Shown here in pieces: positions 1 to 64,000 of a stretch of 64,000 nt of DNA. Each line of letters starts with the position of its first letter. Position 1 is the stretch's first letter. The position numbers and the translations under genes were made by a program. The stretch comes from Promethearchaeia archaeon (GTDB lineage: Archaea; Asgardarchaeota; Lokiarchaeia; Sigyniarchaeales; SOKP01): positions 416,001 to 480,000 of the forward strand of contig JAHQWK010000001.1 in assembly GCA_029856145.1 (NCBI GenBank), read 5' to 3'. The notes under the pieces were generated by a model. That model saw only the letters and a program-made list of their open reading frames with translations. It did not search any database and had not been told where the DNA came from.

Positions 1-741
1 GCTGGAATGCATTCAAACGATACAGAACTAATTGCTTCAGTGGAAAACATAAAAGAAGCCGAGATAATGTTAAAGACTCTAGAAATTGGGGTTGATGGAA
101 TTAGGATGAAACCAACAAATATCAATGAAATTATTGAATTGAAAAAACTGCTGCATGAAGATTATCGTTTGAGATTAGAAAAAGCGACAGTTAGAAATAT
201 CCAAAATATTCCTGAGAGTGAAAGAGTTTGCGTTGACACTACTTCACTTTTAAACATAGGAGAGGGATTTTTAGTTGGATCAACAACTAAAGGTTTTTGC
301 TTGATTCATTCTGAGACATTTGAAACTCAATTTGTTGCGCCAAGACCATTTCGTGTAAATGCAGGGGATGTTTCGGCTTATATCTTAGTGCCTGATGATG
401 ATCCTCAAAAAATCTATCGAACAAAGTATTTAAGTGAATTAAAGGGAGGAGATAAAGTTTTAGCTGTAAATTCTGAAGGAGAAGTTAGAATTGTCTCTGT
501 AGGGAGAGTAAAAATAGAAACACGTCCAATGCTTAGATTTGAATTAGAAACAATGGAAGGTGATAAAAAAATTCAAATAAGTTGTATTTGTCAAAATGCG
601 GAAACAGTTCGGCTACTCGGAGTTGATGGTAAAGCAAAACTTGTTGTTGATATTAAAATTGGAGATGATGTTCTTGTACATGTTGGATCTGGAGCGACAC
701 ATTTTGGTACTTTTATAAGAGAAACTATAATAGAAAAGTAG
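1..741 (+). CDS. 3-dehydroquinate synthase II (AroB'), 5'-truncated by window edge
   Basis: Motifs RVCVDT, RPFRVNAG, YLSEL..G, GRVKIETRP, QNAETVRL and C-terminal HFG..IrEtIiEK are typical of DHQ synthase II. Frame is open back to base 1. Confidence 0.9.
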   Translation, partial: AGMHSNDTELIASVENIKEAEIMLKTLEIGVDGIRMKPTNINEIIELKKLLHEDYRLRLEKATVRNIQNIPESERVCVDTTSLLNIGEGFLVGSTTKGFCLIHSETFETQFVAPRPFRVNAGDVSAYILVPDDDPQKIYRTKYLSELKGGDKVLAVNSEGEVRIVSVGRVKIETRPMLRFELETMEGDKKIQISCICQNAETVRLLGVDGKAKLVVDIKIGDDVLVHVGSGATHFGTFIRETIIEK

Positions 742-802
742 GAATCTTATTATTGTATTTTTTATTTAATAAATATGAAATTTAAATTAAAATCAGAAAT
801 AT

Positions 803-2074
803 TTGGATGCAATCGATTTGACAGCTTATTGGGCGCCTTTGCTACACATATATCAGCCCCCAACCCAAGATCCTAAAGTTTTAAGAAATATAGATAAAGA
901 GTGCTATAAATCATTATTTTCCTTGCTTGAGGAATATGATACTGCGAAATTTTCTTTGAATATTAATGGTGTCCTTATTGAGTTATTTTATGAATTCGGT
1001 TTATCTGACACAATGGATTTACTGAAAAATTTAGTTTCTGAAAACAAAATTGAAATCGTAGGAACAGCAAAGTTTCATCCAATCCTTCCTTTAATCCCTA
1101 GAAAAGAAGCTCAACATCAAATTCAAATGAATGAGGAATTAAACAGAAAAGAATTTGGTCGTTGGGAAAGAAAAGGTTTTTTTCCACCAGAATTGGCAAT
1201 CTCAGGAGAGGTTGCTAAATTTATTCGACAGTTAGGCTACAAATGGGTAATTATGAGTGGAATAGCGTGCCCTGTCGATTGGCCATATGATAAAATCTAT
1301 ACATCTCCTAATGGGCTTCAGTTATTCTTTCGGGATGATATTTTTAGCAATAAAATCGCTTTTAAGAATATAACAGCAAAGAATTTCGTAAAAGATATTA
1401 AAGCTGTGCATAAAAACAAAGAAAAAAACAATCCAACATATGTTTTAACCGCTTTAGACGGGGAAACATTTGGACATCATATTAAAAATTACGAGAAGAC
1501 CTTTTTAGGTAAAACTCTAGAATTAATAGACCAAGATGATAATTTAAAGACTATTTTTATATCAGATTTAGATCAACATTTTCCAATCGCAAAAAAAAAA
1601 ATTATTCCACGAGAATCAAGTTGGAGTACAACTAATGACGATCTTAAAGATAAAATTCCATATCCCCTTTGGGATCATCCAAATAATAGTGTTCATAAGT
1701 ATTATTGGAAATTAATGAAAAGCCTGAATAATTTAATGAATTTAGCAGATAATTTAGATTTAGCAAAAGATTGGGAAGTAGATAATTATTATAATACTGC
1801 TAAACACTTCTATAGTAGAGGAATTTATTCCTGTCCAACATGGTGGTCTAATCCACTTAATAAAACTTGGTCTCCAAATTTAATTTATAAAGGAGTTGAA
1901 ATATTAATGAGAGCAGCATTAAATGCCCAATTAGCATTAATTCATGGTGGTAAATCAGATTTAGGAGAAGGATATTTTGATTCTATTTCTTACTATCACG
2001 GGCTTTTACTAATGGAATTAAATAATGTTACAAAAAAGAATTTGAAGCAGTTTAATAATAATAACAACACATGA
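803..2074 (+). CDS. Glycoside hydrolase family 57 protein
   Basis: HIYQP motif, HPILPLI, GFFPPELA (nucleophile E), DGETFGHH (acid/base D), SSW. TTG start at 803 or 818. Confidence 0.85.
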   Translation: MDAIDLTAYWAPLLHIYQPPTQDPKVLRNIDKECYKSLFSLLEEYDTAKFSLNINGVLIELFYEFGLSDTMDLLKNLVSENKIEIVGTAKFHPILPLIPRKEAQHQIQMNEELNRKEFGRWERKGFFPPELAISGEVAKFIRQLGYKWVIMSGIACPVDWPYDKIYTSPNGLQLFFRDDIFSNKIAFKNITAKNFVKDIKAVHKNKEKNNPTYVLTALDGETFGHHIKNYEKTFLGKTLELIDQDDNLKTIFISDLDQHFPIAKKKIIPRESSWSTTNDDLKDKIPYPLWDHPNNSVHKYYWKLMKSLNNLMNLADNLDLAKDWEVDNYYNTAKHFYSRGIYSCPTWWSNPLNKTWSPNLIYKGVEILMRAALNAQLALIHGGKSDLGEGYFDSISYYHGLLLMELNNVTKKNLKQFNNNNNT

Positions 2075-2077
2075 ATT

Positions 2078-2464
2078 TTATTTATATTTTGAAATCAATT
2101 TATTAAGGACGTTATTCCAATCATCTAATTTTGGTACATACCAAGCAGCTGAGTCAGATTCTCCATTTTCATTAGTAAATGTTACCTTTAAAAGGGGTTT
2201 AAATACTGATCTATGCATATGTGATTTTGGATTTGTGATCTTTATGATAGATTTAATTTGTATTAGTAACTCTTTCTTAGGTTTCCACATTCCAAAAAAT
2301 AGTTCTTCTTCTGTAAGTAACAAAACACCATTCCCACGAACTTTCCTAACTCCTGATGATTCTAATCCAAAGAAGTTAGAGATATCATCTACGAGCAGAA
2401 CGCTTTTATCGTTATATTTCTCATGTATCTCATTAATTCTCTTTCTAAAAATTTTTTTAAGCAT
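2078..2464 (-). CDS. Small PH/GRAM-like fold hypothetical protein
   Basis: G-x-L-x-LT-eeeLfF, beta strands and a terminal W-containing helix (DDWNNVLNKL) fit a PH-like fold. Start moved to ATG 2464 (MLKKIF). Confidence 0.55.
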   Translation of the reverse strand: MLKKIFRKRINEIHEKYNDKSVLLVDDISNFFGLESSGVRKVRGNGVLLLTEEELFFGMWKPKKELLIQIKSIIKITNPKSHMHRSVFKPLLKVTFTNENGESDSAAWYVPKLDDWNNVLNKLISKYK

Positions 2465-2589
2465 AAGATAATCAATTGAAAATGATATCCAATTAATTGA
2501 ATAAAATGGAAACAAAAATTATATAATTTCTAGTTTATATAATTTACAAAGTAATATTATAAAAAAGATTTTTATTTAAGAACAGAGTA

Positions 2590-3642
2590 ATGTCAAAAGA
2601 AAGCGAGAAAAAGATTAAATATTGCGTCTTCTGTGGAGCGGATATAGCAGAAAGTAAGACTTATTGTCCTAATTGTGGTAAGTTAGTCATTAAAATTGTA
2701 CCCGGAAAAAAAGCTTTGAAACCAAGGCCCTTCTCTAAGGTAGATCTTTCAAGAAAGTGTCCTAATTGTGGTTCTATAATAATATCTACGATCTTAGATC
2801 AATGTCCTATATGCAATACAGAATTAGAGAAAATTTCTGAAGTCAGAAAAGCCATTGTCCAAAAGAAACCTGGTTTAATTTTTACTAATAAGAAATTTGA
2901 GCCTGAACAAAAATTTATTTTAAAGAAAGATACGTGGAACCTAAAAGAAGGACTAAATGTTTTTGGAACATGCATATATATATTAGTGATTGTCTTTTTT
3001 TTACTGATGACTTTTTCATTACAATTAGAGTCAGCCACCCCAACTATTGAAGAAATTCTATTGACTCAAATTCCTGAATTACTTTTTGGTATATATCCAA
3101 TATGGTATATTTATAATAAAAAGCATAGCTTTACCAAATTAGGCTTTCACTCTGATTCTAAAAAAATTCCTATAGCATTTCTCATTGGAATTTTAGGGGC
3201 TCTAATGTTGTTATTACTCAATTTCTTTTCTGATTCTTTAATTAACTTCATGTCAGATATAGGTTTAGATATCTTTGGTATCACATCAGCTATTCAAGAA
3301 CAAAATCTAGTTATTAGAAATTCTGGGTTAATTTGGATTATAATTCTAATATTAACATTATGTGTAAGAACAATTTCTTTAGAAGTTGTATTTCGGGGAG
3401 TTTTACATAACACCTTAAAACAAAGATTTAAAAATAATTATATTGTGATACTCATAGTTGCTTTAGCTTATTCTCTTATGTTATTAGTTTTTACAATTCC
3501 ATATGGAATTTACTTCTTTCTCTTTAATTTTCTAGCGTTTGTTGTGCTTGGATTCCTATATGAAATAAATCGAAACATATATAATACTATGTTGGCTAAT
3601 ATTTTGTTCAATATTATTCTAATTATCCTTATCTCTCTTTAA
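2590..3642 (+). CDS. Double zinc-ribbon plus degenerate CPBP/Abi (CAAX protease-like) membrane protein
   Basis: Four CxxC pairs in the N-terminus, multiple TM helices, LEVVFRG resembling the EExxFRG motif. Confidence 0.75.
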   Translation: MSKESEKKIKYCVFCGADIAESKTYCPNCGKLVIKIVPGKKALKPRPFSKVDLSRKCPNCGSIIISTILDQCPICNTELEKISEVRKAIVQKKPGLIFTNKKFEPEQKFILKKDTWNLKEGLNVFGTCIYILVIVFFLLMTFSLQLESATPTIEEILLTQIPELLFGIYPIWYIYNKKHSFTKLGFHSDSKKIPIAFLIGILGALMLLLLNFFSDSLINFMSDIGLDIFGITSAIQEQNLVIRNSGLIWIIILILTLCVRTISLEVVFRGVLHNTLKQRFKNNYIVILIVALAYSLMLLVFTIPYGIYFFLFNFLAFVVLGFLYEINRNIYNTMLANILFNIILIILISL

Positions 3643-3775
3643 TTTTAACTATTCATTACCCCCCAAATATAAAATTTAATAAAATATAATAAATCAATAA
3701 TCTCTAGATTTATTTTTTATTTAAACCATAGTTTTATTATTATGATTAAATCTAATAGGTTTGGAGTAAAAAGGC

Positions 3776-4492
3776 TTGGGTAAACAAGTATATAGAAATA
3801 AAGGAAGTAAAGACAATATTATAGTCTCTATTGCTGGAGTACATGGCGTTGGAAAAACTACTGTATTCAATCTTTTCAAAAAAGATAAAAAAGTAAAAGA
3901 TAATAAAAAATTCAAGTTCTTTCCCGAAAGATATGTAAAAAAACCTCCTTTTCCTTTTGGGTCCTCTAATAAGCAAATTGGGTTTAGAAGTGAACTCCAT
4001 TTTCTTCAACAGCTTATTAGACGTAATCAAAATATTGTAAATTTTGATAATCAATACAATGGGAGAATCATAATTTTAGATAGAACTCCATTATGTGTTT
4101 TAATTTATTCCAAGAGTTTAAACTTAAAAGAGAAAGATTATAATCTTATTTTAGATACATGTAAATCTATTGAATGGAAAGAGGATTATATCTTCTACTT
4201 AAATGCTAAACCAAATACAATTATGAAACGAATTATTGAGAGAGGTTCCTTAGAAAAAATAAGGAAGGAATGGAATGAGGATGATAAAGATTATTTATTA
4301 AAAATTCTTTCATATTACAAACAATTCCTTTCAAATAAAGAGGGTGTTTTTACGATAAATACAGAAGATTTAACTCCAGAAGAAGTAGTCATTGAAATGA
4401 GGGAACTTATAACCCAATTATCAGGATATTCTTTCGATAAGTTTGAAAAGCCATTCTCAACTCAGATGAATTTATTGAAATTTATAAAATAA
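3776..4492 (+). CDS. Deoxynucleoside/thymidylate kinase family P-loop protein with C-terminal PIP-like motif
   Basis: GVHGVGKTT Walker A, IILDR motif, lid RIIERG; GGAG upstream of TTG start. Confidence 0.75.
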   Translation: MGKQVYRNKGSKDNIIVSIAGVHGVGKTTVFNLFKKDKKVKDNKKFKFFPERYVKKPPFPFGSSNKQIGFRSELHFLQQLIRRNQNIVNFDNQYNGRIIILDRTPLCVLIYSKSLNLKEKDYNLILDTCKSIEWKEDYIFYLNAKPNTIMKRIIERGSLEKIRKEWNEDDKDYLLKILSYYKQFLSNKEGVFTINTEDLTPEEVVIEMRELITQLSGYSFDKFEKPFSTQMNLLKFIK

Positions 4493-4593
4493 AGTAATGA
4501 TAAAATATATTAAAATAGGCTTTCTATTTATACTTAAATTCAAGCTTAAAAAAATCGTGTTCAACCTAAATTGTGAGCAAGGTGGGAAAATAA

Positions 4594-5559
4594 ATGTCTA
4601 CAATCGCAGAAGATATCCGAAAAAATTTGATGCTTGTTTTAAAAGAAGAAGAAGAAAAAACTGATTTAGAAAATCTTGCAGTTTTATCTCGAGTAGGAAT
4701 GAAAGTAGCTAGTTCAAATTCGTCAGAATTAGATGCTGACGCCACTTCTGCGTCTAGTACCGCCTTAATAGATTTAGGATTAAGATTAAATCAGGCAACG
4801 GTTCATGGAGCTTTAACTGAGATTATCCTACACAATACATCGGGATATTGTATTTTAATGGCTATAAACGACGAATACATAGTATTTGGAGGCCTTTCTC
4901 GAATTTACAGCATTGGATACTATTTAGGATACTTAAGAGAATTAACAAGAAAACTGAATAGCCTCATTTCAGGCGATCAAGTAACTGAGATGATGCTTTC
5001 CCTCGAAGAATCTGAAATAGAGAAGATCGAACAACAAAAATTAGAAGAAGAAGCCAAACCTATAATAAAACCCACTCTAAAACAAGATAAAGCTGCTTTA
5101 GATGACTTATTGGGATTCTTAGATGATTGGGAAAAGGGAGATGAAGAATTCGAAGAAATTGAACCTACCACTGAAAGTGGTATTGTTTCGATTCCAAAAT
5201 CAGTAGGTCTAGGGCTTGAAAAAGAAGTGAAAGCTGCCACTGAAACTCCGGCTCCTCAAGTCGCGGAAAGTTTATCCACTGATACTCAATTTAAAGTATA
5301 TGAAGATGAAGTTCCACCAATCCCCCTCGATGATTATACTCCCATGGAAATTGATGAAGAGCCCATCTCTGAAGAACCGGCGTCTATTTCAGAAGAATCG
5401 ATACCTACTGAAGAATTACCCTCATTTGAAGAATTAGGTCCTCCAGATTTTGAATCAGAAGTATCTGCTTCTGAATATGACACTGAATTTGTTTTAGAAG
5501 AAGAGTCAGAGGCTTTAGGTTCTGTGCTTCGCGATCTCGGATGGGAGGAAGAGGATTAA
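4594..5559 (+). CDS. Roadblock/LC7-domain protein with long acidic disordered C-terminal tail
   Basis: N-terminal ~125 aa show the roadblock pattern (AVLSRVGMKVAS, SASSTALIDLG, GALTEIILH...); C-terminal ~190 aa are E/P/S-rich; AGGTGG SD upstream. Confidence 0.75.
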   Translation: MSTIAEDIRKNLMLVLKEEEEKTDLENLAVLSRVGMKVASSNSSELDADATSASSTALIDLGLRLNQATVHGALTEIILHNTSGYCILMAINDEYIVFGGLSRIYSIGYYLGYLRELTRKLNSLISGDQVTEMMLSLEESEIEKIEQQKLEEEAKPIIKPTLKQDKAALDDLLGFLDDWEKGDEEFEEIEPTTESGIVSIPKSVGLGLEKEVKAATETPAPQVAESLSTDTQFKVYEDEVPPIPLDDYTPMEIDEEPISEEPASISEESIPTEELPSFEELGPPDFESEVSASEYDTEFVLEEESEALGSVLRDLGWEEED

Positions 5560-5690
5560 AGTTTTCTAATGACTCAAATCCAGCATTAACTAATTCATAA
5601 ACTCTATTTTATTTTAATAAACTTTTAAATAGAGATGTCTCTAATCTATATTTAATATTAAAATTGATAAAATTAGCTTTAGGAATCAGT

Positions 5691-7019
5691 ATGACTGATA
5701 TTGAAGTAGAGCAAATAGAAAGGGGCAGACTAAAAAAATTTATACTTTTTGGAACACCCAGATTTGGTACAAATATCCTTTTAACTATCGTAGATTTTGC
5801 CCTATTGACGCTCTATAGTATTGGTTTTGAATTACCCGCTTGGCAAATTTTTTTAGCTACTAGTTTAGGAAAACTCAGTATCGCACTTTCTCAATTTCTA
5901 TTAGGTTGGTTGAGTGATGCTAAATATACTAAATGGGGAAGAAGAAAGCCATATCTCATAATATTAAGCCCACTACTTGGAATATCATTTATATTTTTAC
6001 TTATCCCTAATCGGTTTTTACCAATTTCAAATAAAACAACCTTATTCACTTGGCTATTAGTATGGGATTTACTTTTTCAAGCAAGTTATGGAATGACTAC
6101 CGTACATAATGCATGGATGGCTGAACAGTTTGAAGTTGGCGACCGTCCTAAAGCTTCACAGTTCATAAACCTATTTATTTATCTAGGTGCAGGTGTAGGT
6201 CAAATTTTTACTCTATTAATTTTGACAGATTTTGCTTTAAAAGTAGAATTAAATCCAAGTGTTATACCTAGTGAATTTTTACTTGGTGTATTAATTTTTG
6301 GGATAATTACAGTGCAATTATTTTATATTGTTGCGCTAATGATGCCAACAGAACCAAATTATAAAATAGATTCAAATTTAATTAGTAATTTAAAAGCCAT
6401 TGCAAAAAATAAAAATTATTTATCATTCAATTTTATGGAAGGATTTGCGAGTGTGGCTTGGGCTATTGTAACACCAACAATGCTAGCTTTTTTAACCGTT
6501 GTTCTAAAGTTTACTGAATTGCAATTTATAATTGGAGGATCAATCATTATTTTTGGTGTTTTATTATTCTTATACCTTTGGAGAATACTTATAGAAAAGT
6601 TAGGTAAAAAAAAGAGTCTATTAATTCTTTTTCTTTTTGCGATAATAGTATTACCTTTTACTTTAATAAGCATTATTCCAATGGAATCATATCTGATATA
6701 TGGAATTATTTTTATAATTGGAGTAGTTGCATCTATTGGTGGTTGGAATTTGTTCCCTTATATAGTATATGCAGATCTCGCAGAAGATGATGAAAAATCT
6801 ACTGGAGAATTAAAAGCAGGTTTGTATCGAGGGTTCTCTAGTATAATACTTAATCTTTTTCAGGCAATAGGCTTAGCGTTTTCATCCGTTGTAAGTTTGC
6901 TTTTAGGGGATTACTTATTCTTCATCTGGTGGGGCCCTATTTGCTCATTAATATTAATCGGAGCTTATTTCTATTCCAGAAGATTTATCAAGATTGATTT
7001 TGATTGGGAGAAAAAATAA
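5691..7019 (+). CDS. MFS transporter, GPH (MelB-like) family
   Basis: GWLSD..TKWGRRKPY motif, ~12 TM segments, AD..EDDE.TGE..aGly motif. ATG 5691 preferred over TTG 5664. Confidence 0.85.
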   Translation: MTDIEVEQIERGRLKKFILFGTPRFGTNILLTIVDFALLTLYSIGFELPAWQIFLATSLGKLSIALSQFLLGWLSDAKYTKWGRRKPYLIILSPLLGISFIFLLIPNRFLPISNKTTLFTWLLVWDLLFQASYGMTTVHNAWMAEQFEVGDRPKASQFINLFIYLGAGVGQIFTLLILTDFALKVELNPSVIPSEFLLGVLIFGIITVQLFYIVALMMPTEPNYKIDSNLISNLKAIAKNKNYLSFNFMEGFASVAWAIVTPTMLAFLTVVLKFTELQFIIGGSIIIFGVLLFLYLWRILIEKLGKKKSLLILFLFAIIVLPFTLISIIPMESYLIYGIIFIIGVVASIGGWNLFPYIVYADLAEDDEKSTGELKAGLYRGFSSIILNLFQAIGLAFSSVVSLLLGDYLFFIWWGPICSLILIGAYFYSRRFIKIDFDWEKK

Positions 7020-7328
7020 GAAGAAAATAATTCAAACTATTATTCTATTTCTACTTAGGTATTACAATTAAAGAATTTCATTAGTCTTAATATTCGGAAT
7101 CTTAACTTGAAATTAAATAATATAAAAATAAAAAAGCAAATTTTAGAATAATAATTTGCTTACTAAAAATAATATTTTCCATAATTAGGATAAAATGTCG
7201 CTTCAAGAATTAGGAATCTCTCATAAGAAAATTAAAAAAAAAAATAAATTTTTATTTTAAAATTTTTTTAAACATACTTTCTTCTTGGATAAAATCAATA
7301 AATAATAGTTTACTTAATTTAAGTAGGT

Positions 7329-8687
7329 ATGATTTTCGATAAAGTTTTAGAAATTTGTCAGAAATACTATATTTGCGTTCATTGTCTTGGTAGAATGTTT
7401 TCTCTTTTAGGGACCAATACAACAAACTATGAAAGAGGTAATTCTTTATTACTTTCGATAACTATGGAAAATCACAGAAATTATCTATCCGGAAATGACG
7501 TTATTCAGAAAAAGGCAATTACTAATTTAAAATTATTAGCTAGTAATGCTTATTTTAAACCTGCTCAAAAAGTCTTAGATAATGAAGGGTTAGAATATGT
7601 GAAGAACAATTCAAATCAAATCTGTTATCTATGTAATAATATTTTTTTCAAAATTGAAAATTATACTAGTAAAGCAATCCAAATACTTGAAAAAATTGAA
7701 TTTGATAGCTTTTTAATTGGTTCAAGGCCAGATTCTCAAATTATTAACCGAGAAGATAAATTCAAATCAGAATTTACTCTCTTAGAAGCTGAATCTTTTA
7801 AAAGTCATTTTAATCGTGTATTAGGAAAACAATTATTACCAGTTTTAAATAAAATTCCTGAGTTTTCTAATCCTGATGTATTAATGATATACTCATTAGA
7901 TTATGAAAGATTTATGGTTGAGTTAATATTAAAATCTATCTTCGTTTATGGGAGATATAATAAATTAATAAGAGGAATCCCCCAAACCCATTGGTTTTGT
8001 AGAAAATGCAAGGGAACTGGTTGTGAATCTTGTAATTATACTGGAAAGCAGTATTTAACGAGTGTTGAGGATTTAATAAGTCCAGTGTTTATTAAGGAAT
8101 CAAAAGCAACTGATTTGAAGTTCCACGGCGCTGGAAGAGAGGATATTGATGTAAGAATGTTAGGTTCCGGAAGACCATTTATTATTGAATTAAGAAATCC
8201 TAAAATTAGAAATTTAAACTTGGTTAAAATACAAAGAAAAGTCAACAAAAGCAATAAAAAGAAAGTAAGAATTTACAATCTAAAATATAGTAACAAGAAG
8301 GAAGTAATCAAAATTAAAACGGAAGCTAAAAATACAAAAAAAATTTACAAAGCCATTATAAAATCTGAAAGTAAATTAAATAAAGAGGAATTTAACCAAA
8401 AAGTAATTCTTTTGAAAAATATATTTGAAAATAAGAAATTACATCAAAGAACACCCTATAGAGTATCTCACCGTCGAAGTGATAAAGTAAGAGAAAAATT
8501 AATTTATAAGATTGAAGGAAAATTGATAAAACCAAATTTATATGAGTTTATAATAGAAACTCAAGGCGGAACTTATATAAAAGAGCTCATCAATGGCGAT
8601 GAGGGACGTACTACTCCTTCTTTTTCAGAAATTTTTAAAACTCCTTTAGAATGTAAAGAATTAGATGTTTTAGAAATTTCTGTTTAA
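7329..8687 (+). CDS. pus10: tRNA pseudouridine(54/55) synthase Pus10
   Basis: CxxCLGR N-terminus, GRYNK..RGIPQT, FHGAGREDIDVRMLG.GRPF, QRTP.RV.HRR, GGTYIKELI.GD.GRT.PS. Confidence 0.95.
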   Translation: MIFDKVLEICQKYYICVHCLGRMFSLLGTNTTNYERGNSLLLSITMENHRNYLSGNDVIQKKAITNLKLLASNAYFKPAQKVLDNEGLEYVKNNSNQICYLCNNIFFKIENYTSKAIQILEKIEFDSFLIGSRPDSQIINREDKFKSEFTLLEAESFKSHFNRVLGKQLLPVLNKIPEFSNPDVLMIYSLDYERFMVELILKSIFVYGRYNKLIRGIPQTHWFCRKCKGTGCESCNYTGKQYLTSVEDLISPVFIKESKATDLKFHGAGREDIDVRMLGSGRPFIIELRNPKIRNLNLVKIQRKVNKSNKKKVRIYNLKYSNKKEVIKIKTEAKNTKKIYKAIIKSESKLNKEEFNQKVILLKNIFENKKLHQRTPYRVSHRRSDKVREKLIYKIEGKLIKPNLYEFIIETQGGTYIKELINGDEGRTTPSFSEIFKTPLECKELDVLEISV

Positions 8688-8803
8688 TGTTGATTTTATC
8701 TAATTTTATTTGGCGAAAATCAAAAAATAAATAAATTATAATACATAATTGTACTAAATCAATTGAATTATTTTCGCATTAACAATCATTAAGGTGTATC
8801 GAA

Positions 8804-9109
8804 ATAGTCAAGCACAGAGGATATAGGAAAAAAACACGGCATAAGCACAGGAAAAATGTTCGTAAGAGAGGTTTAGGTTCAGTTGAAAAATATTTAATTG
8901 ATTATAACACAAATGATAAAGTAGATATAATTACAGATTCTTCCCAACATAAACAAGGAATGCCTCATTCTAGGTATCATGGACGTACTGGAACAATAAT
9001 CGGTCAACGAGGGCGCTGTTATTTAGTTGAGGTGAAATTAGGAAATTCTAAAAAAACCTTAATAATTGGAAAGGAGCATATTAGATTAAATTCTGTTTCT
9101 ATAAAATAA
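8804..9109 (+). CDS. rpl21e: 50S ribosomal protein eL21 (missed by ORF track; apparent ATA start)
   Basis: Translation (I/M)VKHRGYRKKTRHKHRKNVRKRGL...GMPHSRYHGRTGTIIGQRGRCYLVEVKLGNSKKTLIIGKEHIRL, in the conserved pus10-L21e-rpoF position. In-frame TAA at 8780-8782 and no ATG/GTG/TTG before the conserved start. Confidence 0.93.
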   Translation: MVKHRGYRKKTRHKHRKNVRKRGLGSVEKYLIDYNTNDKVDIITDSSQHKQGMPHSRYHGRTGTIIGQRGRCYLVEVKLGNSKKTLIIGKEHIRLNSVSIK

Positions 9110-9134
9110 AAATGTAATAACGTTATGATTTAGA

Positions 9135-9500
9135 ATGTCTGGCCGAAAAAAAGAAGAGAGGAGCGTTTCTATTCCTGAAGTAAAAGAAATAATGGAGAAT
9201 TTAAAAGATCGATTAGAAGAAATTGATACTGATGAAGGAATGTCTCATTTTCAAGAAATTACCTATAATTATGTGAATAAATTTGCGAAATATGAAGCAA
9301 AAACTGCGAAAAAAGTAAAGAAATTATTAACTGATAAGTATGAAATTGAAGAAATTTATACAATTAACATAATTAATATCGACCCAAAAACAATTTTAGA
9401 GCTAAGAGTAATATTAGAAAAAAGTTTTACTGGTAAAACTTTAACGGATGATCAATTAGAAGTGATAATTGAAGAAATAGAAGATATAAAATCATCTTAA
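9135..9500 (+). CDS. rpo4: RNA polymerase subunit Rpo4 (F)
   Basis: vSIPEVKEI, Q.ITYNYVNKFAK, IINIDP....ELRVIL; lies between rpl21e and DUF655. Confidence 0.9.
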   Translation: MSGRKKEERSVSIPEVKEIMENLKDRLEEIDTDEGMSHFQEITYNYVNKFAKYEAKTAKKVKKLLTDKYEIEEIYTINIINIDPKTILELRVILEKSFTGKTLTDDQLEVIIEEIEDIKSS

Positions 9501-9654
9501 TTATATCATTTTGATTCTTATTTTTAAAATTCAAATAAAATTTATAAGTCTGTTTTGTTTTAAATTCAATGAACAATCCCATCTAATTAAGTAGTTTATT
9601 ATAATAAAAATTTTGAAATGGTAATCGGAAAAGTTAAAAATAAGATAACTAGTA

Positions 9655-10299
9655 ATGATGGAAAGAAGAGAGCGATACAGAAGACCTCCACGCAGAAGAA
9701 ATTATCGTGGTGGCCCGAGGAAGAAAAAACAATTTATAAAAAAATTTCGGGAAATTATTATCTTAGATCTATTAATGCATGGACACCCCGAAGAAGATAA
9801 ACCTAGTTGGGCCAAGACGCCTATTGCTCAAGTTCTTACTTTTCCGGATTTCGTCCTTTATGAGGTAAAGGTTAATAAAAATTCTAACATTGAAGTTCAA
9901 GAACAAAAAACCTATGAAGAATTCTTAAATGAAGAAAAATTAAGAGAAGTTTTAAAAAAGATAGATTATAATGATTTAACTAGTACTTCAAAAGCATTAA
10001 TCCAATCAATTCTCGAAAAAGAAGTATTGAAATATGAAGAAGAATTTATCAATTTCTTTAATAACTCTACTTCAATTACTCCAAGGATGCATGCTTTAAA
10101 ATTATTACCAGGAATTGGACAAAAACATATGTGGGAGATTATTGAGGCAAGAGAGAGACAAAAATTTGGAGCATTTCAAGATATTGCCGATAGAACCAGT
10201 ATTTCTAATCCTGCTAAATTGCTTGCGCAGAGAATCATAAAAGAACTTCAAAGAGATGTAAAATATTACCTCTTTAGCAAGACTAAAAAATATGAATGA
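9655..10299 (+). CDS. DUF655 family putative RNA-binding protein
   Basis: FINFFN...ITPRMHALKLLPGIG.KhMW.IIE.R, KYYLF; conserved context. Arg-rich N-terminal extension. Confidence 0.9.
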   Translation: MMERRERYRRPPRRRNYRGGPRKKKQFIKKFREIIILDLLMHGHPEEDKPSWAKTPIAQVLTFPDFVLYEVKVNKNSNIEVQEQKTYEEFLNEEKLREVLKKIDYNDLTSTSKALIQSILEKEVLKYEEEFINFFNNSTSITPRMHALKLLPGIGQKHMWEIIEARERQKFGAFQDIADRTSISNPAKLLAQRIIKELQRDVKYYLFSKTKKYE

Positions 10300-11141
10300 A
10301 CCCAATGAATAGGAGAGAAGTAGAACTCATTTTAAAGAATCTGAATATAAAACCTAACAAAAAATTAGGTCAGAATTTTTTAACTGATAAAAATATTACA
10401 AAAAAAATTATATCTGTTTCTGAAATCTCTCAGAATGATATTATTTTAGAAATTGGACCAGGATTAGGAATTATAACACAAGAATTAGTAAATTTAGTAA
10501 AAAAAATATATGCTATTGAAATAGATCACCGTTTATATTCATATTTGAATGATAAATTCTCCACATATGACAATGTGGAAATTATTCATGGAGATATACT
10601 CAAAGTTGAAATCCCTAAGCATAATAAGGTTATTTCTAATATTCCTTATACAATAACAGGGTCAATATTAGATAAGATATTTTTCAGAATAAATTCACCT
10701 GTAGGAATATTAACTATTGAGAAAAGTATTGCTGATCGAATATTTTTATCAGGAGATTATAAAAATTTCTCAAGAATTAGTATCAATGTAAATACTTTCA
10801 TGAAACCTGTTTTAAAATCAAGTATTTCAAGAAATAGCTTTTATCCTATTCCAAAAATCGCATTATCTCTTATAAAACTTATTCCTAGAGATAAAATCAA
10901 TCCTTTCTTCTTAGAAAAGGAACCTATAGACTTTTTTTTAAAATTTATTAGTGGGATAATGCCTTATAAGAATAGAAATATTGCTAATGCCATCGAACTA
11001 TTTTTTAAAACTCAAAAAGATATTCAGTATACAAAAGAAGATATTCTATTGATTTTACAGAAGAATAATTATGAAAATAAAAAAGTATTCAATTTTGAAA
11101 TTGATGATTATACTGAAATTAGCAAATTGTTCTATTCATAA
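10296..11141 (+). CDS. rsmA: 16S rRNA m6,6A dimethyltransferase RsmA/KsgA/Dim1
   Basis: KKLGQNFL, LEIGPGLG, AIEID, SNIPYTIT. Confidence 0.93.
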   Translation: MNPMNRREVELILKNLNIKPNKKLGQNFLTDKNITKKIISVSEISQNDIILEIGPGLGIITQELVNLVKKIYAIEIDHRLYSYLNDKFSTYDNVEIIHGDILKVEIPKHNKVISNIPYTITGSILDKIFFRINSPVGILTIEKSIADRIFLSGDYKNFSRISINVNTFMKPVLKSSISRNSFYPIPKIALSLIKLIPRDKINPFFLEKEPIDFFLKFISGIMPYKNRNIANAIELFFKTQKDIQYTKEDILLILQKNNYENKKVFNFEIDDYTEISKLFYS

Positions 11142-11167
11142 ATATGAATTAATATCGAGTAATAACC

Positions 11168-11851
11168 ATGCCTACATTTACTGATCCAATAATCAACTGT
11201 GATTCTGAAAGTGTTTATGCCCCTTCTGACGATACGTATCTAATGTTAGATTATTTCAAATCTCATATTGATTCTTTATATTTTGATGGAATTAAATTAA
11301 GTGAAATTAAAAAAATACTAGATTTAGGAACTGGAACGGGGATAATTGCTATTTTTTTCCAATTAACCAAGATGGAGAATCTGAATTTTAATCCAGAAAT
11401 ACACGGTTCTGATATTTTAAAAGAAGCAATAAATTGTGCGAAATTAAATGAGAAAGTAAATAATTTCAATTCTGAAATAAAATTCTTACACTCAAATCTA
11501 TTTAAAAATTTTCCCAATTCCTTAAAACATTCCTTTAATATTATTGTATTTAATCCCCCCTACTTACCATCCTCTCAATTGATAAAAGAGGAAGATAAAA
11601 AAGATATTGATTATAGTTGGAACGGAGGAATTAAGGGATATGAAGTTTTAATTAATTTTCTCAAGAGCGCAATTTCTTTTTTAAATTTGAAAAAAGAACA
11701 TTATATTTATTGTATTACTTCCAGTAGAACCAATCTAAACGCACTAAATAAAAAAATCACCAAATTAGGGTATAAGATCGAAATAGTCAAACAAAAACAT
11801 GTATTCTTTGAGCAACTTTACTTAAATAGAATCAAATACAATAAACACTAA
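11168..11851 (+). CDS. HemK2/Mtq2-like protein N5-glutamine methyltransferase
   Basis: VYAPSDDTYL, LDLGTGTG, FNPPYLP, W.GG..G. Confidence 0.88.
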   Translation: MPTFTDPIINCDSESVYAPSDDTYLMLDYFKSHIDSLYFDGIKLSEIKKILDLGTGTGIIAIFFQLTKMENLNFNPEIHGSDILKEAINCAKLNEKVNNFNSEIKFLHSNLFKNFPNSLKHSFNIIVFNPPYLPSSQLIKEEDKKDIDYSWNGGIKGYEVLINFLKSAISFLNLKKEHYIYCITSSRTNLNALNKKITKLGYKIEIVKQKHVFFEQLYLNRIKYNKH

Positions 11852-13128
11852 AATGGTCTTCGATTTCTCCTCTTTTCTAATAAAGAAATACCATGAGTAT
11901 TAAGAGTTCTAGTCAAATTATTGAGCAATATATCCACTTCTGTTGGTTTAAACACAGCTCTCCTATGTGCTTCAATTTGAGGGATTGGTAAACCATAATG
12001 TTCATTCAAACTTGACATTGGTAATAAGATGGAAGTGATTAAATCTGCTTTCTCTGAAGCCTTTTTAAAAGAGTGTTTCTCATCCATGAAAAACTCAATT
12101 CTGCAAGGAGTATCATAATGAACAGTTTTTAGATAAAAGGCATAAAAGGAGAGAGGAAAATAATATGGAATTTCTTTTTTAATTCCTGTATCTCTTATTT
12201 TATCAATTTCTCTTTTACAATTAAAAATGCAAGTTCTCTCAGACTTGTTCATTATTCTATTAAATAAATCTAGATCTGAAAAATATTCCATTACTTTTCG
12301 ATAATCAGCTTTAATGAAATCCGTTAATCTTGAATGACTAGGTTTTAATAATTGGATCGAATCTCTTAATAGATGACATAAAGCAGAAGTTCTTGTATCC
12401 TTAATTGAACCGATTAATAATATCCCTTTTTCTTTACAATTCAAATATAATTTATGATACTCTTTCAATAATCTGTCATACTGCTTAGAAATTTCAGGAT
12501 CTTTGGAAAATACTAAATTTATTGGCATGATAACAATCGATCCATCAATTATTATCATATCGATATCTGAAGACTTTTCAATCATATTATTTAATAGGTT
12601 GATCTCCATGAATGTCATATCAATAGAGACTTTAGCCTCAACCGCTATTTCATCTTTATTAAGTAGATTACCTTGCACTAAATAATTATTAAAACCATTA
12701 AGGTCGGGATAATATACGATATTTGCGATATGGTTTTTTTTAAAATAATATTTTACTGCAATAGCCTTTAAGAATGAGAAATCTACATTCACATATTTCT
12801 TGGTCACAGAGCTACCATCAACACTCACTATATTTAATCCCCTAATATTTGCAGGTTGAACAGTTTTTTTCAAAAATCCTTCTTTTATATAAAATTTAGT
12901 GAAATCTATAAGTTGAGAAAAATCTAAATCATCCATATTTTTAAGAATAATTTTGACAAAGGAATTCTTTAATTCTTCAAGTGCTAAATATTCTTTTGCG
13001 ATTACTTTAAGGTAATTGTGGAGAAGTTGCTCTTTAGTTAATCCTATATTGTTGATAATCTCATTATCGTGAGAAAAATTTTGGAAATTTGAATTTTTTG
13101 AATTAATGAATTTATCCCTAATTGTCAT
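11848..13128 (-). CDS. nurA: NurA family 5'-3' nuclease
   Basis: VSVDGS, IIIDGS, GSIKD, and C-terminal YGLPIPQIEAHRRA match NurA motifs. Start uncertain; ATG 13128 chosen. Confidence 0.8.
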   Translation of the reverse strand: MTIRDKFINSKNSNFQNFSHDNEIINNIGLTKEQLLHNYLKVIAKEYLALEELKNSFVKIILKNMDDLDFSQLIDFTKFYIKEGFLKKTVQPANIRGLNIVSVDGSSVTKKYVNVDFSFLKAIAVKYYFKKNHIANIVYYPDLNGFNNYLVQGNLLNKDEIAVEAKVSIDMTFMEINLLNNMIEKSSDIDMIIIDGSIVIMPINLVFSKDPEISKQYDRLLKEYHKLYLNCKEKGILLIGSIKDTRTSALCHLLRDSIQLLKPSHSRLTDFIKADYRKVMEYFSDLDLFNRIMNKSERTCIFNCKREIDKIRDTGIKKEIPYYFPLSFYAFYLKTVHYDTPCRIEFFMDEKHSFKKASEKADLITSILLPMSSLNEHYGLPIPQIEAHRRAVFKPTEVDILLNNLTRTLNTHGISLLEKRRNRRPF

Positions 13129-13219
13129 TAAAAGTACAAATAATAGAGTTAATAATAATAATAATGAGATCTTTAATTTTTTGATTTTTAAGTTATATTT
13201 CAATATAAAAATATTTGAT

Positions 13220-13864
13220 ATGATGGCTGTCCAGTTGGGAGAAAACTCGTGGATTTTAATCGGAATAATGCTTTTAGAGATATTATTTATTGTTTTGCCT
13301 GCCTTAATCTATGGTAGAGTAAAGAAGCAGTCATTTATAGACGAAATAAAAGACATGGGATTTCAAAAAAATGATGACCTGCTTATAAAAGTAATATCAG
13401 GCTTAGGTTTTGGTATTTTGTTTTTCTTTTTCAGTAATTATATCATTATTTTTTTTCGAGATTTGATTGTCAGAAATTTATTTGGCGCTGAATTTATTGA
13501 GATTGCTCAAGAAGGAGCCATTAGTACAGCTCCTATCCAACCTAACTTTCTTCAATTAATTATTGTAATAGTTTTACAGATAATTATAATCGGACCGTGT
13601 GAAGAAGCTTTTTTCAGAGGATTTCTTATTAAAAAGTTTAATATGAAATTAAAATCAATCTACTCAAGTCTTATTTCATCTACTTTTTTTACTCTATATC
13701 ATGTTCCGCCGTTCTTAGTCCCTATACCTACGATTGTAACTTTTTTTGGATATTATTTTACTTTTGGACTTTTATTATCTTTTATTTTTGTATATTTCAA
13801 TTATTCACTAATTCCATGTTCAGTTGCTCATTCATGTTTTAATATTCTATTAATGGTAATATGA
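13220..13864 (+). CDS. CPBP/Abi family intramembrane glutamic endopeptidase
   Basis: EEAFFRG, FFTLYH and VAHSCFN: all catalytic motifs present. Start moved to ATG 13220. Confidence 0.88.
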   Translation: MMAVQLGENSWILIGIMLLEILFIVLPALIYGRVKKQSFIDEIKDMGFQKNDDLLIKVISGLGFGILFFFFSNYIIIFFRDLIVRNLFGAEFIEIAQEGAISTAPIQPNFLQLIIVIVLQIIIIGPCEEAFFRGFLIKKFNMKLKSIYSSLISSTFFTLYHVPPFLVPIPTIVTFFGYYFTFGLLLSFIFVYFNYSLIPCSVAHSCFNILLMVI

Positions 13865-14029
13865 TTTACGCCTTTTAATGAAATTAATACTTTTAAATTA
13901 AATAAAAATTAATTAATATTAGGTTTATTAATATTATAAATTAAAATTTAACTGCCTTAATACTAAGGTTTAATTCCTCCATTTACCTATCGAATAGAAA
14001 CCCCAAAAATTGCAATAATATTGATTAGA

Positions 14030-14557
14030 TTGACACAATACGATTATACATTTAAGGTATTAATGTTGGGAGATGCATCAGTGGGGAAAACATCTCTTAC
14101 AATAAGATATATTTCGGGGTTTTTCCAGGAAGACTTGAAATTAACAATTGGAGTAGATTTCTATTCCAAAACAACATCTTTCAAAGATAAAAAAGTAAAA
14201 CTACAGATATGGGATTTCGGAGGAGAAGAAAGATTTCGATTCTTGCTCTCCCAGTATTGTAAAGGTGCCAATGGAGCTTTTTTCTTATATGATATTACTA
14301 ATCAAACATCATTAGATCACTTACCTGATTGGACACAGGTAATAAGAGAACATGCGGGGGATATTCCTATAATGTTGATTGGCTCAAAAGTGGATTTGAA
14401 TGAATTTCGAGCAGTCCTTCGCGATGATGGAATATTAGCCGCAAAAAAATACAATCTTGCTTCTTTTGTAGAACTTTCTTCTAAAACAGGAGAAAATGTA
14501 GGAAAGGCTTTCAATGTAATAACAGAAATTCTTTTTGAAAAGTTCTCAAGCGATTAA
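14030..14557 (+). CDS. Rab-like small GTPase
   Basis: G1 GDASVGKT, TIGVDF, KLQIWDFGGEERFR, G4 SKVD, G5 SSK. TTG start at 14030 (or 14021). Confidence 0.92.
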   Translation: MTQYDYTFKVLMLGDASVGKTSLTIRYISGFFQEDLKLTIGVDFYSKTTSFKDKKVKLQIWDFGGEERFRFLLSQYCKGANGAFFLYDITNQTSLDHLPDWTQVIREHAGDIPIMLIGSKVDLNEFRAVLRDDGILAAKKYNLASFVELSSKTGENVGKAFNVITEILFEKFSSD

Positions 14558-14666
14558 TAAAACATTTATTCTTTATTTCTATTTAAATTCTTATTTATTA
14601 AATAATAAACACATGTTTAAAATGGCTAAGTTCATTAAATAAAAATAAAAAAATTAGGTAATACAT

Positions 14667-15200
14667 ATGGGAAACTCTAACGAAGAAGAACCTCCAAGAC
14701 CTAAAGGATTGAATTTAAACACCAAGGCACCATTGATTGATACTATAGATATTTACGAAAATCCTATAAATCTAATCGATCTTCTCAAGACCTATGATGG
14801 AGTTTTGATTGACTTTTTCCGAGGAAATTGGTGAAGCCATTGTAAAAAACACTTGAAGTTGCTGACTGAACATATCTCTGAATTTGAAATTAGAAGTATT
14901 AAATTAATATCTATTGCTAGCGATAGTGTAAGGCTTTTGAGGAAATTTAAAGAAGAAAATAAATTTGATGTTGATATGATTTCTGATAGAGGTGCTAAGA
15001 TAGCGAAACAATACGATGTTTACTGGTTTGCCCCTGGTGGAGGAAAAAACTATAAAATAAAACAAGCTGTACCAAGTAAATTCTTAATCGATAAAAATGG
15101 CAAGATTATTTGGAAATATATAGGAAAAGATAAGACAGATAGACCTTCAATTGAAATGATGACCAGTATAATTGATAAATACATCAAAAATCCCAATTAA
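14667..15200 (+). CDS. Peroxiredoxin-like (AhpC/TSA, thioredoxin fold) selenoprotein, Sec at codon 56
   Basis: ATG 14667 with AGGT upstream. MGNSNEEEPPRPKGLNLNTKAP...VLIDFFRGNW-TGA(14832-14834)-SHCKKHL continues in frame into the 14853 ORF (ISD.GAKIAKQYDV...PSKFLIDKNGKI.W....DRP). UxxC sits at the redox-motif position. Confidence 0.9.
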
Positions 15201-15263
15201 GAATGATTTGAGTGTGAAAAAATGAGACACTCATGGACAACCTCGTGAGGGTTTTGGGATTTT
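15187..15263 (+). promoter_or_regulatory. Eukaryote-like SECIS element
   Basis: AUGA 15203-15206 and GA 15236-15237 core; upper stem UGAGUGU(15209-15)/ACACUCA(15227-33); A-rich apical loop GAAAAAAUGAG; lower stem AAAAUCCCAA(15187-96)/UUGGGAUUUU(15254-63). Directly 3' of the UGA-containing Prx gene. Confidence 0.85.
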
Positions 15264-15287
15264 ATCTCTTTATTTTTTTATACGATA

Positions 15288-15467
15288 CTAATTAAATCTT
15301 ACATATTTAATGTGTTGTTTAATTAAGCTATTGTACCGAAATCCTGTTTCATATTTATAACCACACTTAGAACAATGGTGTTGGGTGCATTCTAAACAGT
15401 TTTCCCGATGTATAATATTATCATTCATAAGATCTCCACACTTTTCACATTTCATACTTGATAACAT
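15288..15467 (-). CDS. 59-aa zinc-finger microprotein (three CxxC)
   Basis: MLSSMKCEKCGDLMNDNIIHRENCLECTQHHCSKCGYKYETGFRYNSLIKQHIKYVRFN*. Below the ORF-track cutoff; CxxCG knuckles. Confidence 0.6.
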   Translation of the reverse strand: MLSSMKCEKCGDLMNDNIIHRENCLECTQHHCSKCGYKYETGFRYNSLIKQHIKYVRFN

Positions 15468-15582
15468 AATTTAAAATTACACTTTAAAACCTATTTAAAA
15501 CAAATAAGTAGGACGATTTAGTAAAAAAATTAGTCAAGACACTATACGTTTAGAATAAAAATATGTTAAAAAAAAAATTATA

Positions 15583-16260
15583 CTATATTTTTTTCCGTAG
15601 TTTCTCTGTATAATTATTTGAATAATTCTTAATTTCAATAGGAAACTTCTCTGGGTTTAAATAATTTTGAACCTTCTGAAATAAGTCATCAAGTGAGGCA
15701 TGAGAACCCTTATCTTTAACCATCCATGCTGTCATTGTATTTAGGTCAGTTTTACCATCCCATTCTATAGTGTGTATCTCCTCTTTACTATGAATGCCTT
15801 TTTTGTATATTGCTTTCACTAGTTTTTCATCAAATAATGTATCACACGAAATCCATTTATCATTTAAATAACATTCAACCCAAGGATGAAATGTTATAAT
15901 ATCTGGAAGGCCATTATAAGCCCCTGTTGCAATAACACCTTTAAGACATTCTTTTTTTAAATGAGCAAGATGATATCTAGCAGGAATTCCTAATGCTCGT
16001 AATAGTGCAATGTGCAAATTAGCTTTAGTTACGCAAAAACCATACCTTTTCTTGAGAGTTTCAGATGCTTTAACAATATAATCCAACATGAAGGGTATTT
16101 CATCTCTTACAAAGTAAAATACTTTTAATGCTTTATCTTTATCCGTTTCACATCCCTTTGTGAGTTCATGTGCCATATCTATTATTGTTTGATGTTCATA
16201 ATCGCAAAAATATGTTGGGTGCAAGTATTTACTCATCTCTTCCATAGATTTTACTACCAT
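15583..16260 (-). CDS. Transglutaminase-like protein
   Basis: YL.PT.FCD..H, GFCVTKA (Cys), ALLRALGIPARY, HPWVE (His), W.SCD (Asp). Confidence 0.9.
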   Translation of the reverse strand: MVVKSMEEMSKYLHPTYFCDYEHQTIIDMAHELTKGCETDKDKALKVFYFVRDEIPFMLDYIVKASETLKKRYGFCVTKANLHIALLRALGIPARYHLAHLKKECLKGVIATGAYNGLPDIITFHPWVECYLNDKWISCDTLFDEKLVKAIYKKGIHSKEEIHTIEWDGKTDLNTMTAWMVKDKGSHASLDDLFQKVQNYLNPEKFPIEIKNYSNNYTEKLRKKI

Positions 16261-16392
16261 TTGAATTTCAACCTTAATTTTTTTTATTTGAATTTAAAAA
16301 TTTCAAATTTCAAATTATTTTCAACATATAAATAATTTATGTCGGATAAAATGCTTCTTAAAATGAAGAAATAAAGAAAATAGTTATACTAT

Positions 16393-16941
16393 TCAGCTCT
16401 TTCTTAATTTAAAAACTAATAAGATAATCAACGCTGATACAAAATAACCTATTGCTGCGAATAAGAAACTGAATTTAATCAGCGCGCATACTGATGCGGT
16501 TAATGGGTTAATAATTGAAATGGAAGTAGGATCGCTAAGCATTATAAGTAGGTTAATATTCTCAATTATATCAAAAATTCCAGTTAGAAAAGGTGTTAAA
16601 GTAAAATAAAGACCAATAGTTTGCATTGTACTCTCTGATCTCCTTAGCACCATTAATATTAATCCAAGAGCTAAAGAAACATATCCAACAATATATAAGA
16701 AATCCCAATATATCGCTAACATTTGTTTATTTATTCCAACAACACCCCATACGGAAAGAATTAATTCTGCTCTTTCAGGAGTCCACGAAAATTCATAATC
16801 TAAAATTCCATAAGTTGGTACTGCAGCTTCAATTGGCATGAAAATTAGCAGATATACAAGAAGAACTATGATTAACCCGCATATTGTTATAATAATTACA
16901 AGTTTCTCTTTAGGAGATTCTTTAAATCTTTCTAAAAACAT
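16393..16941 (-). CDS. Hypothetical membrane protein
   Basis: 4-5 TM segments; motifs DFLYIVGY, DIIEN, KF. Start moved to ATG 16941. Confidence 0.7.
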   Translation of the reverse strand: MFLERFKESPKEKLVIIITICGLIIVLLVYLLIFMPIEAAVPTYGILDYEFSWTPERAELILSVWGVVGINKQMLAIYWDFLYIVGYVSLALGLILMVLRRSESTMQTIGLYFTLTPFLTGIFDIIENINLLIMLSDPTSISIINPLTASVCALIKFSFLFAAIGYFVSALIILLVFKLRKS

Positions 16942-17095
16942 TTTCAATTTATTAAAAATTAATTTGTAAACATAATTTGTCAAACTTTTATTTAAAATTA
17001 AAGAAAAGATTCTACGTTAAATAAAATTAGAAAAAAAAAAATAAAAGGTAGCTAGAAATATTTAAATCGCAAAAATTTAAATCATTATTAATGAT

Positions 17096-17302
17096 TTATA
17101 CTAATCCAATAGCGATTTTCATATCTGCAGCAGTAACTTTCTTTCTACCGGAGTGTTTGGCAATATCAAGCGCGCAACCAGTTAAAGTCTTAGCATATTC
17201 TTCTAAATAATCCATTAATTTGTCAACTGCGGCTCGACTTACGATTTCCGCTCCAGCTTTTTTCATTAGAGCCCGTAATGGACTCCATGCAAATGCAGCC
17301 AT
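17096..17302 (-). CDS. Archaeal histone (HMf-like, tail-less)
   Basis: P..aLMK.AGA..VS..A...L...LEEYA.......A...AKHSGRK.V...D histone fold; GGAGG SD upstream. Confidence 0.93.
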   Translation of the reverse strand: MAAFAWSPLRALMKKAGAEIVSRAAVDKLMDYLEEYAKTLTGCALDIAKHSGRKKVTAADMKIAIGLV

Positions 17303-17401
17303 TTTATTATTCCTCCACTAATATATATTTATTTTTTAATTTTTGAGTTTTTAATACTGATGTATTTAAATTTTAATTAGTATTTCTTATATTTAAATGT
17401 G

Positions 17402-17441
17402 TTGGTTGATCATCATTAATCCGATACATTTGATCAATCAA
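17402..17441. promoter_or_regulatory. Inverted repeat just upstream of the putative histone TATA box
   Basis: TTGGTTGATCA (17402-12) and TGATCAATCAA (17431-41), 10/11 complementary; a TTTAAATATAA TATA-like box lies on the minus strand at ~17388-17398. Confidence 0.4.
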
Positions 17442-18062
17442 ATACGGTCGACAAAAAAAAATGATGAAAAAAACTTATAAATTTTTTAATACTGAATTCA
17501 ATTAATAGGAATGGATCAATTTTTGGTTTCAGATAATACAATTATATGATCTATCTCTTAAACTTTGTTATATTTTGGTGAAATGTATTAGCCAATCTAG
17601 CATATATATTAAAGAAAATAAAAGATTGAATAATAAGTTGTTGAGATATTTTATATTATAACAATTTTGAAACCATAATTATAACTTTTCCAAATTTCAA
17701 ACCTGAAATAAGAATAAGGTAAATGGTGTAATTACATCTTTTCTTGCAATATCCTTTTTTATACAAAAATCTTTAATTAAAATTTTACCCTAAGTAAATT
17801 GGTTATATAGATTCTAGATTTTAAAATATATTCTCCTTTTCCTCGATTGACTTTTTTGTCACTGATAAGTAAAATTGAAAATTTCTAGATTTTTATATTA
17901 TCCCCAATTTGAATTTGCTGAAAAGAAAGCTTTTACTCATAGTTTTACTCATTGAAGAAAACATTTATAAGTAAAACACGTCCCAATACTAAACTTAGAA
18001 TAGGGTCATTTATAGAAAAAAAATAAAGGATTTAAAATCCAAAGTTAGGCAGGAAAAAATAT

Positions 18063-18087
18063 TTCTCCAATATTTTTTATTGGAGAA
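18063..18087. other. 10-bp perfect hairpin flanked by A and T tracts (terminator-like or operator)
   Basis: TTCTCCAATA-TTTTT-TATTGGAGAA followed by a T run, within a 1.3-kb region with no predicted ORF. Confidence 0.45.
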
Positions 18088-18591
18088 TTTTTTTTCTTCT
18101 TCTTTTTAAAAGGTTATTGATTAATATCTTTCTTTTGATTTTAAAGTTAATTTTCTTAGTTCCACCTGAGTAGAAAAGACAAATTACTTAAATGAGAGTT
18201 TCATTAGAAGTTTTTAAATTTTTGAAAATAGTGAGAAACTTATCAAATTTTTTACTTAAATACTTTTCTTGCTAAAGGTGTTTTTAATTAAATTTTTACT
18301 CTCTAAAAATCACATAAGAGTAATTTATAATCAATAACTTATACTGCATTATCATCAATGCGTAAGAATTTAATTTTTTGGTTCATTTTTAGTCTAAATT
18401 TTAACCAAAAGGTTCTTCCATTTTCACTCTCAATGACTTTGATACTGATAGGAGTTAAAGCTATAATAATAACTAAAATGATCCTATATATAAATGCAGA
18501 ATTTGAATTGTTAAGTTAAAATTAATGACAAATTATAACTTTATATTTTTATTATATTAGATAAATTATATGAGAGAAGAGTATTAAAAAA

Positions 18592-19662
18592 ATGAGTGAA
18601 ATCAAATCAAAACTTTTAGTTGTTTCCGATATTCATTTAGGTTCTTTGGACAGTGAAATAGACCTCTTTACTCAATTTTTGAGAGATATAATTAAAGGAG
18701 AATTTGGGAATGAGTTACAAGTTTTAATATTATTGGGTGATTTTATTGATTTATGCACTGATCTTCCTGAAACTCTTTTAAAAAGGGAAAAGGTTCAAGA
18801 AATTTTTACACTTTTACTTGAGATTAAGAAAAAAATGAATCTCATTTATGTACTTGGAAATCATGAAATTCCTATTACTGGAGATTATGATAAAAAGTTT
18901 AATCGCAGAAAAGAAAAGTTTTTAGCCAAATTTAGGAATAGCAATTTCAATGATTTGTTTAATGAGGAAATATTCTGTCAATACGTAATATTAAAAAAGT
19001 GGAACAATAATGATATGCTTTTGATGTATACTTCACGAGATCAAATTGAGAACAACCCTATTAATAAAGTAAAAATAGAGGGACTTGATTTAGATGAAGA
19101 TTATAGGTGTTTTATGCTGCATGGATACCAATGTGATAGTGAGATATATCGATTTTTTGTAGGACAAATATGGAAATCATTAATCTCTAATAATAAGTTT
19201 GAAGTCAAAGAGACTTATGATTATTTCTGGAATGAAGTAATAAAGAATGGCAGAAAAATTAAACCTATCACATTTGAAAACATGAAATATGAATTAGCCA
19301 AGTTAAAAAATGTATCTTTAGAATTCTTAGAAACACTTTTTTCAGAGTTAAGTATTTTAGAATTTAATTTAATTAAAGCAAATATGCGAATAATGAAAAA
19401 ATGGCAACGTGCAAGTAAATCTGATTATTATTTTGATGAAATAAAAGCATTTTTTGAGGATAAAGACTATAATTTTTCAAAAATAAATCATATTATATAT
19501 GGTCATTCTCATCACAGTGGAATGGCTTATGGAAATATAAACAATCAGAGAGTAGAAATAATAAATGATGGTGCTTGGCAACATGTGCAACCCTCTTATG
19601 TTGAAATTCTCTCAAAAGGAAAGTTAAATTTAAGATCTTTTTCAAATATTCTCAAATCTTAA
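18592..19662 (+). CDS. Calcineurin-like metallophosphoesterase (LpxH-like)
   Basis: SDIHLG, GDFID, GNHE, HG, GHSH, NDGAW motifs. Confidence 0.88.
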   Translation: MSEIKSKLLVVSDIHLGSLDSEIDLFTQFLRDIIKGEFGNELQVLILLGDFIDLCTDLPETLLKREKVQEIFTLLLEIKKKMNLIYVLGNHEIPITGDYDKKFNRRKEKFLAKFRNSNFNDLFNEEIFCQYVILKKWNNNDMLLMYTSRDQIENNPINKVKIEGLDLDEDYRCFMLHGYQCDSEIYRFFVGQIWKSLISNNKFEVKETYDYFWNEVIKNGRKIKPITFENMKYELAKLKNVSLEFLETLFSELSILEFNLIKANMRIMKKWQRASKSDYYFDEIKAFFEDKDYNFSKINHIIYGHSHHSGMAYGNINNQRVEIINDGAWQHVQPSYVEILSKGKLNLRSFSNILKS

Positions 19663-19791
19663 AGAAGAATAGAATTTGTATACTTTTCAACACTAATTTA
19701 TTTTTATATGTTCAAAACCTATAAATCCCAGCTTTTATTTTTAATTATTAAGTTTAGTTTTTTTTTTAAGTATAATAAAACTTTTAACCTT

Positions 19792-20400
19792 ATGTTTGAG
19801 CGTATATATACTCCTTCTGAGATGAACAGCAAAGAAAAACCAGTTTATATTTTTAAAATCACAATTTTGGGACAGGAACGTGTAGGGAAAACGTGTATTG
19901 CTAGGCGATTATGTTTTGATACATTTGATGTGAATACAAAAGAAACGTTAGGAATCGAATTCTATACAAAAGATCTTCCTATTATTGTTAATGGTGAAGA
20001 ATCATTCGTGCGACTTAGTATATGGGATTTTGGTGGACGAGAACAATTCAAAAAGTTATTTCCATATTATATTAATGGCGCTAATGGAATTTTTATGGTT
20101 TTTGATTTAATAGATCTTCAAACTTTATTAAGATTAGACTGGTGGTATGAGAGATTAACAGATTATAGTCACGCCCATACTCCTAGAGTGTGCATTGGAG
20201 CAAAGAACGATCTAGTTAAAACTGCAAATGAGAAATCTAAAGTAGACGATCTCGTCATTAAGAGATTTATGGAAAGACATGAAGAAAATGATTTTTATAA
20301 AACTTCTTCGAAAGAAAATTATAATATTGAATTGGTTTTTAAAGAACTTGTAATTAAGATATTAGAGAAAAATAAACTGGATTTTGATCGATTATCATAA
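19792..20400 (+). CDS. Rab-like small GTPase (divergent)
   Basis: GQERVGKT, TLGIEF, WDFGGRE, AKND, TSSK. Start at ATG 19792 or 19822. Confidence 0.88.
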   Translation: MFERIYTPSEMNSKEKPVYIFKITILGQERVGKTCIARRLCFDTFDVNTKETLGIEFYTKDLPIIVNGEESFVRLSIWDFGGREQFKKLFPYYINGANGIFMVFDLIDLQTLLRLDWWYERLTDYSHAHTPRVCIGAKNDLVKTANEKSKVDDLVIKRFMERHEENDFYKTSSKENYNIELVFKELVIKILEKNKLDFDRLS

Positions 20401-20473
20401 AAAAGTAATCAAATCCTATTTCTTAGGGTTAAAATTTGCCGTTTGAGCAATATTATAAATAGTTATTTCTAAC

Positions 20474-21439
20474 TCATATTAGGATAATTACTACTCCCAA
20501 AATAGTTAATATAACCCCAATAAAGCCAAACCTAGAAATACTCTCCTTATTTACAAGATAAGTTAAAGGAAGAGCAAATAATGGGCTTGTAGTTGCTATT
20601 AATGAAACTACATTTGCTCCTGCTAGATGTACGGATTCAGTATATAAATATGCTCCCAATGAAGTTCCTATTATTGAGCCAATTAATAAAAACATCCATG
20701 AGCGTACTGATTTCTTCTGATAAGATGTATTATTATTTTTTTTTAACGAATAATTTTCTCTTAATACCATTGAACCCAAAATTATTAAGGCAAATGGAAA
20801 CCTAATAAGATTCCCTATAACAGAGCTTAGTTCTTCAATAAGTATAATTTGATCTATCTGGAGTATTGCAAATTCAATTAATACAGCACCAATAGCCCAC
20901 CCGATAGATGCTGTAAAACAAAATCCTATTGCTTTTTTATAATTTTTTTTAAAAATTTCGTGTATTGATTGATCCATAATATGGTTCTTCTTCTGTTTTG
21001 CATTCTCAGAGGTGTTTTTTGATTTTCCAATAATAATTACTCCAACACCAATCAAGATCAGAGATAAAACCAAATTTAGCTTAAATGCTTGATTCAAAAA
21101 GATTAGAGATAATATGAAAGTAAAAAGGGGAAATGTCATCGAAATAGCAAGAGCTATCGTAGTTCCTAATTCTTTTTGAGCAGTAAAATAAGCAGTATCC
21201 CCAATCACTTGACCAAACACAAAACTTAGAATTAATAACAACCATAATTCCCAGGGTATTATGAAGATAAGATTTAATTGATTTAAGAATAAAACAATCA
21301 AAATGAATGATAGAGTACCTATTGCTGTTCGAAAAAAATTTATAAAAGTTGGACTTACTTCATTTTCAGTCTTACGAAAAATAACATTAGACACTACAAA
21401 TGTTAGTACTGCTGAAATTGCGATAAATTCTCCTAACAT
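20474..21439 (-). CDS. DMT/EamA family transporter
   Basis: Two EamA repeats, ~10 TM segments, PLF motifs. Confidence 0.88.
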   Translation of the reverse strand: MLGEFIAISAVLTFVVSNVIFRKTENEVSPTFINFFRTAIGTLSFILIVLFLNQLNLIFIIPWELWLLLILSFVFGQVIGDTAYFTAQKELGTTIALAISMTFPLFTFILSLIFLNQAFKLNLVLSLILIGVGVIIIGKSKNTSENAKQKKNHIMDQSIHEIFKKNYKKAIGFCFTASIGWAIGAVLIEFAILQIDQIILIEELSSVIGNLIRFPFALIILGSMVLRENYSLKKNNNTSYQKKSVRSWMFLLIGSIIGTSLGAYLYTESVHLAGANVVSLIATTSPLFALPLTYLVNKESISRFGFIGVILTILGVVIILI

Positions 21440-21480
21440 TGATTATGCAAATTAAAGAATACATAAATTGTTTTGTATTG

Positions 21481-22089
21481 TTATTCTTCTTTACCCATTT
21501 TATCTTCAATCGTTAAAGTTAAATCTGTATTACAATTATAGCAAATTTTTGGGAAAGACTCGAACTCTACTCCACATTTTGGGCAAGTTATTTTACCTGC
21601 ACTTGCAATATCATGTAAATCTTCCATTCGTTGCTCAATTTTTGATCTTAAGATTTTTTTAATAATAAAGGAGAGGCCAATTGAAAGAATAATTATTTCA
21701 ATTCCAAGCAGAATTGTATACATAAAATGAAATGGAAAATGAGAATTAAAATACACAGGTGAATGTTTGAATAAAAACACATAAAGAAAAAAATTTGGAA
21801 AGAAGAATGTTAGCAAATTCATTGAATAGGATTTTTTAAAATCACGATAAATAAATATTGGAATTAATGACACTGATATCCAAATTAAATGAATAAAAAA
21901 TAAACCAGGTAATATATCAAACAAAGTGTAGTTAGCAAAAAATTGTATTAGTACTTTTTGCTCGGGTGTTGTTTCTATATCAAAGCTAAGATTAATATGA
22001 TAACCAAAATAAAATACAATTAAATTTAATATTAAGGTTTGAATTGAAAAGAGGACAAGTTTATTTCTAAAAACTTCAATAATTTTCAT
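21481..22089 (-). CDS. Membrane protein with C-terminal zinc ribbon
   Basis: 4 TM segments, then CPKCG...ICYNC. Confidence 0.75.
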   Translation of the reverse strand: MKIIEVFRNKLVLFSIQTLILNLIVFYFGYHINLSFDIETTPEQKVLIQFFANYTLFDILPGLFFIHLIWISVSLIPIFIYRDFKKSYSMNLLTFFFPNFFLYVFLFKHSPVYFNSHFPFHFMYTILLGIEIIILSIGLSFIIKKILRSKIEQRMEDLHDIASAGKITCPKCGVEFESFPKICYNCNTDLTLTIEDKMGKEE

Positions 22090-22206
22090 TAATAATTATC
22101 TAAATATTTCAAAAAATTAAACTCTTCTAAATAAATCCTGATTTTAAAATAGTTCTATTAAAAAAAAAAGAATAAAAAGTAAAAATTTTTTTTAAAGGAT
22201 CTATTC

Positions 22207-22368
22207 TCAAGGATTTTTCTTAAATTTCTTCTTTGATATAAATACAATTGTAATTCCAACTAATGAAGCCACAGCTAGAATCTCTATTTGATATCCCTGA
22301 ATTAAAGGTTCTTCTTTTAAAACTCTGAAGTAGGTTCTAAAAACTCTGCTCTTTTGGTAGGATTTCAT
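22207..22368 (-). CDS. 53-aa membrane peptide resembling a stand-alone Loki-CTERM-type sorting signal
   Basis: MKSYQKSRVFRTYFRVLKEEPLIQGYQIEILAVASLVGITIVFISKKKFKKNP*: IxGY motif, TM helix, Lys cluster; AGGGT upstream. Confidence 0.5.
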   Translation of the reverse strand: MKSYQKSRVFRTYFRVLKEEPLIQGYQIEILAVASLVGITIVFISKKKFKKNP

Positions 22369-22633
22369 TTTTATTGTACCCTTTTTTTACATTAAAGTTT
22401 ATATAAAATAGCAAAAACAGATTTATCTATTTAAATCTATTTGAAATTTAAAAATGCCCAAAACAGTAAAATTTTTAATATTTGCTATCTTTATTTATGT
22501 ACAGTGGAAGACTCGTATTCTTATTTTTTAAAAATAGCATATTATAACCATTATAAAGGATGTTTTCTCCCATGATTTACGCTTCTTCTTTAAATTCTAT
22601 TTATGAAAGTATTATTTTAGAGGTATTTAGCTT

Positions 22634-25561
22634 ATGAGTTATACATTTTCAAGGACAAAAATGATTGAAAAGATTAAATTTGGGCTTTTAAGTCCTGATG
22701 AAATCCGTAAAATGTCAGCGGCACGTATAATTACCGCAGATACATATGATGAGGACGGTCTCCCGATCCCGAGCGGACTTATGGACCAAAGACTAGGTAC
22801 AATCGAACCAGGTCAGCGTTGTCAAACTTGTGGTAATCTTGTAAGTAATTGTATGGGTCATTTTGGTCATATTGAGCTCGCTAGACCAGTTATACATGTA
22901 GGTTATGCAAAAAAAGTTTTAAAAGTTTTGCGCAGTATTTGTCCAGAATGCTCTCGTTTAATGCTTACAGATGAGGAAAAAGAGATGTTTAGAGAAGAAC
23001 AAGCTAAGCATCGAAAAATTTTCTTTGAAGGAGACGAAGATGCTGCAAAAATTGTCTTTAAACGAGCAAGAAAGACAAAAACCTGCCCTTATTGTGGAGC
23101 ACTAAAGAAAAAAATAATTATTGAGAAACCAACAACTTTTTATGAAGAAGAAGAAGGAAAAGGTTCACGGAGAATAACACCTATAGAGATTTTAGAACGT
23201 TTAAAAAAGATGAGTGATGTTGATCTTAGGATCCTCGGAATTTCTCCTGAGAACGCTCGTCTTGAATGGATTGTTTTTACAGTTTTACCAATTCCTCCTG
23301 TATGTGCTAGACCATCTATTACCTTAGATAGTGGTATTCGTTCTGAAGATGATTTGACACATAAATTAGTTGATGTTATTAGAATCAACCAAAGATTAAG
23401 AGAAAACATAGATGCAGGAGCGCCTCATTTAATAGTTGAAGACCTCTGGGAATTATTACAGTACCATATTACAACATATTTTGATAATCAAGTATCTGGT
23501 ATACCTCCTGCTAGACATCGATCTGGCAGAGCGCTTAGAACCCTAACTCAAAGGTTAAAAGGTAAAGAAGGAAGATTTAGAAGTAACTTGAGTGGTAAAA
23601 GAGTTGATTTCTCTGCTCGTAGTGTAATATCACCAAATCCTTATATTAGTATTAATGAAGTAGGTGTTCCAATAGAAATAGCAAAAATTTTAACTATACC
23701 TACTAATGTTAATGATTGGAATATTGAAGAGATGAAACAAATGGTCTTGAATGGACCTTTTAAACATCCAGGAGCCAATTATATTATTCGGAATGATCGT
23801 AGAAGAATCGACCTTCGGTATGTAAAAAATCGGAAGATTATTGCTGATATGCTTGCGGCAGGCTTTACAATTGAACGTCATCTGAATAACGGAGATTTAG
23901 TATTATTTAATCGTCAACCTTCTCTTCATAGGATGTCAATAATGGCTCATGAAGTAAAGATAATGGAAGGAAGAACATTTCGGTTAAACTTAACTGTATG
24001 TCCACCATATAATGCTGATTTTGATGGAGACGAAATGAATTTGCACGTACCTCAAAGCGAAGAAGCCCGTACAGAAGCAGAACTACTTCTTAAAGTTCAA
24101 GAACATATATTATCTCCGAGATTTGGTGGACCTATATTAGGTGGCATTCAGGATTTTATTTCAAGTGTATTCCAATTTACAAGTAAAGATTCTTTATATA
24201 CAAAAAAAGATACATTAAAATTATTATATACTGGAGATTTATTTGAAAATAATCCTAATTTTAGCTTGGATCAGATCACTCCTGTGATAAATGACCCAGA
24301 GCCAATGTATTCTGGAAAGGATATCTTCAGTACATTATTTCCAGATGATCTTAATATTAGAGTAAAATCAAAGTTCTGTAAAAAATGCGAAGTTTGTGAA
24401 GAAGAAGAGTGTGCTTATGATGCATATGTTGTAATTAAAAATGGTCATTTGATAACAGGAACTATTGATGAGAACTCTTTCGGAGCTATGCAATCAAATA
24501 GTATATTACAACGTATTATTAAGGATCATGGTAACGCACGAGGTAGGATATTTTTAGACAGTGCAACAAAGATGCTTTTATATGTTATTCGACAGAATGG
24601 AATGACTATGGGATTGGACGAAGTCTATGTGCATGGACATGCTGCTAAAGCAATCCAAAAAATATTAAAGGAAGCAAATGAGGAATCTGAAAAATTAATT
24701 ACTGCTTTTAATGAGAATGATACAAAAATTCTTAGAAGAGCTCCTGGCCGTTCAATGAGAGAAACTTTAGAATTAAGAATCCGGCAAGTATTAGCAGAAG
24801 CTAGAAAAAAAGCAGAAGAAACTGCAGCAGAATTCATTGGAGATGAAGCTCATTCTGTCATTATGACCAAATCTGGAGCTAGAGGTAATATATTAAACCT
24901 AGGACAGATGTCCGCTGTTGTAGGACAACAAGCAATTAGAGGAGAAAGAATTAATCGAGGATATAGTATGAGAACGCTGCCTCATTTTAAAATAAATGAT
25001 CTCTCGCCTAAATCGAGGGGATTTGTTTCTTCTTCCTATAGAAATGGATTAAAACCAGTAGAATTCTTTTTTCATGCTATGGGGGGAAGAGAAGGATTAG
25101 TTGATACAGCTGTAAGAACTTCCACATCGGGATATATGCAACGTAGATTGGTGAATGCATTACAGGATATGGTTGTCGAAAATGATGGCACTGTCAGAAA
25201 CTCTGATAAAAATGTAATCCAATTCTGCTTTGGAGATGATGGCATTGATGCAATGCATACTGATCATGGTGCTGCGGTGAATTTAGATGTTTTATTATTA
25301 AAAGCTAAAGCTCTGAATGTTGATGAGGTACGTGAAGAGATTAAAAAGGGATCTACAACAAAAAAAACAGCGCCTAAGAAAAAAGCTGTTTCTGAGAAAA
25401 AACTTGTTGAAAAAGCTGAAACTAAAGAAAAACCGGAAAAAAAAGAATTTGATGAAGATTCCTTAAAACAACAATTTGAGGAAGAAACCGGGAAAAAAGC
25501 AGTGTGGAGAGGTAAAGAAACTAAAACATATTTAGAATGGAAAGAAAAACAAATAAATTAA
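22634..25561 (+). CDS. rpo1N: RNA polymerase subunit Rpo1N (A')
   Basis: C.GHFGHIELA.PV.H, GKRVDFSARSVI, YNADFDGDEMN active site, GGREGLVDTAVRT..SGY.QRRL. Confidence 0.98.
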   Translation: MSYTFSRTKMIEKIKFGLLSPDEIRKMSAARIITADTYDEDGLPIPSGLMDQRLGTIEPGQRCQTCGNLVSNCMGHFGHIELARPVIHVGYAKKVLKVLRSICPECSRLMLTDEEKEMFREEQAKHRKIFFEGDEDAAKIVFKRARKTKTCPYCGALKKKIIIEKPTTFYEEEEGKGSRRITPIEILERLKKMSDVDLRILGISPENARLEWIVFTVLPIPPVCARPSITLDSGIRSEDDLTHKLVDVIRINQRLRENIDAGAPHLIVEDLWELLQYHITTYFDNQVSGIPPARHRSGRALRTLTQRLKGKEGRFRSNLSGKRVDFSARSVISPNPYISINEVGVPIEIAKILTIPTNVNDWNIEEMKQMVLNGPFKHPGANYIIRNDRRRIDLRYVKNRKIIADMLAAGFTIERHLNNGDLVLFNRQPSLHRMSIMAHEVKIMEGRTFRLNLTVCPPYNADFDGDEMNLHVPQSEEARTEAELLLKVQEHILSPRFGGPILGGIQDFISSVFQFTSKDSLYTKKDTLKLLYTGDLFENNPNFSLDQITPVINDPEPMYSGKDIFSTLFPDDLNIRVKSKFCKKCEVCEEEECAYDAYVVIKNGHLITGTIDENSFGAMQSNSILQRIIKDHGNARGRIFLDSATKMLLYVIRQNGMTMGLDEVYVHGHAAKAIQKILKEANEESEKLITAFNENDTKILRRAPGRSMRETLELRIRQVLAEARKKAEETAAEFIGDEAHSVIMTKSGARGNILNLGQMSAVVGQQAIRGERINRGYSMRTLPHFKINDLSPKSRGFVSSSYRNGLKPVEFFFHAMGGREGLVDTAVRTSTSGYMQRRLVNALQDMVVENDGTVRNSDKNVIQFCFGDDGIDAMHTDHGAAVNLDVLLLKAKALNVDEVREEIKKGSTTKKTAPKKKAVSEKKLVEKAETKEKPEKKEFDEDSLKQQFEEETGKKAVWRGKETKTYLEWKEKQIN

Positions 25562-25588
25562 GAAAATTAAATTAAAAGGAAGATATTA

Positions 25589-26794
25589 ATGGTAAAAGTA
25601 ACTCCAAAGTTTTTAGATGATCAATTAGAAGTTTTAAAAGAAGATGGTATTCCTGAAGATTTAATAGACAGAATAAGAGAGAAGGTAAAAGATGAGGATT
25701 TAGAAATAGAACAACTTGAATATCTATTAAATAAAATCTATATTAATTATAATAATGCTATTGTAGAAACTTCAGAACCTGTCGGTACTGTAGCAGCACA
25801 ATCAATTGGCGAACCAGGAACACAAATGACACTAAGAACCTTCCACTATGCAGGAGTAGAAGAATTCTCAGTAACACAAGGATTACCTCGACTAATTGAA
25901 ATCGTAGATGCACGTCGTTTTCCAAGTACACCACAAATGGCTGTGCATCTTGAAAAACCTTATTCGGAATCTGAAGAGAAAGCAATTGAAGTACATAATC
26001 GAATTGAGCAAATCCGTGTAGAACAAATTATTCATGATATAGATTTAGATTTTGTTAATTGGAATATTGTTATTAACTTAATCCCTGAAATTTGTGAGAA
26101 AAAAGGGATCGATCTTGATGAAATACCAGAAATTTTAAAACGGTATAAGAAAAAGGGAACAATTAAACGTGAAGGAAATTCTATTATTATCGATCCAGGC
26201 ATAGAAGATCTACAGAGTCTGCAAAAATTAAGAGAAAAGATCCTTAAAAAAGTTGTAAAAGGGGTAAGGGGTGTAAAAAGAGGTTTATTAACTCCTTCAG
26301 ATGATGGAGAAGAATGGGTAATTAAGACCGAAGGTACTAATATGCATGGTGTTATCCAAATAGAGGGAGTTGATGTAACAAAAACCGTATCAAATCATAT
26401 TCACGAAATAGAAAAACTATATGGAATCGAAGCAGCACGTCAAATGATAATAGTAGAATCTCAAAAAGTGCTTGAACAACAAGGATTAGATGTAGATTTA
26501 AGACATCTTTTAATTTTGGCAGACCTAATGTGTTATTCAGGATCCATTCAATCTATTGGAAGACACGGAATCTCAGGTTCTAAGTCTAGTGTGTTCGCTC
26601 GAGCAGCCTTTGAAGTTACAGTTAATCAATTACTTGATGCTGGGCTTTATGGAGAAGAGGAGCGATTAAAAGGGATTCCCGAGAATGTAATTGTAGGGCA
26701 AATCAGCCCTATAGGTACGGGTCGTGTGAGTGTAATGTTTGATCTTGATGCTAATATAGATTTATTAAAAAAGAAGAAGAAAAGACATAGTTAA
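25589..26794 (+). CDS. rpo1C: RNA polymerase subunit Rpo1C (A'')
   Basis: [46 protein letters not shown]. Confidence 0.98.
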
Positions 26795-26895
26795 CCGAAA
26801 ACTTTTAATTTAGATGAAATAACTTAAACGTGCCTAAAAAAATTAAAAAGGTACCATTCTTTTTACTTATTATATAGAAACTGTTTGAATATACC

Positions 26896-27270
26896 ATGGC
26901 AAAGAGAAAAACTAAAACTTCCATTGAGAAAGTTGATCTTAGTAGGAAAAAAACAAAGGAATTTGATGTAGATACCAATATCAAAGTTACTTATAAAACT
27001 GGTAAAATTATTTATGGTAAGAATCAAATTCTTAAAAGTTTGCATAGAGAAAATCCCTATAAAATGCTTATTGTGAGCAATAATTGCCCAACAGAATTGA
27101 TAGATGAGCTAGATAATTATAATTATCTTCTAAAAGATAAGATTTTTATTTATAAATATAAAGGTTCAAGCTGGGATTTAGGGTTAGCTTTAGCCAAACC
27201 TTATATGATCTCTGTTATAGGTGTAATTGATTTTGGAGATTCAGACTTAATTTCTTTAAAAACTAAATGA
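26896..27270 (+). CDS. rpl30e: 50S ribosomal protein eL30
   Basis: TGK...G, NNCP, Y.GSS.DLG....KPY.IS...V.D.G.SD; operon position. Confidence 0.93.
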   Translation: MAKRKTKTSIEKVDLSRKKTKEFDVDTNIKVTYKTGKIIYGKNQILKSLHRENPYKMLIVSNNCPTELIDELDNYNYLLKDKIFIYKYKGSSWDLGLALAKPYMISVIGVIDFGDSDLISLKTK

Positions 27271-27295
27271 ACTTAACAAGTGACTAGGTTTTTTC

Positions 27296-27772
27296 ATGTT
27301 AAAAAAGAATATAAAAATTGACCGGGAAGCAATGGAACTGATCTCACTATTTAATAACATCTCGGGTGCCATCATTAAAGATTGTCTTATCTTTAAATCT
27401 CCTGAAAATGGCTCTGAAATTGTTATATTTTTAGTAAAAGAAGAGGATGTCGGAAAAGCAATTGGAAAAGCTGGCGAACACGTTAAAGACTTAAAATCAA
27501 AACTCCAAAAAAAGATTGATGTAATCGCTTTCTCAGAAAATTTAAACAAATTCATCCAAAATATCTTGCAAACAACTAAAAATTCAATAGTGGTTCAAAA
27601 TATTGAAATAAAAGAAAATAGAAACCAAAAGAAAACTGTAATTATCACCGTAAGGCCTCAAGATCGTGGAAAAGCCATTGGTAAAGACGGTTCCATGATA
27701 AGGAAAATTAAAGAATTAGTATTAAGGTATTTCGAAGTTGATAATGTAATTATCAACACTAAAAATATCTAA
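27296..27772 (+). CDS. nusA: Archaeal NusA (two KH domains)
   Basis: Two GKAIGK.G KH motifs; operon position. Confidence 0.93.
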   Translation: MLKKNIKIDREAMELISLFNNISGAIIKDCLIFKSPENGSEIVIFLVKEEDVGKAIGKAGEHVKDLKSKLQKKIDVIAFSENLNKFIQNILQTTKNSIVVQNIEIKENRNQKKTVIITVRPQDRGKAIGKDGSMIRKIKELVLRYFEVDNVIINTKNI

Positions 27773-27883
27773 AAATTCTTTTAGAAATTATATTTGCCTC
27801 TAACTATACATAAATTTTAAGTTTAAGGAAACATTTTTTCTACTACTAAAGTTCTATCAATTAATAATTAGTAGGTGTTAAAT

Positions 27884-28318
27884 ATAGGTAGCCCAAAAGG
27901 TTTATATGCAGCTCGAAAACTTCAAGCCAACCGAAAGAAGTATCGATGGTCTAAGACAAAGTATAAAAGAAGAAAACTCCAATTAAAGAAAAAGGTCGAC
28001 CCTCTCGAAGGAGCATGCCAGGCTCTTGGTATTGTTCTTCAGAAAGTTGGTCGTGAGAGTAAACAACCAAACTCAGCAATTCGGAAGTGTGTGCGTATCC
28101 AATTAAAGAAAAACGGAAAATCAGTTACAGCGTTCTTACCCGGAGATGGTGCATTAAACTTTATAGAAGAACATGATAGAGTAATTGTCGAAGGAATTGG
28201 GGGAGCAAAAGGACGTTCCATTGGAGATCTCCCTGGAGTGCGTTATAAAGTTGTTAAAGTTAATGGTGTTAGTTTGGAGGCTTTACTCCAAGGGAAGAAA
28301 GAAAAGCCACTACGCTAA
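27884..28318 (+). CDS. rps12: 30S ribosomal protein uS12 (probable ATA start; alternative GTG 27875)
   Basis: [41 protein letters not shown]. Confidence 0.96.
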
Positions 28319-28332
28319 AGAGGTTATAAATT

Positions 28333-28950
28333 ATGAGTAAGGCAAAGAAGGAAATAAAACTATTCAATAAATGGTCTTTTTCAGAGATTCAGGTTAATGA
28401 TAGAACGCTCGAGGTTTATATTAATTTGAAACCTATTATTGTACCCCATTCAGCTGGGAGACACGAACATAAAAGATTCTGGAAAACTTCTAGAGTTTCA
28501 ATAATTGAAAGATTTACTAATAGATTACTTTCTCCTGGTTTTATCAGTGGTAAAATTAGGGGTCATAAAAGTTCTCATAATTCTGGCAAAAAATTCAAAT
28601 TATTAAGAAGTATAGAGAATGCTTTCATTTTAATCGAATTACTCACTGACCAAAACCCTATACAAATCTTAATAGATGCAATAATTAATACTGCACCTAG
28701 AGAAGAAACCACTAAAATTGCAATGGGCGGAATTAGCTATGCGTCAGCAGTGGATATTGCGCCACAGCGCCGAGTTGATTTAGGTATTAAGTATCTTGTT
28801 CAAGCAATAGGAGCTAGATCCCATTCTAATGTCAAACAGTTTGAAGAAAATCTAGCACAAGAATTAATGCTAGCAGCGAATAATAGCCAAGAATCTAGAG
28901 CTGTGAAGCGGAAGGATGAAATCGAAAGAATAGCAGTTTCTGCGAGATAA
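28333..28950 (+). CDS. rps7: 30S ribosomal protein uS7
   Basis: LFNKW, PHSAGRH, APREETT, VDIAPQRRVD, KDEIERIA.SAR. Confidence 0.97.
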   Translation: MSKAKKEIKLFNKWSFSEIQVNDRTLEVYINLKPIIVPHSAGRHEHKRFWKTSRVSIIERFTNRLLSPGFISGKIRGHKSSHNSGKKFKLLRSIENAFILIELLTDQNPIQILIDAIINTAPREETTKIAMGGISYASAVDIAPQRRVDLGIKYLVQAIGARSHSNVKQFEENLAQELMLAANNSQESRAVKRKDEIERIAVSAR

Positions 28951-29167
28951 AATTTTTTGTAAAATTATTATTTTTTAATTTAAATTTTACAAAAGGAACA
29001 AGAAAAACTTGAATATGAAATTATTTCTTTTAAAATTTGGATTAATATCACCCACATATTATCCCTATTCATTGACGGGTTAGAAAATTTCTAAATTTTT
29101 ATATATTTGAAAGTCATATTATTTAGTTAAGCAGAATTAAAGAATCAGAATAGGGTCAATAAATAAA

Positions 29168-31141
29168 GTGGATGCCGACAAAAATAATAATATTTTAGAA
29201 AAGCAACTAAAAACTTTAGGTCAGAAGGTTAGGATTGATATTCTAAAAAAGTTAAAAAACACCCTAACTCCTTTATCATTTTCAAGGCTACAAAAGGAGG
29301 TTTTAATAAATGATCTTTCATCTGTGAATTTGTCTTTTCATTTAAACACATTAAAAAAAAGTGAATTAGTATATTCTTCTGATGAGGGTTATTCAATTAC
29401 ATATTTAGGGGAGCAGATTATAGATAAAATTTTATCTATTGAACAAATTCTAAACAAGCAAAATCAATCAAGAATGATCCGAACTTCAAAATATTCAAAG
29501 GAACTTTTTGACGCTAGTAAAATTGAGGAATACTTAGTTACTGAGGGTGAATTGGAGCGTTTTTTAGCTAGACAAATTGCTCGTGAAGTAGAAGAACGTC
29601 TTTCTAAAACTAATATAGAATATATGACTGCTCCTTTAATGCGAGAATATATTAATGCAATTTTATTAGAAAATGGTTTAGAAGAAGTAAGACATAAATT
29701 AACTCGATTAGGAACTCCTCCTTTTGAAGTATCTAAATTGTTTGAATCCAATAATGATCGGATAAACCCTGAAATATTTATTGAAAAATTAGGTTCTGAC
29801 GTTTCTGAGCAATTTCTACTTCTAAATCTTATACCTAAAAATTTAGCTGATTTATATTTATCTGGGGAAATTGCTCTTTTACATTTAAATTACTGGGCTT
29901 TAAGGCCTTTAAGTCTCTATATAAATACAAAAACAATAATGGATTATCTTTTCAAGAAACACAGCAATCTTAAACATAATATAGAGAAAGATATAAATCA
30001 TTCAGAACTGATTATTCAATTCTTAGATCTTTTATATGTTCTAAGACAATTTTATTCTGAAGATTTACTTTTAGGAAATTTTAACAATCAATTCCTTTCT
30101 TCATTTTCGTTGCCGAAAGCAATTTCCTCTGACTTCCCTTTATTTACTTCTCAAATTCTTAGATATAATAATTTTTTTAACAAGACAAAACCTTCTTTAA
30201 CACTTGAATTTAATTATAATGGGAGATCTTCAAATCAGAGCCTTATCGATGAAGCTTTTCTTAATTCATTAGATACAAGATGTGGAGAGCTTGTTAAACC
30301 TTTATTATTATTTGAATATTCAACGTTTTTTCCGTTAGGGCCAAAAAATAATATTATATATAATCTATTAGTTAATAATTTGAAAAATAATGTTATTCTC
30401 TACAATAAAACTTATTCAAATTTAATTAATTCAACTATAATTCAGATACCAAACCCTCAAAAAAATCAAGTCATATTAGATAAGATTTTAGTTAATTTAC
30501 CTATGATTTCAGTTGAAGCAAAGCAAAATGACGAAAAGTTTTTGGAATTATTATATGACAAATTAAGTTCCGTTTTTGAATTGTTTGATTATAAAGAGAA
30601 ATTAGTGCAGAAGAAATTAGATTCACTTAAGGAATGGAATTCCATTATATCAAATATTTTCAACAATAATAAAAAGACTATATTCAAAAATGCTCTAAAA
30701 TCAATTAGTTTTTTCGGTTTTAATGAAGCTGTTTTAAATCACTGTGGAATTGAACTTGATAGAACAGAAAATAGTGAATCTTTTGCTTTAAAAATACTAT
30801 CTTTAATGAAAAAGACTATAGAAGAAAAAAACAACACAAATGGCAACAACTTTGTTTTAAGCCAACCTCATTATGATTCTTATTTGCAAGACTCTTGGCA
30901 TAACGGTATAACACAATCCAACCAAAAGATAAAGGGTTATTCCTCAAGTTTGATAAGAGATGAGTCAAATCTTTCCCTTAATAAAAAAATCGCATTATTT
31001 AAAAAATTTCAAAAAATTATAGATAAAGGGACTTTATTTACAGTAAAAATAAACAAAGAAGAAATTAAATTACAAAAGTTTCTAAAAACTATAATTGAAT
31101 CCAAAATAGGTGCGATCTCCTTAAGAGATTGCATACCCTAA
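29168..31141 (+). CDS. wHTH + ATP-cone + degenerate class III RNR (NrdD)-like protein
   Basis: ArsR-like HTH (R.dIL..L, lSFsrL, LSFHL..L....Lv, Y.IT..G); ATP cone (IRTS...FD..KI...L..E, APLMRE..N..LLE.G, TRLG); NrdD-like body with no C-terminal RxxGY glycyl loop. Confidence 0.75.
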   Translation: MDADKNNNILEKQLKTLGQKVRIDILKKLKNTLTPLSFSRLQKEVLINDLSSVNLSFHLNTLKKSELVYSSDEGYSITYLGEQIIDKILSIEQILNKQNQSRMIRTSKYSKELFDASKIEEYLVTEGELERFLARQIAREVEERLSKTNIEYMTAPLMREYINAILLENGLEEVRHKLTRLGTPPFEVSKLFESNNDRINPEIFIEKLGSDVSEQFLLLNLIPKNLADLYLSGEIALLHLNYWALRPLSLYINTKTIMDYLFKKHSNLKHNIEKDINHSELIIQFLDLLYVLRQFYSEDLLLGNFNNQFLSSFSLPKAISSDFPLFTSQILRYNNFFNKTKPSLTLEFNYNGRSSNQSLIDEAFLNSLDTRCGELVKPLLLFEYSTFFPLGPKNNIIYNLLVNNLKNNVILYNKTYSNLINSTIIQIPNPQKNQVILDKILVNLPMISVEAKQNDEKFLELLYDKLSSVFELFDYKEKLVQKKLDSLKEWNSIISNIFNNNKKTIFKNALKSISFFGFNEAVLNHCGIELDRTENSESFALKILSLMKKTIEEKNNTNGNNFVLSQPHYDSYLQDSWHNGITQSNQKIKGYSSSLIRDESNLSLNKKIALFKKFQKIIDKGTLFTVKINKEEIKLQKFLKTIIESKIGAISLRDCIP

Positions 31142-31178
31142 TAAATGGAAGTGAAAAGAAAAGGGTTTCTTTGAAAAA

Positions 31179-32096
31179 TTATTTAGTCATCAATTCAGCT
31201 AAGAGCGCTTTCCTCATTGGGATTCCATAATAAGTTTGCCTAAAGTAAATTGCTTTTTCTGAACTATCAACATCAGGAGAAATTTCTGTAATTCTTGGAA
31301 GCGGATGTAATAATCTAAAGTTATCTTTTGTATCCTTAAGATCCTCTTGTCGAAATACGTAAAATCCTTTAATTCTTTCATATTCTTCCAAATCAACAAA
31401 TCTTTCCTTTTGGATTCGTGTCATATAAAGAACATCTAAAATATTTAGTATTTTCCTATAATCCTTAATTTCTTTATATTTAACCTGTCGTTGTTGTAGA
31501 AAATCTTTGTCCCGATTTCTCATTCTCAATTCCTTAGGACTTATGAAATAAATATTCATATCGAAATTTGATAAAAGAATTGAAAGGGAATGAACTGTCC
31601 TTCCATACTTAAGATCTCCCATCAGACCTATATTCAATCCATCTAATGAACCAATTTCCTCAGTAATTGTTAACAGATCTAATAAAGCTTGAGTTGGATG
31701 TTCTCCGCTTCCAGAACCAGCATTAATTATCGGAACCTTAGAAAATTTTGATGCCATTCGAGCAGCTCCTTCAAGTGAATGCCTCATAACTATGCAATCA
31801 CTATAGTTTTCAACAGTTCTTATTGTGTCTGCAATGCTTTCTCCTTTTTTTATAGAAGAAACATCTCCAGAATGAAATCCAATTACATTCCCTCCTAATC
31901 TATACATAGCAGATTCAAAACTAAGACGAGTACGAGTAGATGGTTCAAAAAATAATGTAGCTAAGATTTTTCCTTGAAGAAGATTTGAATTCTTGATTTC
32001 ATTCATTTCTTTGCCTTTCCTTAATATATATTCAATATCTTCTCTATCAAATTGCTTAGCACTTATAATTCCTTCACTAAATTTATCCTTAAACAT
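31179..32096 (-). CDS. pyrB: Aspartate carbamoyltransferase catalytic subunit
   Basis: FFEPSTRTRLSF, HPTQALLD, GDLKYGRTVHSL, TRIQKERF, HPLPR. Confidence 0.97.
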   Translation of the reverse strand: MFKDKFSEGIISAKQFDREDIEYILRKGKEMNEIKNSNLLQGKILATLFFEPSTRTRLSFESAMYRLGGNVIGFHSGDVSSIKKGESIADTIRTVENYSDCIVMRHSLEGAARMASKFSKVPIINAGSGSGEHPTQALLDLLTITEEIGSLDGLNIGLMGDLKYGRTVHSLSILLSNFDMNIYFISPKELRMRNRDKDFLQQRQVKYKEIKDYRKILNILDVLYMTRIQKERFVDLEEYERIKGFYVFRQEDLKDTKDNFRLLHPLPRITEISPDVDSSEKAIYFRQTYYGIPMRKALLAELMTK

Positions 32097-32259
32097 TTAT
32101 ATTCTCAATCAATATGTTTTTATTAACATTATGTAAATAAGATTTAAATTATTTTTTATTATAAATGATGGTTATTTAAAAAGAACTAACCAGAACTAAT
32201 AAAATTTAAAATTTATAAATAATTATTTTAGTTAATTAATATACAATTGGTTAGCAATT

Positions 32260-32541
32260 TTGAAGTACCCCAAGACTATTAATCGTTACTGTCCATCTTG
32301 TAGATCGCATACAAAGCACAGTGTTTCTCTGTACAAAAAAGGGAAGGAACGGATGTTGAATCAAGGGCGCAGACGACTTGAAAGAAAGAAACGAGGCTAT
32401 GGTAGCTTTCCCAAAGAGATATTTCACCGCAATGCGAAGATAAATAAGAGATCCACTCCATTATTAGAATGTAGTGAATGTGGCAAAAAACAGTATGCTA
32501 AATCCTATAGAGTTAAGAGACTAGAATTGCAAGAAGTATAA
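32260..32541 (+). CDS. rpl44e: 50S ribosomal protein eL42 (L44e)
   Basis: YCPSC..HT.H.V, G.R...RK..GYG, LEC.ECGK; TTG start. Confidence 0.95.
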   Translation: MKYPKTINRYCPSCRSHTKHSVSLYKKGKERMLNQGRRRLERKKRGYGSFPKEIFHRNAKINKRSTPLLECSECGKKQYAKSYRVKRLELQEV

Positions 32542-32555
32542 AAAAGTGAGATATT

Positions 32556-32762
32556 ATGGTACATAAAAGACAAGAAAAAGGCCTTATTCCCCAACCTAAA
32601 AGTAGGTTTTTACGTGTAAAATGTTTGAATTGTGGAAATCAGCAAATAATTTTTGGTTGCTCTGCAACAGATGTAGAATGCTTAGTGTGTGGGAAAACTT
32701 TACTTCAATCCACAGGTGGCAAAGCACGTATTCTCACTAAAATATTAGAAGTTCTTTCTTAA
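32556..32762 (+). CDS. rps27e: 30S ribosomal protein eS27
   Basis: [20 protein letters not shown]...TGGKA. Confidence 0.96.
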
Positions 32763-32815
32763 TGATATAAATTTCTTATTTTTTGATCACATTATCTATC
32801 TTATTAAAAATTATT

Positions 32816-32835
32816 CGTGAAACGCATCTTTCACG
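32816..32835. terminator. Hairpin between convergent genes (putative terminator)
   Basis: CGTGAAA-CGCATC-TTTCACG, 7-bp stem, between rps27e and the convergent membrane-protein gene. Confidence 0.35.
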
Positions 32836-32885
32836 TAAAATCCTTAATATCTAAGTGACATAATTTATTAATTAAAAATAAGAAT

Positions 32886-34013
32886 CTATTCCTGCCAAAT
32901 ATAGTTAGATTTTTTCATAGCAATTCTAGTTGCTTCTGAGGCCAATCTTCCAATCTGAATCTTTAAAGAAAATTTTGAACCCCATTTATTATAGGAAAAC
33001 CTCAAAAAAAGGGTATATACTATGACTGTTATAAGAATAGCTAACCAAATATGATACCAATGCAAAGATTGATAAAAAAAGAAATAGTTAATATTTTGTA
33101 ATAGAAAAGCTGTTAGGGAATAGTAAGAAAAATAATACAAGAATCTATAACTCTTTTTTGGCTTAAATAATTCATAAACATCAAAAGTTATAAAAACAGA
33201 AATTAATACTATCTCTATCCCTAAAGAATACATTAACCACCATAAATTTGATTTTATTGATAGAATTTCTTCCGTGAATAAAAAAGGTAATATAAAGTAA
33301 AATCCAATCAAAATTAAAATAGTCCCTATTAGCACTGAGGGGAATAACAACTTTCTTTTTACTATTTTCTTCTTTTCCAAATCATTATCAATAAGAGAGA
33401 AATCATAGATTATGTCACCTATAACTGTTCCTATTAGAAAAAACGTAAAAAATGATAAAATAATATTTTGGTCAATACTATTGTATAAGATATGAAATAA
33501 AACACCATAAAAATTAACCTGCCCTTCAAATGGAGTCAATAGAACTAAGATTATTTGATTAGCTATCCAAATTAGCACTCCAATAAATACTCTAAATGTT
33601 TTTGATGTCTTTAATAATGGCCACGACATTAAAAGACATACTCCTATGGTTAACAATATGAACCATGTCCAAATTTGGGAAGGATCCATGTACATAATCG
33701 CGACAAATATATTATAAATTAAACCAAGAATTACAATGAAAATCGATCTAAATAGATATTCATGTTTTATCTGAGAAAAGCTATAATGATCAATTTTTTC
33801 CATTTTTACAAGTCTATTTCTATATGATATCATAGTACTTATCCCCGATATAAAAGTAAACCCAACAGCTCCTAATGTGGAAAGAATGGATACATAACCA
33901 ACCATTAAAATCAATTTTTCATCAGGAACAGGCCACCATGTAATCATGTGTCCCACCACCATATATAACATTGCTAATCCTCGAAACATATCAAGGCTTT
34001 TTAACCGTTTCAT
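32886..34013 (-). CDS. Heparan-alpha-glucosaminide N-acetyltransferase-like (DUF1624-type) membrane protein
   Basis: R..SLD.FRGLAM..M...H N-terminal motif, F.FISG.S, ~10 TM segments, YSLT.F. Confidence 0.8.
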   Translation of the reverse strand: MKRLKSLDMFRGLAMLYMVVGHMITWWPVPDEKLILMVGYVSILSTLGAVGFTFISGISTMISYRNRLVKMEKIDHYSFSQIKHEYLFRSIFIVILGLIYNIFVAIMYMDPSQIWTWFILLTIGVCLLMSWPLLKTSKTFRVFIGVLIWIANQIILVLLTPFEGQVNFYGVLFHILYNSIDQNIILSFFTFFLIGTVIGDIIYDFSLIDNDLEKKKIVKRKLLFPSVLIGTILILIGFYFILPFLFTEEILSIKSNLWWLMYSLGIEIVLISVFITFDVYELFKPKKSYRFLYYFSYYSLTAFLLQNINYFFFYQSLHWYHIWLAILITVIVYTLFLRFSYNKWGSKFSLKIQIGRLASEATRIAMKKSNYIWQE

Positions 34014-34166
34014 ATAAATCAGGAGAGAATTAGAGTAAATAGAAAAATACTTGAGATATGTACCAGAATTAATTAAGGCTTTTATCTATTTCTAAAATAA
34101 AAGTGTTTAAACACTTAAAATTAACTAAATTGTGAATCTTATAATTATTTAATTTAAAATGAAGGT

Positions 34167-34502
34167 TTATTCTCGCCAAGTATATTTACATTTAATACAT
34201 CTAAAAAAGTGAGTGCTTGGTTCGTCAGAACTCCTTATTTGTACTTGCCAAGTTTCTGCTTCTATATTATCACATTTAGGACAATCTTTTTTAGCTTTAA
34301 GAAGTACTGAAATTTTGTCTTCATCCGAGACGATTAGTAAGTTTTTTTCTAAAGCTTGTTTCTTCTTTTTTATGCTTTTTTCTATATCGATATTGTCATT
34401 TTGTATCTCTTGTTGATAACCACACTTACATATTAAAAATAATTTATCATCTATTCTTCTCTTGCGCAGAAGGTTTGAACATTCCGGACAAAATTCAACC
34501 AT
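34167..34502 (-). CDS. tfs: Transcription factor S (TFS/RpoM-like)
   Basis: FCPEC.NLL, CPKC, QIRSSDEP.T.FFRC.KC...WRE with intact DE acidic hairpin. Confidence 0.93.
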   Translation of the reverse strand: MVEFCPECSNLLRKRRIDDKLFLICKCGYQQEIQNDNIDIEKSIKKKKQALEKNLLIVSDEDKISVLLKAKKDCPKCDNIEAETWQVQIRSSDEPSTHFFRCIKCKYTWRE

Positions 34503-34655
34503 ATTGATTCTTATGCCATAATTTAGTAATCCTTAACTTTAAAAAACATCTAAGGTTAAAAAATTTTATCTTAATTATAAAAATATGTAAAAATTTTATA
34601 TAAATGTAAAAAAGTTTAAAATTTTTAATTATATTAAATAACCAATAATTTAAAA

Positions 34656-35024
34656 ATGAGTTTTATGGAGTTCAAGGAATTTATTACTTTTTTAGGGACT
34701 AAAGATCTCAAAAAAACATCTAATTTTTACCAAAATATCATAGGATTAACTTTATATAAAGATCAAGATGTTTGTTTAATATTTAACATTAATAATCAAA
34801 GCAAAATAGGTTTTTGTGAGAATATGACAGTAATCTATAAAGATAAAAGTCCAATTATAACTTTTATTACAGATGATGTAGATGAAATCTATACCAGATT
34901 AATCAATTCAGGATTGGCTATAAAAGAAAAACCTAAATTCAATCAGAAATTCAAAATCTATCATTTTTTCTTAAAAGATCCTAACGGATATACAATTGAA
35001 ATACAAAAATTTTTAGACACATAA
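34656..35024 (+). CDS. VOC/glyoxalase family protein
   Basis: DL.....FY...iGL, F.TDDVD, FF.KDP.GY.IEIQ. Confidence 0.88.
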   Translation: MSFMEFKEFITFLGTKDLKKTSNFYQNIIGLTLYKDQDVCLIFNINNQSKIGFCENMTVIYKDKSPIITFITDDVDEIYTRLINSGLAIKEKPKFNQKFKIYHFFLKDPNGYTIEIQKFLDT

Positions 35025-35048
35025 TAAGATCTTAAAGAACATGAACTT

Positions 35049-35369
35049 TTAATCAAATTCCTTTTTAATTTGATATAATTTTTGATAATATTCGAAATTT
35101 AATTTATTCATGTCTTGAACAATATCCGCAATAATTAGTTTTTCTCCAGAAGATTGGAACTCAAGATCTCCTATTACATTAATTAAATCATTTTCTTTAA
35201 ATTTAAAATCATCAACACTTATGAGATTAACATTAATCTCACTAGTTTTATCATGTAAAATTATTTGATTGTCACTAATTCTACTTTTTATGTATCCAGT
35301 TACTTGGATTCGCTCATCATCAATAGAAATATCCTTAATCATTCTTTGCTTAGCGTACGGAAAAGACAT
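35049..35369 (-). CDS. Single OB-fold protein, RPA3/RPA14-like
   Basis: A..R.I.dI...D.Ri.v.G, l.D.T..i, v.ViG, ADIVQD plus C-terminal helix, resembling Thermococcales RPA14 from memory; divergent from pcn. Confidence 0.7.
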   Translation of the reverse strand: MSFPYAKQRMIKDISIDDERIQVTGYIKSRISDNQIILHDKTSEINVNLISVDDFKFKENDLINVIGDLEFQSSGEKLIIADIVQDMNKLNFEYYQKLYQIKKEFD

Positions 35370-35550
35370 TTTTTTTTTAAAATAAGAATCTTTTTTTTAT
35401 TTAATACAAGTTTGAAAATTTAAGATAAGTATAAATAATTAATTTAATACCTAAAATTGGTATTATTAAAAGACTAATATCAAACATTATTAATAATGTG
35501 AATAAAACATTTTTATCTTAATTATAATTCAATAAATATACTGAAAGATT

Positions 35551-36354
35551 ATGAGTTTTACATTAAAATTAGAAAATAGTCGGATATTGAAAGGAATAGT
35601 TGAAACTCTCGCGAGTATTATTGATGAAACAGAGTTTCGAGTCACTCCTAAAAAGTTTACAATTTCAGCTATGGATCCAAGTAGAATTTGTTTACTAAAA
35701 CTCTCAATTAATAAGGAGAATTTTGATGATTATCAATGCGATAAAGAATCAAAAGTTGGATTAAACTTAGACGACTTAGATAAGATCTTAAAAAGAAGCG
35801 CAGCCAATGATTCTGTTGAAATTGATTTTAATGAAACAGAACAGAAAATAAAAATAAAAATGCAACGAGAGGGCACATCACGTGTAAGGACATTTAGTTT
35901 AGCATTATTGGATATCGAGATTGAAGAGATTCCGATGGATAACCTTTTAAAGATTGAATATCCTTCAAAATGGGTTATTGGACCTGAGTTCTTAGTTGAA
36001 GCAATAAAAGATGCTGAAATCTATTCTGAAATTCTGAATATAACCGCAAAAGAGGGACAAGGATTAATTTTTAGTTCTACAGGGCAAATCGGTGAAATGG
36101 AATATGACCTTAATGAAGATGATTTAATTGAAACAGATATTAGTGGAACCAGTAGTGGTGCATATTCCTTAACCTTTTTAAAAGCAATTTTAAAAATAGC
36201 TTCAATCACCGAAAAGCTAGAAATATCATTGAAAACTGATCATCCATTAAAAATGATCTTTAATCTTCTTGAAGGCGGAGAATTAAGCTACTTTTTAGCA
36301 CCTCGAGTAGAAGAAGCTGAATTTGAAGATAATGATGATATGGATGAATTTTAA
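35551..36354 (+). CDS. pcn: PCNA sliding clamp
   Basis: AMDPSRICL, GLNLDDL.KILKR, YSL.FL, YFLAPR; acidic C-terminal tail. Confidence 0.96.
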   Translation: MSFTLKLENSRILKGIVETLASIIDETEFRVTPKKFTISAMDPSRICLLKLSINKENFDDYQCDKESKVGLNLDDLDKILKRSAANDSVEIDFNETEQKIKIKMQREGTSRVRTFSLALLDIEIEEIPMDNLLKIEYPSKWVIGPEFLVEAIKDAEIYSEILNITAKEGQGLIFSSTGQIGEMEYDLNEDDLIETDISGTSSGAYSLTFLKAILKIASITEKLEISLKTDHPLKMIFNLLEGGELSYFLAPRVEEAEFEDNDDMDEF

Positions 36355-36510
36355 TTAAGTCCTTCTTTCCCTATTTATTATTTATTAGTTTGTTAATAGA
36401 TTCATTAAAAACATCAGTAAACTAATTTACTCTTAATCTATTAAAGTTTAGTCTCATCATGTTTTTTAGAATATAATTATTTAGGTTTAAAAGTAGAGAA
36501 AATTTGGGCA

Positions 36511-37701
36511 ATGAGCGACATCTATGACTTAGTAAAACGGTATCCATGGCTCCCTTCTTTAAAAACATACTATTCTAATATAGCTTTAAGGAATCCTTTA
36601 GATTTTCTTAATGAAATCTTTTCATCTAATAAATCTAAAGATCTAAAGAATAGAGTCTTAAATCTTTTTACTGATGCTTTTAATAATATCGAACAGATTT
36701 CTGATTATTCCTTCGATGAAACGAATATTAATATCTATTTAATTCTAAGAATATTACTTTATGCTTTAAATGATAAGATTTTATCTAATCGAGTCGCGAA
36801 TATATACTCTAAAACCACTTACAATGTTCTAAATAAAGAAAACGAGTATAATTTAGATTGCATTTACAAAGATTTAGATTTAGAAGTTAATTATGAAGAA
36901 AAACCAACTGTATATAAAAAAATTGTTCTAAAAAGCCAAGAAGAAATCTCTAGAACAAACTTCAAGATTTCTTTTATCGATTATTTAAAACTTGCTTCTA
37001 AATTAAAAGATGATTATAGGAAATTAGTGAATAATGCCCTCCAACATGGTTATGTATATATTAAACCTGAAAGTCTTAATAGATTATTACAAGAACATGT
37101 ACGAATGAAGTTATTGGCTCAAAATATCAGAGAATCTACTAATTTAGATGTATTTAAAGAGAAATTATTTGAAATACAAGAATTTAAAGAACTATATGAC
37201 ACAATTGTCGCGATTTGGGAATTAAAGAAAGATGAATTTGAATACACAGTAGATATAACGTTTAAAGAAGGCCAAGATATGTCAAAAGTTTTCCCTCCTT
37301 GTATTAAAGAAATCCTATCAAAAGCACAAGAGGGTCAGAACTTAATACACACTGAGAGGTTATTTATATTATGGGTTTTAAATGCACTTAAATATCCGGA
37401 GGATAAAATTATTAATGTATTTTCAACACTACCTGATTTTGATCGTGAAAAAACCGCATACCAAGTAAAATACGCTATTAAAAAAGGATACACTCCCTAT
37501 TCTTGTAAGTCTTTAAAATCATATACTTTATGTATGGCAAATAAATATAAAGATAAATTATGCTTGAATGGTTATTTTTCAAAGAAACTACAAGAACAGA
37601 GACAAATCTCTCATCCTTTGTTTTATATTCAGTATAAGCAATTTGTTGCTTCAATTAAAACAAAACCTGAAAAAACTAATTTGAATGATAAAGATGCCTG
37701 A
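36511..37701 (+). CDS. priL: DNA primase large subunit PriL
   Basis: YPWL, LVN..L..G.VY, FPPCI, H.ER, PDFD...T.YQV, Y.P.SC, further Cys (Fe-S domain), HPL. Confidence 0.93.
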   Translation: MSDIYDLVKRYPWLPSLKTYYSNIALRNPLDFLNEIFSSNKSKDLKNRVLNLFTDAFNNIEQISDYSFDETNINIYLILRILLYALNDKILSNRVANIYSKTTYNVLNKENEYNLDCIYKDLDLEVNYEEKPTVYKKIVLKSQEEISRTNFKISFIDYLKLASKLKDDYRKLVNNALQHGYVYIKPESLNRLLQEHVRMKLLAQNIRESTNLDVFKEKLFEIQEFKELYDTIVAIWELKKDEFEYTVDITFKEGQDMSKVFPPCIKEILSKAQEGQNLIHTERLFILWVLNALKYPEDKIINVFSTLPDFDREKTAYQVKYAIKKGYTPYSCKSLKSYTLCMANKYKDKLCLNGYFSKKLQEQRQISHPLFYIQYKQFVASIKTKPEKTNLNDKDA

Positions 37702-38974
37702 TAACAAATATTTAAAAAGGCTTTTTCAAGCTTATTATAAAGAAAACCAATCTGTAATTCCAATACTTAATCTTTTTGAACAAAGAGAATTTGGTTTCAT
37801 TCCATGGGAGAAACAAATAATGAATAGGCATATCGGGTTTACTTCCCCCATCAATTTGAAAAAGTACTTTATAAATAATACTCCAAAACATGCATATTCG
37901 AGTGGTTCACTTTTTATTCGACCAGAAAATCAAGATATGCAAGAGAAGGGTTATCAGGGTTGTGATTTAATTTTTGATATTGATGTTGATCACTTTTATA
38001 CTCCTTGTAAGGAACATCATGATATCTGGTATTGTAAAGAATGTGGGGAAAAGGGAAAAGGCATGGTAAAAAAGTGCCCAAAATGTGGTAAATTAAAATT
38101 GAAGAAATTGAATTGGATTTGTGAAGATTGTTTAAATGTCGCCAAAAATGAGATTATTAAGTTAATTTATAACTTTCTAATTCCCGATTTTAACATTAAT
38201 ATTGAAAAAATGAAGATTGCTTTTTCAGGACACCGAGGATATCATCTAAAAGTTGAAGATGAAAATATAAGAACATTGTCTAGTGACGACCGGAGAGAAG
38301 TTATTGATTATATTACAGGAGAGAATATCTCATTCGAGATTTTAGGATTACAAGAAAAAGGAGGAAATATCTTTGGATTTTCAAGGGAAACCATCGGTTG
38401 GCCTCAAAAAATAATTAACAGAATTGAAAAACTATTAAGTAAATCAAATCTAGAAATCGAAACTATACTTTCAGATAAAAGAAAGTTTAATTTAAGTCAA
38501 AGTCTTATAGAGAATTTTATAAACTTTAAAGATAATTTCCATAAGATAATTACTAATAACCATAATAATAATTGGACTTTAGTTGGTTTCAGTTTAAATG
38601 CTTGGAATAAATTTTTAAAAACAATAATCGCAGAAATTGGAATTGAAGTTGATGTTCCAGTTTCAATCGATATCCATAGATTAATTCGATATCCTGGGTC
38701 TTTGCATGGGAAAACGGGTTTTAAAGTTCAGGAATTATACCCTGATGATCTTGATGATTTTAATCCTTTAAATGAAACAATTGAAAAATTAGATCCAATT
38801 GTATTTAAAAGTGAAAAAGCAGTTACTCAAAAAATAGAAATTATTGAACCTGAAGTACCAATTACGAAAATAAAAGGTAAAACCTATGGACCCTACACAA
38901 AAGGAGAAAAAATTGAAGTTCCTCACTATATTGCTGTTTTTCTGTTATGTAAAGGAGTAGCTAAAACTATTTAA
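37694..38974 (+). CDS. priS: DNA primase small subunit PriS with Zn-finger insert and GINS-B-like C-terminal domain
   Basis: REFGF, DLIFDIDVD, FSGHRGYH, D..V..DIHRLIR.PGSLHGKTG; C-terminal YGP...GE..EVP...A.FL...GvA. Confidence 0.95.
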   Translation: MPDNKYLKRLFQAYYKENQSVIPILNLFEQREFGFIPWEKQIMNRHIGFTSPINLKKYFINNTPKHAYSSGSLFIRPENQDMQEKGYQGCDLIFDIDVDHFYTPCKEHHDIWYCKECGEKGKGMVKKCPKCGKLKLKKLNWICEDCLNVAKNEIIKLIYNFLIPDFNINIEKMKIAFSGHRGYHLKVEDENIRTLSSDDRREVIDYITGENISFEILGLQEKGGNIFGFSRETIGWPQKIINRIEKLLSKSNLEIETILSDKRKFNLSQSLIENFINFKDNFHKIITNNHNNNWTLVGFSLNAWNKFLKTIIAEIGIEVDVPVSIDIHRLIRYPGSLHGKTGFKVQELYPDDLDDFNPLNETIEKLDPIVFKSEKAVTQKIEIIEPEVPITKIKGKTYGPYTKGEKIEVPHYIAVFLLCKGVAKTI

Positions 38975-39034
38975 GTTAAAAAATTTAAACTCAGAACACT
39001 TTTTTATTATATTAAACTGAAAAATTCGATATTT

Positions 39035-39700
39035 ATGGATTTACGAAAAGAATATAAAAAACTATACCAGCATTGGCTCAAAGAATTCCAGAATACCGAT
39101 TTAACTGCCATAAGTCAAGAAGATTTCAATGAATACAAAAAGAATTTGGATTTTATCAATGATTATCAGGAAGAAGAAAAGGATGAAGTTAAGGATCAGA
39201 TATTCAAGTCATACAAAGATAATTTAAATTATCTGTTTAAAGATTTTTTAAAGATCAGGGAAATTAAAATAATAAATTCAGCATTAACTCTTAAAGAAAT
39301 TAATTTAAATAATGTAATTGAAGCCGAGAAATTACTTTATGAAAATCTAGTAAGTTCTATTAAGGGTTATAAGAAAGTAAAAGCAATCTCGCTTTATGAA
39401 GAAGATGAAGTTCTACATGATAACTTAATTGAACCCGAAACAGAAATAAAGTCTGTTGTTGAGGAGGTTCCTATATCGAAAGAAGAAAAAACCTCTAAAA
39501 TTCTTGATTCCATAAAAAAGGGTGATCAAATAAAAATCAATTATACTCTTGTAAGATTTTTAAAGAAGACACCTCCTTTAGTAGGTGTTGATCTAATAAA
39601 TTATGGCCCTTTTGAAATAGAAGACATTGCAAATCTCCCCCAAAAAAACGCAAAAATCCTTATAATTGAAAAATTTGCTGAAAAAATAGAAATTAATTAA
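39035..39700 (+). CDS. gins15: GINS subunit Gins15/Gins51
   Basis: Helical A-domain with R..KI, linker, B-domain VRFL...P.LVGVDL..YGPF..EDIA.LP..NA..LI; follows priS. Confidence 0.88.
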   Translation: MDLRKEYKKLYQHWLKEFQNTDLTAISQEDFNEYKKNLDFINDYQEEEKDEVKDQIFKSYKDNLNYLFKDFLKIREIKIINSALTLKEINLNNVIEAEKLLYENLVSSIKGYKKVKAISLYEEDEVLHDNLIEPETEIKSVVEEVPISKEEKTSKILDSIKKGDQIKINYTLVRFLKKTPPLVGVDLINYGPFEIEDIANLPQKNAKILIIEKFAEKIEIN

Positions 39701-39702
39701 GA

Positions 39703-39888
39703 TTACTTATACTTATTATCAAATTCTTCTTTAAAATATATTAATCGATATTTTGCATATTTATCTATTAAAGAAAACTTTGGAGGTCTTGGGTTTATTA
39801 ACTGGCCTCCACAATAACGGCATTTTAATTCGGGATTTTGCAATCCATATCTATTGCACTCTTTGCATTTTTGAAGGTATTTAGTCAT
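39703..39888 (-). CDS. nop10: H/ACA RNP protein Nop10
   Basis: KC..C..Y.L, C..CGG, PPKFS..DKY.KYR; downstream of eif2a. Confidence 0.92.
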   Translation of the reverse strand: MTKYLQKCKECNRYGLQNPELKCRYCGGQLINPRPPKFSLIDKYAKYRLIYFKEEFDNKYK

Positions 39889-39905
39889 AATTACAACCCT
39901 GCAAA

Positions 39906-40727
39906 TTAATCTCGAATAAACTCAAATGTACCGTTATATTTCTCGGTATTTTTCTCAATGGTCTCTAAAGCATCGGATAAAATATTTTCAGCGTCTAAGT
40001 AATCCTTAGAAACAATTTCTAACCGATATAATGGAGCAGCAATATAATTAATATTAATATTTCTCGTTTGTTCTTGCTCTATTACTTTTAAAGCGTCTAA
40101 AAGGGATTCTTTAATTTGGTCTATTCCATTCTCTGAAGTGAATGAAAGTTTAACCTTACCAGATATGCTTACTGTTGAAATACTTACATTTTCATCAATG
40201 ATTTTCAACAAATTAGTCTTAATTTCATCTGTTATACCTTCTAAATCTGATAAAATTTCTTCACCATTTTCTTTTAAACCTTCAACAGCTTCTTGATGTG
40301 AATCAAATAAATCTAAGACTGGAAATCCAATTAATTCATAAGCTTCATCAAGCGTCATATTAATTCCTTCTGTTTCTGTGAGAAATTGTAGCAAATTTTC
40401 AAATTTTAAGGCATATTTCCATTGCTTTATTCGATTTTCTTTTTGAGCAGAGTTTACCCTTCGTAATGATAAATCTACATGTCCCTTATCCACATCTATT
40501 CTTAATGAGCGTAAAACTACTCTTTGACCAATTCGTACATAATTACGGATATTTTTAATCCATCGAGAACTTATTTCTGATATGTGAATCATCCCTCGTG
40601 CAGAAGATTCATAATCTAAGCCTTCATAATCAAGTAAATCAACATAGACATATTGCTTTTGTACCTCTGTCACTTTAGCAACCACAAATTCGCCTTCCCG
40701 TGGAAACTTTGTTCTACTTTTTACCAT
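39906..40727 (-). CDS. eif2a: Translation initiation factor 2 alpha
   Basis: P..GE.V...V S1 domain, IHISEIS..WIKNIR, KGHVDLSLRRV, AAP.YR. Confidence 0.96.
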   Translation of the reverse strand: MVKSRTKFPREGEFVVAKVTEVQKQYVYVDLLDYEGLDYESSARGMIHISEISSRWIKNIRNYVRIGQRVVLRSLRIDVDKGHVDLSLRRVNSAQKENRIKQWKYALKFENLLQFLTETEGINMTLDEAYELIGFPVLDLFDSHQEAVEGLKENGEEILSDLEGITDEIKTNLLKIIDENVSISTVSISGKVKLSFTSENGIDQIKESLLDALKVIEQEQTRNININYIAAPLYRLEIVSKDYLDAENILSDALETIEKNTEKYNGTFEFIRD

Positions 40728-40837
40728 TGTCTTGTATGAATATTGTTTATTATTTATTTTTTTAAAATTATTATTTATATTAATGATCTATAATTTTTTA
40801 TCTTTCACATAAAAAAGCAAATAAAAAGTGATTAAAA

Positions 40838-41281
40838 ATACCGAATTGGTTTATTCATAATAAATGGGCTGAAAAAGCTGGTATTCACAAAAATATAGCA
40901 GACTTAGTGAATAGAGCTTTAGATTATGGTTTCAATTGGGCTCTTTATGAACGAGATAATGTAGAATTTGAAAACAACGATGAGATCATTATTTCCCAGC
41001 AACTAAAGTATTTTTGTGAAAAAGATAAGGGGAAGAGAGGGTATATTAAAGCTCTTTATTTGCATCATCTCTTAGATTTTTTTAAAGAAACATATGTTAA
41101 CATTTATGACATTGATTTAGTTTTTGAGAAATTTTTACAAAATAAAGCTATAATTGAAATTACTGATTCTGAAGGTAATAGAATAAATTTCCAAAAGGAT
41201 TTAGAAGAAATATTCAAACTATTAAAAGATAATAAAAAAGAATTGTATGAGGATATAAAAGGAACATATATTGAAGATTAA
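40838..41281 (+). CDS. Hypothetical putative metal-binding protein (apparent ATA start; ORF track begins at 40907)
   Basis: (M)PNWFIHNKWAEKAGI...VNRALD...LHHLLD is in one frame; in-frame TGA at 40829; AGTGA SD 6 nt upstream of ATA. Confidence 0.65.
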   Translation: MPNWFIHNKWAEKAGIHKNIADLVNRALDYGFNWALYERDNVEFENNDEIIISQQLKYFCEKDKGKRGYIKALYLHHLLDFFKETYVNIYDIDLVFEKFLQNKAIIEITDSEGNRINFQKDLEEIFKLLKDNKKELYEDIKGTYIED

Positions 41282-41339
41282 ATAAATTTAATTAATAAAA
41301 AGTAATAGAAAAAATCGTTATTTATAAAAAAATTGTATT

Positions 41340-43205
41340 CTAAAGATATTGAAAGGTCCAATCTAACTCTAATTCTTCTAATTTTGATTTCGTTGGTATT
41401 CCCTCATCATTCCACCCCATCATTTTATAATAAGTAGTTATCGCATTTTTAAGTTCTTCTGGTTTAATTGATGTTTCTGCGAGGGCTCCTGATGTATGAG
41501 GTTGGAAAAATCTTTCAGGTAACCAATCATCTTTTTTTGTAAGTCCTTCTCTTATATTAAAAACTCGTGCCATAGTTGTAATTCTCTCTCCTACTTTCAT
41601 TAATTCCCAAGTTGAAGAATACCAACCAGTTACAGCTCTTACAATTTCAGGTATATCAATATAATCCCAAGGTAAGAAATAACATATTAATAAAGCATTA
41701 AATAAATTACGCCAATTACTATAATATACTAACGCGCGAACTTTCTTTGCCCCTATATCATCAAGCTCAAGCGGCTCTAAAATCCCTATAGCACTATGAA
41801 CAGCTATTGATCTTTCACTTGTAATTGAAGTATCATGTAAATTTGCCATATGTTCAGCACCTGTAGGTGAAATTGTATAGCCCACTCCTAGTCCCTGTTT
41901 TAACCGAGGTTCATGCATTGGAATCTCTTGCCCTTTAACGTGCATAGCGAACTTATCTGCTCCATTTTTTATTTCTTCAGCAGCCCTTTTAACACCTTCC
42001 GCTAAAATATCACCTAATCCTTCACGTTTACAAATCATTTCAACCATCTTAACCATCGCTTCAGCATTTCCAAAATTTAATTTTATTCCATTTGTATCTT
42101 TATCAGATAAGATTCCATTTTCATAACATTCCATTGCAAATCCAATAGAAACTCCCGTAGAAATAGTATCTATTGAATATTTGTTACAAAGTTCATTAGC
42201 TTTGCACACCGCTTTTATATCATCCACATCACAATTGGATCCAAATGCAGCAATCGATTCATATTCAGGACCTCCATAAATTGGATCAACATTCCACGGC
42301 TCTCCAATTTCGACAATTTTCTTACACCGAATTGAACATGCATAACAAGCTTCCATTTTAAGACTAATTTCTTGTTTCATAATACCAGGATCTAAAGCGT
42401 TTGCACCTAAAAAATTACCATCCCTAAAATTTCGTGTTGGAAGATTTCCAGATGTAGCAAATTGCTCCATTATTCCCCCTCCTGTACCATACTCAAAATA
42501 ACCCTTCATAGGTTTATATGCAACTTCATTAAACTCTTTTATTTTCGCTCTCAATTTTTCTTTGTCAATAACTTCGAGTTTTTTATGTCCTCTAACAGCA
42601 ATAGCTTTTAAATTCTTAGAACCCATTACAGCGCCCATCCCTGTACGACCAGCAGCATTTCTTAGATCATTTATAACACAAGCATAACGTACCATTTGTT
42701 CTCCTCCAGGGCCAATTTGAGCTACGCGAATTAACTTATCATCCAACTCTTTTTGAATAATTTCTTGTGCTTCTCCAGTAACTTTTCCCCAAAGATGACT
42801 TGCATCCCTTAATTCCGCCTCTCCATCATTTATCCATATATACACAGGATTTTTTGCTTTCCCCTCTACTATTATCGCATCAAATCCCGCATGTTTTAAT
42901 TCAGCACCCCAATGACCCCCAACCTCAGCCTCACCAAAACCACCTGTTAAAGGGGATTTGGCACCAACACTGTTTCTGCCTGTTCCAGGTATCGCAAACC
43001 CAGTTAAAGGACCAGTAGCAAAAATTAATTTATTTTCAGGACTTAAAGGGTCAATTCCTGCTTTTAATTCCTTTAATAAATAATACGCTACGAATCCTTC
43101 ACCACCAATATATCGCCGGTAGAATATATCATCGGGGTTTTCGGTTGAGACTTTTTCTTCTGTTAAATCTACCCTAAGAATATTTCCAGTATATCCATTT
43201 ACCAT
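41340..43205 (-). CDS. aor: Tungsten aldehyde:ferredoxin oxidoreductase family protein
   Basis: GY.G.ILRVDL, KSPLTG, GR.GMGAVMGSKNLKAI, C..C.I.C, GPEYE, DTISTG, EPR. Confidence 0.95.
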   Translation of the reverse strand: MVNGYTGNILRVDLTEEKVSTENPDDIFYRRYIGGEGFVAYYLLKELKAGIDPLSPENKLIFATGPLTGFAIPGTGRNSVGAKSPLTGGFGEAEVGGHWGAELKHAGFDAIIVEGKAKNPVYIWINDGEAELRDASHLWGKVTGEAQEIIQKELDDKLIRVAQIGPGGEQMVRYACVINDLRNAAGRTGMGAVMGSKNLKAIAVRGHKKLEVIDKEKLRAKIKEFNEVAYKPMKGYFEYGTGGGIMEQFATSGNLPTRNFRDGNFLGANALDPGIMKQEISLKMEACYACSIRCKKIVEIGEPWNVDPIYGGPEYESIAAFGSNCDVDDIKAVCKANELCNKYSIDTISTGVSIGFAMECYENGILSDKDTNGIKLNFGNAEAMVKMVEMICKREGLGDILAEGVKRAAEEIKNGADKFAMHVKGQEIPMHEPRLKQGLGVGYTISPTGAEHMANLHDTSITSERSIAVHSAIGILEPLELDDIGAKKVRALVYYSNWRNLFNALLICYFLPWDYIDIPEIVRAVTGWYSSTWELMKVGERITTMARVFNIREGLTKKDDWLPERFFQPHTSGALAETSIKPEELKNAITTYYKMMGWNDEGIPTKSKLEELELDWTFQYL

Positions 43206-43442
43206 ATAAAACCCTTACATTTGGAATATTTTTTAATAATATTTAGTTAAATTTCATCTCATTTATATTTCTTATTTAAATCAAATCTCTGTTTTCTAAT
43301 TATTGTTTAAAATAATCTTCAATAATGAATTTTGCCAATATATAGTTTGAAATTCTGAACTTTACCCGAAGTCCAAATTTATATCGAACTAATGCAAATT
43401 CATATTTTTATTGATTTTTTTTTTTAGATTGGTAATCTGAGG

Positions 43443-43526
43443 ATCGATATTTACATTAAAATACTTATTAATACTCGATAACTTCGCTGAAATATAGTAA
43501 AAAATATAAATTCATCGACATTTACA
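43443..43526. promoter_or_regulatory. 13-bp direct repeat in the aor/tuf divergent intergenic region
   Basis: ATCGATATTTACA (43443-55) and ATCGACATTTACA (43514-26), 12/13 identical, 71 bp apart. Confidence 0.35.
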
Positions 43527-43611
43527 ATTAACATCTAATAAAAATAATTTTCTATTAAAATTATATAATAATAAACATTACATAATGAAAATAAATGGAA
43601 ATTGATGAATT

Positions 43612-44907
43612 ATGCCAAGTGATAAGGAGCATTTAAATTTAGTCATAATAGGACACATTGACCACGGTAAGAGTACTATGATGGGAGCTCTTCTCATAGA
43701 AACTGGTGCAGTATCCGATAGGGAAGCTCGTGAATTAGATAAATTAGCTAAGGAATACGATCGAGACTCATGGTCATACGCATTTGTCTTTGACAGGTTA
43801 AAAGAAGAACGACAAAGAGGAATTACAATTGACCTAGCATTTCGAAAATTTGAAACCAAAACTAAATATTTCACAATCATCGACGCACCAGGCCACGCAG
43901 ATTTTGTAAAAAATATGATCACAGGTGCCTCCCAAGCTGATGCTGCCATCCTAGTCGTTTCTGGTAAGAAAGGAGAAATGGAGGTTGGAATTGCAGCTAA
44001 TGGACAGACTCGTGAACACGCTTATTTAGCACAAACTTTAGGTGTAAAACAACTTGTTGTTGCTATCAACAAAGCTGATATTTACAATTATGCTGAGGAC
44101 CGATTTAATGAATGCAAGGATTCCGTTGGTGATCTTCTTAATAGTATTGGTTTCAAGGATGTAAATTACATTCCAACTAGCGGAATGGCCATGGATAATT
44201 TATCAAAGAAGAGTGATAAATTGTCTTGGTATGATGGTCCAACTCTGATTGAAGCAATTGATCAATTTGTCCTTCCTGAAAAGCCAACTGGTAAACCTTT
44301 AAGGCTTCCTATTCAAGATTGCTATTCAATTAAAGGGACAGGGGTTGTCCCCGTTGGTAGAGTAGAGACCGGAATTTTAAAGAAAGGAGATAAAATAATT
44401 ATTATGCCAACTGGATTTAAAGGGGAAATCCGAAGTATAGAAATGCATCATGAAGAGATTCCACAAGCCATACCTGGAGACAATATTGGATTTAGTATTC
44501 GAGGAATAACAATGGAAGATGCAAGTCGGGGCGATTGTTTAGGACATCCTAAAGATCCACCAACGGTAATCACACCGAAGGGAAAATGGACAGGACAGAT
44601 TATAGTAATCTGGCACCCTACTGCAGTTGCGCAAGGTTACACCCCAGTAATCCATGCACATACAGCACAAGTAGCTGCAAAATTCACCAGCTTAGTTAAA
44701 AAATTAGATCAGAAAACTAGTGCTGTAATTGAAGATAAACCTAAGTTTCTTAAGAAAAATGAAGCTGCTATTGTGGAGTTATCCCCGATTCAGAAAATGT
44801 GTCTCGAGAAATATGAATTATTTCCCGAAATGGGTCGATTTGCTGTACGCGATATGGGCCGGACCGTAGCGGTGGGTATAGTAAAAGAAATTGACACCGG
44901 TGCATAA
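43612..44907 (+). CDS. tuf: Elongation factor 1-alpha
   Basis: GHIDHGKST, RGITID, DAPGH.DF.KNMITGASQAD, NKAD, GRFAVRDMG.TVA.G. Confidence 0.98.
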   Translation: MPSDKEHLNLVIIGHIDHGKSTMMGALLIETGAVSDREARELDKLAKEYDRDSWSYAFVFDRLKEERQRGITIDLAFRKFETKTKYFTIIDAPGHADFVKNMITGASQADAAILVVSGKKGEMEVGIAANGQTREHAYLAQTLGVKQLVVAINKADIYNYAEDRFNECKDSVGDLLNSIGFKDVNYIPTSGMAMDNLSKKSDKLSWYDGPTLIEAIDQFVLPEKPTGKPLRLPIQDCYSIKGTGVVPVGRVETGILKKGDKIIIMPTGFKGEIRSIEMHHEEIPQAIPGDNIGFSIRGITMEDASRGDCLGHPKDPPTVITPKGKWTGQIIVIWHPTAVAQGYTPVIHAHTAQVAAKFTSLVKKLDQKTSAVIEDKPKFLKKNEAAIVELSPIQKMCLEKYELFPEMGRFAVRDMGRTVAVGIVKEIDTGA

Positions 44908-45201
44908 AAAGTCTACAATTGATTTTTTTTATTCTATTTTAACTTACTATTTGTTTTTTTTAAAATTCTATATTTAACTAGATTCATTTTTCATTAAATT
45001 CTCAAATTATTTACAAATAAAAAAGATATATAGGAGAAAAATTTCAACCAAAAAACATCATTCATGTTAAATTAGATAGTGTTGATACAATAGAATTTTT
45101 CTTTTAAAATTTTCATGTCATGTCAATATCATTTTAATTTTTGAACAATTTTCTGCCTTTTCTAATTAACGTAATTTTGCATTAGAAAGGGTTGACATAA
45201 A

Positions 45202-45675
45202 GTTTATACAACAAAACAAAAAATTTGCCTTGTAGGGCATAGCGGGGTTGGTAAATCATCACTATTATCTTTGCTTCAAGGACGTAATGTATCAAAAGAA
45301 GCAAATCCAACTGTAGGATTAGAAATTGAGGATTCAAACCTTAATGGGAAAAAGATTAACATATGGGATTTTGGAGGTCAAGCACGGTTTAGATTCATGT
45401 GGCAAGACTTTTTAAGAGGAGCAGGCTTAACTGTTTTAGTTTGTGATTCTACAGAAGATAATATTAAAAAAACTAAAGATATCTTTAAGAAGTTCTCACG
45501 ATATATGGATACTAAAATTATTGCTATAGCAAATAAACAAGATCTTCCAGGTGCATTAAAAGCAAAGAAAGTTCAGAAAAAATTAGGTATTCCAACATAT
45601 GGAATGTCTGCTATCAGATTGGACTTACGAGATAGAATACGTGAAATTTTGGAATATGAGATTGAAAAAGATTAG
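45202..45675 (+). CDS. Arf/Sar-like small GTPase; P-loop lies upstream of the predicted TTG, true start non-canonical or frameshifted
   Basis: In frame upstream of 45271: ..YTTKQKICLVGHSGVGKSSLL. Then PTVG, WDFGGQ.RFR.MW, ANKQDLPGA, SA. In-frame TGA at 45193-45195. Confidence 0.8.
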   Translation, partial: VYTTKQKICLVGHSGVGKSSLLSLLQGRNVSKEANPTVGLEIEDSNLNGKKINIWDFGGQARFRFMWQDFLRGAGLTVLVCDSTEDNIKKTKDIFKKFSRYMDTKIIAIANKQDLPGALKAKKVQKKLGIPTYGMSAIRLDLRDRIREILEYEIEKD

Positions 45676-45691
45676 ATAAAATTTTAAATTC

Positions 45692-46252
45692 TCAAAAAAT
45701 TTTTCCAATTAAGTGTGCTATTCTCACTGATTCTGGTAATTTGGAATCTATACATATTTTTTCTAAAAGAGACTCGACTTCTTTAACGTTAATACCCTTG
45801 CAATGGAAGTATATTTTTGAGAAACCTCCTGCGGTATTAATTTCTGTTTCATATAAATTACCTGCATCAATAATACATCTCATCTTATTTCTATATGTAT
45901 TGGGAAATTTTTGTAAAAGAGCTTTCCTTACAGAATCAAAATCTACTTCTCGTTCTGTTATAGCGATAATCGGTTTTCCTGTTTTAGTATAAACTTCATT
46001 TAAATTAACAAGATTGAACCCACCAAAAGTGATTGTATGGGTTAAAACATATTGTGCCTGTTTTTCATTTTTCTTTATCAATTTTATTAATTTTTCAGTC
46101 GCATCGTCACCATCTATCATGATTTCATCTTTTATAACACCTACCAACCTTGTTCCTTGGCAAATAACTCCAATTAATTGAGTTGTTTTAACACTTGTTT
46201 TTAACTTAAAAGATGCATCGTCAAATCCAATTGTTATAGGATTATCTTTCAT
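45692..46252 (-). CDS. DUF99 family (endonuclease V-like/endonuclease dU) protein
   Basis: IGFDDASF, DGDDAT, ITFGGFN, KLPESVRIAHLI. Confidence 0.88.
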   Translation of the reverse strand: MKDNPITIGFDDASFKLKTSVKTTQLIGVICQGTRLVGVIKDEIMIDGDDATEKLIKLIKKNEKQAQYVLTHTITFGGFNLVNLNEVYTKTGKPIIAITEREVDFDSVRKALLQKFPNTYRNKMRCIIDAGNLYETEINTAGGFSKIYFHCKGINVKEVESLLEKICIDSKLPESVRIAHLIGKIF

Positions 46253-46256
46253 TTTT

Positions 46257-46709
46257 CTATTTTTCAGGTAGAAATTTTTTAATATAATTTAAAAGATTAG
46301 TAAAGGCGATGGTAGCTTTTTCAATTTCTTTAGTTCGATTATAAAGATCCCCTGAAAGATTATCTGCTAAAAAATCAATAATATCTTTTAAAGACATTTT
46401 ATTATTAAGCCACACGTAAGCTACTATTGATTCAACAGTATCAGCAAGATCATGAGCATTAGCCCTAGTTTTTGCAAAACTTTTCATATTTGCATTTTTT
46501 AGGGCAGTTTCTAAAATTGTTTTACTTACTTTTTTTCCTGTTCTAATATTATTATCATTTGGATTGTTTTTTGTTAGAAAAATAGATTTTGCTACCGAAT
46601 AAGTCAAGTTAACTATTCCATCTCCAATTTTAGCCAATCCTTTATCGGTACCGATGGCCCTTTGCGATTTATTAAGATTTAAATCTGAAATTAAAAACTC
46701 ATAATCCAT
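46257..46709 (-). CDS. Archaeal RNase III-like family protein (single domain)
   Basis: DKGLAKIGD..VN..YS.A.S, ADTVES..AY.W; downstream of rpo11. Confidence 0.75.
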   Translation of the reverse strand: MDYEFLISDLNLNKSQRAIGTDKGLAKIGDGIVNLTYSVAKSIFLTKNNPNDNNIRTGKKVSKTILETALKNANMKSFAKTRANAHDLADTVESIVAYVWLNNKMSLKDIIDFLADNLSGDLYNRTKEIEKATIAFTNLLNYIKKFLPEK

Positions 46710-46766
46710 TAAGATAGGTTGAATTAAGGCATCTTATAAAGTTTTCATAAAAAAGAGAATAATATT

Positions 46767-47252
46767 TTATGTAAGTTTTTTAAATAACTTTTGAACTAGA
46801 AGAACTTCTTCTCTTAATGACTCAATTCCTTTATGTAAAATATCTTTAATTTTATATTTTTTAGAATTTTCAAGACGTATGAAAATTTGAGCTGGACTTA
46901 TATTAGTTACTTTATATGCGGCAATGTTAACTCCTTCAATTTCTAATAAGTGCTTCACAAGAATATTACAAAATCCATGAGATTGTCCTTCAACTATTAA
47001 TTCATAATCATTTTCGCCTACCCCTAAATTTAGCTTCAAATTAAGAAATTTATAATCTAGAAATCTAGGTTCTTCCTCTAATTCAAATTCTTCGTCTTCA
47101 ATTTCTTCTTCATCTGAGGAAGGAATTGATCCTACTTCCTCTTTCCCTTCCACCTTGGGGTAAACACTTTCAATTTCTTCATCATCTAATAATTCATCCA
47201 CAATTTCATCTTCATCTTTAACTTCTGTTTTGACTGCTTTTTTTTTTGCCAT
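46767..47252 (-). CDS. rpo11: RNA polymerase subunit Rpo11 (L) with acidic N-terminal extension
   Basis: EGQSHGFCNIL...LL....V..AAY motif; context after csl4; ATG 47252 with GGGAG upstream. Confidence 0.85.
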   Translation of the reverse strand: MAKKKAVKTEVKDEDEIVDELLDDEEIESVYPKVEGKEEVGSIPSSDEEEIEDEEFELEEEPRFLDYKFLNLKLNLGVGENDYELIVEGQSHGFCNILVKHLLEIEGVNIAAYKVTNISPAQIFIRLENSKKYKIKDILHKGIESLREEVLLVQKLFKKLT

Positions 47253-47338
47253 TATTATGACTCCCAATGATTAGGATTTGATAACCTTAATAAATAGTAT
47301 TTAAATTAAAATAAATTTTTTATGGTTTTATATAAATC

Positions 47339-47557
47339 TCACAAATAACGATTTGCTAAATCTTTTAATCTTCCAGTTGCTAAGTGTTGAAGATCTCTTG
47401 AACCAAAAAGTGTGATTTTTATGCTTTTACCAACAACAGAAACATCTAGATTCAGATAATTCACTTTTTTCTGAACATTTTCAAGAAATTTGATAACATT
47501 ATCCAATGAGCCACTATTATTATAGAAGTGAATTACCTTTTTCCCTAACTTTCTCAC
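47339..47557 (-). CDS. Small protein between csl4 and rpo11 (DUF2067-like N-terminal region)
   Basis: 72-aa ORF with GTG start; FLE...K, i.I.lfG pattern; position matches the usual archaeal csl4-X-rpoL order. Confidence 0.55.
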   Translation of the reverse strand: MRKLGKKVIHFYNNSGSLDNVIKFLENVQKKVNYLNLDVSVVGKSIKITLFGSRDLQHLATGRLKDLANRYL

Positions 47558-47593
47558 TTAATAAACACTCACATTTTTTAAATAAAAAGAAAA

Positions 47594-48193
47594 TTAAAAT
47601 CTTAAATTATTAGTTACATTTCCATAATCACTGGTGAGTTTTCTGCTCTCCACATTACCGCATCGATCACATTTTAGTTTGTTGTACCCTATTTTTTTAA
47701 GTGGATCCCCACAGATTACACAATCCGCATAAATAACACCTAGATCCTTACCAGTGGTGCTTAATTTATATTCAGTATAATTTTGCTCTACTACACGAGC
47801 GCGTACTATATCCGTTATTTGAAAAGCATCACTGATTCTTTCTACATACCTATCTGAGATCTGTGAGACATGTATATTGCCAAAATAACTTGAATTGAAA
47901 TGTATTTTTTTATTTATGGTACAAAAATTAATTCCAACTGAATATTGCCGTAAAAAAAGAATTGAACCAATAACAATATCTCCAATTTTTACAACTTTTC
48001 GATCTTTTTCTTGATGTGTACTTATTTCAATTTTCCTTTCTTTGTTATTAATATTAATCATACCTGTTTTAATGGCAAAGATTTTTCCATCTTTAGTAAA
48101 TGTAGATTGTTTATCGGGGAGGAATTCCTCAACCACTCCAAGTTTTTCCCCCGTTATAACGATATCCCCATCCTTTAGAGATTTCTTACTCAA
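47594..48193 (-). CDS. csl4: Exosome RNA-binding subunit Csl4
   Basis: GE.LG..EEF, IHVSQ.S..YV....DAF...DIVRA.V, LGV..A.C..CG, C..CG..E.RK. Start at TTG 48193 or 48205. Confidence 0.93.
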   Translation of the reverse strand: MSKKSLKDGDIVITGEKLGVVEEFLPDKQSTFTKDGKIFAIKTGMININNKERKIEISTHQEKDRKVVKIGDIVIGSILFLRQYSVGINFCTINKKIHFNSSYFGNIHVSQISDRYVERISDAFQITDIVRARVVEQNYTEYKLSTTGKDLGVIYADCVICGDPLKKIGYNKLKCDRCGNVESRKLTSDYGNVTNNLRF

Positions 48194-48307
48194 TAATATC
48201 AACAATAGTTTTTTAATTTCTCAAACTCTTTCTAATTTAAGTAAATATTATTAAATAAAATAAATAAATTTGATGTCTTAATTTTAAAAGAGTTAACATT
48301 TTTTCAG

Positions 48308-48955
48308 ATGAAAATTAGGAAAAAACAATTAATTTCTATTATTCAGAACACTGAGACATTCACTAACCCTAAAATTGAATTAGAGCAGTATTCTGTAAAT
48401 GCAACTTGTGCGGTAGATATCATATATTATGCGGGTTTTGAATTCAATGACATTAAGCAAGCATTTGTAATTGATTTGGGGGCTGGAACAGGAAGACTTT
48501 CAATCGCAAGTGCACTTTTTAAGGCTAATTATGTTCTAAGTGTTGACATCGACGTGAATGCTTTAAATATTTTAAAAAGAAATATTTTTAGCCTTGAATT
48601 AAACCATATTGTATTTCCTATTTGTGCTGATATTGAGTATTTTGAAATTTCAAAAAAACTAATACCTACAAATATGAAAATCACTACAATTATGAATCCT
48701 CCATTTGGAGTACAAACTAAATTTGCGGATAGACCGTTTTTAAAAAGTGCCTTTAATTTTTCTGATATTGTATATTCTATTCATCTATTAAATCCGAAGG
48801 TCAATAAATTTATTTCAAATTATGTTAAAAGATTTAATTGGAAAATCGATAATGTATTTCCTTTTACGATGGTTCTAGAAAGAACGTATCTATTTCACAC
48901 CCAAAAAACTAAAAAGATTAATGTTCTCGTATATAGATTTATAAAAAAAGAATAA
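48308..48955 (+). CDS. METTL5-like N6-adenine methyltransferase
   Basis: F..PK..LEQY, DLGAGTG.L, VDID, MNPPFG, D..FL, YSIH, FH. Confidence 0.88.
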   Translation: MKIRKKQLISIIQNTETFTNPKIELEQYSVNATCAVDIIYYAGFEFNDIKQAFVIDLGAGTGRLSIASALFKANYVLSVDIDVNALNILKRNIFSLELNHIVFPICADIEYFEISKKLIPTNMKITTIMNPPFGVQTKFADRPFLKSAFNFSDIVYSIHLLNPKVNKFISNYVKRFNWKIDNVFPFTMVLERTYLFHTQKTKKINVLVYRFIKKE

Positions 48956-48975
48956 AAGGAATTGAAAAGTTAAGT

Positions 48976-50280
48976 TTATATAAAATTTTTCCAAGAATCT
49001 AAATATTTGGGATATTTTGCATTTTCTCCTAACATTTCTTCTATCCTTAGTAATTGATTGAACTTGCAGGTTCGATCTGATCTACATGTGGCACCTGTCT
49101 TTAATTGGCCCGTACAGAGTCCAACAGCTAAATCTGCAATGAACGTGTCTTCTGTTTCGCCGGAACGATGAGAAACCATAACATTAAATCCATTATCAAA
49201 AGACATTTTTGCTGCCTTTATAGCTTCAGTTAAAGAACCTATTTGGTTCACTTTAAGTAATAAAGCGTTTCCCGCTTTTTCTTTTACCGCTTTCTCTAGA
49301 ATATTAATATTGGTAACAGTTATATCATCATCAACAATTTGAATAGATTTATCAACTTTTGCGGTTATATTTGAGAAATTCCTAAAATCTTCTTCGTTAA
49401 ACGGATCCTCAATAGATTTGAATGGGTATTCATGGATTAAATCCATATAGTATTCCAATAATTCTTCTTCAGATAGCTTCCTACCATCAATATTATAAGA
49501 ACCATCTTCGAAAAATTCACTAGCAGCAGCATCCATCCCCAGTACAAAATCTATTCCCATGAGAAATCCTGCTGTTTCAATTGCTTCAATAATTATTTCC
49601 ACCGCTTCAGAAGTTAAATTCAAATTCGGAGCAAATCCTCCTTCATCGCCAACATTAATCGAGGAAGGACCATATTTCTTTTTCAACAATTTCTTTAATG
49701 TTTGATATACTTCAGCAACATTTTGAATTGCTTGAGAAAAAGATTCAGCGCCTACCGGTAAAACCATAAATTCTTGAATTGATAAATTATTACCCGCGTG
49801 TTCACCTCCATTTATGATGTTGCAACACGGAAGGGGAAGTAAATAATCATTTCTAGTTTTATTATATGCTAAATTATAAAGATATTCAAATAAGGGTACT
49901 TCAGATAATTGAGATGCTAATCTAGCTATTGCTAATGAAACCGATAATATCGCATTAGCACCTAAGTTTCTCTTATTTTCTGTACCATCTATAGAGATCA
50001 TTTCTTCATCTATTTTCCCTTGTTCTCTAACATCAAATCCTATCAATTTTTTACCTAAAATTTCATTTACGTTAGTAACAGCCTTTAACACGTGCTTTCC
50101 CATGAATTCCTTTCCCCCGTCTCGCAATTCCAATGCTTCTAACACTCCTGTTGATGCTCCTGAGGGAACAGCAGCTCTTGAATAATATTTTCCAGCAAAA
50201 ACATCAGACTCAATAGTTGGATTTCCCCGAGAATCTAAAATCCATCTAGATTTAATTTTGGTAATTTTAAAATCAGTCAT
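48976..50280 (-). CDS. eno: Enolase
   Basis: LDSRGNPT, VPSGASTG..EA.ELRD, GDEGGFAP, LLKVNQIG, SHRSGETED. Confidence 0.98.
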   Translation of the reverse strand: MTDFKITKIKSRWILDSRGNPTIESDVFAGKYYSRAAVPSGASTGVLEALELRDGGKEFMGKHVLKAVTNVNEILGKKLIGFDVREQGKIDEEMISIDGTENKRNLGANAILSVSLAIARLASQLSEVPLFEYLYNLAYNKTRNDYLLPLPCCNIINGGEHAGNNLSIQEFMVLPVGAESFSQAIQNVAEVYQTLKKLLKKKYGPSSINVGDEGGFAPNLNLTSEAVEIIIEAIETAGFLMGIDFVLGMDAAASEFFEDGSYNIDGRKLSEEELLEYYMDLIHEYPFKSIEDPFNEEDFRNFSNITAKVDKSIQIVDDDITVTNINILEKAVKEKAGNALLLKVNQIGSLTEAIKAAKMSFDNGFNVMVSHRSGETEDTFIADLAVGLCTGQLKTGATCRSDRTCKFNQLLRIEEMLGENAKYPKYLDSWKNFI

Positions 50281-50381
50281 ACATATCTTATTGTTTTTTT
50301 ATGGATATGAATATTAATAAAGAATTAAGAAAATTTAATTCTTAACATAATAATAAAAAATTTAAATCATATCTAAATAGC

Positions 50382-51353
50382 ATGTCTTTTGAGAATAAGC
50401 CTTGGGTTGAGAAATATCGACCAAGAGTACTGGATGAAATTGTAAACCAGAAGGGAATAATAAGACGTTTAAAGCAATTTGTAAAAGACTTTTCAATGCC
50501 TCATCTCATTTTTGCAGGACCAGCTGGAACAGGGAAAACAACTTCGGCGTTAGCAATGGTAAGAGAATTGTATGGAAGAAAAATGGCTGTTAATAAAACT
50601 TATTTAGAATTAAATGCAAGTGATGCTCGCGGTATTGATGTTATAAGAACTTTTATTAAAGATTTTGCACGAGCACGTCCTCCTGCTGATATCGCCTTTA
50701 AAGTGCTAATTCTTGACGAAGCTGATAATATGACGTCTCCTGCCCTGCAAGCTTTAAGGAGAACAATGGAAAAATATACAAAAAATTGTCGGATGATTTT
50801 AATATGCAATTATTCTAATAAAATAATACCTCCAATTCAATCAAGATGTGTAGTGTTTAGATTTGCTTCTTTAAATAATGATGACATAAAACTTAGAGTA
50901 AAATATGTAGCGAAACAAGAAAATATAAGCTTGACTCCTGGTGGTTTAAATGCGATTGTTGATGTTTCTCGGGGTGATTGTCGAAGAGCAATAAATTATT
51001 TACAATCTTGTGGCACAATATCTAAAAATATTGATCAAGAGATTGTACTTCGCGTTGCTGGAGAAGTTCCTCCTGAAAAAATAAAAGAAATTTTGAATAC
51101 GGCATTAGAAGGTCAATTACAATTATCTATAAAGCTCCTGAACGATTTAATTAAAGAGTATGGACTTTCTGGACAAAATATCATAAAAAATATATATAAA
51201 GAAATTTATGATTTGAAAGTTCGAGAAGATATGAAAATTGAATTAGTAAAATTATTAGCTGAATTTGAATATCGTTTAAGTCAAGGGGGAACAGAGGAAA
51301 TTCAGCTTCAAGCATTATTAGCTAAAATCGTCTTGTTGCAAAGCTCTGAATAA
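50382..51353 (+). CDS. rfcS: Replication factor C small subunit
   Basis: PWVEKYRP, GPAGTGKTT, ELNASD.RGID, LDEAD, ALRRTME, IQSRC, GD.R.A.N.LQ. Confidence 0.97.
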   Translation: MSFENKPWVEKYRPRVLDEIVNQKGIIRRLKQFVKDFSMPHLIFAGPAGTGKTTSALAMVRELYGRKMAVNKTYLELNASDARGIDVIRTFIKDFARARPPADIAFKVLILDEADNMTSPALQALRRTMEKYTKNCRMILICNYSNKIIPPIQSRCVVFRFASLNNDDIKLRVKYVAKQENISLTPGGLNAIVDVSRGDCRRAINYLQSCGTISKNIDQEIVLRVAGEVPPEKIKEILNTALEGQLQLSIKLLNDLIKEYGLSGQNIIKNIYKEIYDLKVREDMKIELVKLLAEFEYRLSQGGTEEIQLQALLAKIVLLQSSE

Positions 51354-52166
51354 ATGATATTTCAGATTGTAATCTAACGTTCTCTTACTGAAATATTTAT
51401 CCATCCTTTCTTTAGATTTTGGGTCTATAATAAAATTAATTTTCTCATCAAATTTTATATCCCATAAAATTAATCCTTCCGGATCTGTTGGTTGATAAGA
51501 AATTTCTTTTGAAGTATCAAATAAATTTACAAAATCCTCATATAATATCTTACCTGTTCCTAATTCTATAATTTTTTTAACCATTCTTCTCACTTGTTGT
51601 CTTAGAAATGCTCTACTTTTAAATTGAAGAATTATATAATCATTTTGTATTGATAATGTTACCGAATCCATATCTCTTATAGTATTTATTTTATCACCTT
51701 CTTTTTTTGAAAAATTAGCAAAATCGTGATTTCCTTCTAATTCTTTGCAAGCTTTTTTGATTAAGCGTATATTTATTCCTGAAAATTTTTCAAAGTACGA
51801 AATTGGAAAAGGTACTATATAAACATAATGTCGTAAAACAGCATCACGCCTAGAAGAAAAATCCAATGGCACTTCTGAATAAGCCCAAAAACCTATTTCT
51901 TTAGGTAATACACTATTTATCTCCATAAGAATTGGATTTTTTTGTGTTATACATGTAAAACACGCTCCTCTCGCAGAAACATATCTATCTGTTCTGCTTG
52001 CGAACTCAAACTGTGATTTATCAATATCTTGAATATAACCTCTGCTTTTTAAAGCTTTTATTACACAATCTTCAATTGTCATAAATCTAGGTTGTCTTTG
52101 AGATCCATGATATTCATCTATTCCAATGTAATAGATTTTGAAAAGAATTTTAGAGTTTAACATCAC
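51318..52166 (-). CDS. truA: tRNA pseudouridine(38-40) synthase TruA
   Basis: GSQRQP, ASRTD..VSA, R.Y.Y, G.HDF.NFS, FL.QQVRRM, GLILWD. 3' end overlaps rfcS by 36 bp. Confidence 0.92.
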   Translation of the reverse strand: MMLNSKILFKIYYIGIDEYHGSQRQPRFMTIEDCVIKALKSRGYIQDIDKSQFEFASRTDRYVSARGACFTCITQKNPILMEINSVLPKEIGFWAYSEVPLDFSSRRDAVLRHYVYIVPFPISYFEKFSGINIRLIKKACKELEGNHDFANFSKKEGDKINTIRDMDSVTLSIQNDYIILQFKSRAFLRQQVRRMVKKIIELGTGKILYEDFVNLFDTSKEISYQPTDPEGLILWDIKFDEKINFIIDPKSKERMDKYFSKRTLDYNLKYHLFRALQQDDFS

Positions 52167-52309
52167 TTATAATATTCTTCTATATTTATCGCATTTTGAT
52201 TCTTACAAAATGTTGGAATAAATAAATAAATTTTAATTTTAAGGATTTTTTTTATATTCAAAATTTAATTATGGTTATTAATTAGTAATATTCTATTTTA
52301 TGATAAATT

Positions 52310-55300
52310 ATGGTTAAAATCGCCGCTTCATTAAGAAATTTCCGTGATCGTATTAAAACATCGATATCGTTGAAAACACGGAACGTTTTATTCTTTTTGG
52401 CAATATTCTTAGTTGTATTTCTAGCCATCGTTATTAGATTAAGCCCCCTTATAAGAGATATTACTTTAATTAAAGGATTTGACCCTTGGATCCAGTGGTA
52501 TAACGCTGAATATTTAGATACTCATACGCTATATGAATATTTCAATTGGAGAGACTTTAAAAGCTGGTATCCAGAGGGATATTTTAGAGGTGGTTTACGA
52601 CCAGGACTAACATTTACTGTAGTCGTTATTCATAAGATTTTAAACTTTTTTGGATTACCAATTTCGTTATATGATATATGTTTCTACTTTCCTGCATTTA
52701 TGGGAGGTATAACTGTATTAACAATTTATTTTTTAGGTAAAGAAATACTTAATAAGTCAACTGGCTTATTTGCAGCATTTTTCTTAGCTTTTAATCCAGG
52801 ATACTTACAACGAACCACAGCAGGATTTTTTGATAATGAAACAATTGGTGTTTTTGCTACCTTAATGATATTCTTGTTTTTTTTAAAAGCTATAAGAACA
52901 GGAAAATTTTCACATTCGGTTATTGGTGGTATCTTTTTAGGTTATTTATCCTTAAGTTGGGGGGGATATCAATTTGTTTATTTAGTAATTCCTATAATTG
53001 CCATTATCTTAATTTTCTCAAATAAATATAATGAAAATGTTTTGATGTCTTATGCGGGAGTTCAAGGAACTGGTCTATTGATTTTTTCTTTGTATTCAAA
53101 ATTTAACCACCAAAATTTATTCTCAAATTTAGATATAGGAGGTATTTTTTTCTTTACGATCATTTTAGTTTTTTTTCATCTTATTCACACCAAAAAGAAT
53201 GAGCATCCCAATTTCTATTATCGATTAGTAAATACAATAAAATGGGGGCTTATACCTGTTATTCTTGTACTTGCCGTAATAATTTGGGTTGCTCCTGCAA
53301 TTTTACCTTTTGGATTTGGCTCACGATTTTGGACAATTCTTAATCCTCTGTTCCGTGAAGGAGTAAGTCTTGTTGCTTCAGTAGCAGAGCAAATGCCTAG
53401 TGCGTGGAGTGTATTTTATTATAACACATTAATTCCGTTGGTTCTTATACCATTAGGCATATATTTCTGCTTTAAAAGATTAAATGCAGCAGATATTTTT
53501 GTAATTGCATTTATTATATTAATGTATTATTTTACGGGAAGTATGATTCGTATAATTTTAATTTTTGCGCCAGCAGCAGCATTGGCGGGAGCATATGGCT
53601 TAGCTAGTATATTAAAAATTTTTGGCAGTTTCGTTGGAGAAAGAAAAGTTGGTGTAAGCAGGAAAAGGAGAAGACAATTAAAAGGAACTTTAGGAAGCTC
53701 TGAAGTGTTAGTTGTCTATCTTCTGGTGGGGGTTTTGTTGTATGCTCAAGTTTCTCATACTACTTTTATAGCAGTCAACCAAATGTCATATGTTCAAATT
53801 GTTCCTGGAGGTATTCTTCACGATTGGGAAGAATCTTTAACATGGATGAGAGATAATTTGAAAGGAACAGATGTAGTGGTTTCATGGTGGGATTATGGTT
53901 ATTGGCTTACTCCTATAGGTAATGTGACCACTGTGAACGATAATGCTACGAAGAATCAAACTAGAATTGGTTTGACAGGAATGGCGTTAATGCAAAATGA
54001 TGAACTTTATAGCGTTAAAGCATTACGTCGGCTGGGTGCCGATTATGTATTAGTTTACTGGGGCTTTCTATTAACAGGATTGGGCGGGGACGAGGGCAAG
54101 TGGACGTGGATGGTACAGATCTGTAATGATAATTATGAAAGATATAAAAAATTAGGATGGGAAGAAGATAATTGGGCAGAAAATGCGGTCTTTGATATGG
54201 GCAATTATGTAAATGAAAGCACAGGAGCAGTGGAAGATGGGTGGTTTGAAAGTCAATTAATTAAGCTTTTGTTTATGGCTGAACCTACCTCCTCTGATGA
54301 TGTTCAGAACGATCTTCAACGAAATTATTACGATGCAATAACTAATCGACGAGATGATGATGGTGATCCATGGATATCTCATATCCCTGATGGAGGGTTT
54401 TATGATTCTAAGATATTTATTCCCTCATATTTTTCTCTAGCCCATTTAGTAAAGCTGTATAAGGTTGATTATACAATATTAGATTCCCATTTTGCTATTC
54501 GAAGCCCAAGAGTTACAGATAGTGGATATGCTACATTTAAACTAAAAAATACAGGTACAAAAGAATTACTCATTACGCAAGTAGAAATTAATGGATCAAA
54601 ATTTGATTTTTTCATGGCAGATGATCAAATTGAAGAGGGTTCTGAACAATTAGTTTGGGTTAACACAACAAGTGCAAATTTTCAACTAGACGATGTAGTT
54701 ACAATAAACGTGACTGCTCAATCAGAAGCAGAATTCCAGAGAAAGTATATTTTTTCCAATGCAACAAGTAATTTCTTCGTTAGAGAAGCACAAGATGGAG
54801 AAATTAAAATTGTTAAGGAAAATAGTATAGTTATTCAAAAAGATTCTTCTACTGTTGATTTATACCTTGAAGTGGAAAATACAGGGGACTCAATTGTTGT
54901 TTTAGATAGGTTTTATGTTAATAATGATATAATGGAAAATAGGATTGACCAAGAGAAAATCACTTATTCAAGTGGTTCCTCGGTCCTTGAACCCATGGAT
55001 AAAGCTTCTATTCTGATACAAGATGCTGATATAAGTTTCTTCCCTATCAAAGAATATAATAAGATCGGGGTAGCGACTCCAAACAATATATATGACGAAA
55101 TATTGTTCACATCAAATGTAGAAAACTATTCGCTTTCAATTTTGGGTGAGGATCGGATTGCATCTCCTGAAGAATTGGCCATCTTTGACACAAATTTTAG
55201 GAAACACATTCCAATTGATTTTAATAATTCTTTTGCACATTCATATGATAATGGGACCATCATCTTAAATATAAGGATAAAGAACACAGGAGACATCATA

Positions 55301-56188
55301 TTTGGGTTGGATCAAGTTTATTTGACAGAATCTCTAATCGAAGCTGATTTTGATATAAAACCAAAAAATGAAACTTTAAACCCAAAAAGCAATGAGGAAC
55401 GTTTAATAATAATAGAAATAGACACGGAGGATCCCGCTGACGCAAAATATGGACTTACTGGAGATATTAATGAAGAAATATTGGTGTGCATAACTGGAGG
55501 TTTTGCAGAATTAGAAACTGTTGCATCGGATATTGGATATATACATACTATTAAAAATGAACCAGATATTAAAATAATAAAAGAGGTTCAGGGCGTTGCG
55601 TCATCTATTATTCATGCAAATGAAACAGGAGAACTCTTAATTAAGAATACGGGAAATGAACTAGTAACTCTTGACAATATTTATGTTAATAATACCTTAG
55701 TAACTAATACTGAATATACTTATGGTGATTCTTCATTAGAGATGCAAGAATGTGCGATTGTTACATTTGATATTCCTGGGTTAAAGATAAATAAGTCAGA
55801 TGAATGCTTTATAAATGTTACAACAACTTCCTTAGTAGAGGCAAATGAAACTCTCAATGCTTTTGTAGATTCTGGTTATTACAATATTGAAATCGATGAT
55901 GTTGGAACCTCAGCAATTGATTCAGGAATAGTAACAATTTTGATAAATAATAATGGATTGTTAAATGTTACACTTGATTCAGTTTACATAAATAATACCT
56001 ACTTTTCTATAAATGCCTTCACTTCTGATAATGGTTATGAAATTGGAGCAGGTGATTCATTAGAATTAACAATAGATATGGCTACAATCGAATCAAAATT
56101 TGGAATTATTAATGTTGATGATATTTTAGAGATTTTGGTCCGCACTTTAGAAGGAGCCGAGGATATTCACGAAGAAATTGTAAAATAA
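52310..56188 (+). CDS. aglB: Oligosaccharyltransferase AglB/STT3 with long C-terminal repeat extension
   Basis: FDPW, SWYP.G, G.FDNE, SWGGY, SVAEQ.P, WWDYGY, DNAT, DEGK..WM; about 570 extra C-terminal residues. Confidence 0.93.
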   Translation: MVKIAASLRNFRDRIKTSISLKTRNVLFFLAIFLVVFLAIVIRLSPLIRDITLIKGFDPWIQWYNAEYLDTHTLYEYFNWRDFKSWYPEGYFRGGLRPGLTFTVVVIHKILNFFGLPISLYDICFYFPAFMGGITVLTIYFLGKEILNKSTGLFAAFFLAFNPGYLQRTTAGFFDNETIGVFATLMIFLFFLKAIRTGKFSHSVIGGIFLGYLSLSWGGYQFVYLVIPIIAIILIFSNKYNENVLMSYAGVQGTGLLIFSLYSKFNHQNLFSNLDIGGIFFFTIILVFFHLIHTKKNEHPNFYYRLVNTIKWGLIPVILVLAVIIWVAPAILPFGFGSRFWTILNPLFREGVSLVASVAEQMPSAWSVFYYNTLIPLVLIPLGIYFCFKRLNAADIFVIAFIILMYYFTGSMIRIILIFAPAAALAGAYGLASILKIFGSFVGERKVGVSRKRRRQLKGTLGSSEVLVVYLLVGVLLYAQVSHTTFIAVNQMSYVQIVPGGILHDWEESLTWMRDNLKGTDVVVSWWDYGYWLTPIGNVTTVNDNATKNQTRIGLTGMALMQNDELYSVKALRRLGADYVLVYWGFLLTGLGGDEGKWTWMVQICNDNYERYKKLGWEEDNWAENAVFDMGNYVNESTGAVEDGWFESQLIKLLFMAEPTSSDDVQNDLQRNYYDAITNRRDDDGDPWISHIPDGGFYDSKIFIPSYFSLAHLVKLYKVDYTILDSHFAIRSPRVTDSGYATFKLKNTGTKELLITQVEINGSKFDFFMADDQIEEGSEQLVWVNTTSANFQLDDVVTINVTAQSEAEFQRKYIFSNATSNFFVREAQDGEIKIVKENSIVIQKDSSTVDLYLEVENTGDSIVVLDRFYVNNDIMENRIDQEKITYSSGSSVLEPMDKASILIQDADISFFPIKEYNKIGVATPNNIYDEILFTSNVENYSLSILGEDRIASPEELAIFDTNFRKHIPIDFNNSFAHSYDNGTIILNIRIKNTGDIIFGLDQVYLTESLIEADFDIKPKNETLNPKSNEERLIIIEIDTEDPADAKYGLTGDINEEILVCITGGFAELETVASDIGYIHTIKNEPDIKIIKEVQGVASSIIHANETGELLIKNTGNELVTLDNIYVNNTLVTNTEYTYGDSSLEMQECAIVTFDIPGLKINKSDECFINVTTTSLVEANETLNAFVDSGYYNIEIDDVGTSAIDSGIVTILINNNGLLNVTLDSVYINNTYFSINAFTSDNGYEIGAGDSLELTIDMATIESKFGIINVDDILEILVRTLEGAEDIHEEIVK

Positions 56189-56331
56189 ACAATATTAAAT
56201 ACAAAACTTTTTTTTCATTATCTAACTTTAGTAAAAATCATAAGATAATGTTTCATTAGAATACCTATAGACTTATCTTGTATATAATGACTTAAATTTA
56301 TTTATAATATTATATAAAAATAATTTGTTTA

Positions 56332-58344
56332 ATGTACATGAACGTTAGCTTTAAATTACAGACTGGTTACGAACCTGCTGGAGATCAACCTTTAGCTATC
56401 TCCACGCTTGCTAATAATATTAAAGATGGGAAACAATATAATACTCTATTAGGGGCGACAGGCACTGGAAAAACTTTTTCAATAGCAAATATAATTCAAG
56501 AAATTCAGAAACCAACTTTAGTAATGGCACCAAATAAAACATTAGCCGCTCAGTTATATAATGAATTAAAGGAGCTATTTCCTCATAATGCAGTTCATTA
56601 TTTCGTGTCTTATTACGATTATTACCAGCCAGAGGCATATATGCCAATTTCTGGGTTATATATAGAAAAAGATTTTAGTGTTAATGAAGAAATTGAACGA
56701 TTACGACTTGCAGCGGCTCATGCTGTAAGAACTCGGAGAGATGTAATTGTAGTTGCCACAGTGTCCTGTATCTATGGACTAGGTAATCCAATTTTGTGGG
56801 AAAAAATAGCTCTCTCACTCGAAGTAGGCACGCACATAGAACGTTCTGAGATTTTGAAGAAACTTATAAAAATGAATTATGAGCGAAATGATATTGAATT
56901 TAAACCAGGAATTGTACGAGTAAAAGGAGATATTATCGATATTTACCCCGCTTATCTAACTAATGCTGTAAGAATTTCTTTATTTGGCGACGAAATTGAA
57001 TCCATAACAGAAATTCATCCAATATCTAATAATCCAACAAACAAAGTACCAAATTATAGAGTATTCCCTGCAACGCATTTTATAATTCCCGATGAAAATA
57101 AAGTAAGAGCTCTTGAGTTAATAAGAGATGAACTGGAAGAACGTATCAAATTTTTTAAAAATCAGAAAAAGTATGCTGAAGCCCAATGGATTGAGAGGAG
57201 AGTTAAATTTGATTTAGAAATGATGAAAGAGATGGGGTGGTGTAAAGGTGTAGAGAATTATTCAAGACATTTGGATGGTAGGCCTTCAGGTACCCCCCCT
57301 ATGACTTTAGTAGATTATTTTCCAAATGAATTTTTGATAGTTGTTGATGAATCTCATATAACAATACCACAAATCCATGGAATGATCGGTGGAGATCGTT
57401 CTCGTAAAAAAAATCTTATAGATTTTGGATGGCGTTTGCCTAGTGCCTATGATAATAGACCTCTTACATTTGAAGAATGGGAAAACAAAATAAATAACAT
57501 AATTTTTATGAGTGCTACACCAGGAAATTATGAGTTAGAAAAAAGCGGTGGAGTTTCTGCTGAGCAAATAATTCGACCAACGGGTCTTGTTGATCCAATG
57601 GTAGAAATAAGACCAGCTAAGAATCAAATAGACGATCTATTAGGCGAGATTAGAAAAACCATTAATAACGGTGGTAGAACTCTTATAACTACTCTTACAA
57701 AGAGAATGTCTGAAGATATTGCTGAGTATTATAATGAATTAGGATTGAAAATAACTTATTTGCATTCGGAAGTTGATACAATTGAAAGATTTGAAATCTT
57801 ACGCCAGTTGAGAGACGGGACTTTTGATGTTTTAGTAGGTATTAATCTTTTAAGGGAAGGTTTAGATCTGCCTGAAGTTCAATTAGTTGCGATTTTAGAT
57901 GCGGATAAACTTGGATTTTTAAGAGATACTCGATCATTAATTCAAACTATTGGTAGAGCTTCTAGAAATGTTGATGGAAAAGCAATATTATATGCAGATA
58001 GGATGTCACCATCAATGAAAGCAGCGATAGATGAGACAAATAGGAGAAGAAATAAACAAATTAATTATAATGAAGAGAATAATATTACTCCTCAAACAAT
58101 TAAGAAAAATATCTTACAATCTCTTTCAGAAGAACAGGAATTTAAAGGCAGGGAAGTTAAAAAATTAAAACAAACTGTTAAAGATAAAATAAAGCAATTA
58201 GAAGCAGAAGGAGATCTAGATATTGTAATTCAATATTTAGAGGATAAAATGTTCATGGCAGCGAAAGAACTTAGATTTGAAGATGCTGCTTATTTAAGGG
58301 ATAAAATCAAGGACATAAAGGAAACAAACAAAATAAAAGCGTGA
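56332..58344 (+). CDS. uvrB: Excinuclease ABC subunit B
   Basis: P.GDQP.AI, GATGTGKT, FVSYYDYYQPEAY, DESH, GINLLREGLDLPEV, QTIGRA.RN, C-terminal UVR domain FEDAA..RD. Confidence 0.98.
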   Translation: MYMNVSFKLQTGYEPAGDQPLAISTLANNIKDGKQYNTLLGATGTGKTFSIANIIQEIQKPTLVMAPNKTLAAQLYNELKELFPHNAVHYFVSYYDYYQPEAYMPISGLYIEKDFSVNEEIERLRLAAAHAVRTRRDVIVVATVSCIYGLGNPILWEKIALSLEVGTHIERSEILKKLIKMNYERNDIEFKPGIVRVKGDIIDIYPAYLTNAVRISLFGDEIESITEIHPISNNPTNKVPNYRVFPATHFIIPDENKVRALELIRDELEERIKFFKNQKKYAEAQWIERRVKFDLEMMKEMGWCKGVENYSRHLDGRPSGTPPMTLVDYFPNEFLIVVDESHITIPQIHGMIGGDRSRKKNLIDFGWRLPSAYDNRPLTFEEWENKINNIIFMSATPGNYELEKSGGVSAEQIIRPTGLVDPMVEIRPAKNQIDDLLGEIRKTINNGGRTLITTLTKRMSEDIAEYYNELGLKITYLHSEVDTIERFEILRQLRDGTFDVLVGINLLREGLDLPEVQLVAILDADKLGFLRDTRSLIQTIGRASRNVDGKAILYADRMSPSMKAAIDETNRRRNKQINYNEENNITPQTIKKNILQSLSEEQEFKGREVKKLKQTVKDKIKQLEAEGDLDIVIQYLEDKMFMAAKELRFEDAAYLRDKIKDIKETNKIKA

Positions 58345-58385
58345 AATTTTTCTAATACCTTTAATTGAAAAAGATAGAATATAGA

Positions 58386-61259
58386 ATGACTGAAAACTCA
58401 ATTATAATAAAAGGAGCAAGGCAGAATAATCTAAAAAACATTGATGTTGTAATCCCACGCAATAAACTAGTAGTTATTACAGGGATTAGTGGAAGTGGAA
58501 AAAGTAGTTTGGCAATGGACACTTTATATGCAGAAGGCCAACGAAGATTTCTTGAGTCACTATCAAGTTATGCTAGACAATTTCTAGGTGAAATGGATAA
58601 ACCTGATGTAGATTCAATAGAAGGATTATCTCCTGCTATAGCAATAGAACAAAAATCTCTTTCCAAAAATCCCCGAAGTACAGTAGGAACTGTAACAGAG
58701 ATATATGATTATTACAGATTACTATTCGCTAATATTGGCATCCCATATTGCCCCAATTGTGGAAAAGAGATAAAACTTCAAACTCCTCAACAAATAATTC
58801 AACAAGTATTAAGTTCTATAAAAGAAAATCAAAAATTTATTGTTAAAGCACCTGTGATTCGAGATAGAAAAGGAGAATATAAGGAACTTTTAAAAGATTT
58901 AAAGAAGCAAGGTTATGTTAGAATAGAAGTAGATGGTATTCAATATACATTAGATGAAGAAATCTCAATGGAAAAGAATGTGAAACATAATATTAATGTT
59001 GTTATAGACAGATTAGTAATGCATAAAGATATAAAGACAAGGTTGGCTGATTCTATTGAAGTAGCATTGGATTTAACCGAGGGGATAGTTATTATTGAGA
59101 TTGTTGAAAAGGGAGAACAAATATATTCTGAACATCTTGCTTGCGTTGATTGTGGTTTATCCTTTCCTCCGTTAGATCATAAAATGTTTTCATTTAACAT
59201 TCCTCATGGAAGCTGTAAATATTGTAGTGGTTTAGGTAATGTTATGGAATTTGATTATGGATTATTTTTAGGAAATGATTTAGATGTTCCGCTAGAGGAG
59301 ACTCCTATTAGAGATATTCCGGGATTTGGATCTCTAAACGGCTATTCTTGGCAAACAATAGTACAAGTTGCCAAGCATTATGGATTTGACACTGATAAGA
59401 CACCAATTAAAAACATTGACCCAACAAAACTTCATAAAATCTTATATGGTTCTGAAAACGAATCAATTGATTTTCATTTTGAGAGTGATAATAATGACCA
59501 CAAAAATCATAATGGAGAATTTAAATCTTCTTGGCAAGTTGTAAAGCCTTTCGAAGGAATAATACCTATACTACACAGGAGATATATGGAAACTCGTTCA
59601 GATTGGGCTCGTGATGTTTATGAAAGTTTTATGAATCGGATAAATTGTCCTCAGTGTAAGGGGCAAAAATTAAAACCAGAAAGTTTAGCAGTAACAGTTA
59701 ACAAACTCAATATCGCTGAATTATCTGCACTATATGTAAAAGATTCTCTAAAATTTTTTAAAGAATTACAATTAAATGAAACTGAAAAGAAAATAGTTAA
59801 AGAAGTATTAAAAGAAATATTTGATAGATTATCTTTCCTTGAAAATGTTGGTCTAGATTATATTTCATTAAACCGTCGTTCAGATACTTTATCTGTTGGA
59901 GAAGCAGAAAGAATTCGGTTAGCTACTCAATTAGGATCTAGCCTAGTAGGAGTATTATACGTTTTGGATGAACCTAGTATAGGTCTTCATCAAAGAGATA
60001 TCAATCGTCTTATCAATATGCTAAAAAAATTAAGAGATTTAGGAAATACAGTTATTGTAGTTGAACATGATGAGGCAATAATGCGTAATGCAGATCACAT
60101 AATAGATTTAGGCCCTTTAGCTGGTGAACAAGGTGGAGAAGTTGTTGCTGAAGGGTCTATAGAAATTATTATTAATTCAAAGACTTTAACAGGAGAGTAT
60201 TTATCAGGAAAAAGAAAAATTCTAAATCCAAAAAATAGACGTAAAATTAGTAAAGAATTTATTGAAATATTAGGAGCAGAAGAAAATAATTTAAAAGATA
60301 TTAATGTTAAAATTCCTCTGGGTTTATTTACTTGCATAACAGGAGTTTCAGGGGCTGGAAAAACTAGCTTGATTATAGATTGTTTATATAACGGTCTCCA
60401 TAATTTAATAAATACTCGAAGTTCAAAAGTTAATGAAGGGAAATTTGATAAAATAATAGGATATGAGAAAATAGATAAAATTATTAATATTGATCAATCC
60501 CCTATAGGAAGAACTCCAAGATCAGTCCCTGCTACTTATACAAAAGCACTAGATTATATAAGAGAAATTTTTGCCGGATTACCAGAATCTAGAGAAAGGG
60601 GATATAAGAAAGGTAGATTTAGTTTTAATACAAAATATGGCCATTGTAAGAAGTGTAAAGGTACAGGCTATATCTTGAAAGAAATGTATTTCTTACCCGA
60701 CGTGTATATAAGATGTGATTTATGCTATGGTAAAAGATATAATGCTGAAACATTAGAGATTAAATATCGTGAAAAATCGATCTATGATATTTTGAAAATG
60801 ACTTTCCATCAAGCTTTAGAATTTTTTGATAGTATTCCAAATTTAAAAAGAACAATCAAAACAGTAGTGGATGTTGGTTTGGGTTATTTAGAATTAGGGC
60901 AATCTTCGACTACTCTGAGTGGAGGAGAATCACAACGCTTAAAAATCGCTAGAGAATTAAGAAAAACAAGTACAGGAAACACACTCTATATCTTGGATGA
61001 GCCCACAACTGGTCTTAGCTCTTTTGATATTAATTATCTACTAAAAGTTCTTCAAAAATTGGTAGATAAAGGTAATACAGTAATTATTATTGAACATAAT
61101 ATGGAGGTTATAAAATCTGTCGATTTTATTATCGATCTTGGTCCTGAAGGTGGTGAAAAAGGAGGTAAAATTGTAGTAAAGGGAACACCCGAAGAAATTA
61201 TTAGAAATGATAATTCCTTTACTGCTCAATATTTAAAACCGTATCTCAACAGCAATTAA
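58386..61259 (+). CDS. uvrA: Excinuclease ABC subunit A
   Basis: GAR.NNLKN, two ABC cassettes (GSGKSS; GAGKTS; LSGGE), Zn fingers, DQSPIGRTPRS. ATG 58386. Confidence 0.98.
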   Translation: MTENSIIIKGARQNNLKNIDVVIPRNKLVVITGISGSGKSSLAMDTLYAEGQRRFLESLSSYARQFLGEMDKPDVDSIEGLSPAIAIEQKSLSKNPRSTVGTVTEIYDYYRLLFANIGIPYCPNCGKEIKLQTPQQIIQQVLSSIKENQKFIVKAPVIRDRKGEYKELLKDLKKQGYVRIEVDGIQYTLDEEISMEKNVKHNINVVIDRLVMHKDIKTRLADSIEVALDLTEGIVIIEIVEKGEQIYSEHLACVDCGLSFPPLDHKMFSFNIPHGSCKYCSGLGNVMEFDYGLFLGNDLDVPLEETPIRDIPGFGSLNGYSWQTIVQVAKHYGFDTDKTPIKNIDPTKLHKILYGSENESIDFHFESDNNDHKNHNGEFKSSWQVVKPFEGIIPILHRRYMETRSDWARDVYESFMNRINCPQCKGQKLKPESLAVTVNKLNIAELSALYVKDSLKFFKELQLNETEKKIVKEVLKEIFDRLSFLENVGLDYISLNRRSDTLSVGEAERIRLATQLGSSLVGVLYVLDEPSIGLHQRDINRLINMLKKLRDLGNTVIVVEHDEAIMRNADHIIDLGPLAGEQGGEVVAEGSIEIIINSKTLTGEYLSGKRKILNPKNRRKISKEFIEILGAEENNLKDINVKIPLGLFTCITGVSGAGKTSLIIDCLYNGLHNLINTRSSKVNEGKFDKIIGYEKIDKIINIDQSPIGRTPRSVPATYTKALDYIREIFAGLPESRERGYKKGRFSFNTKYGHCKKCKGTGYILKEMYFLPDVYIRCDLCYGKRYNAETLEIKYREKSIYDILKMTFHQALEFFDSIPNLKRTIKTVVDVGLGYLELGQSSTTLSGGESQRLKIARELRKTSTGNTLYILDEPTTGLSSFDINYLLKVLQKLVDKGNTVIIIEHNMEVIKSVDFIIDLGPEGGEKGGKIVVKGTPEEIIRNDNSFTAQYLKPYLNSN

Positions 61260-61384
61260 TTTTCAATTTTTCCTTAATAATTTCTTAAGTTTTAAAATAA
61301 AATTCTAAACTTATGGTAAATAATTTTATACTATAAGTATTCTAAGGTTATGTGATAAGTATGAATTGAGGTTCGTGATAGAAA

Positions 61385-63190
61385 ATGACTATTGATGAAA
61401 AAAAGATAATCAGAGCGCCTATAGTTTGTATTTTAGGACATATAGACCACGGAAAAACCACTATCCTGGATTATATTAGAGGTACTGTAGTCCAGCAAAG
61501 AGAAGCTGCAGGAATCACCCAACATATTGGTGCTTCTTATTTTCCAACTGGAGATATAAAAGAATTTTTAAGAAAATCTAAACAAGAATTTGCTGAAAAA
61601 GAAATTAAGCTTCCAGGATTATTAGTTGTAGACACACCAGGTCATGCAGCCTTTATGAATCTAAGAAAAAGAGGAGGTGCGGTAGCAGATATTGCAATTT
61701 TAGTTATAGACGTCACCGCTGGAACGATGCCTATAACTTGGGAATCTCTTCGGATTTTAAGAGAGAGAAAAACACCTTTTGTCATTGCTGCTAATAAAAT
61801 AGATAGAATTTCTGGATGGAAATCAAAAAAAGACGCTGATTTTCTCGATTCTTATAAATCACAAAAACCACATGTTAAAGATTTCTTAGATGAAAAAATA
61901 TTAGGGATAATTGGAAATTTCTTAGAGGAAGGGTCTAAAGGAATCGATAGATATGATAAAATAAAAGATTTTACTAAAAAAATAGCAATTGTACCCACTA
62001 GTGGAAAAACAGGTGAAGGAATTTCAACATTATTAATGATTTTAATGGGATTAGTCCAGCAATATTTAACTACAAATCTTAAATATTCTGAAGGATCTGC
62101 TAAAGGAGTTGTGTTAGAAGTTAAAAAGGAGAAAGGTCAAGGAAAAACAATAGATGTCCTTATATACGATGGTCTTATTAATAAAGGTGACGAGTTTATT
62201 GTTGGGGGATTAGAAAAACCTATTAAATCAAAAGTAAGAGCACTATTAATTCCTAAACCTTTAGATGAAATACGAGACCCTAGACAAAAGTTTGATTCTG
62301 TTGATGTTATTAGTGCTGCTGCTGGTTTTAAAATTCTTGCTCCAAATATAGACGATGTTGTAGCTGGGTCTCCATTTAGAGGCATTTTAGATCCCTCAGA
62401 AGAGGAAGATGTATATAGAGAAGTTGAATCTGAAGTAGAAAGTATTAGGATAAAAACTGATAAAGCGGGAGTTGTCTTAAAAGCAGATACTTTAGGTTCA
62501 CTAGAAGCTCTCGAAAATCACTTTACCAAGAATGGTGTAAAAATCAGTATTGCTGATGTTGGACCAATAAAAAAAGAAGACATAATTAATGCTAACATTG
62601 TTAAACAATTAGACCCATATTCTGCAACTGTTCTAGGATTTAATGTTCCTATATTACCTGAAGCTAATGAACAAGCTATTAAAGATAATATAAGAATTTT
62701 CACGAATAATGTGATATATCGATTATTAGAAGATTATATCGAATATGCAGAAACGAGAAAAGCAGAAGATACAGCTAAAGGGTTAAGTGAACTTACATTA
62801 CCTGCAAAAATGAAAATGTTTCCGGATTTTATATTTCGAAATTCAGATCCCGCTGTTTTTGGTGTATATGTTGAAGCTGGGACATTATACCCAAAAGTCC
62901 AATTAATAACTGATAAGGGTAAAAAGGTTAGAAGAGTACATCAAATTCAAGACAAAGGGCAAACGCTCGAAAAAGCACCTAAAGATTCAGAAGTCGCAAT
63001 CTCTATTCGCGGAATTGAAATTGGTCGAGATATAGAAAAAGATGAAACACTATTTGTTAATGTTCCAGAATCTCATGTTAGGCAATTAATGGGAAAGTTT
63101 ATAGATGAACTTTCTACAGATCAAAAACAAGCTTTAAGAGAATTCATTACTTTAATGAGAACCCATACTCATCCTTGGTGGGGAATGTAA
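61385..63190 (+). CDS. infB: Translation initiation factor aIF5B (IF-2)
   Basis: GHIDHGKT, GITQHIGA, DTPGH.AF.NLR.RGG, NKID, KADTLGSLEAL, C-terminal WG. Confidence 0.97.
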   Translation: MTIDEKKIIRAPIVCILGHIDHGKTTILDYIRGTVVQQREAAGITQHIGASYFPTGDIKEFLRKSKQEFAEKEIKLPGLLVVDTPGHAAFMNLRKRGGAVADIAILVIDVTAGTMPITWESLRILRERKTPFVIAANKIDRISGWKSKKDADFLDSYKSQKPHVKDFLDEKILGIIGNFLEEGSKGIDRYDKIKDFTKKIAIVPTSGKTGEGISTLLMILMGLVQQYLTTNLKYSEGSAKGVVLEVKKEKGQGKTIDVLIYDGLINKGDEFIVGGLEKPIKSKVRALLIPKPLDEIRDPRQKFDSVDVISAAAGFKILAPNIDDVVAGSPFRGILDPSEEEDVYREVESEVESIRIKTDKAGVVLKADTLGSLEALENHFTKNGVKISIADVGPIKKEDIINANIVKQLDPYSATVLGFNVPILPEANEQAIKDNIRIFTNNVIYRLLEDYIEYAETRKAEDTAKGLSELTLPAKMKMFPDFIFRNSDPAVFGVYVEAGTLYPKVQLITDKGKKVRRVHQIQDKGQTLEKAPKDSEVAISIRGIEIGRDIEKDETLFVNVPESHVRQLMGKFIDELSTDQKQALREFITLMRTHTHPWWGM

Positions 63191-63197
63191 AATCCTT

Positions 63198-64000
63198 TTA
63201 TTTATTTTCTAGTTCTTCTTTTAGAAATCCTTCAATCTCTCCTAATTCTTCTTCATCTAGCGGTTTTATTTTTGGATGACGTATTAAATCTTTAATATGT
63301 TTAAAATATTTTAGAGCTTCTTTATCCTTACCTTTATCTTTCAGATCTAAACCAATATAAATAAAACTCCATCGATACCATGCAGAGTGTCTAGGGGTAA
63401 AATCAGTAATATCGATATCAAAATCACGAAATTTTTCTATATAGTTTATAGATTCTTCAATAAAAGATATATCATTCAATACTAAGTTATGCCCTAATAT
63501 TATTACTTTTGTATCAAAATTACAGTAATTTTGAAGCGTAATTAAATATCTGTCGATTCTATGCCATGTTAAAAAAGGTAATGGATCAACTAGGTTGTCT
63601 CCAACATATAAAACTTTATCTAGTTGATCGTAACAACTAGCAGAGTCTTCTGAATGCCCTGGGCTATAGAAGAATTCCACATTATCTTGAGGAAACACCA
63701 TTCTTTCTTGAAAAATAATAGTAGGATATGCAATACTTTTATCTTTTAGTCTGGCTTTTTTTTCTTTTTTGATTCTTTCCATTGTTTGTACCATGTTTGC
63801 CCGACATGATATATGACTAATGATCTGAGCAGTTTCAAATACACCATTGCCTCCAATATGATCCATATGAAAGTGTGAATTAAATATTATGATCGGTTTT
63901 GAAAGAAGATTTTTATCTTTTAAGTAATCCTTAAGCATAATCATCTGTTCTTTCTCTATACCCGTATCACAGATAAAAAGGTGATTTTTTCCATTTATAA
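63198..64000 (-). CDS. Metallo-beta-lactamase-fold hydrolase, 5'-truncated by window edge
   Basis: SHFHMDHIGGN, PGHS.D, GD, GH. Frame stays open to 64000 with ..FICDTG.. upstream of the predicted start. Confidence 0.88.
   Translation of the reverse strand, partial: INGKNHLFICDTGIEKEQMIMLKDYLKDKNLLSKPIIIFNSHFHMDHIGGNGVFETAQIISHISCRANMVQTMERIKKEKKARLKDKSIAYPTIIFQERMVFPQDNVEFFYSPGHSEDSASCYDQLDKVLYVGDNLVDPLPFLTWHRIDRYLITLQNYCNFDTKVIILGHNLVLNDISFIEESINYIEKFRDFDIDITDFTPRHSAWYRWSFIYIGLDLKDKGKDKEALKYFKHIKDLIRHPKIKPLDEEELGEIEGFLKEELENK

Follow-up and report, generated by a model that had tools for sequence, protein, structure and literature searches.

The eL21 locus

At which codon does translation of ribosomal protein eL21 begin when its intact reading frame offers none of the usual start codons? 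The question comes from a prediction made on a 64,000-nucleotide stretch of Lokiarchaeia DNA (the window), which had placed the start at an ATA codon behind a Shine-Dalgarno (SD) sequence. Contig C9 carries the window; the genome it belongs to measures 3.55 Mb, is 97% complete and is a 32-contig assembly with gaps. The features of the locus are as follows.

8780..8782, + strand: in-frame TAA, the upstream end of the eL21 frame, read from the sequence
8792..8796, + strand: Shine-Dalgarno core AGGTG, which pairs with the 16S tail as read in two genomes of the genus; GGTG stands before most genus orthologs
8804..8806, + strand: ATA, the inferred eL21 start codon, aligned to ATG/TTG of relatives
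8804..9109, + strand: rpl21e, 101 codons, single copy, flanked by pus10 and rpoF
8960..8962, + strand: first in-frame ATG, used by gene callers to give a 49-aa fragment

All coordinates of the original prediction were confirmed. The eL21 frame has no ATG, GTG or TTG between the TAA and the conserved amino-terminus, and ATA 8804 sits at the methionine position, 7 nt past AGGTG, a usual spacing that falls within the peak for ATG genes. The frame is open from 8804 to the TAA at 9107–9109, and its earliest ATG, GTG or TTG is ATG 8960, 52 codons beyond the ATA. The encoded protein matches the Pfam family Ribosomal_L21e (PF01157) over its full length from residue 3 (E 7e-29), and the gene order pus10-rpl21e-rpoF is conserved. 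A search of the genome for a second, canonical rpl21e returned this single match. Synonymous differences exceed non-synonymous ones 2.5–3.5-fold in comparisons with five relatives; this essential gene is under purifying selection. Contigs of four studies cover codon 8804–8806, one of the runs being possibly the source of this DNA, and all read ATA; with ATA also present in relatives, sequencing error is as unlikely as had been argued. RNA runs contained less than 15% of the region's words, and a promoter scan, which used a bacterial consensus, gave matches at chance level. Inside the 3' end of pus10, about 200 nt upstream of eL21 (8601–8630 of the window), we also observed a hairpin that resembles a terminator and has a T run.

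The start codon among relatives

In 34 genomes of the genus the methionine column of eL21 reads ATA in 14, ATC in 7, ATT in 5, TTG in 4, CTG in 3 and ATG in 1. ATH (ATA, ATT or ATC) or CTG thus occupies the column in 29 of 34 orthologs, and in 25 of those 29 a canonical codon is absent all the way back to the stop. The same ATA is found at this column in 13 other species; ATG, looked for at this site in close relatives, occurs only in the one genus genome. Outside the genus the picture is different. The 20 genomes from other genera of the family carry ATG (10), TTG (4), GTG (3) or ATH (3), and the 25 loci from other families carry ATG (17), TTG (6), GTG (1) or ATT (1), so that ATG, GTG or TTG fills the column in 17/20 and 24/25 cases respectively. 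As the outgroups place these codons at this column, the column is the start. eL21 is present in 76 of the 81 family genomes searched. Genome G028 has a second eL21 (G028:C39, L057), 45% identical, which is apparently a contaminant derived from a different Asgard lineage.

The NCBI, JGI, ENA and Logan protein sets contain precisely the 49-aa fragment that begins at 8960, and the exact ATA-started translation is absent from the same public protein collection. The suggestion that near-cognate starts explain annotation gaps was therefore borne out as truncation, eL21 being on record solely as this fragment. It follows from near-cognate starts that standard gene finders truncate such proteins.

Other candidate starts in the window

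The same arrangement of SD, 6 nt and a non-canonical codon had been proposed for three more genes, with rps27e as the canonical counterpart.

27873..27886, + strand: uS12 (rps12) start region, AGGTG, 6 nt, ATA 27884, with an in-frame GTG (27875) in the SD; compared in 13 relatives
32545..32558, + strand: canonical control rps27e, AGTGA, 6 nt, ATG
40827..41281, + strand: gene of unknown family, AGTGA (with an in-frame stop), 6 nt, ATA 40838; compared in six relatives
45190..45675, + strand: Arf/Roc-family small GTPase, GGTTGA, 6 nt, GTT 45202; identified by Pfam, start from the codon column of relatives

The rps27e control was found exactly as described. At uS12 the geometry is present, but the ATA is not forced, because the in-frame GTG 27875, three codons ahead, sits inside the gene's own SD. 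The codon directly ahead of the conserved residues in 13 relatives is ATA in 6, GTG in 5, TTG in 2 and ATG in 0. A uS12 start at ATA 27884 is likely. The ATA at 40838 is supported by six relatives, where the start codon, following an in-frame stop, is ATT in 5 and ATA in 1; this gene has no Pfam match. The GTT of the Arf-family gene also gained support from its relatives. It is kept as GTT or GTA in ten genus genomes, and where the family's other genera are aligned the column reads GTG, TTG, ATG or ATT. Given this alignment GUU, with two mismatches to AUG, is probably the real start; the probable start (window 45190–45204) is conserved in the genus and in some members of a sister genus. Elsewhere in the window (14835–15200) a peroxiredoxin-like ORF (AhpC/TSA) directly follows an in-frame TGA, and the residues after that TGA are SHC. 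The TGA may represent selenocysteine in a UxxC motif, and the genome has a tRNA-Sec.

Probable near-cognate starts across the genome

A start model learned from ATG genes was run with each of the 61 sense codons allowed as a start. The confident calls included ATT 23, ATA 12, ATC 11, CTG 3 and ACG 2, with other non-canonical codons at 2 or fewer each. The summed ATH posteriors came to 247 of 3110 genes, which is an upper figure, as the noise codon GAA reached 56. An approach that used no start-codon model took 128 ORFs that are coding-like well upstream of their first canonical codon. SD-spaced ATT occurred 23 times in frame versus 0.5 per other frame, and SD-spaced ATA 14 times versus 2.5, so the genome-wide scan also returned the in-frame excess of ATA.

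Orthologs gave a further estimate. Among 478 common to this genome and G023, a divergent genus member, 6–8 of 169 genes have ATH without a usable alternative opposite a G023 N-terminal ATG. In the same comparison all six non-canonical cases without a nearby canonical codon were ATA, ATT or ATC with an SD, whereas each of the 26 codons that were not near-cognate lay only a few codons from a canonical one, which explained it. Approximately 18–20 of the 478, read by eye from the list, have conserved protein sequence well ahead of the first canonical codon. Against a genome of another family (G044; 145 genes) there were 5–6 cases of this kind here and 2 in G044. ATG is kept in ~80% of ortholog pairs genome-wide, and the excess of its loss in pairs with an SD (12/83) over those without (15/207) is not significant (p 0.07). 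Taken as sequence evidence, these estimates make it very probable that ~4–6% of all genes have AUA, AUU or AUC, and in rare cases CUG or GUU, as the start codon that follows their ribosome-binding site. Near-cognate starts appear to occur at a low level across the order and to be frequent in this genus. Routine initiation at AUA, as originally proposed, holds in that SD-spaced non-canonical starts recur in the genome and the lineage, but it was too narrow: AUU, AUC, CUG, ACG and GUU are used too. The phenomenon is near-cognate initiation in general, with AUU the commonest codon genome-wide.

We identified 59 ribosomal proteins, five by Pfam and the others from operon order together with an N-terminal motif. 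Their starts are ATG in 41, GTG in 6, TTG in 4 and ATH in 8, the last being eL21, uS12, uS14, eS30 and uS10 (ATA) and eL34, eS26 and eL8 (ATT). The ATH share of 13.6% corresponds to a 1.7–3.4-fold enrichment, with a binomial p of 0.002 if the background is taken as 4% and of 0.10 if it is taken as 8%. Within the genus eS26 has ATT in 12/12 loci and eL34 has ATT or ATC in 15/16; outside it both mostly have ATG. In this assembly uS3 is apparently split by a frameshift (G000 C8, about 31450–31680, minus strand). In the other family (G044, L339–L378) the apparent starts are ATC for rpoA' and ATT for a small regulator-like gene; this genome has ATG there.

The initiation machinery

Relaxed discrimination of start codons had been offered as a cause, and this remains plausible, but aIF1, its loop 1 included, the initiator tRNA and the anti-SD all proved free of lesions in relatives. 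In this assembly the 16S gene is cut at a contig end and the genes for aIF1 and the initiator tRNA are absent, and both were read from relatives. These absences are probably gaps. aIF1 was found in 33/36 genus genomes, and in two relatives it lies 9–11 kb from the 16S 3' end. The anti-SD is canonical in the two genus genomes examined (G002 and G004), and in five genus genomes the initiator tRNA carries the CAU anticodon, A1-U72, three G-C pairs and a 37/38 intron. We rejected an altered initiator tRNA, since the first pattern searches, which used another family's sequence, had missed the intron-containing gene and that gene is canonical. In some of the five, further introns interrupt the variable loop or the T arm, and the other family's initiator tRNA has D-arm introns instead. 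ARAGORN mis-calls many tRNAs of this genome, which contain non-canonical introns.

The aIF1 gene itself begins at an invariant ATT in 21/21 readable genus loci (L068–L090), 1–3 codons past an in-frame stop and without a canonical start. In other Asgard families it starts at ATA, ATC, CTG, GTG or ATG, several of these families having no in-frame ATG there and others having one. Loss of aIF1 was rejected as the cause, the gene being missing solely from this assembly. So was damage to loop 1: the genus protein keeps the zinc knuckle and a basic loop 1, and its KWGR motif also occurs in Asgard lineages with an ATG-started aIF1. The corresponding loop of P. abyssi aIF1 is R31-Y32-x-K34 (PMC6237735). 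In vitro, the S. solfataricus 30S complex binds an AUU mRNA without aIF1, not with it (PMC4705826).

Weighing the explanations

We consider it probable, at roughly 0.85, that eL21 is translated from AUA 8804 by SD-led near-cognate initiation, the route predicted for ~4–6% of genes. AGGUG would pair with the canonical 16S tail and hold the 30S subunit, placing the codon 7 nt downstream in the P site, where a normal Met-tRNAi (CAU) would pair imperfectly with AUA, with a third-position mismatch, and insert methionine. The other genes would follow the same route with AUU more often than AUA, AUA more often than AUC, and rarely CUG, ACG or GUU. What likely makes this possible is that start-codon proofreading has a permissive set-point, with aIF1 intact and its own gene at the invariant AUU, and the eL21 codon would drift among near-cognates rather than be fixed at one weak codon. 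Both initiation at AUA with methionine and the role of aIF1 are what we infer from comparing genomes. It is rather doubtful that the SD-anchored 30S of this genus takes AUH, CUG and even GUU nearly like AUG for highly expressed genes.

Could the ATA instead be an error, or the gene a pseudogene? The gaps of the assembly and a few apparent frameshifts, as in the uS3 region, leave some room for this, but four studies and 13 other species agree on the codon, the one copy is intact and the gene persists across the family, making the idea extremely improbable. Use of an upstream AUG through readthrough, frameshifting, intron removal or RNA editing has slightly more to commend it: ATG 8687, which overlaps the stop codon of pus10, shares its frame with eL21, and a 10-codon ORF begins, in another frame, at the GTG within the eL21 SD. 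Between 8687 and eL21, however, lie two in-frame stops, the SD-to-start spacing differs among relatives, which excludes a fixed frameshift, and ATA, ATT, ATC and CTG are not all convertible to AUG by one type of editing; we regard this route as very unlikely. Reassignment of AUA to methionine, as in some mitochondria, would account for ATA at the expected methionine position, and in its favour there is a tRNA with the anticodon UAU, two introns and an acceptor stem of the Ile type (G000 C8, about 10418–10591; L419 in G023), while TiaS was found neither with PF08489 in G000, G002, G023 and the one-contig genome G044 nor with TIGR03280 in G004. In conserved columns internal ATA nevertheless stands opposite Ile in 74% of cases and opposite Met in 2%, ATG facing Met in 75%, and between orthologs ATA pairs 1580 times with ATT or ATC and 87 times with ATG. 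Reassignment also leaves the ATT, ATC, CTG and GTT starts unexplained. It has next to no chance of being correct, and the genetic code is unchanged, internal ATA being Ile on this evidence. TiaS is present in another Asgard family, and these Lokiarchaeia may read AUA by tRNA-Ile(UAU) and not by agmatidine. Eukaryotes read AUA with tRNA-Ile(UAU).

A more serious alternative, tentative though it is, holds that selection maintains the weak codons for regulation, as for infC, forming a set controlled by aIF1 (aIF1, eS26, eL34, uS14, eL21 and uS12) whose translation would rise when aIF1 falls. This would add to SD-led near-cognate initiation and does not exclude it. The invariant ATT of aIF1 and eS26 would be expected of such a set, as would ATH in 8/59 ribosomal proteins and the scarcity of ATG in eL21 (1/34) and uS12 (0/13) orthologs. 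Against it, the ribosomal enrichment is not significant at the 8% background, and single ribosomal genes switch between genomes, for example uL15, with ATG in this genome and ATT in G023. On a tree of eL21 from 34 genomes, built with the start region excluded, the start codon changes 16 times by parsimony. A mutation-selection model of this one gene, which is near saturation and relies on assumed mutation rates, had its likelihood peak at an ATG fitness of -1 to 0 relative to ATH. Setting ATG at +2 made the fit 5 log units worse, and strong avoidance (-3) was 2.3–4.5 worse than the peak; the model also disfavours two-mismatch codons at eL21. The likelihood does not separate neutrality from mild avoidance of ATG, found in 1/34. 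Under this model ATG would have no detectable advantage at eL21, and tolerance fits better than tuning. The suggestion that ribosomal-protein output is tuned thus keeps the weak support of the 8/59 enrichment, and is opposed by a codon close to neutral among near-cognates at eL21. Judged by their codon columns, aIF1 and eS26 seem to be kept at ATT and eL21 seems free, and regulation may apply to part of the gene set.

Relation to known systems

Bacteria are known to have near-cognate starts that follow an SD; pcnB, for one, begins at AUU. The E. coli infC gene, encoding IF3, likewise has an AUU start, subject to translational autocontrol (Butler 1987, reviewed in PMC4705826). The genus resembles both in having near-cognate AUU starts behind an SD, and infC further in that a fidelity factor's own gene, here aIF1, has an invariant AUU. 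Few genes are involved in those systems, however, compared with ~4–6% here at no fewer than five codons; the system here is the archaeal aIF1/aIF2 one, with free codon exchange at eL21. eIF1, of the same SUI1 family as aIF1, similarly has a weak start on its own mRNA, being autoregulated by a poor AUG context (Ivanov 2010, reviewed in PMC4705826). By means of weak starts, E. coli infC and eIF1 both restrict how much of themselves is made (PMC4705826). Eukaryotes retain AUG and find it by scanning, in contrast to a non-AUG codon positioned by an SD. A review of archaeal initiation names AUG, GUG and UUG only (PMC7531240), and ribosome profiling of Haloferax volcanii found ~30% of putative alternative starts to be near-cognate, setting them aside to limit false positives (PMC7261190). 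SD-led archaeal initiation, that of Haloferax included, uses the same machinery as here, but in this genus the near-cognate codons appear to be conserved main starts of essential genes. The literature searched, which covered few subscription papers, yielded no description of AUH starts for any Asgard archaeon.

On these estimates gene callers truncate or overlook ~120–200 genes per genome in this widespread genus of Lokiarchaeia. Among them are genes for ribosomal marker proteins, for aIF1 and for small GTPases that serve in studies of eukaryote origins. Eukaryotes are strict AUG initiators. Their archaeal relatives appear unusually permissive, yet keep the same aIF1 and initiator tRNA. The genus may therefore offer a natural substrate set for studying how stringent initiation arose, and whether aIF1 limits its own synthesis.

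Follow-up and report, generated by a model that had tools for sequence, protein, structure and literature searches.

A winged-helix protein with an ATP-cone and a catalytically dead class III ribonucleotide reductase core: a candidate regulator of ribonucleotide reductase genes in Asgard archaea

The locus and the architecture of its product

The window, i.e., the whole 64,000-nucleotide stretch of DNA that was analysed, harbors a gene at 29168–31141 (plus strand, GTG start) encoding a 657-residue protein in which a winged helix-turn-helix (wHTH) is followed by an ATP-cone and a dead core of the class III ribonucleotide reductase (RNR) NrdD. The upstream neighbours in the window are rpoA1/A2, L30e, NusA, S12 and S7; the last of these genes, rps7 (28333–28950, plus strand), ends the rpoA-L30e-nusA-rps12-rps7 cluster and is a conserved upstream neighbour. 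Downstream, on the minus strand and thus convergent, lies pyrB (31179–32096), which encodes the catalytic chain of aspartate carbamoyltransferase (ATCase; TIGR00670, 369 bits vs a cut-off of 237). An earlier reading of the DNA from its letters alone, referred to below as the sequence-only reading, had placed the gene after an rpo/rps operon and convergent with pyrB, and these neighbours were confirmed. The protein matches a database cluster at 100%, and its orthologues display 45–80% identity.

The wHTH (29207–29431, plus strand; aa 14–88) is of the DUF7347/ArsR-like type (Pfam PF24038, E 9e-12), with a score above the gathering cut-off (45.5 vs 27.6 bits), consistent with the ArsR-like domain that had been proposed at about aa 10–95. 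Weak matches to HTH_20 and HTH_45 were also seen in this region. DUF7347 was matched in 18 of 18 diverse members of the wHTH-NrdD family, and in the AF2 model the domain is composed of three helices and a beta hairpin (pLDDT ~85).

The ATP-cone (29474–29689, plus strand; aa 103–174) is the most conserved part of the protein. Its earlier description as "well conserved" holds within the family, where the mean pairwise identity is 83%, but not with respect to the Pfam model, which is matched only weakly (PF03477, E 0.004; 18.1 bits, below the gathering cut-off of 25.8). The same model is found at E ≤ 0.01 in 9/18 diverse family members (best value 1e-7), and with hhalign the cone aligns with high confidence to that of true Asgard NrdDs. 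No variation is seen in the family at R105, T106, E112, K118 and I119, which correspond to the N-terminal hairpin and the K-I motif; their roles in ligand binding are assumed by us from E. coli NrdA, i.e., binding of ATP or dATP is inferred. The second phosphate-binding position is occupied by Thr, not Arg, as in true Asgard NrdDs; this and the sub-threshold Pfam score speak against the regulatory role proposed below.

The remainder of the protein (29711–31138, plus strand; aa ~182–657) is a class III RNR alpha/beta-barrel core that lacks catalytic residues and a glycyl-radical domain. Searches of the PDB by sequence, with the protein and with a family profile, gave no significant NrdD match, and the solved NrdDs were therefore reached through a fold search and a two-step profile alignment. 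A 10-stranded alpha/beta barrel of the RNR/GRE type was identified by VIA, Foldseek (E 5e-15) and hhalign (probability 99.7%). The core superimposes on P. copri NrdD (8p27_A, chain residues 120–675) with a VIA Z of 30.7 and an rmsd of 3.4 Å over 434 aligned residues. An ATP-cone followed by a barrel core is an arrangement shared with the NrdDs of P. copri (8P27/8P23), S. thermophilus (9D3X), T. maritima (4COI/4U3E) and phage T4 (1H78), for which VIA Z is 26–31. In sequence the resemblance is weaker: the NRDD Pfam match extends over aa 441–647 (profile positions 283–499 of 562; E 7e-16), and the score against the NrdD equivalog model of NCBIfam, TIGR02487, is 50.1 bits where the cut-off is 326. 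The degenerate class III RNR-like body described in the sequence-only reading was confirmed.

Loss of the catalytic features and conservation of the gene

Catalytic positions were mapped with hhalign by alignment to true Asgard NrdDs, which were themselves anchored on the P. copri and T. maritima structures. In NrdD, the thiyl-radical Cys is located at the tip of the finger loop (C416 in PcNrdD, C330 in TmNrdD), a second catalytic Cys is found in the first barrel strand (C171 in PcNrdD), the HxHD motif is that of the substrate triphosphate, and an NxN motif defines a flap (PMC11226230). Six features of NrdD are missing from the protein: both catalytic Cys (in beta-1 and at the thiyl position), the HxHD motif, the NxN flap and, at the C-terminus, the Zn site and the RxxGY loop of the glycyl-radical domain. 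Unlike NrdD, it also carries a wHTH.

The beta-1 Cys is replaced by Ser249, where "LRPLSLY" is aligned with "LRPFCQE" of the true NrdD from the same genome. The earlier statement that no Cys follows the RP segment, based on "HLNYWALRPLSL", was correct, as Ser249 falls on the Cys of "LRPFCQEWD" in the profile–profile alignment. At the thiyl Cys (the second Cys of "CCR", equivalent to C330 of TmNrdD) the alignment has Tyr416, and its finger-loop window is free of Cys in every family member; N-S-T-I-I is the sequence at the hairpin tip of the model (aa 421–425). The HxH element (HVH in true Asgard NrdD) aligns to A-L-L, and the NxN flap ("ENANQ") is lost in a five-residue deletion. The absence of a C-terminal CxxC..CxxC Zn site and of an RxxGY loop, also noted previously, was borne out: the chain terminates with the final strand of the core, and its superposition on P. 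copri NrdD runs out at residue 675, exactly where the GRD (676–739) would begin. As had been pointed out as well, no gene for the activase NrdG is adjacent within the window; radical-SAM candidates, not assigned to NrdG, are found elsewhere in the genome.

Loss of these features is accompanied by persistence of the gene. An intact frame of ~660 residues is found in 64 of the 68 sampled genomes of the source's GTDB family, where the gene is placed between rps7 and pyrB, and all ~660-residue orthologues display the same dead architecture; hence, neither of the two cases that would have refuted the sequence-only reading applies, namely that the catalytic Cys and the glycyl loop are intact in an alignment, or that the orthologues are active full-length enzymes and this copy is simply decayed. 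Mean pairwise identity in the family is highest in the ATP-cone and the adjacent linker (81%), followed by the wHTH (72%), the C-terminal body (60%) and the middle of the barrel (39%), and across the whole wHTH clade the ATP-cone is still 60% identical. Judged from this sequence conservation, the gene is under purifying selection and is not a decayed copy. It remains to be considered that the protein has retained enzymatic activity of a changed kind or is a pseudogene in decay, which is what its database name, "anaerobic ribonucleoside-triphosphate reductase", and a PF13597 match above the cut-off might indicate. This explanation is hardly credible, because it is contradicted by the alignments, which show none of the six catalytic and substrate-binding features, and by the intact frames and domain-specific conservation described above.

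The architecture recurs in at least 486 database homologues, and the wHTH is carried by more than 100 clusters at 50% identity. Among the best 80 loci of relatives, nearly all are titled as Asgard (Promethearchaeota-type) MAGs or "uncultured archaeon". More distant wHTH-bearing relatives are longer (710–780 aa); they have kept the Zn ribbon and some have a remnant of the glycyl loop (RxxGxY), but both Cys are lost. The ancestor of the dead-core protein was clearly an archaeal NrdD whose ATP-cone was of the "RT[ES]G" type.

Separate, intact RNRs, envisaged in the sequence-only reading, are present elsewhere in the same genome: a true NrdD (TIGR02487, 440 bits) and a class II RNR (RTPR, 414 bits). 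NrdR was not found in this genome, where only four ATP-cones were identified, all in RNR-type proteins. A further possibility is that the dead protein is a non-catalytic partner or allosteric subunit of the true NrdD, forming a heterodimer through a retained dimer interface, with a wHTH that mediates protein contacts or tethers the complex to DNA. Conservation is 81% in the linker that follows the ATP-cone, a segment which in NrdD contains the dimer and specificity-site helices, and in one distant genome (G007) the wHTH gene adjoins true nrdD, as such a partnership would predict. However, three genomes of the sister family, G213 (closed, 4.36 Mb), G089 and G285, revealed no true NrdD, the sole PF13597 match in each being weak and lying within the wHTH gene, and G094 has no match; furthermore, the wHTH is itself under purifying selection. 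A role as a partner of NrdD is therefore considered very unlikely.

A conserved 9-mer at the wHTH gene and at RNR genes

At the start of the gene, overlapping codons 3–6, is a 9-mer, CCGACAAAA (29175–29183, plus strand; extended form ATGCCGACAAAAAT), which is a candidate operator for which there are no binding data. It is exact at the gene start in 70/73 orthologues and is maintained against codon bias: codon 3 is always of the NCC type or C-ending and Asp is always GAC (backgrounds 12% and 18%, respectively). It is also kept in relatives where an in-frame TAA makes the motif non-coding. The same 9-mer is found in the true-nrdD leaders of 12 of 12 relatives, with flanks that have otherwise diverged. 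A variant, CGAC[G]AAAA, precedes the class II RNR gene in the sense direction in 8/22 relatives and in the antisense direction in one; in 14/22, no sense-strand site was found within 420 nt upstream of this gene.

The element is positioned similarly at the different genes. A TATA-like box, TTTTTATAT (29096–29104, plus strand), is located 79 nt upstream of CCGACAAAA, and such a box occurs at −77 to −79 from the 9-mer in 23/28 upstream regions. The nrdD leaders carry TTTTATAT at −71 or −79, such that the spacing is alike (71–79 nt) for nrdD and the wHTH gene. At both genes, CCGACAAAA is found ~45–55 nt downstream of the predicted transcription start.

In favour of a link between the protein and the 9-mer, the latter is absent before nrdD in two genomes without the wHTH protein. 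Against such a link, it was not found with the distant wHTH relatives (G012, G038, G007 and others). Within the genome, CCGACAAAA is not enriched (18 occurrences observed, 18.8 expected), so that the case for it is built on its conservation between genomes. Some five further copies in intergenic regions lie ahead of unrelated genes, encoding GyrI-like, acyl-CoA-synthetase-like, small wHTH and unknown proteins.

A look for shared upstream palindromes had been suggested in the sequence-only reading. The element that is shared in this family is the non-palindromic CCGACAAAA. When palindromes and blocks were compared between this promoter and the regions upstream of nrdD, the class II RNR gene, a second dead NrdD gene and pyrB, none was informative. 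Two further blocks are conserved at the promoter, CACCCACATATTATC (29049–29063, plus strand), about −125 from the start codon, and CATATTATTTAGTTAAGCAG (29115–29134, plus strand), which surrounds the predicted transcription start in a by-eye alignment of 28 upstream regions. Scanning the genome with the conserved promoter blocks revealed nothing informative, and no informative second copy of CATATTATTTAGTTAAGCAG was seen.

Family members carry CCGACAAAA as a single, non-palindromic copy that is invariably in the sense orientation and falls within the transcribed leader, past the TATA-like box; an inverted partner is present in only 2/77 family sites. A dimeric wHTH would not usually be expected to use a site of this kind, which would also suit an RNA element, and this counts against a regulator that binds DNA. 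Hence, CCGACAAAA may act in the mRNA leader, where it would be read by the wHTH protein through its winged helix or by another factor to control translation or stability. Two further observations agree with this possibility: in the gene's own mRNA the site, at codons 3–6, lies within the initiation footprint of the ribosome, and the distance from the 9-mer to the nrdD start codon is nearly constant (83–88 nt in 7/10 loci). On the other hand, ArsR-like wHTH domains as a rule bind DNA, and in the sister-family genome G165, inverted CCGACA pairs are found upstream of both the wHTH gene and nrdD, which fit a double-stranded DNA operator for a dimer. Action at the level of RNA is thus regarded as quite unlikely.

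Even if CCGACAAAA acts in DNA, another factor could bind it. The protein may be a DNA-binding nucleotide sensor whose gene is a member, rather than the master, of the RNR regulon, with its own targets elsewhere, e.g., pyrB and pyrimidine synthesis. The adjacency of pyrB is indeed not explained by a regulon composed only of RNR genes: pyrB adjoins the wHTH gene at 28 of 29 loci in the family and at 6 of 9 more distant ones, and the three arrangements in which it does so extend over at least five Asgard families. In G285 and G007, the wHTH gene comes directly after pyrB in the same orientation, only 9–15 nt away. The conserved promoter blocks at 29049–29063 and 29115–29134 are also unexplained. 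However, the surroundings of pyrB in this genome yielded neither CCGACAAAA nor a shared block, CCGACAAAA and the ~660-residue form co-occur in the same lineages, and the half-sites of G165 accompany a divergent wHTH. That the 9-mer belongs to a different regulator is therefore judged unlikely. Because pyrB is found without an adjacent pyrI, it was also considered that the protein replaces the regulatory chain of ATCase; this idea was rejected, as pyrI is present on contig C20.

Proposed mechanism and relation to known systems

The data considered together make it reasonably probable, in our judgment, that the gene encodes a nucleotide-sensing pseudo-enzyme that acts as an NrdR-like, autoregulating regulator of RNR genes. 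An NrdR analogue had been suggested in the sequence-only reading, and the shared CCGACAAAA lends this suggestion comparative support, while DNA binding, the response to nucleotides and the sign of regulation remain inferences that no experiment yet underpins. In the proposed mechanism, the dead class III RNR alpha chain would serve as a scaffold, probably for dimerisation, that joins the ATP-cone to the N-terminal wHTH. The cone would read the ATP/dATP balance, with dNTPs possibly sensed by what is left of the specificity site. Depending on the nucleotide state, the conformation or oligomeric state would change, and with it the affinity of the wHTH for CCGACAAAA at its own gene and true nrdD and, via the variant site, at the class II RNR gene. 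An occupied CCGACAAAA would presumably act as a roadblock to transcription, and the outcome would be dATP-dependent feedback on dNTP synthesis combined with autoregulation, i.e., the job of bacterial NrdR performed by an unrelated architecture.

NrdR is the RNR-specific repressor of bacteria, composed of a Zn ribbon and an ATP-cone (PMC9110341, PMC12176259), and is rare in archaea (PMC9110341). The two proteins have in common an N-terminal DNA-binding domain directly followed by an ATP-cone, targets, only predicted for the protein described here, that comprise RNR genes and (for NrdR, often) the regulator's own gene, and occurrence in genomes with several RNR classes; sensing of ATP/dATP to throttle dNTP synthesis would also follow the same logic. 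In contrast to NrdR, where the Zn ribbon contains two CxxC motifs (PMC9110341), the protein described here has a winged helix and, in addition, a dead RNR core of ~475 residues. NrdR recognizes two partially palindromic 16-bp boxes over the promoter, while the wHTH protein is associated with a single oriented 9-mer ~50 nt downstream of the transcription start. Common ancestry is limited to the ATP-cone.

Enzyme-derived regulators ("trigger enzymes" and pseudo-enzyme regulators) such as PutA, BirA and NadR mostly keep their catalysis. As in these proteins, an enzyme fold is combined with a DNA-binding domain such that a metabolite pool would control genes of the same pathway. Unlike in PutA, BirA and NadR, nothing of the enzyme's catalytic apparatus is left, and its former allosteric domain would be the sensor.

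A wider scenario, to which we assign an even chance, is that Asgard archaea replaced a missing NrdR with a regulator made from the reductase itself. Here, the dead NrdD would read the dNTP/ATP pool via its ATP-cone and perhaps a relic specificity site, and the wHTH would bind the oriented CCGACAAAA ~50 nt downstream of the start at its own gene and at both working RNR genes; the wider clade would then represent a stepwise route from a wHTH-NrdD fusion, with a Zn ribbon and a glycyl-loop remnant, to a pure regulator. Control of dNTP supply in archaea is largely unknown. If correct, the scenario would provide a dedicated nucleotide-sensing RNR switch with a testable operator in the closest prokaryotic relatives of eukaryotes, and a clean case of the transition from enzyme to transcription factor in which only the allosteric module is kept. 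No published description of the wHTH-ATP-cone-dead-NrdD family was found in literature searches; a Tn7 preprint names Asgard nrdD only as an attachment site.

There is also a practical consequence. Hundreds of such proteins are publicly annotated as "anaerobic ribonucleoside-triphosphate reductase", and as a result anaerobic dNTP synthesis is over-inferred in metabolic reconstructions of Asgard archaea; some sister-family genomes show only the dead copy, with no true NrdD found.

The second dead NrdD paralogue of this genome, encoded on contig C13, has no CCGACAAAA that could be found upstream of its gene. It is composed of 600 residues with an ATP-cone and an NrdD core but no HTH, and it has likewise lost both Cys, the Zn site and the Gly loop. 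Compared with the wHTH protein, it is much closer to true NrdD (233 vs 50 bits).

Domain structure and catalytic positions

The gene at 29168-31141 (+ strand) is a single open frame of 657 codons with a GTG start, and its product combines a DUF7347 winged helix (wHTH; aa 14-88, Pfam E 9e-12, exceeding the cut-off), an ATP-cone (aa 103-174, Pfam E 0.004, under the cut-off) and a match to the NRDD family (aa 441-647, profile positions 283-499 of 562, Pfam E 7e-16). The NCBI NrdD equivalog model yields 50 bits against a cut-off of 326. An AlphaFold2 model, for which an alignment of 30 family members was used as input, has a mean pLDDT of 76.6 and a pTM of 0.71, and its body is confidently modelled. 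The top Foldseek ranks are class III ribonucleotide reductases (RNRs), i.e., those of S. thermophilus, T. maritima, P. copri and phage T4 (E 5e-15 to 1e-9). Alignment of the model to P. copri NrdD (8p27_A) using VIA-align (Z 30.7, rmsd 3.4 A, 434 residues aligned) matches model residues 182-657 to chain residues 120-675. In the P. copri enzyme the core comprises residues 123-671 and the glycyl-radical domain residues 676-739 (PMC11226230); because the match stops at 675, the model ends exactly at the expected beginning of that domain.

Residues were mapped in two steps, where a profile of true Asgard NrdDs was compared with solved structures and the family profile was then aligned to it (probability 99.7%, E 1e-25). 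The first step identified the Cys in "RPFC" as the first-strand Cys, the second Cys in "CCR" as T. maritima C330, "RITGY" as the radical Gly loop and two CxxC as the Zn site. In the second step, Ser249 was found opposite the first-strand Cys, Tyr416 opposite the thiyl Cys, and A-L-L opposite the H-x-H of the HxHD triphosphate motif, while the NxN flap falls within a 5-residue deletion of the family and the alignment ends ~90 residues before the true enzyme does. In a wider alignment the finger-loop window is devoid of Cys in every family member. By this mapping none of the six features by which an active NrdD is defined is present, and the sequence-only reading, which had reported loss of the catalytic Cys and the glycyl loop, is borne out by residue 249 and by the end of the alignment ahead of the Zn/Gly region. 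From the alignments, we consider it settled that the protein has no RNR catalysis.

Distribution and evolution of the family

No fewer than 486 proteins in the database, with lengths of 650-665 aa and 55-80% identity, have this architecture, and most named ones are labelled "anaerobic ribonucleoside-triphosphate reductase"; no published description of the family was found in a full-text literature search. When 301 genomes of the phylum were surveyed, 64 of the 68 sampled from the GTDB family to which this archaeon belongs had the ~660-aa form, in one copy each. The gene therefore belongs to a conserved family and is not a decayed copy. Simple decay, or orthologues that are active full-length enzymes, would have refuted the sequence-only reading; neither is borne out, as the ~660-aa orthologues share the dead architecture, and an active enzyme or a pseudogene is extremely unlikely.

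Other Asgard families harbor relatives of 710-780 aa with the same wHTH and ATP-cone, in which both Cys residues are gone as well; several of these keep the CxxC..CxxC Zn ribbon, a few a remnant of R-x-x-G-x-Y, and others have lost the entire C-terminal domain. Searched with a profile, 1.84 billion representatives yielded 3891 relatives. The wHTH stands at the start of more than 100 clusters (50% identity), none of which combines both Cys with a canonical RxxGY; those matches that display all features begin after the wHTH, i.e., they are true NrdDs. From these comparisons, the clade looks like a wHTH-NrdD fusion that would have lost catalysis early and, on several occasions, the radical domain. 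Mean pairwise identity among family members is 83% in the ATP-cone, 81% in the following linker and N-terminal body, 72% in the wHTH, 60% in the C-terminal body and 39% in the middle of the barrel, which indicates that selection is strongest on the sensor and DNA-binding head and weakest at the former active site.

RNR genes and a shared 9-mer

The assembly (3.55 Mb, 97% complete) also encodes a separate intact NrdD, the presence of which had been proposed as a check (711 aa, TIGR02487 440 bits, with both Cys, the Zn site and "RVTGYY"), and a class II, adenosylcobalamin-type RNR (TIGR02505, 414 bits). A second dead NrdD without the HTH is found outside the window on contig C13:89917-91719 (L002:1180-2982). 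This 600-aa protein is composed of an ATP-cone and an NrdD core, has lost both Cys (Cys to Ser), lacks the Zn site and Gly loop, and reaches 233 bits with TIGR02487, where 326 is the cut-off; its orthologues, 600-640 aa long, are present in 16 or more of 41 family genomes. The three proteins and the wHTH protein, all of RNR type, carry the only four ATP-cones found in the genome, so that an ATP-cone search reveals no NrdR, a repressor that is rare in archaea (PMC9110341).

In 12 genomes of the family, little is conserved between genera upstream of true nrdD, yet CCGACAAAA is found on the sense strand in all 12, frequently extended to ATGCCGACAAAAAT. In the 10 non-redundant loci measured it lies 58-117 nt ahead of the start codon (83-88 nt in seven), with a TTTTATAT box 71 or 79 nt upstream of it. 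The same 9-mer constitutes nt +8 to +16 of the wHTH gene (29175-29183, codons 3-6) and is present without a mismatch in 70 of 73 species-level orthologues (45-79% protein identity). At residue 3, which can be Ser, Ala, Thr or Pro, the codon ends in C in all 73 orthologues and has the form NCC in 70; the Asp4 codon is always GAC. In the rest of these genes 12% of four-fold codons end in C and 18% of Asp codons are GAC. In several relatives (L104, L107 and L024-L026; G008, G171, G216 and their relatives) an in-frame TAA follows the motif, so that translation must begin at an ATG farther downstream (M-L-E-K) and the motif is left in the 5' leader; its retention where it is non-coding places the constraint on the nucleic acid. 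In the wHTH gene a TATA-like box precedes the site by 79 nt, and in 23 of 28 upstream regions the distance is 77-79 nt. The geometry is the same as in nrdD and puts the site, in both genes, ~45-55 nt downstream of the predicted transcription start.

Two further blocks upstream of the wHTH gene, CACCCACATATTATC (29049-29063) and CATATTATTTAGTTAAGCAG (29115-29134), are conserved across genera and both contain CATATTAT; neither has an informative second copy in the genome.

The reading with the most support, which we consider probable if far from certain, is that the protein senses nucleotides and, as a one-component regulator, controls dNTP synthesis; it would act through CCGACAAAA on its own gene and on RNR genes, but there are no binding data. 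It would then be a functional analogue of NrdR, with homology limited to the ATP-cone. In the sister family, genome G165 has inverted CCGACA half-site pairs ahead of both the wHTH gene (TTTGTCGGAA ... TTCCGACAAAAG; L044:4290-4380) and true nrdD (TGTGTCGGTAA ... TCACCGACATA; L180), and in two genomes without the wHTH protein no site precedes nrdD. In 8 of 22 relatives CGAC[G]AAAA is found upstream of the class II RNR gene in sense orientation, compared to one on the antisense strand; most of these regions lack the site, and the variant in the window genome is CCCGACGAAAAAC, ~240 nt ahead of the start. Across the genome the 9-mer shows no enrichment (18 observed, 18.8 expected), and five further intergenic copies precede unrelated genes. 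That the site belongs to another factor and the protein regulates other targets is rather unlikely. Because in this family the site occurs singly, in one orientation and within the transcribed region, a role at the RNA level cannot be excluded, but we regard such an element as unlikely.

A non-catalytic partner of NrdD is a very unlikely role for the protein. With PF13597, no true NrdD was found in sister-family genomes G213 (closed, 4.36 Mb), G089 and G285 (L181-L183 among the loci), where each genome gave nothing but a weak match within the wHTH gene, and G094 gave no match at all, which argues against an obligate partnership. In these four genomes an "anaerobic RNR" annotation would mislead metabolic reconstructions.

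In several relatives inteins in the working RNR genes are suggested by very long frames in which the RNR match is broken into pieces far apart (NrdD, 1658-1687 aa in G309 and G168; class II RNR, 1072-1666 aa in G144, G030, G019 and others); the sequence library also contains NrdDs of 1150-1700 aa. A 739-aa HTH-less NrdD-like frame in G112 (L048), which keeps the Zn site, has the loop "RISTY" (Gly to Ser) and lacks the first-strand Cys, may represent another independent inactivation.

Gene neighborhood and pyrB

The neighbors are those named from sequence alone, i.e., an rpo/rps cluster upstream (rpoA1, rpoA2, L30e, NusA, S12 and S7, on the same strand) and a convergent aspartate carbamoyltransferase gene, pyrB, downstream (TIGR00670, 369 bits), followed by L44e. 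The wHTH gene is present in all 29 family loci examined, with pyrB following in 28 and L44e in 27, and rps12-rps7 precede it wherever the 1.5-kb flank extends to them. In six of nine distant loci pyrB also adjoins the wHTH gene, in three arrangements: convergent (G012, G029), on the same strand farther off (G213, G237), or upstream on the same strand with a gap of 9-15 nt (G285, G007; L041, L042), which looks like an operon. This adjacency hints at a link to pyrimidine synthesis that is unexplained by a model based on RNR sites. In G007 a true nrdD adjoins the wHTH gene in convergent orientation. The gene for the regulatory chain of aspartate carbamoyltransferase, pyrI, which in many archaea is usually found next to pyrB, is in the window genome located on a separate contig (C20:98517-98792).
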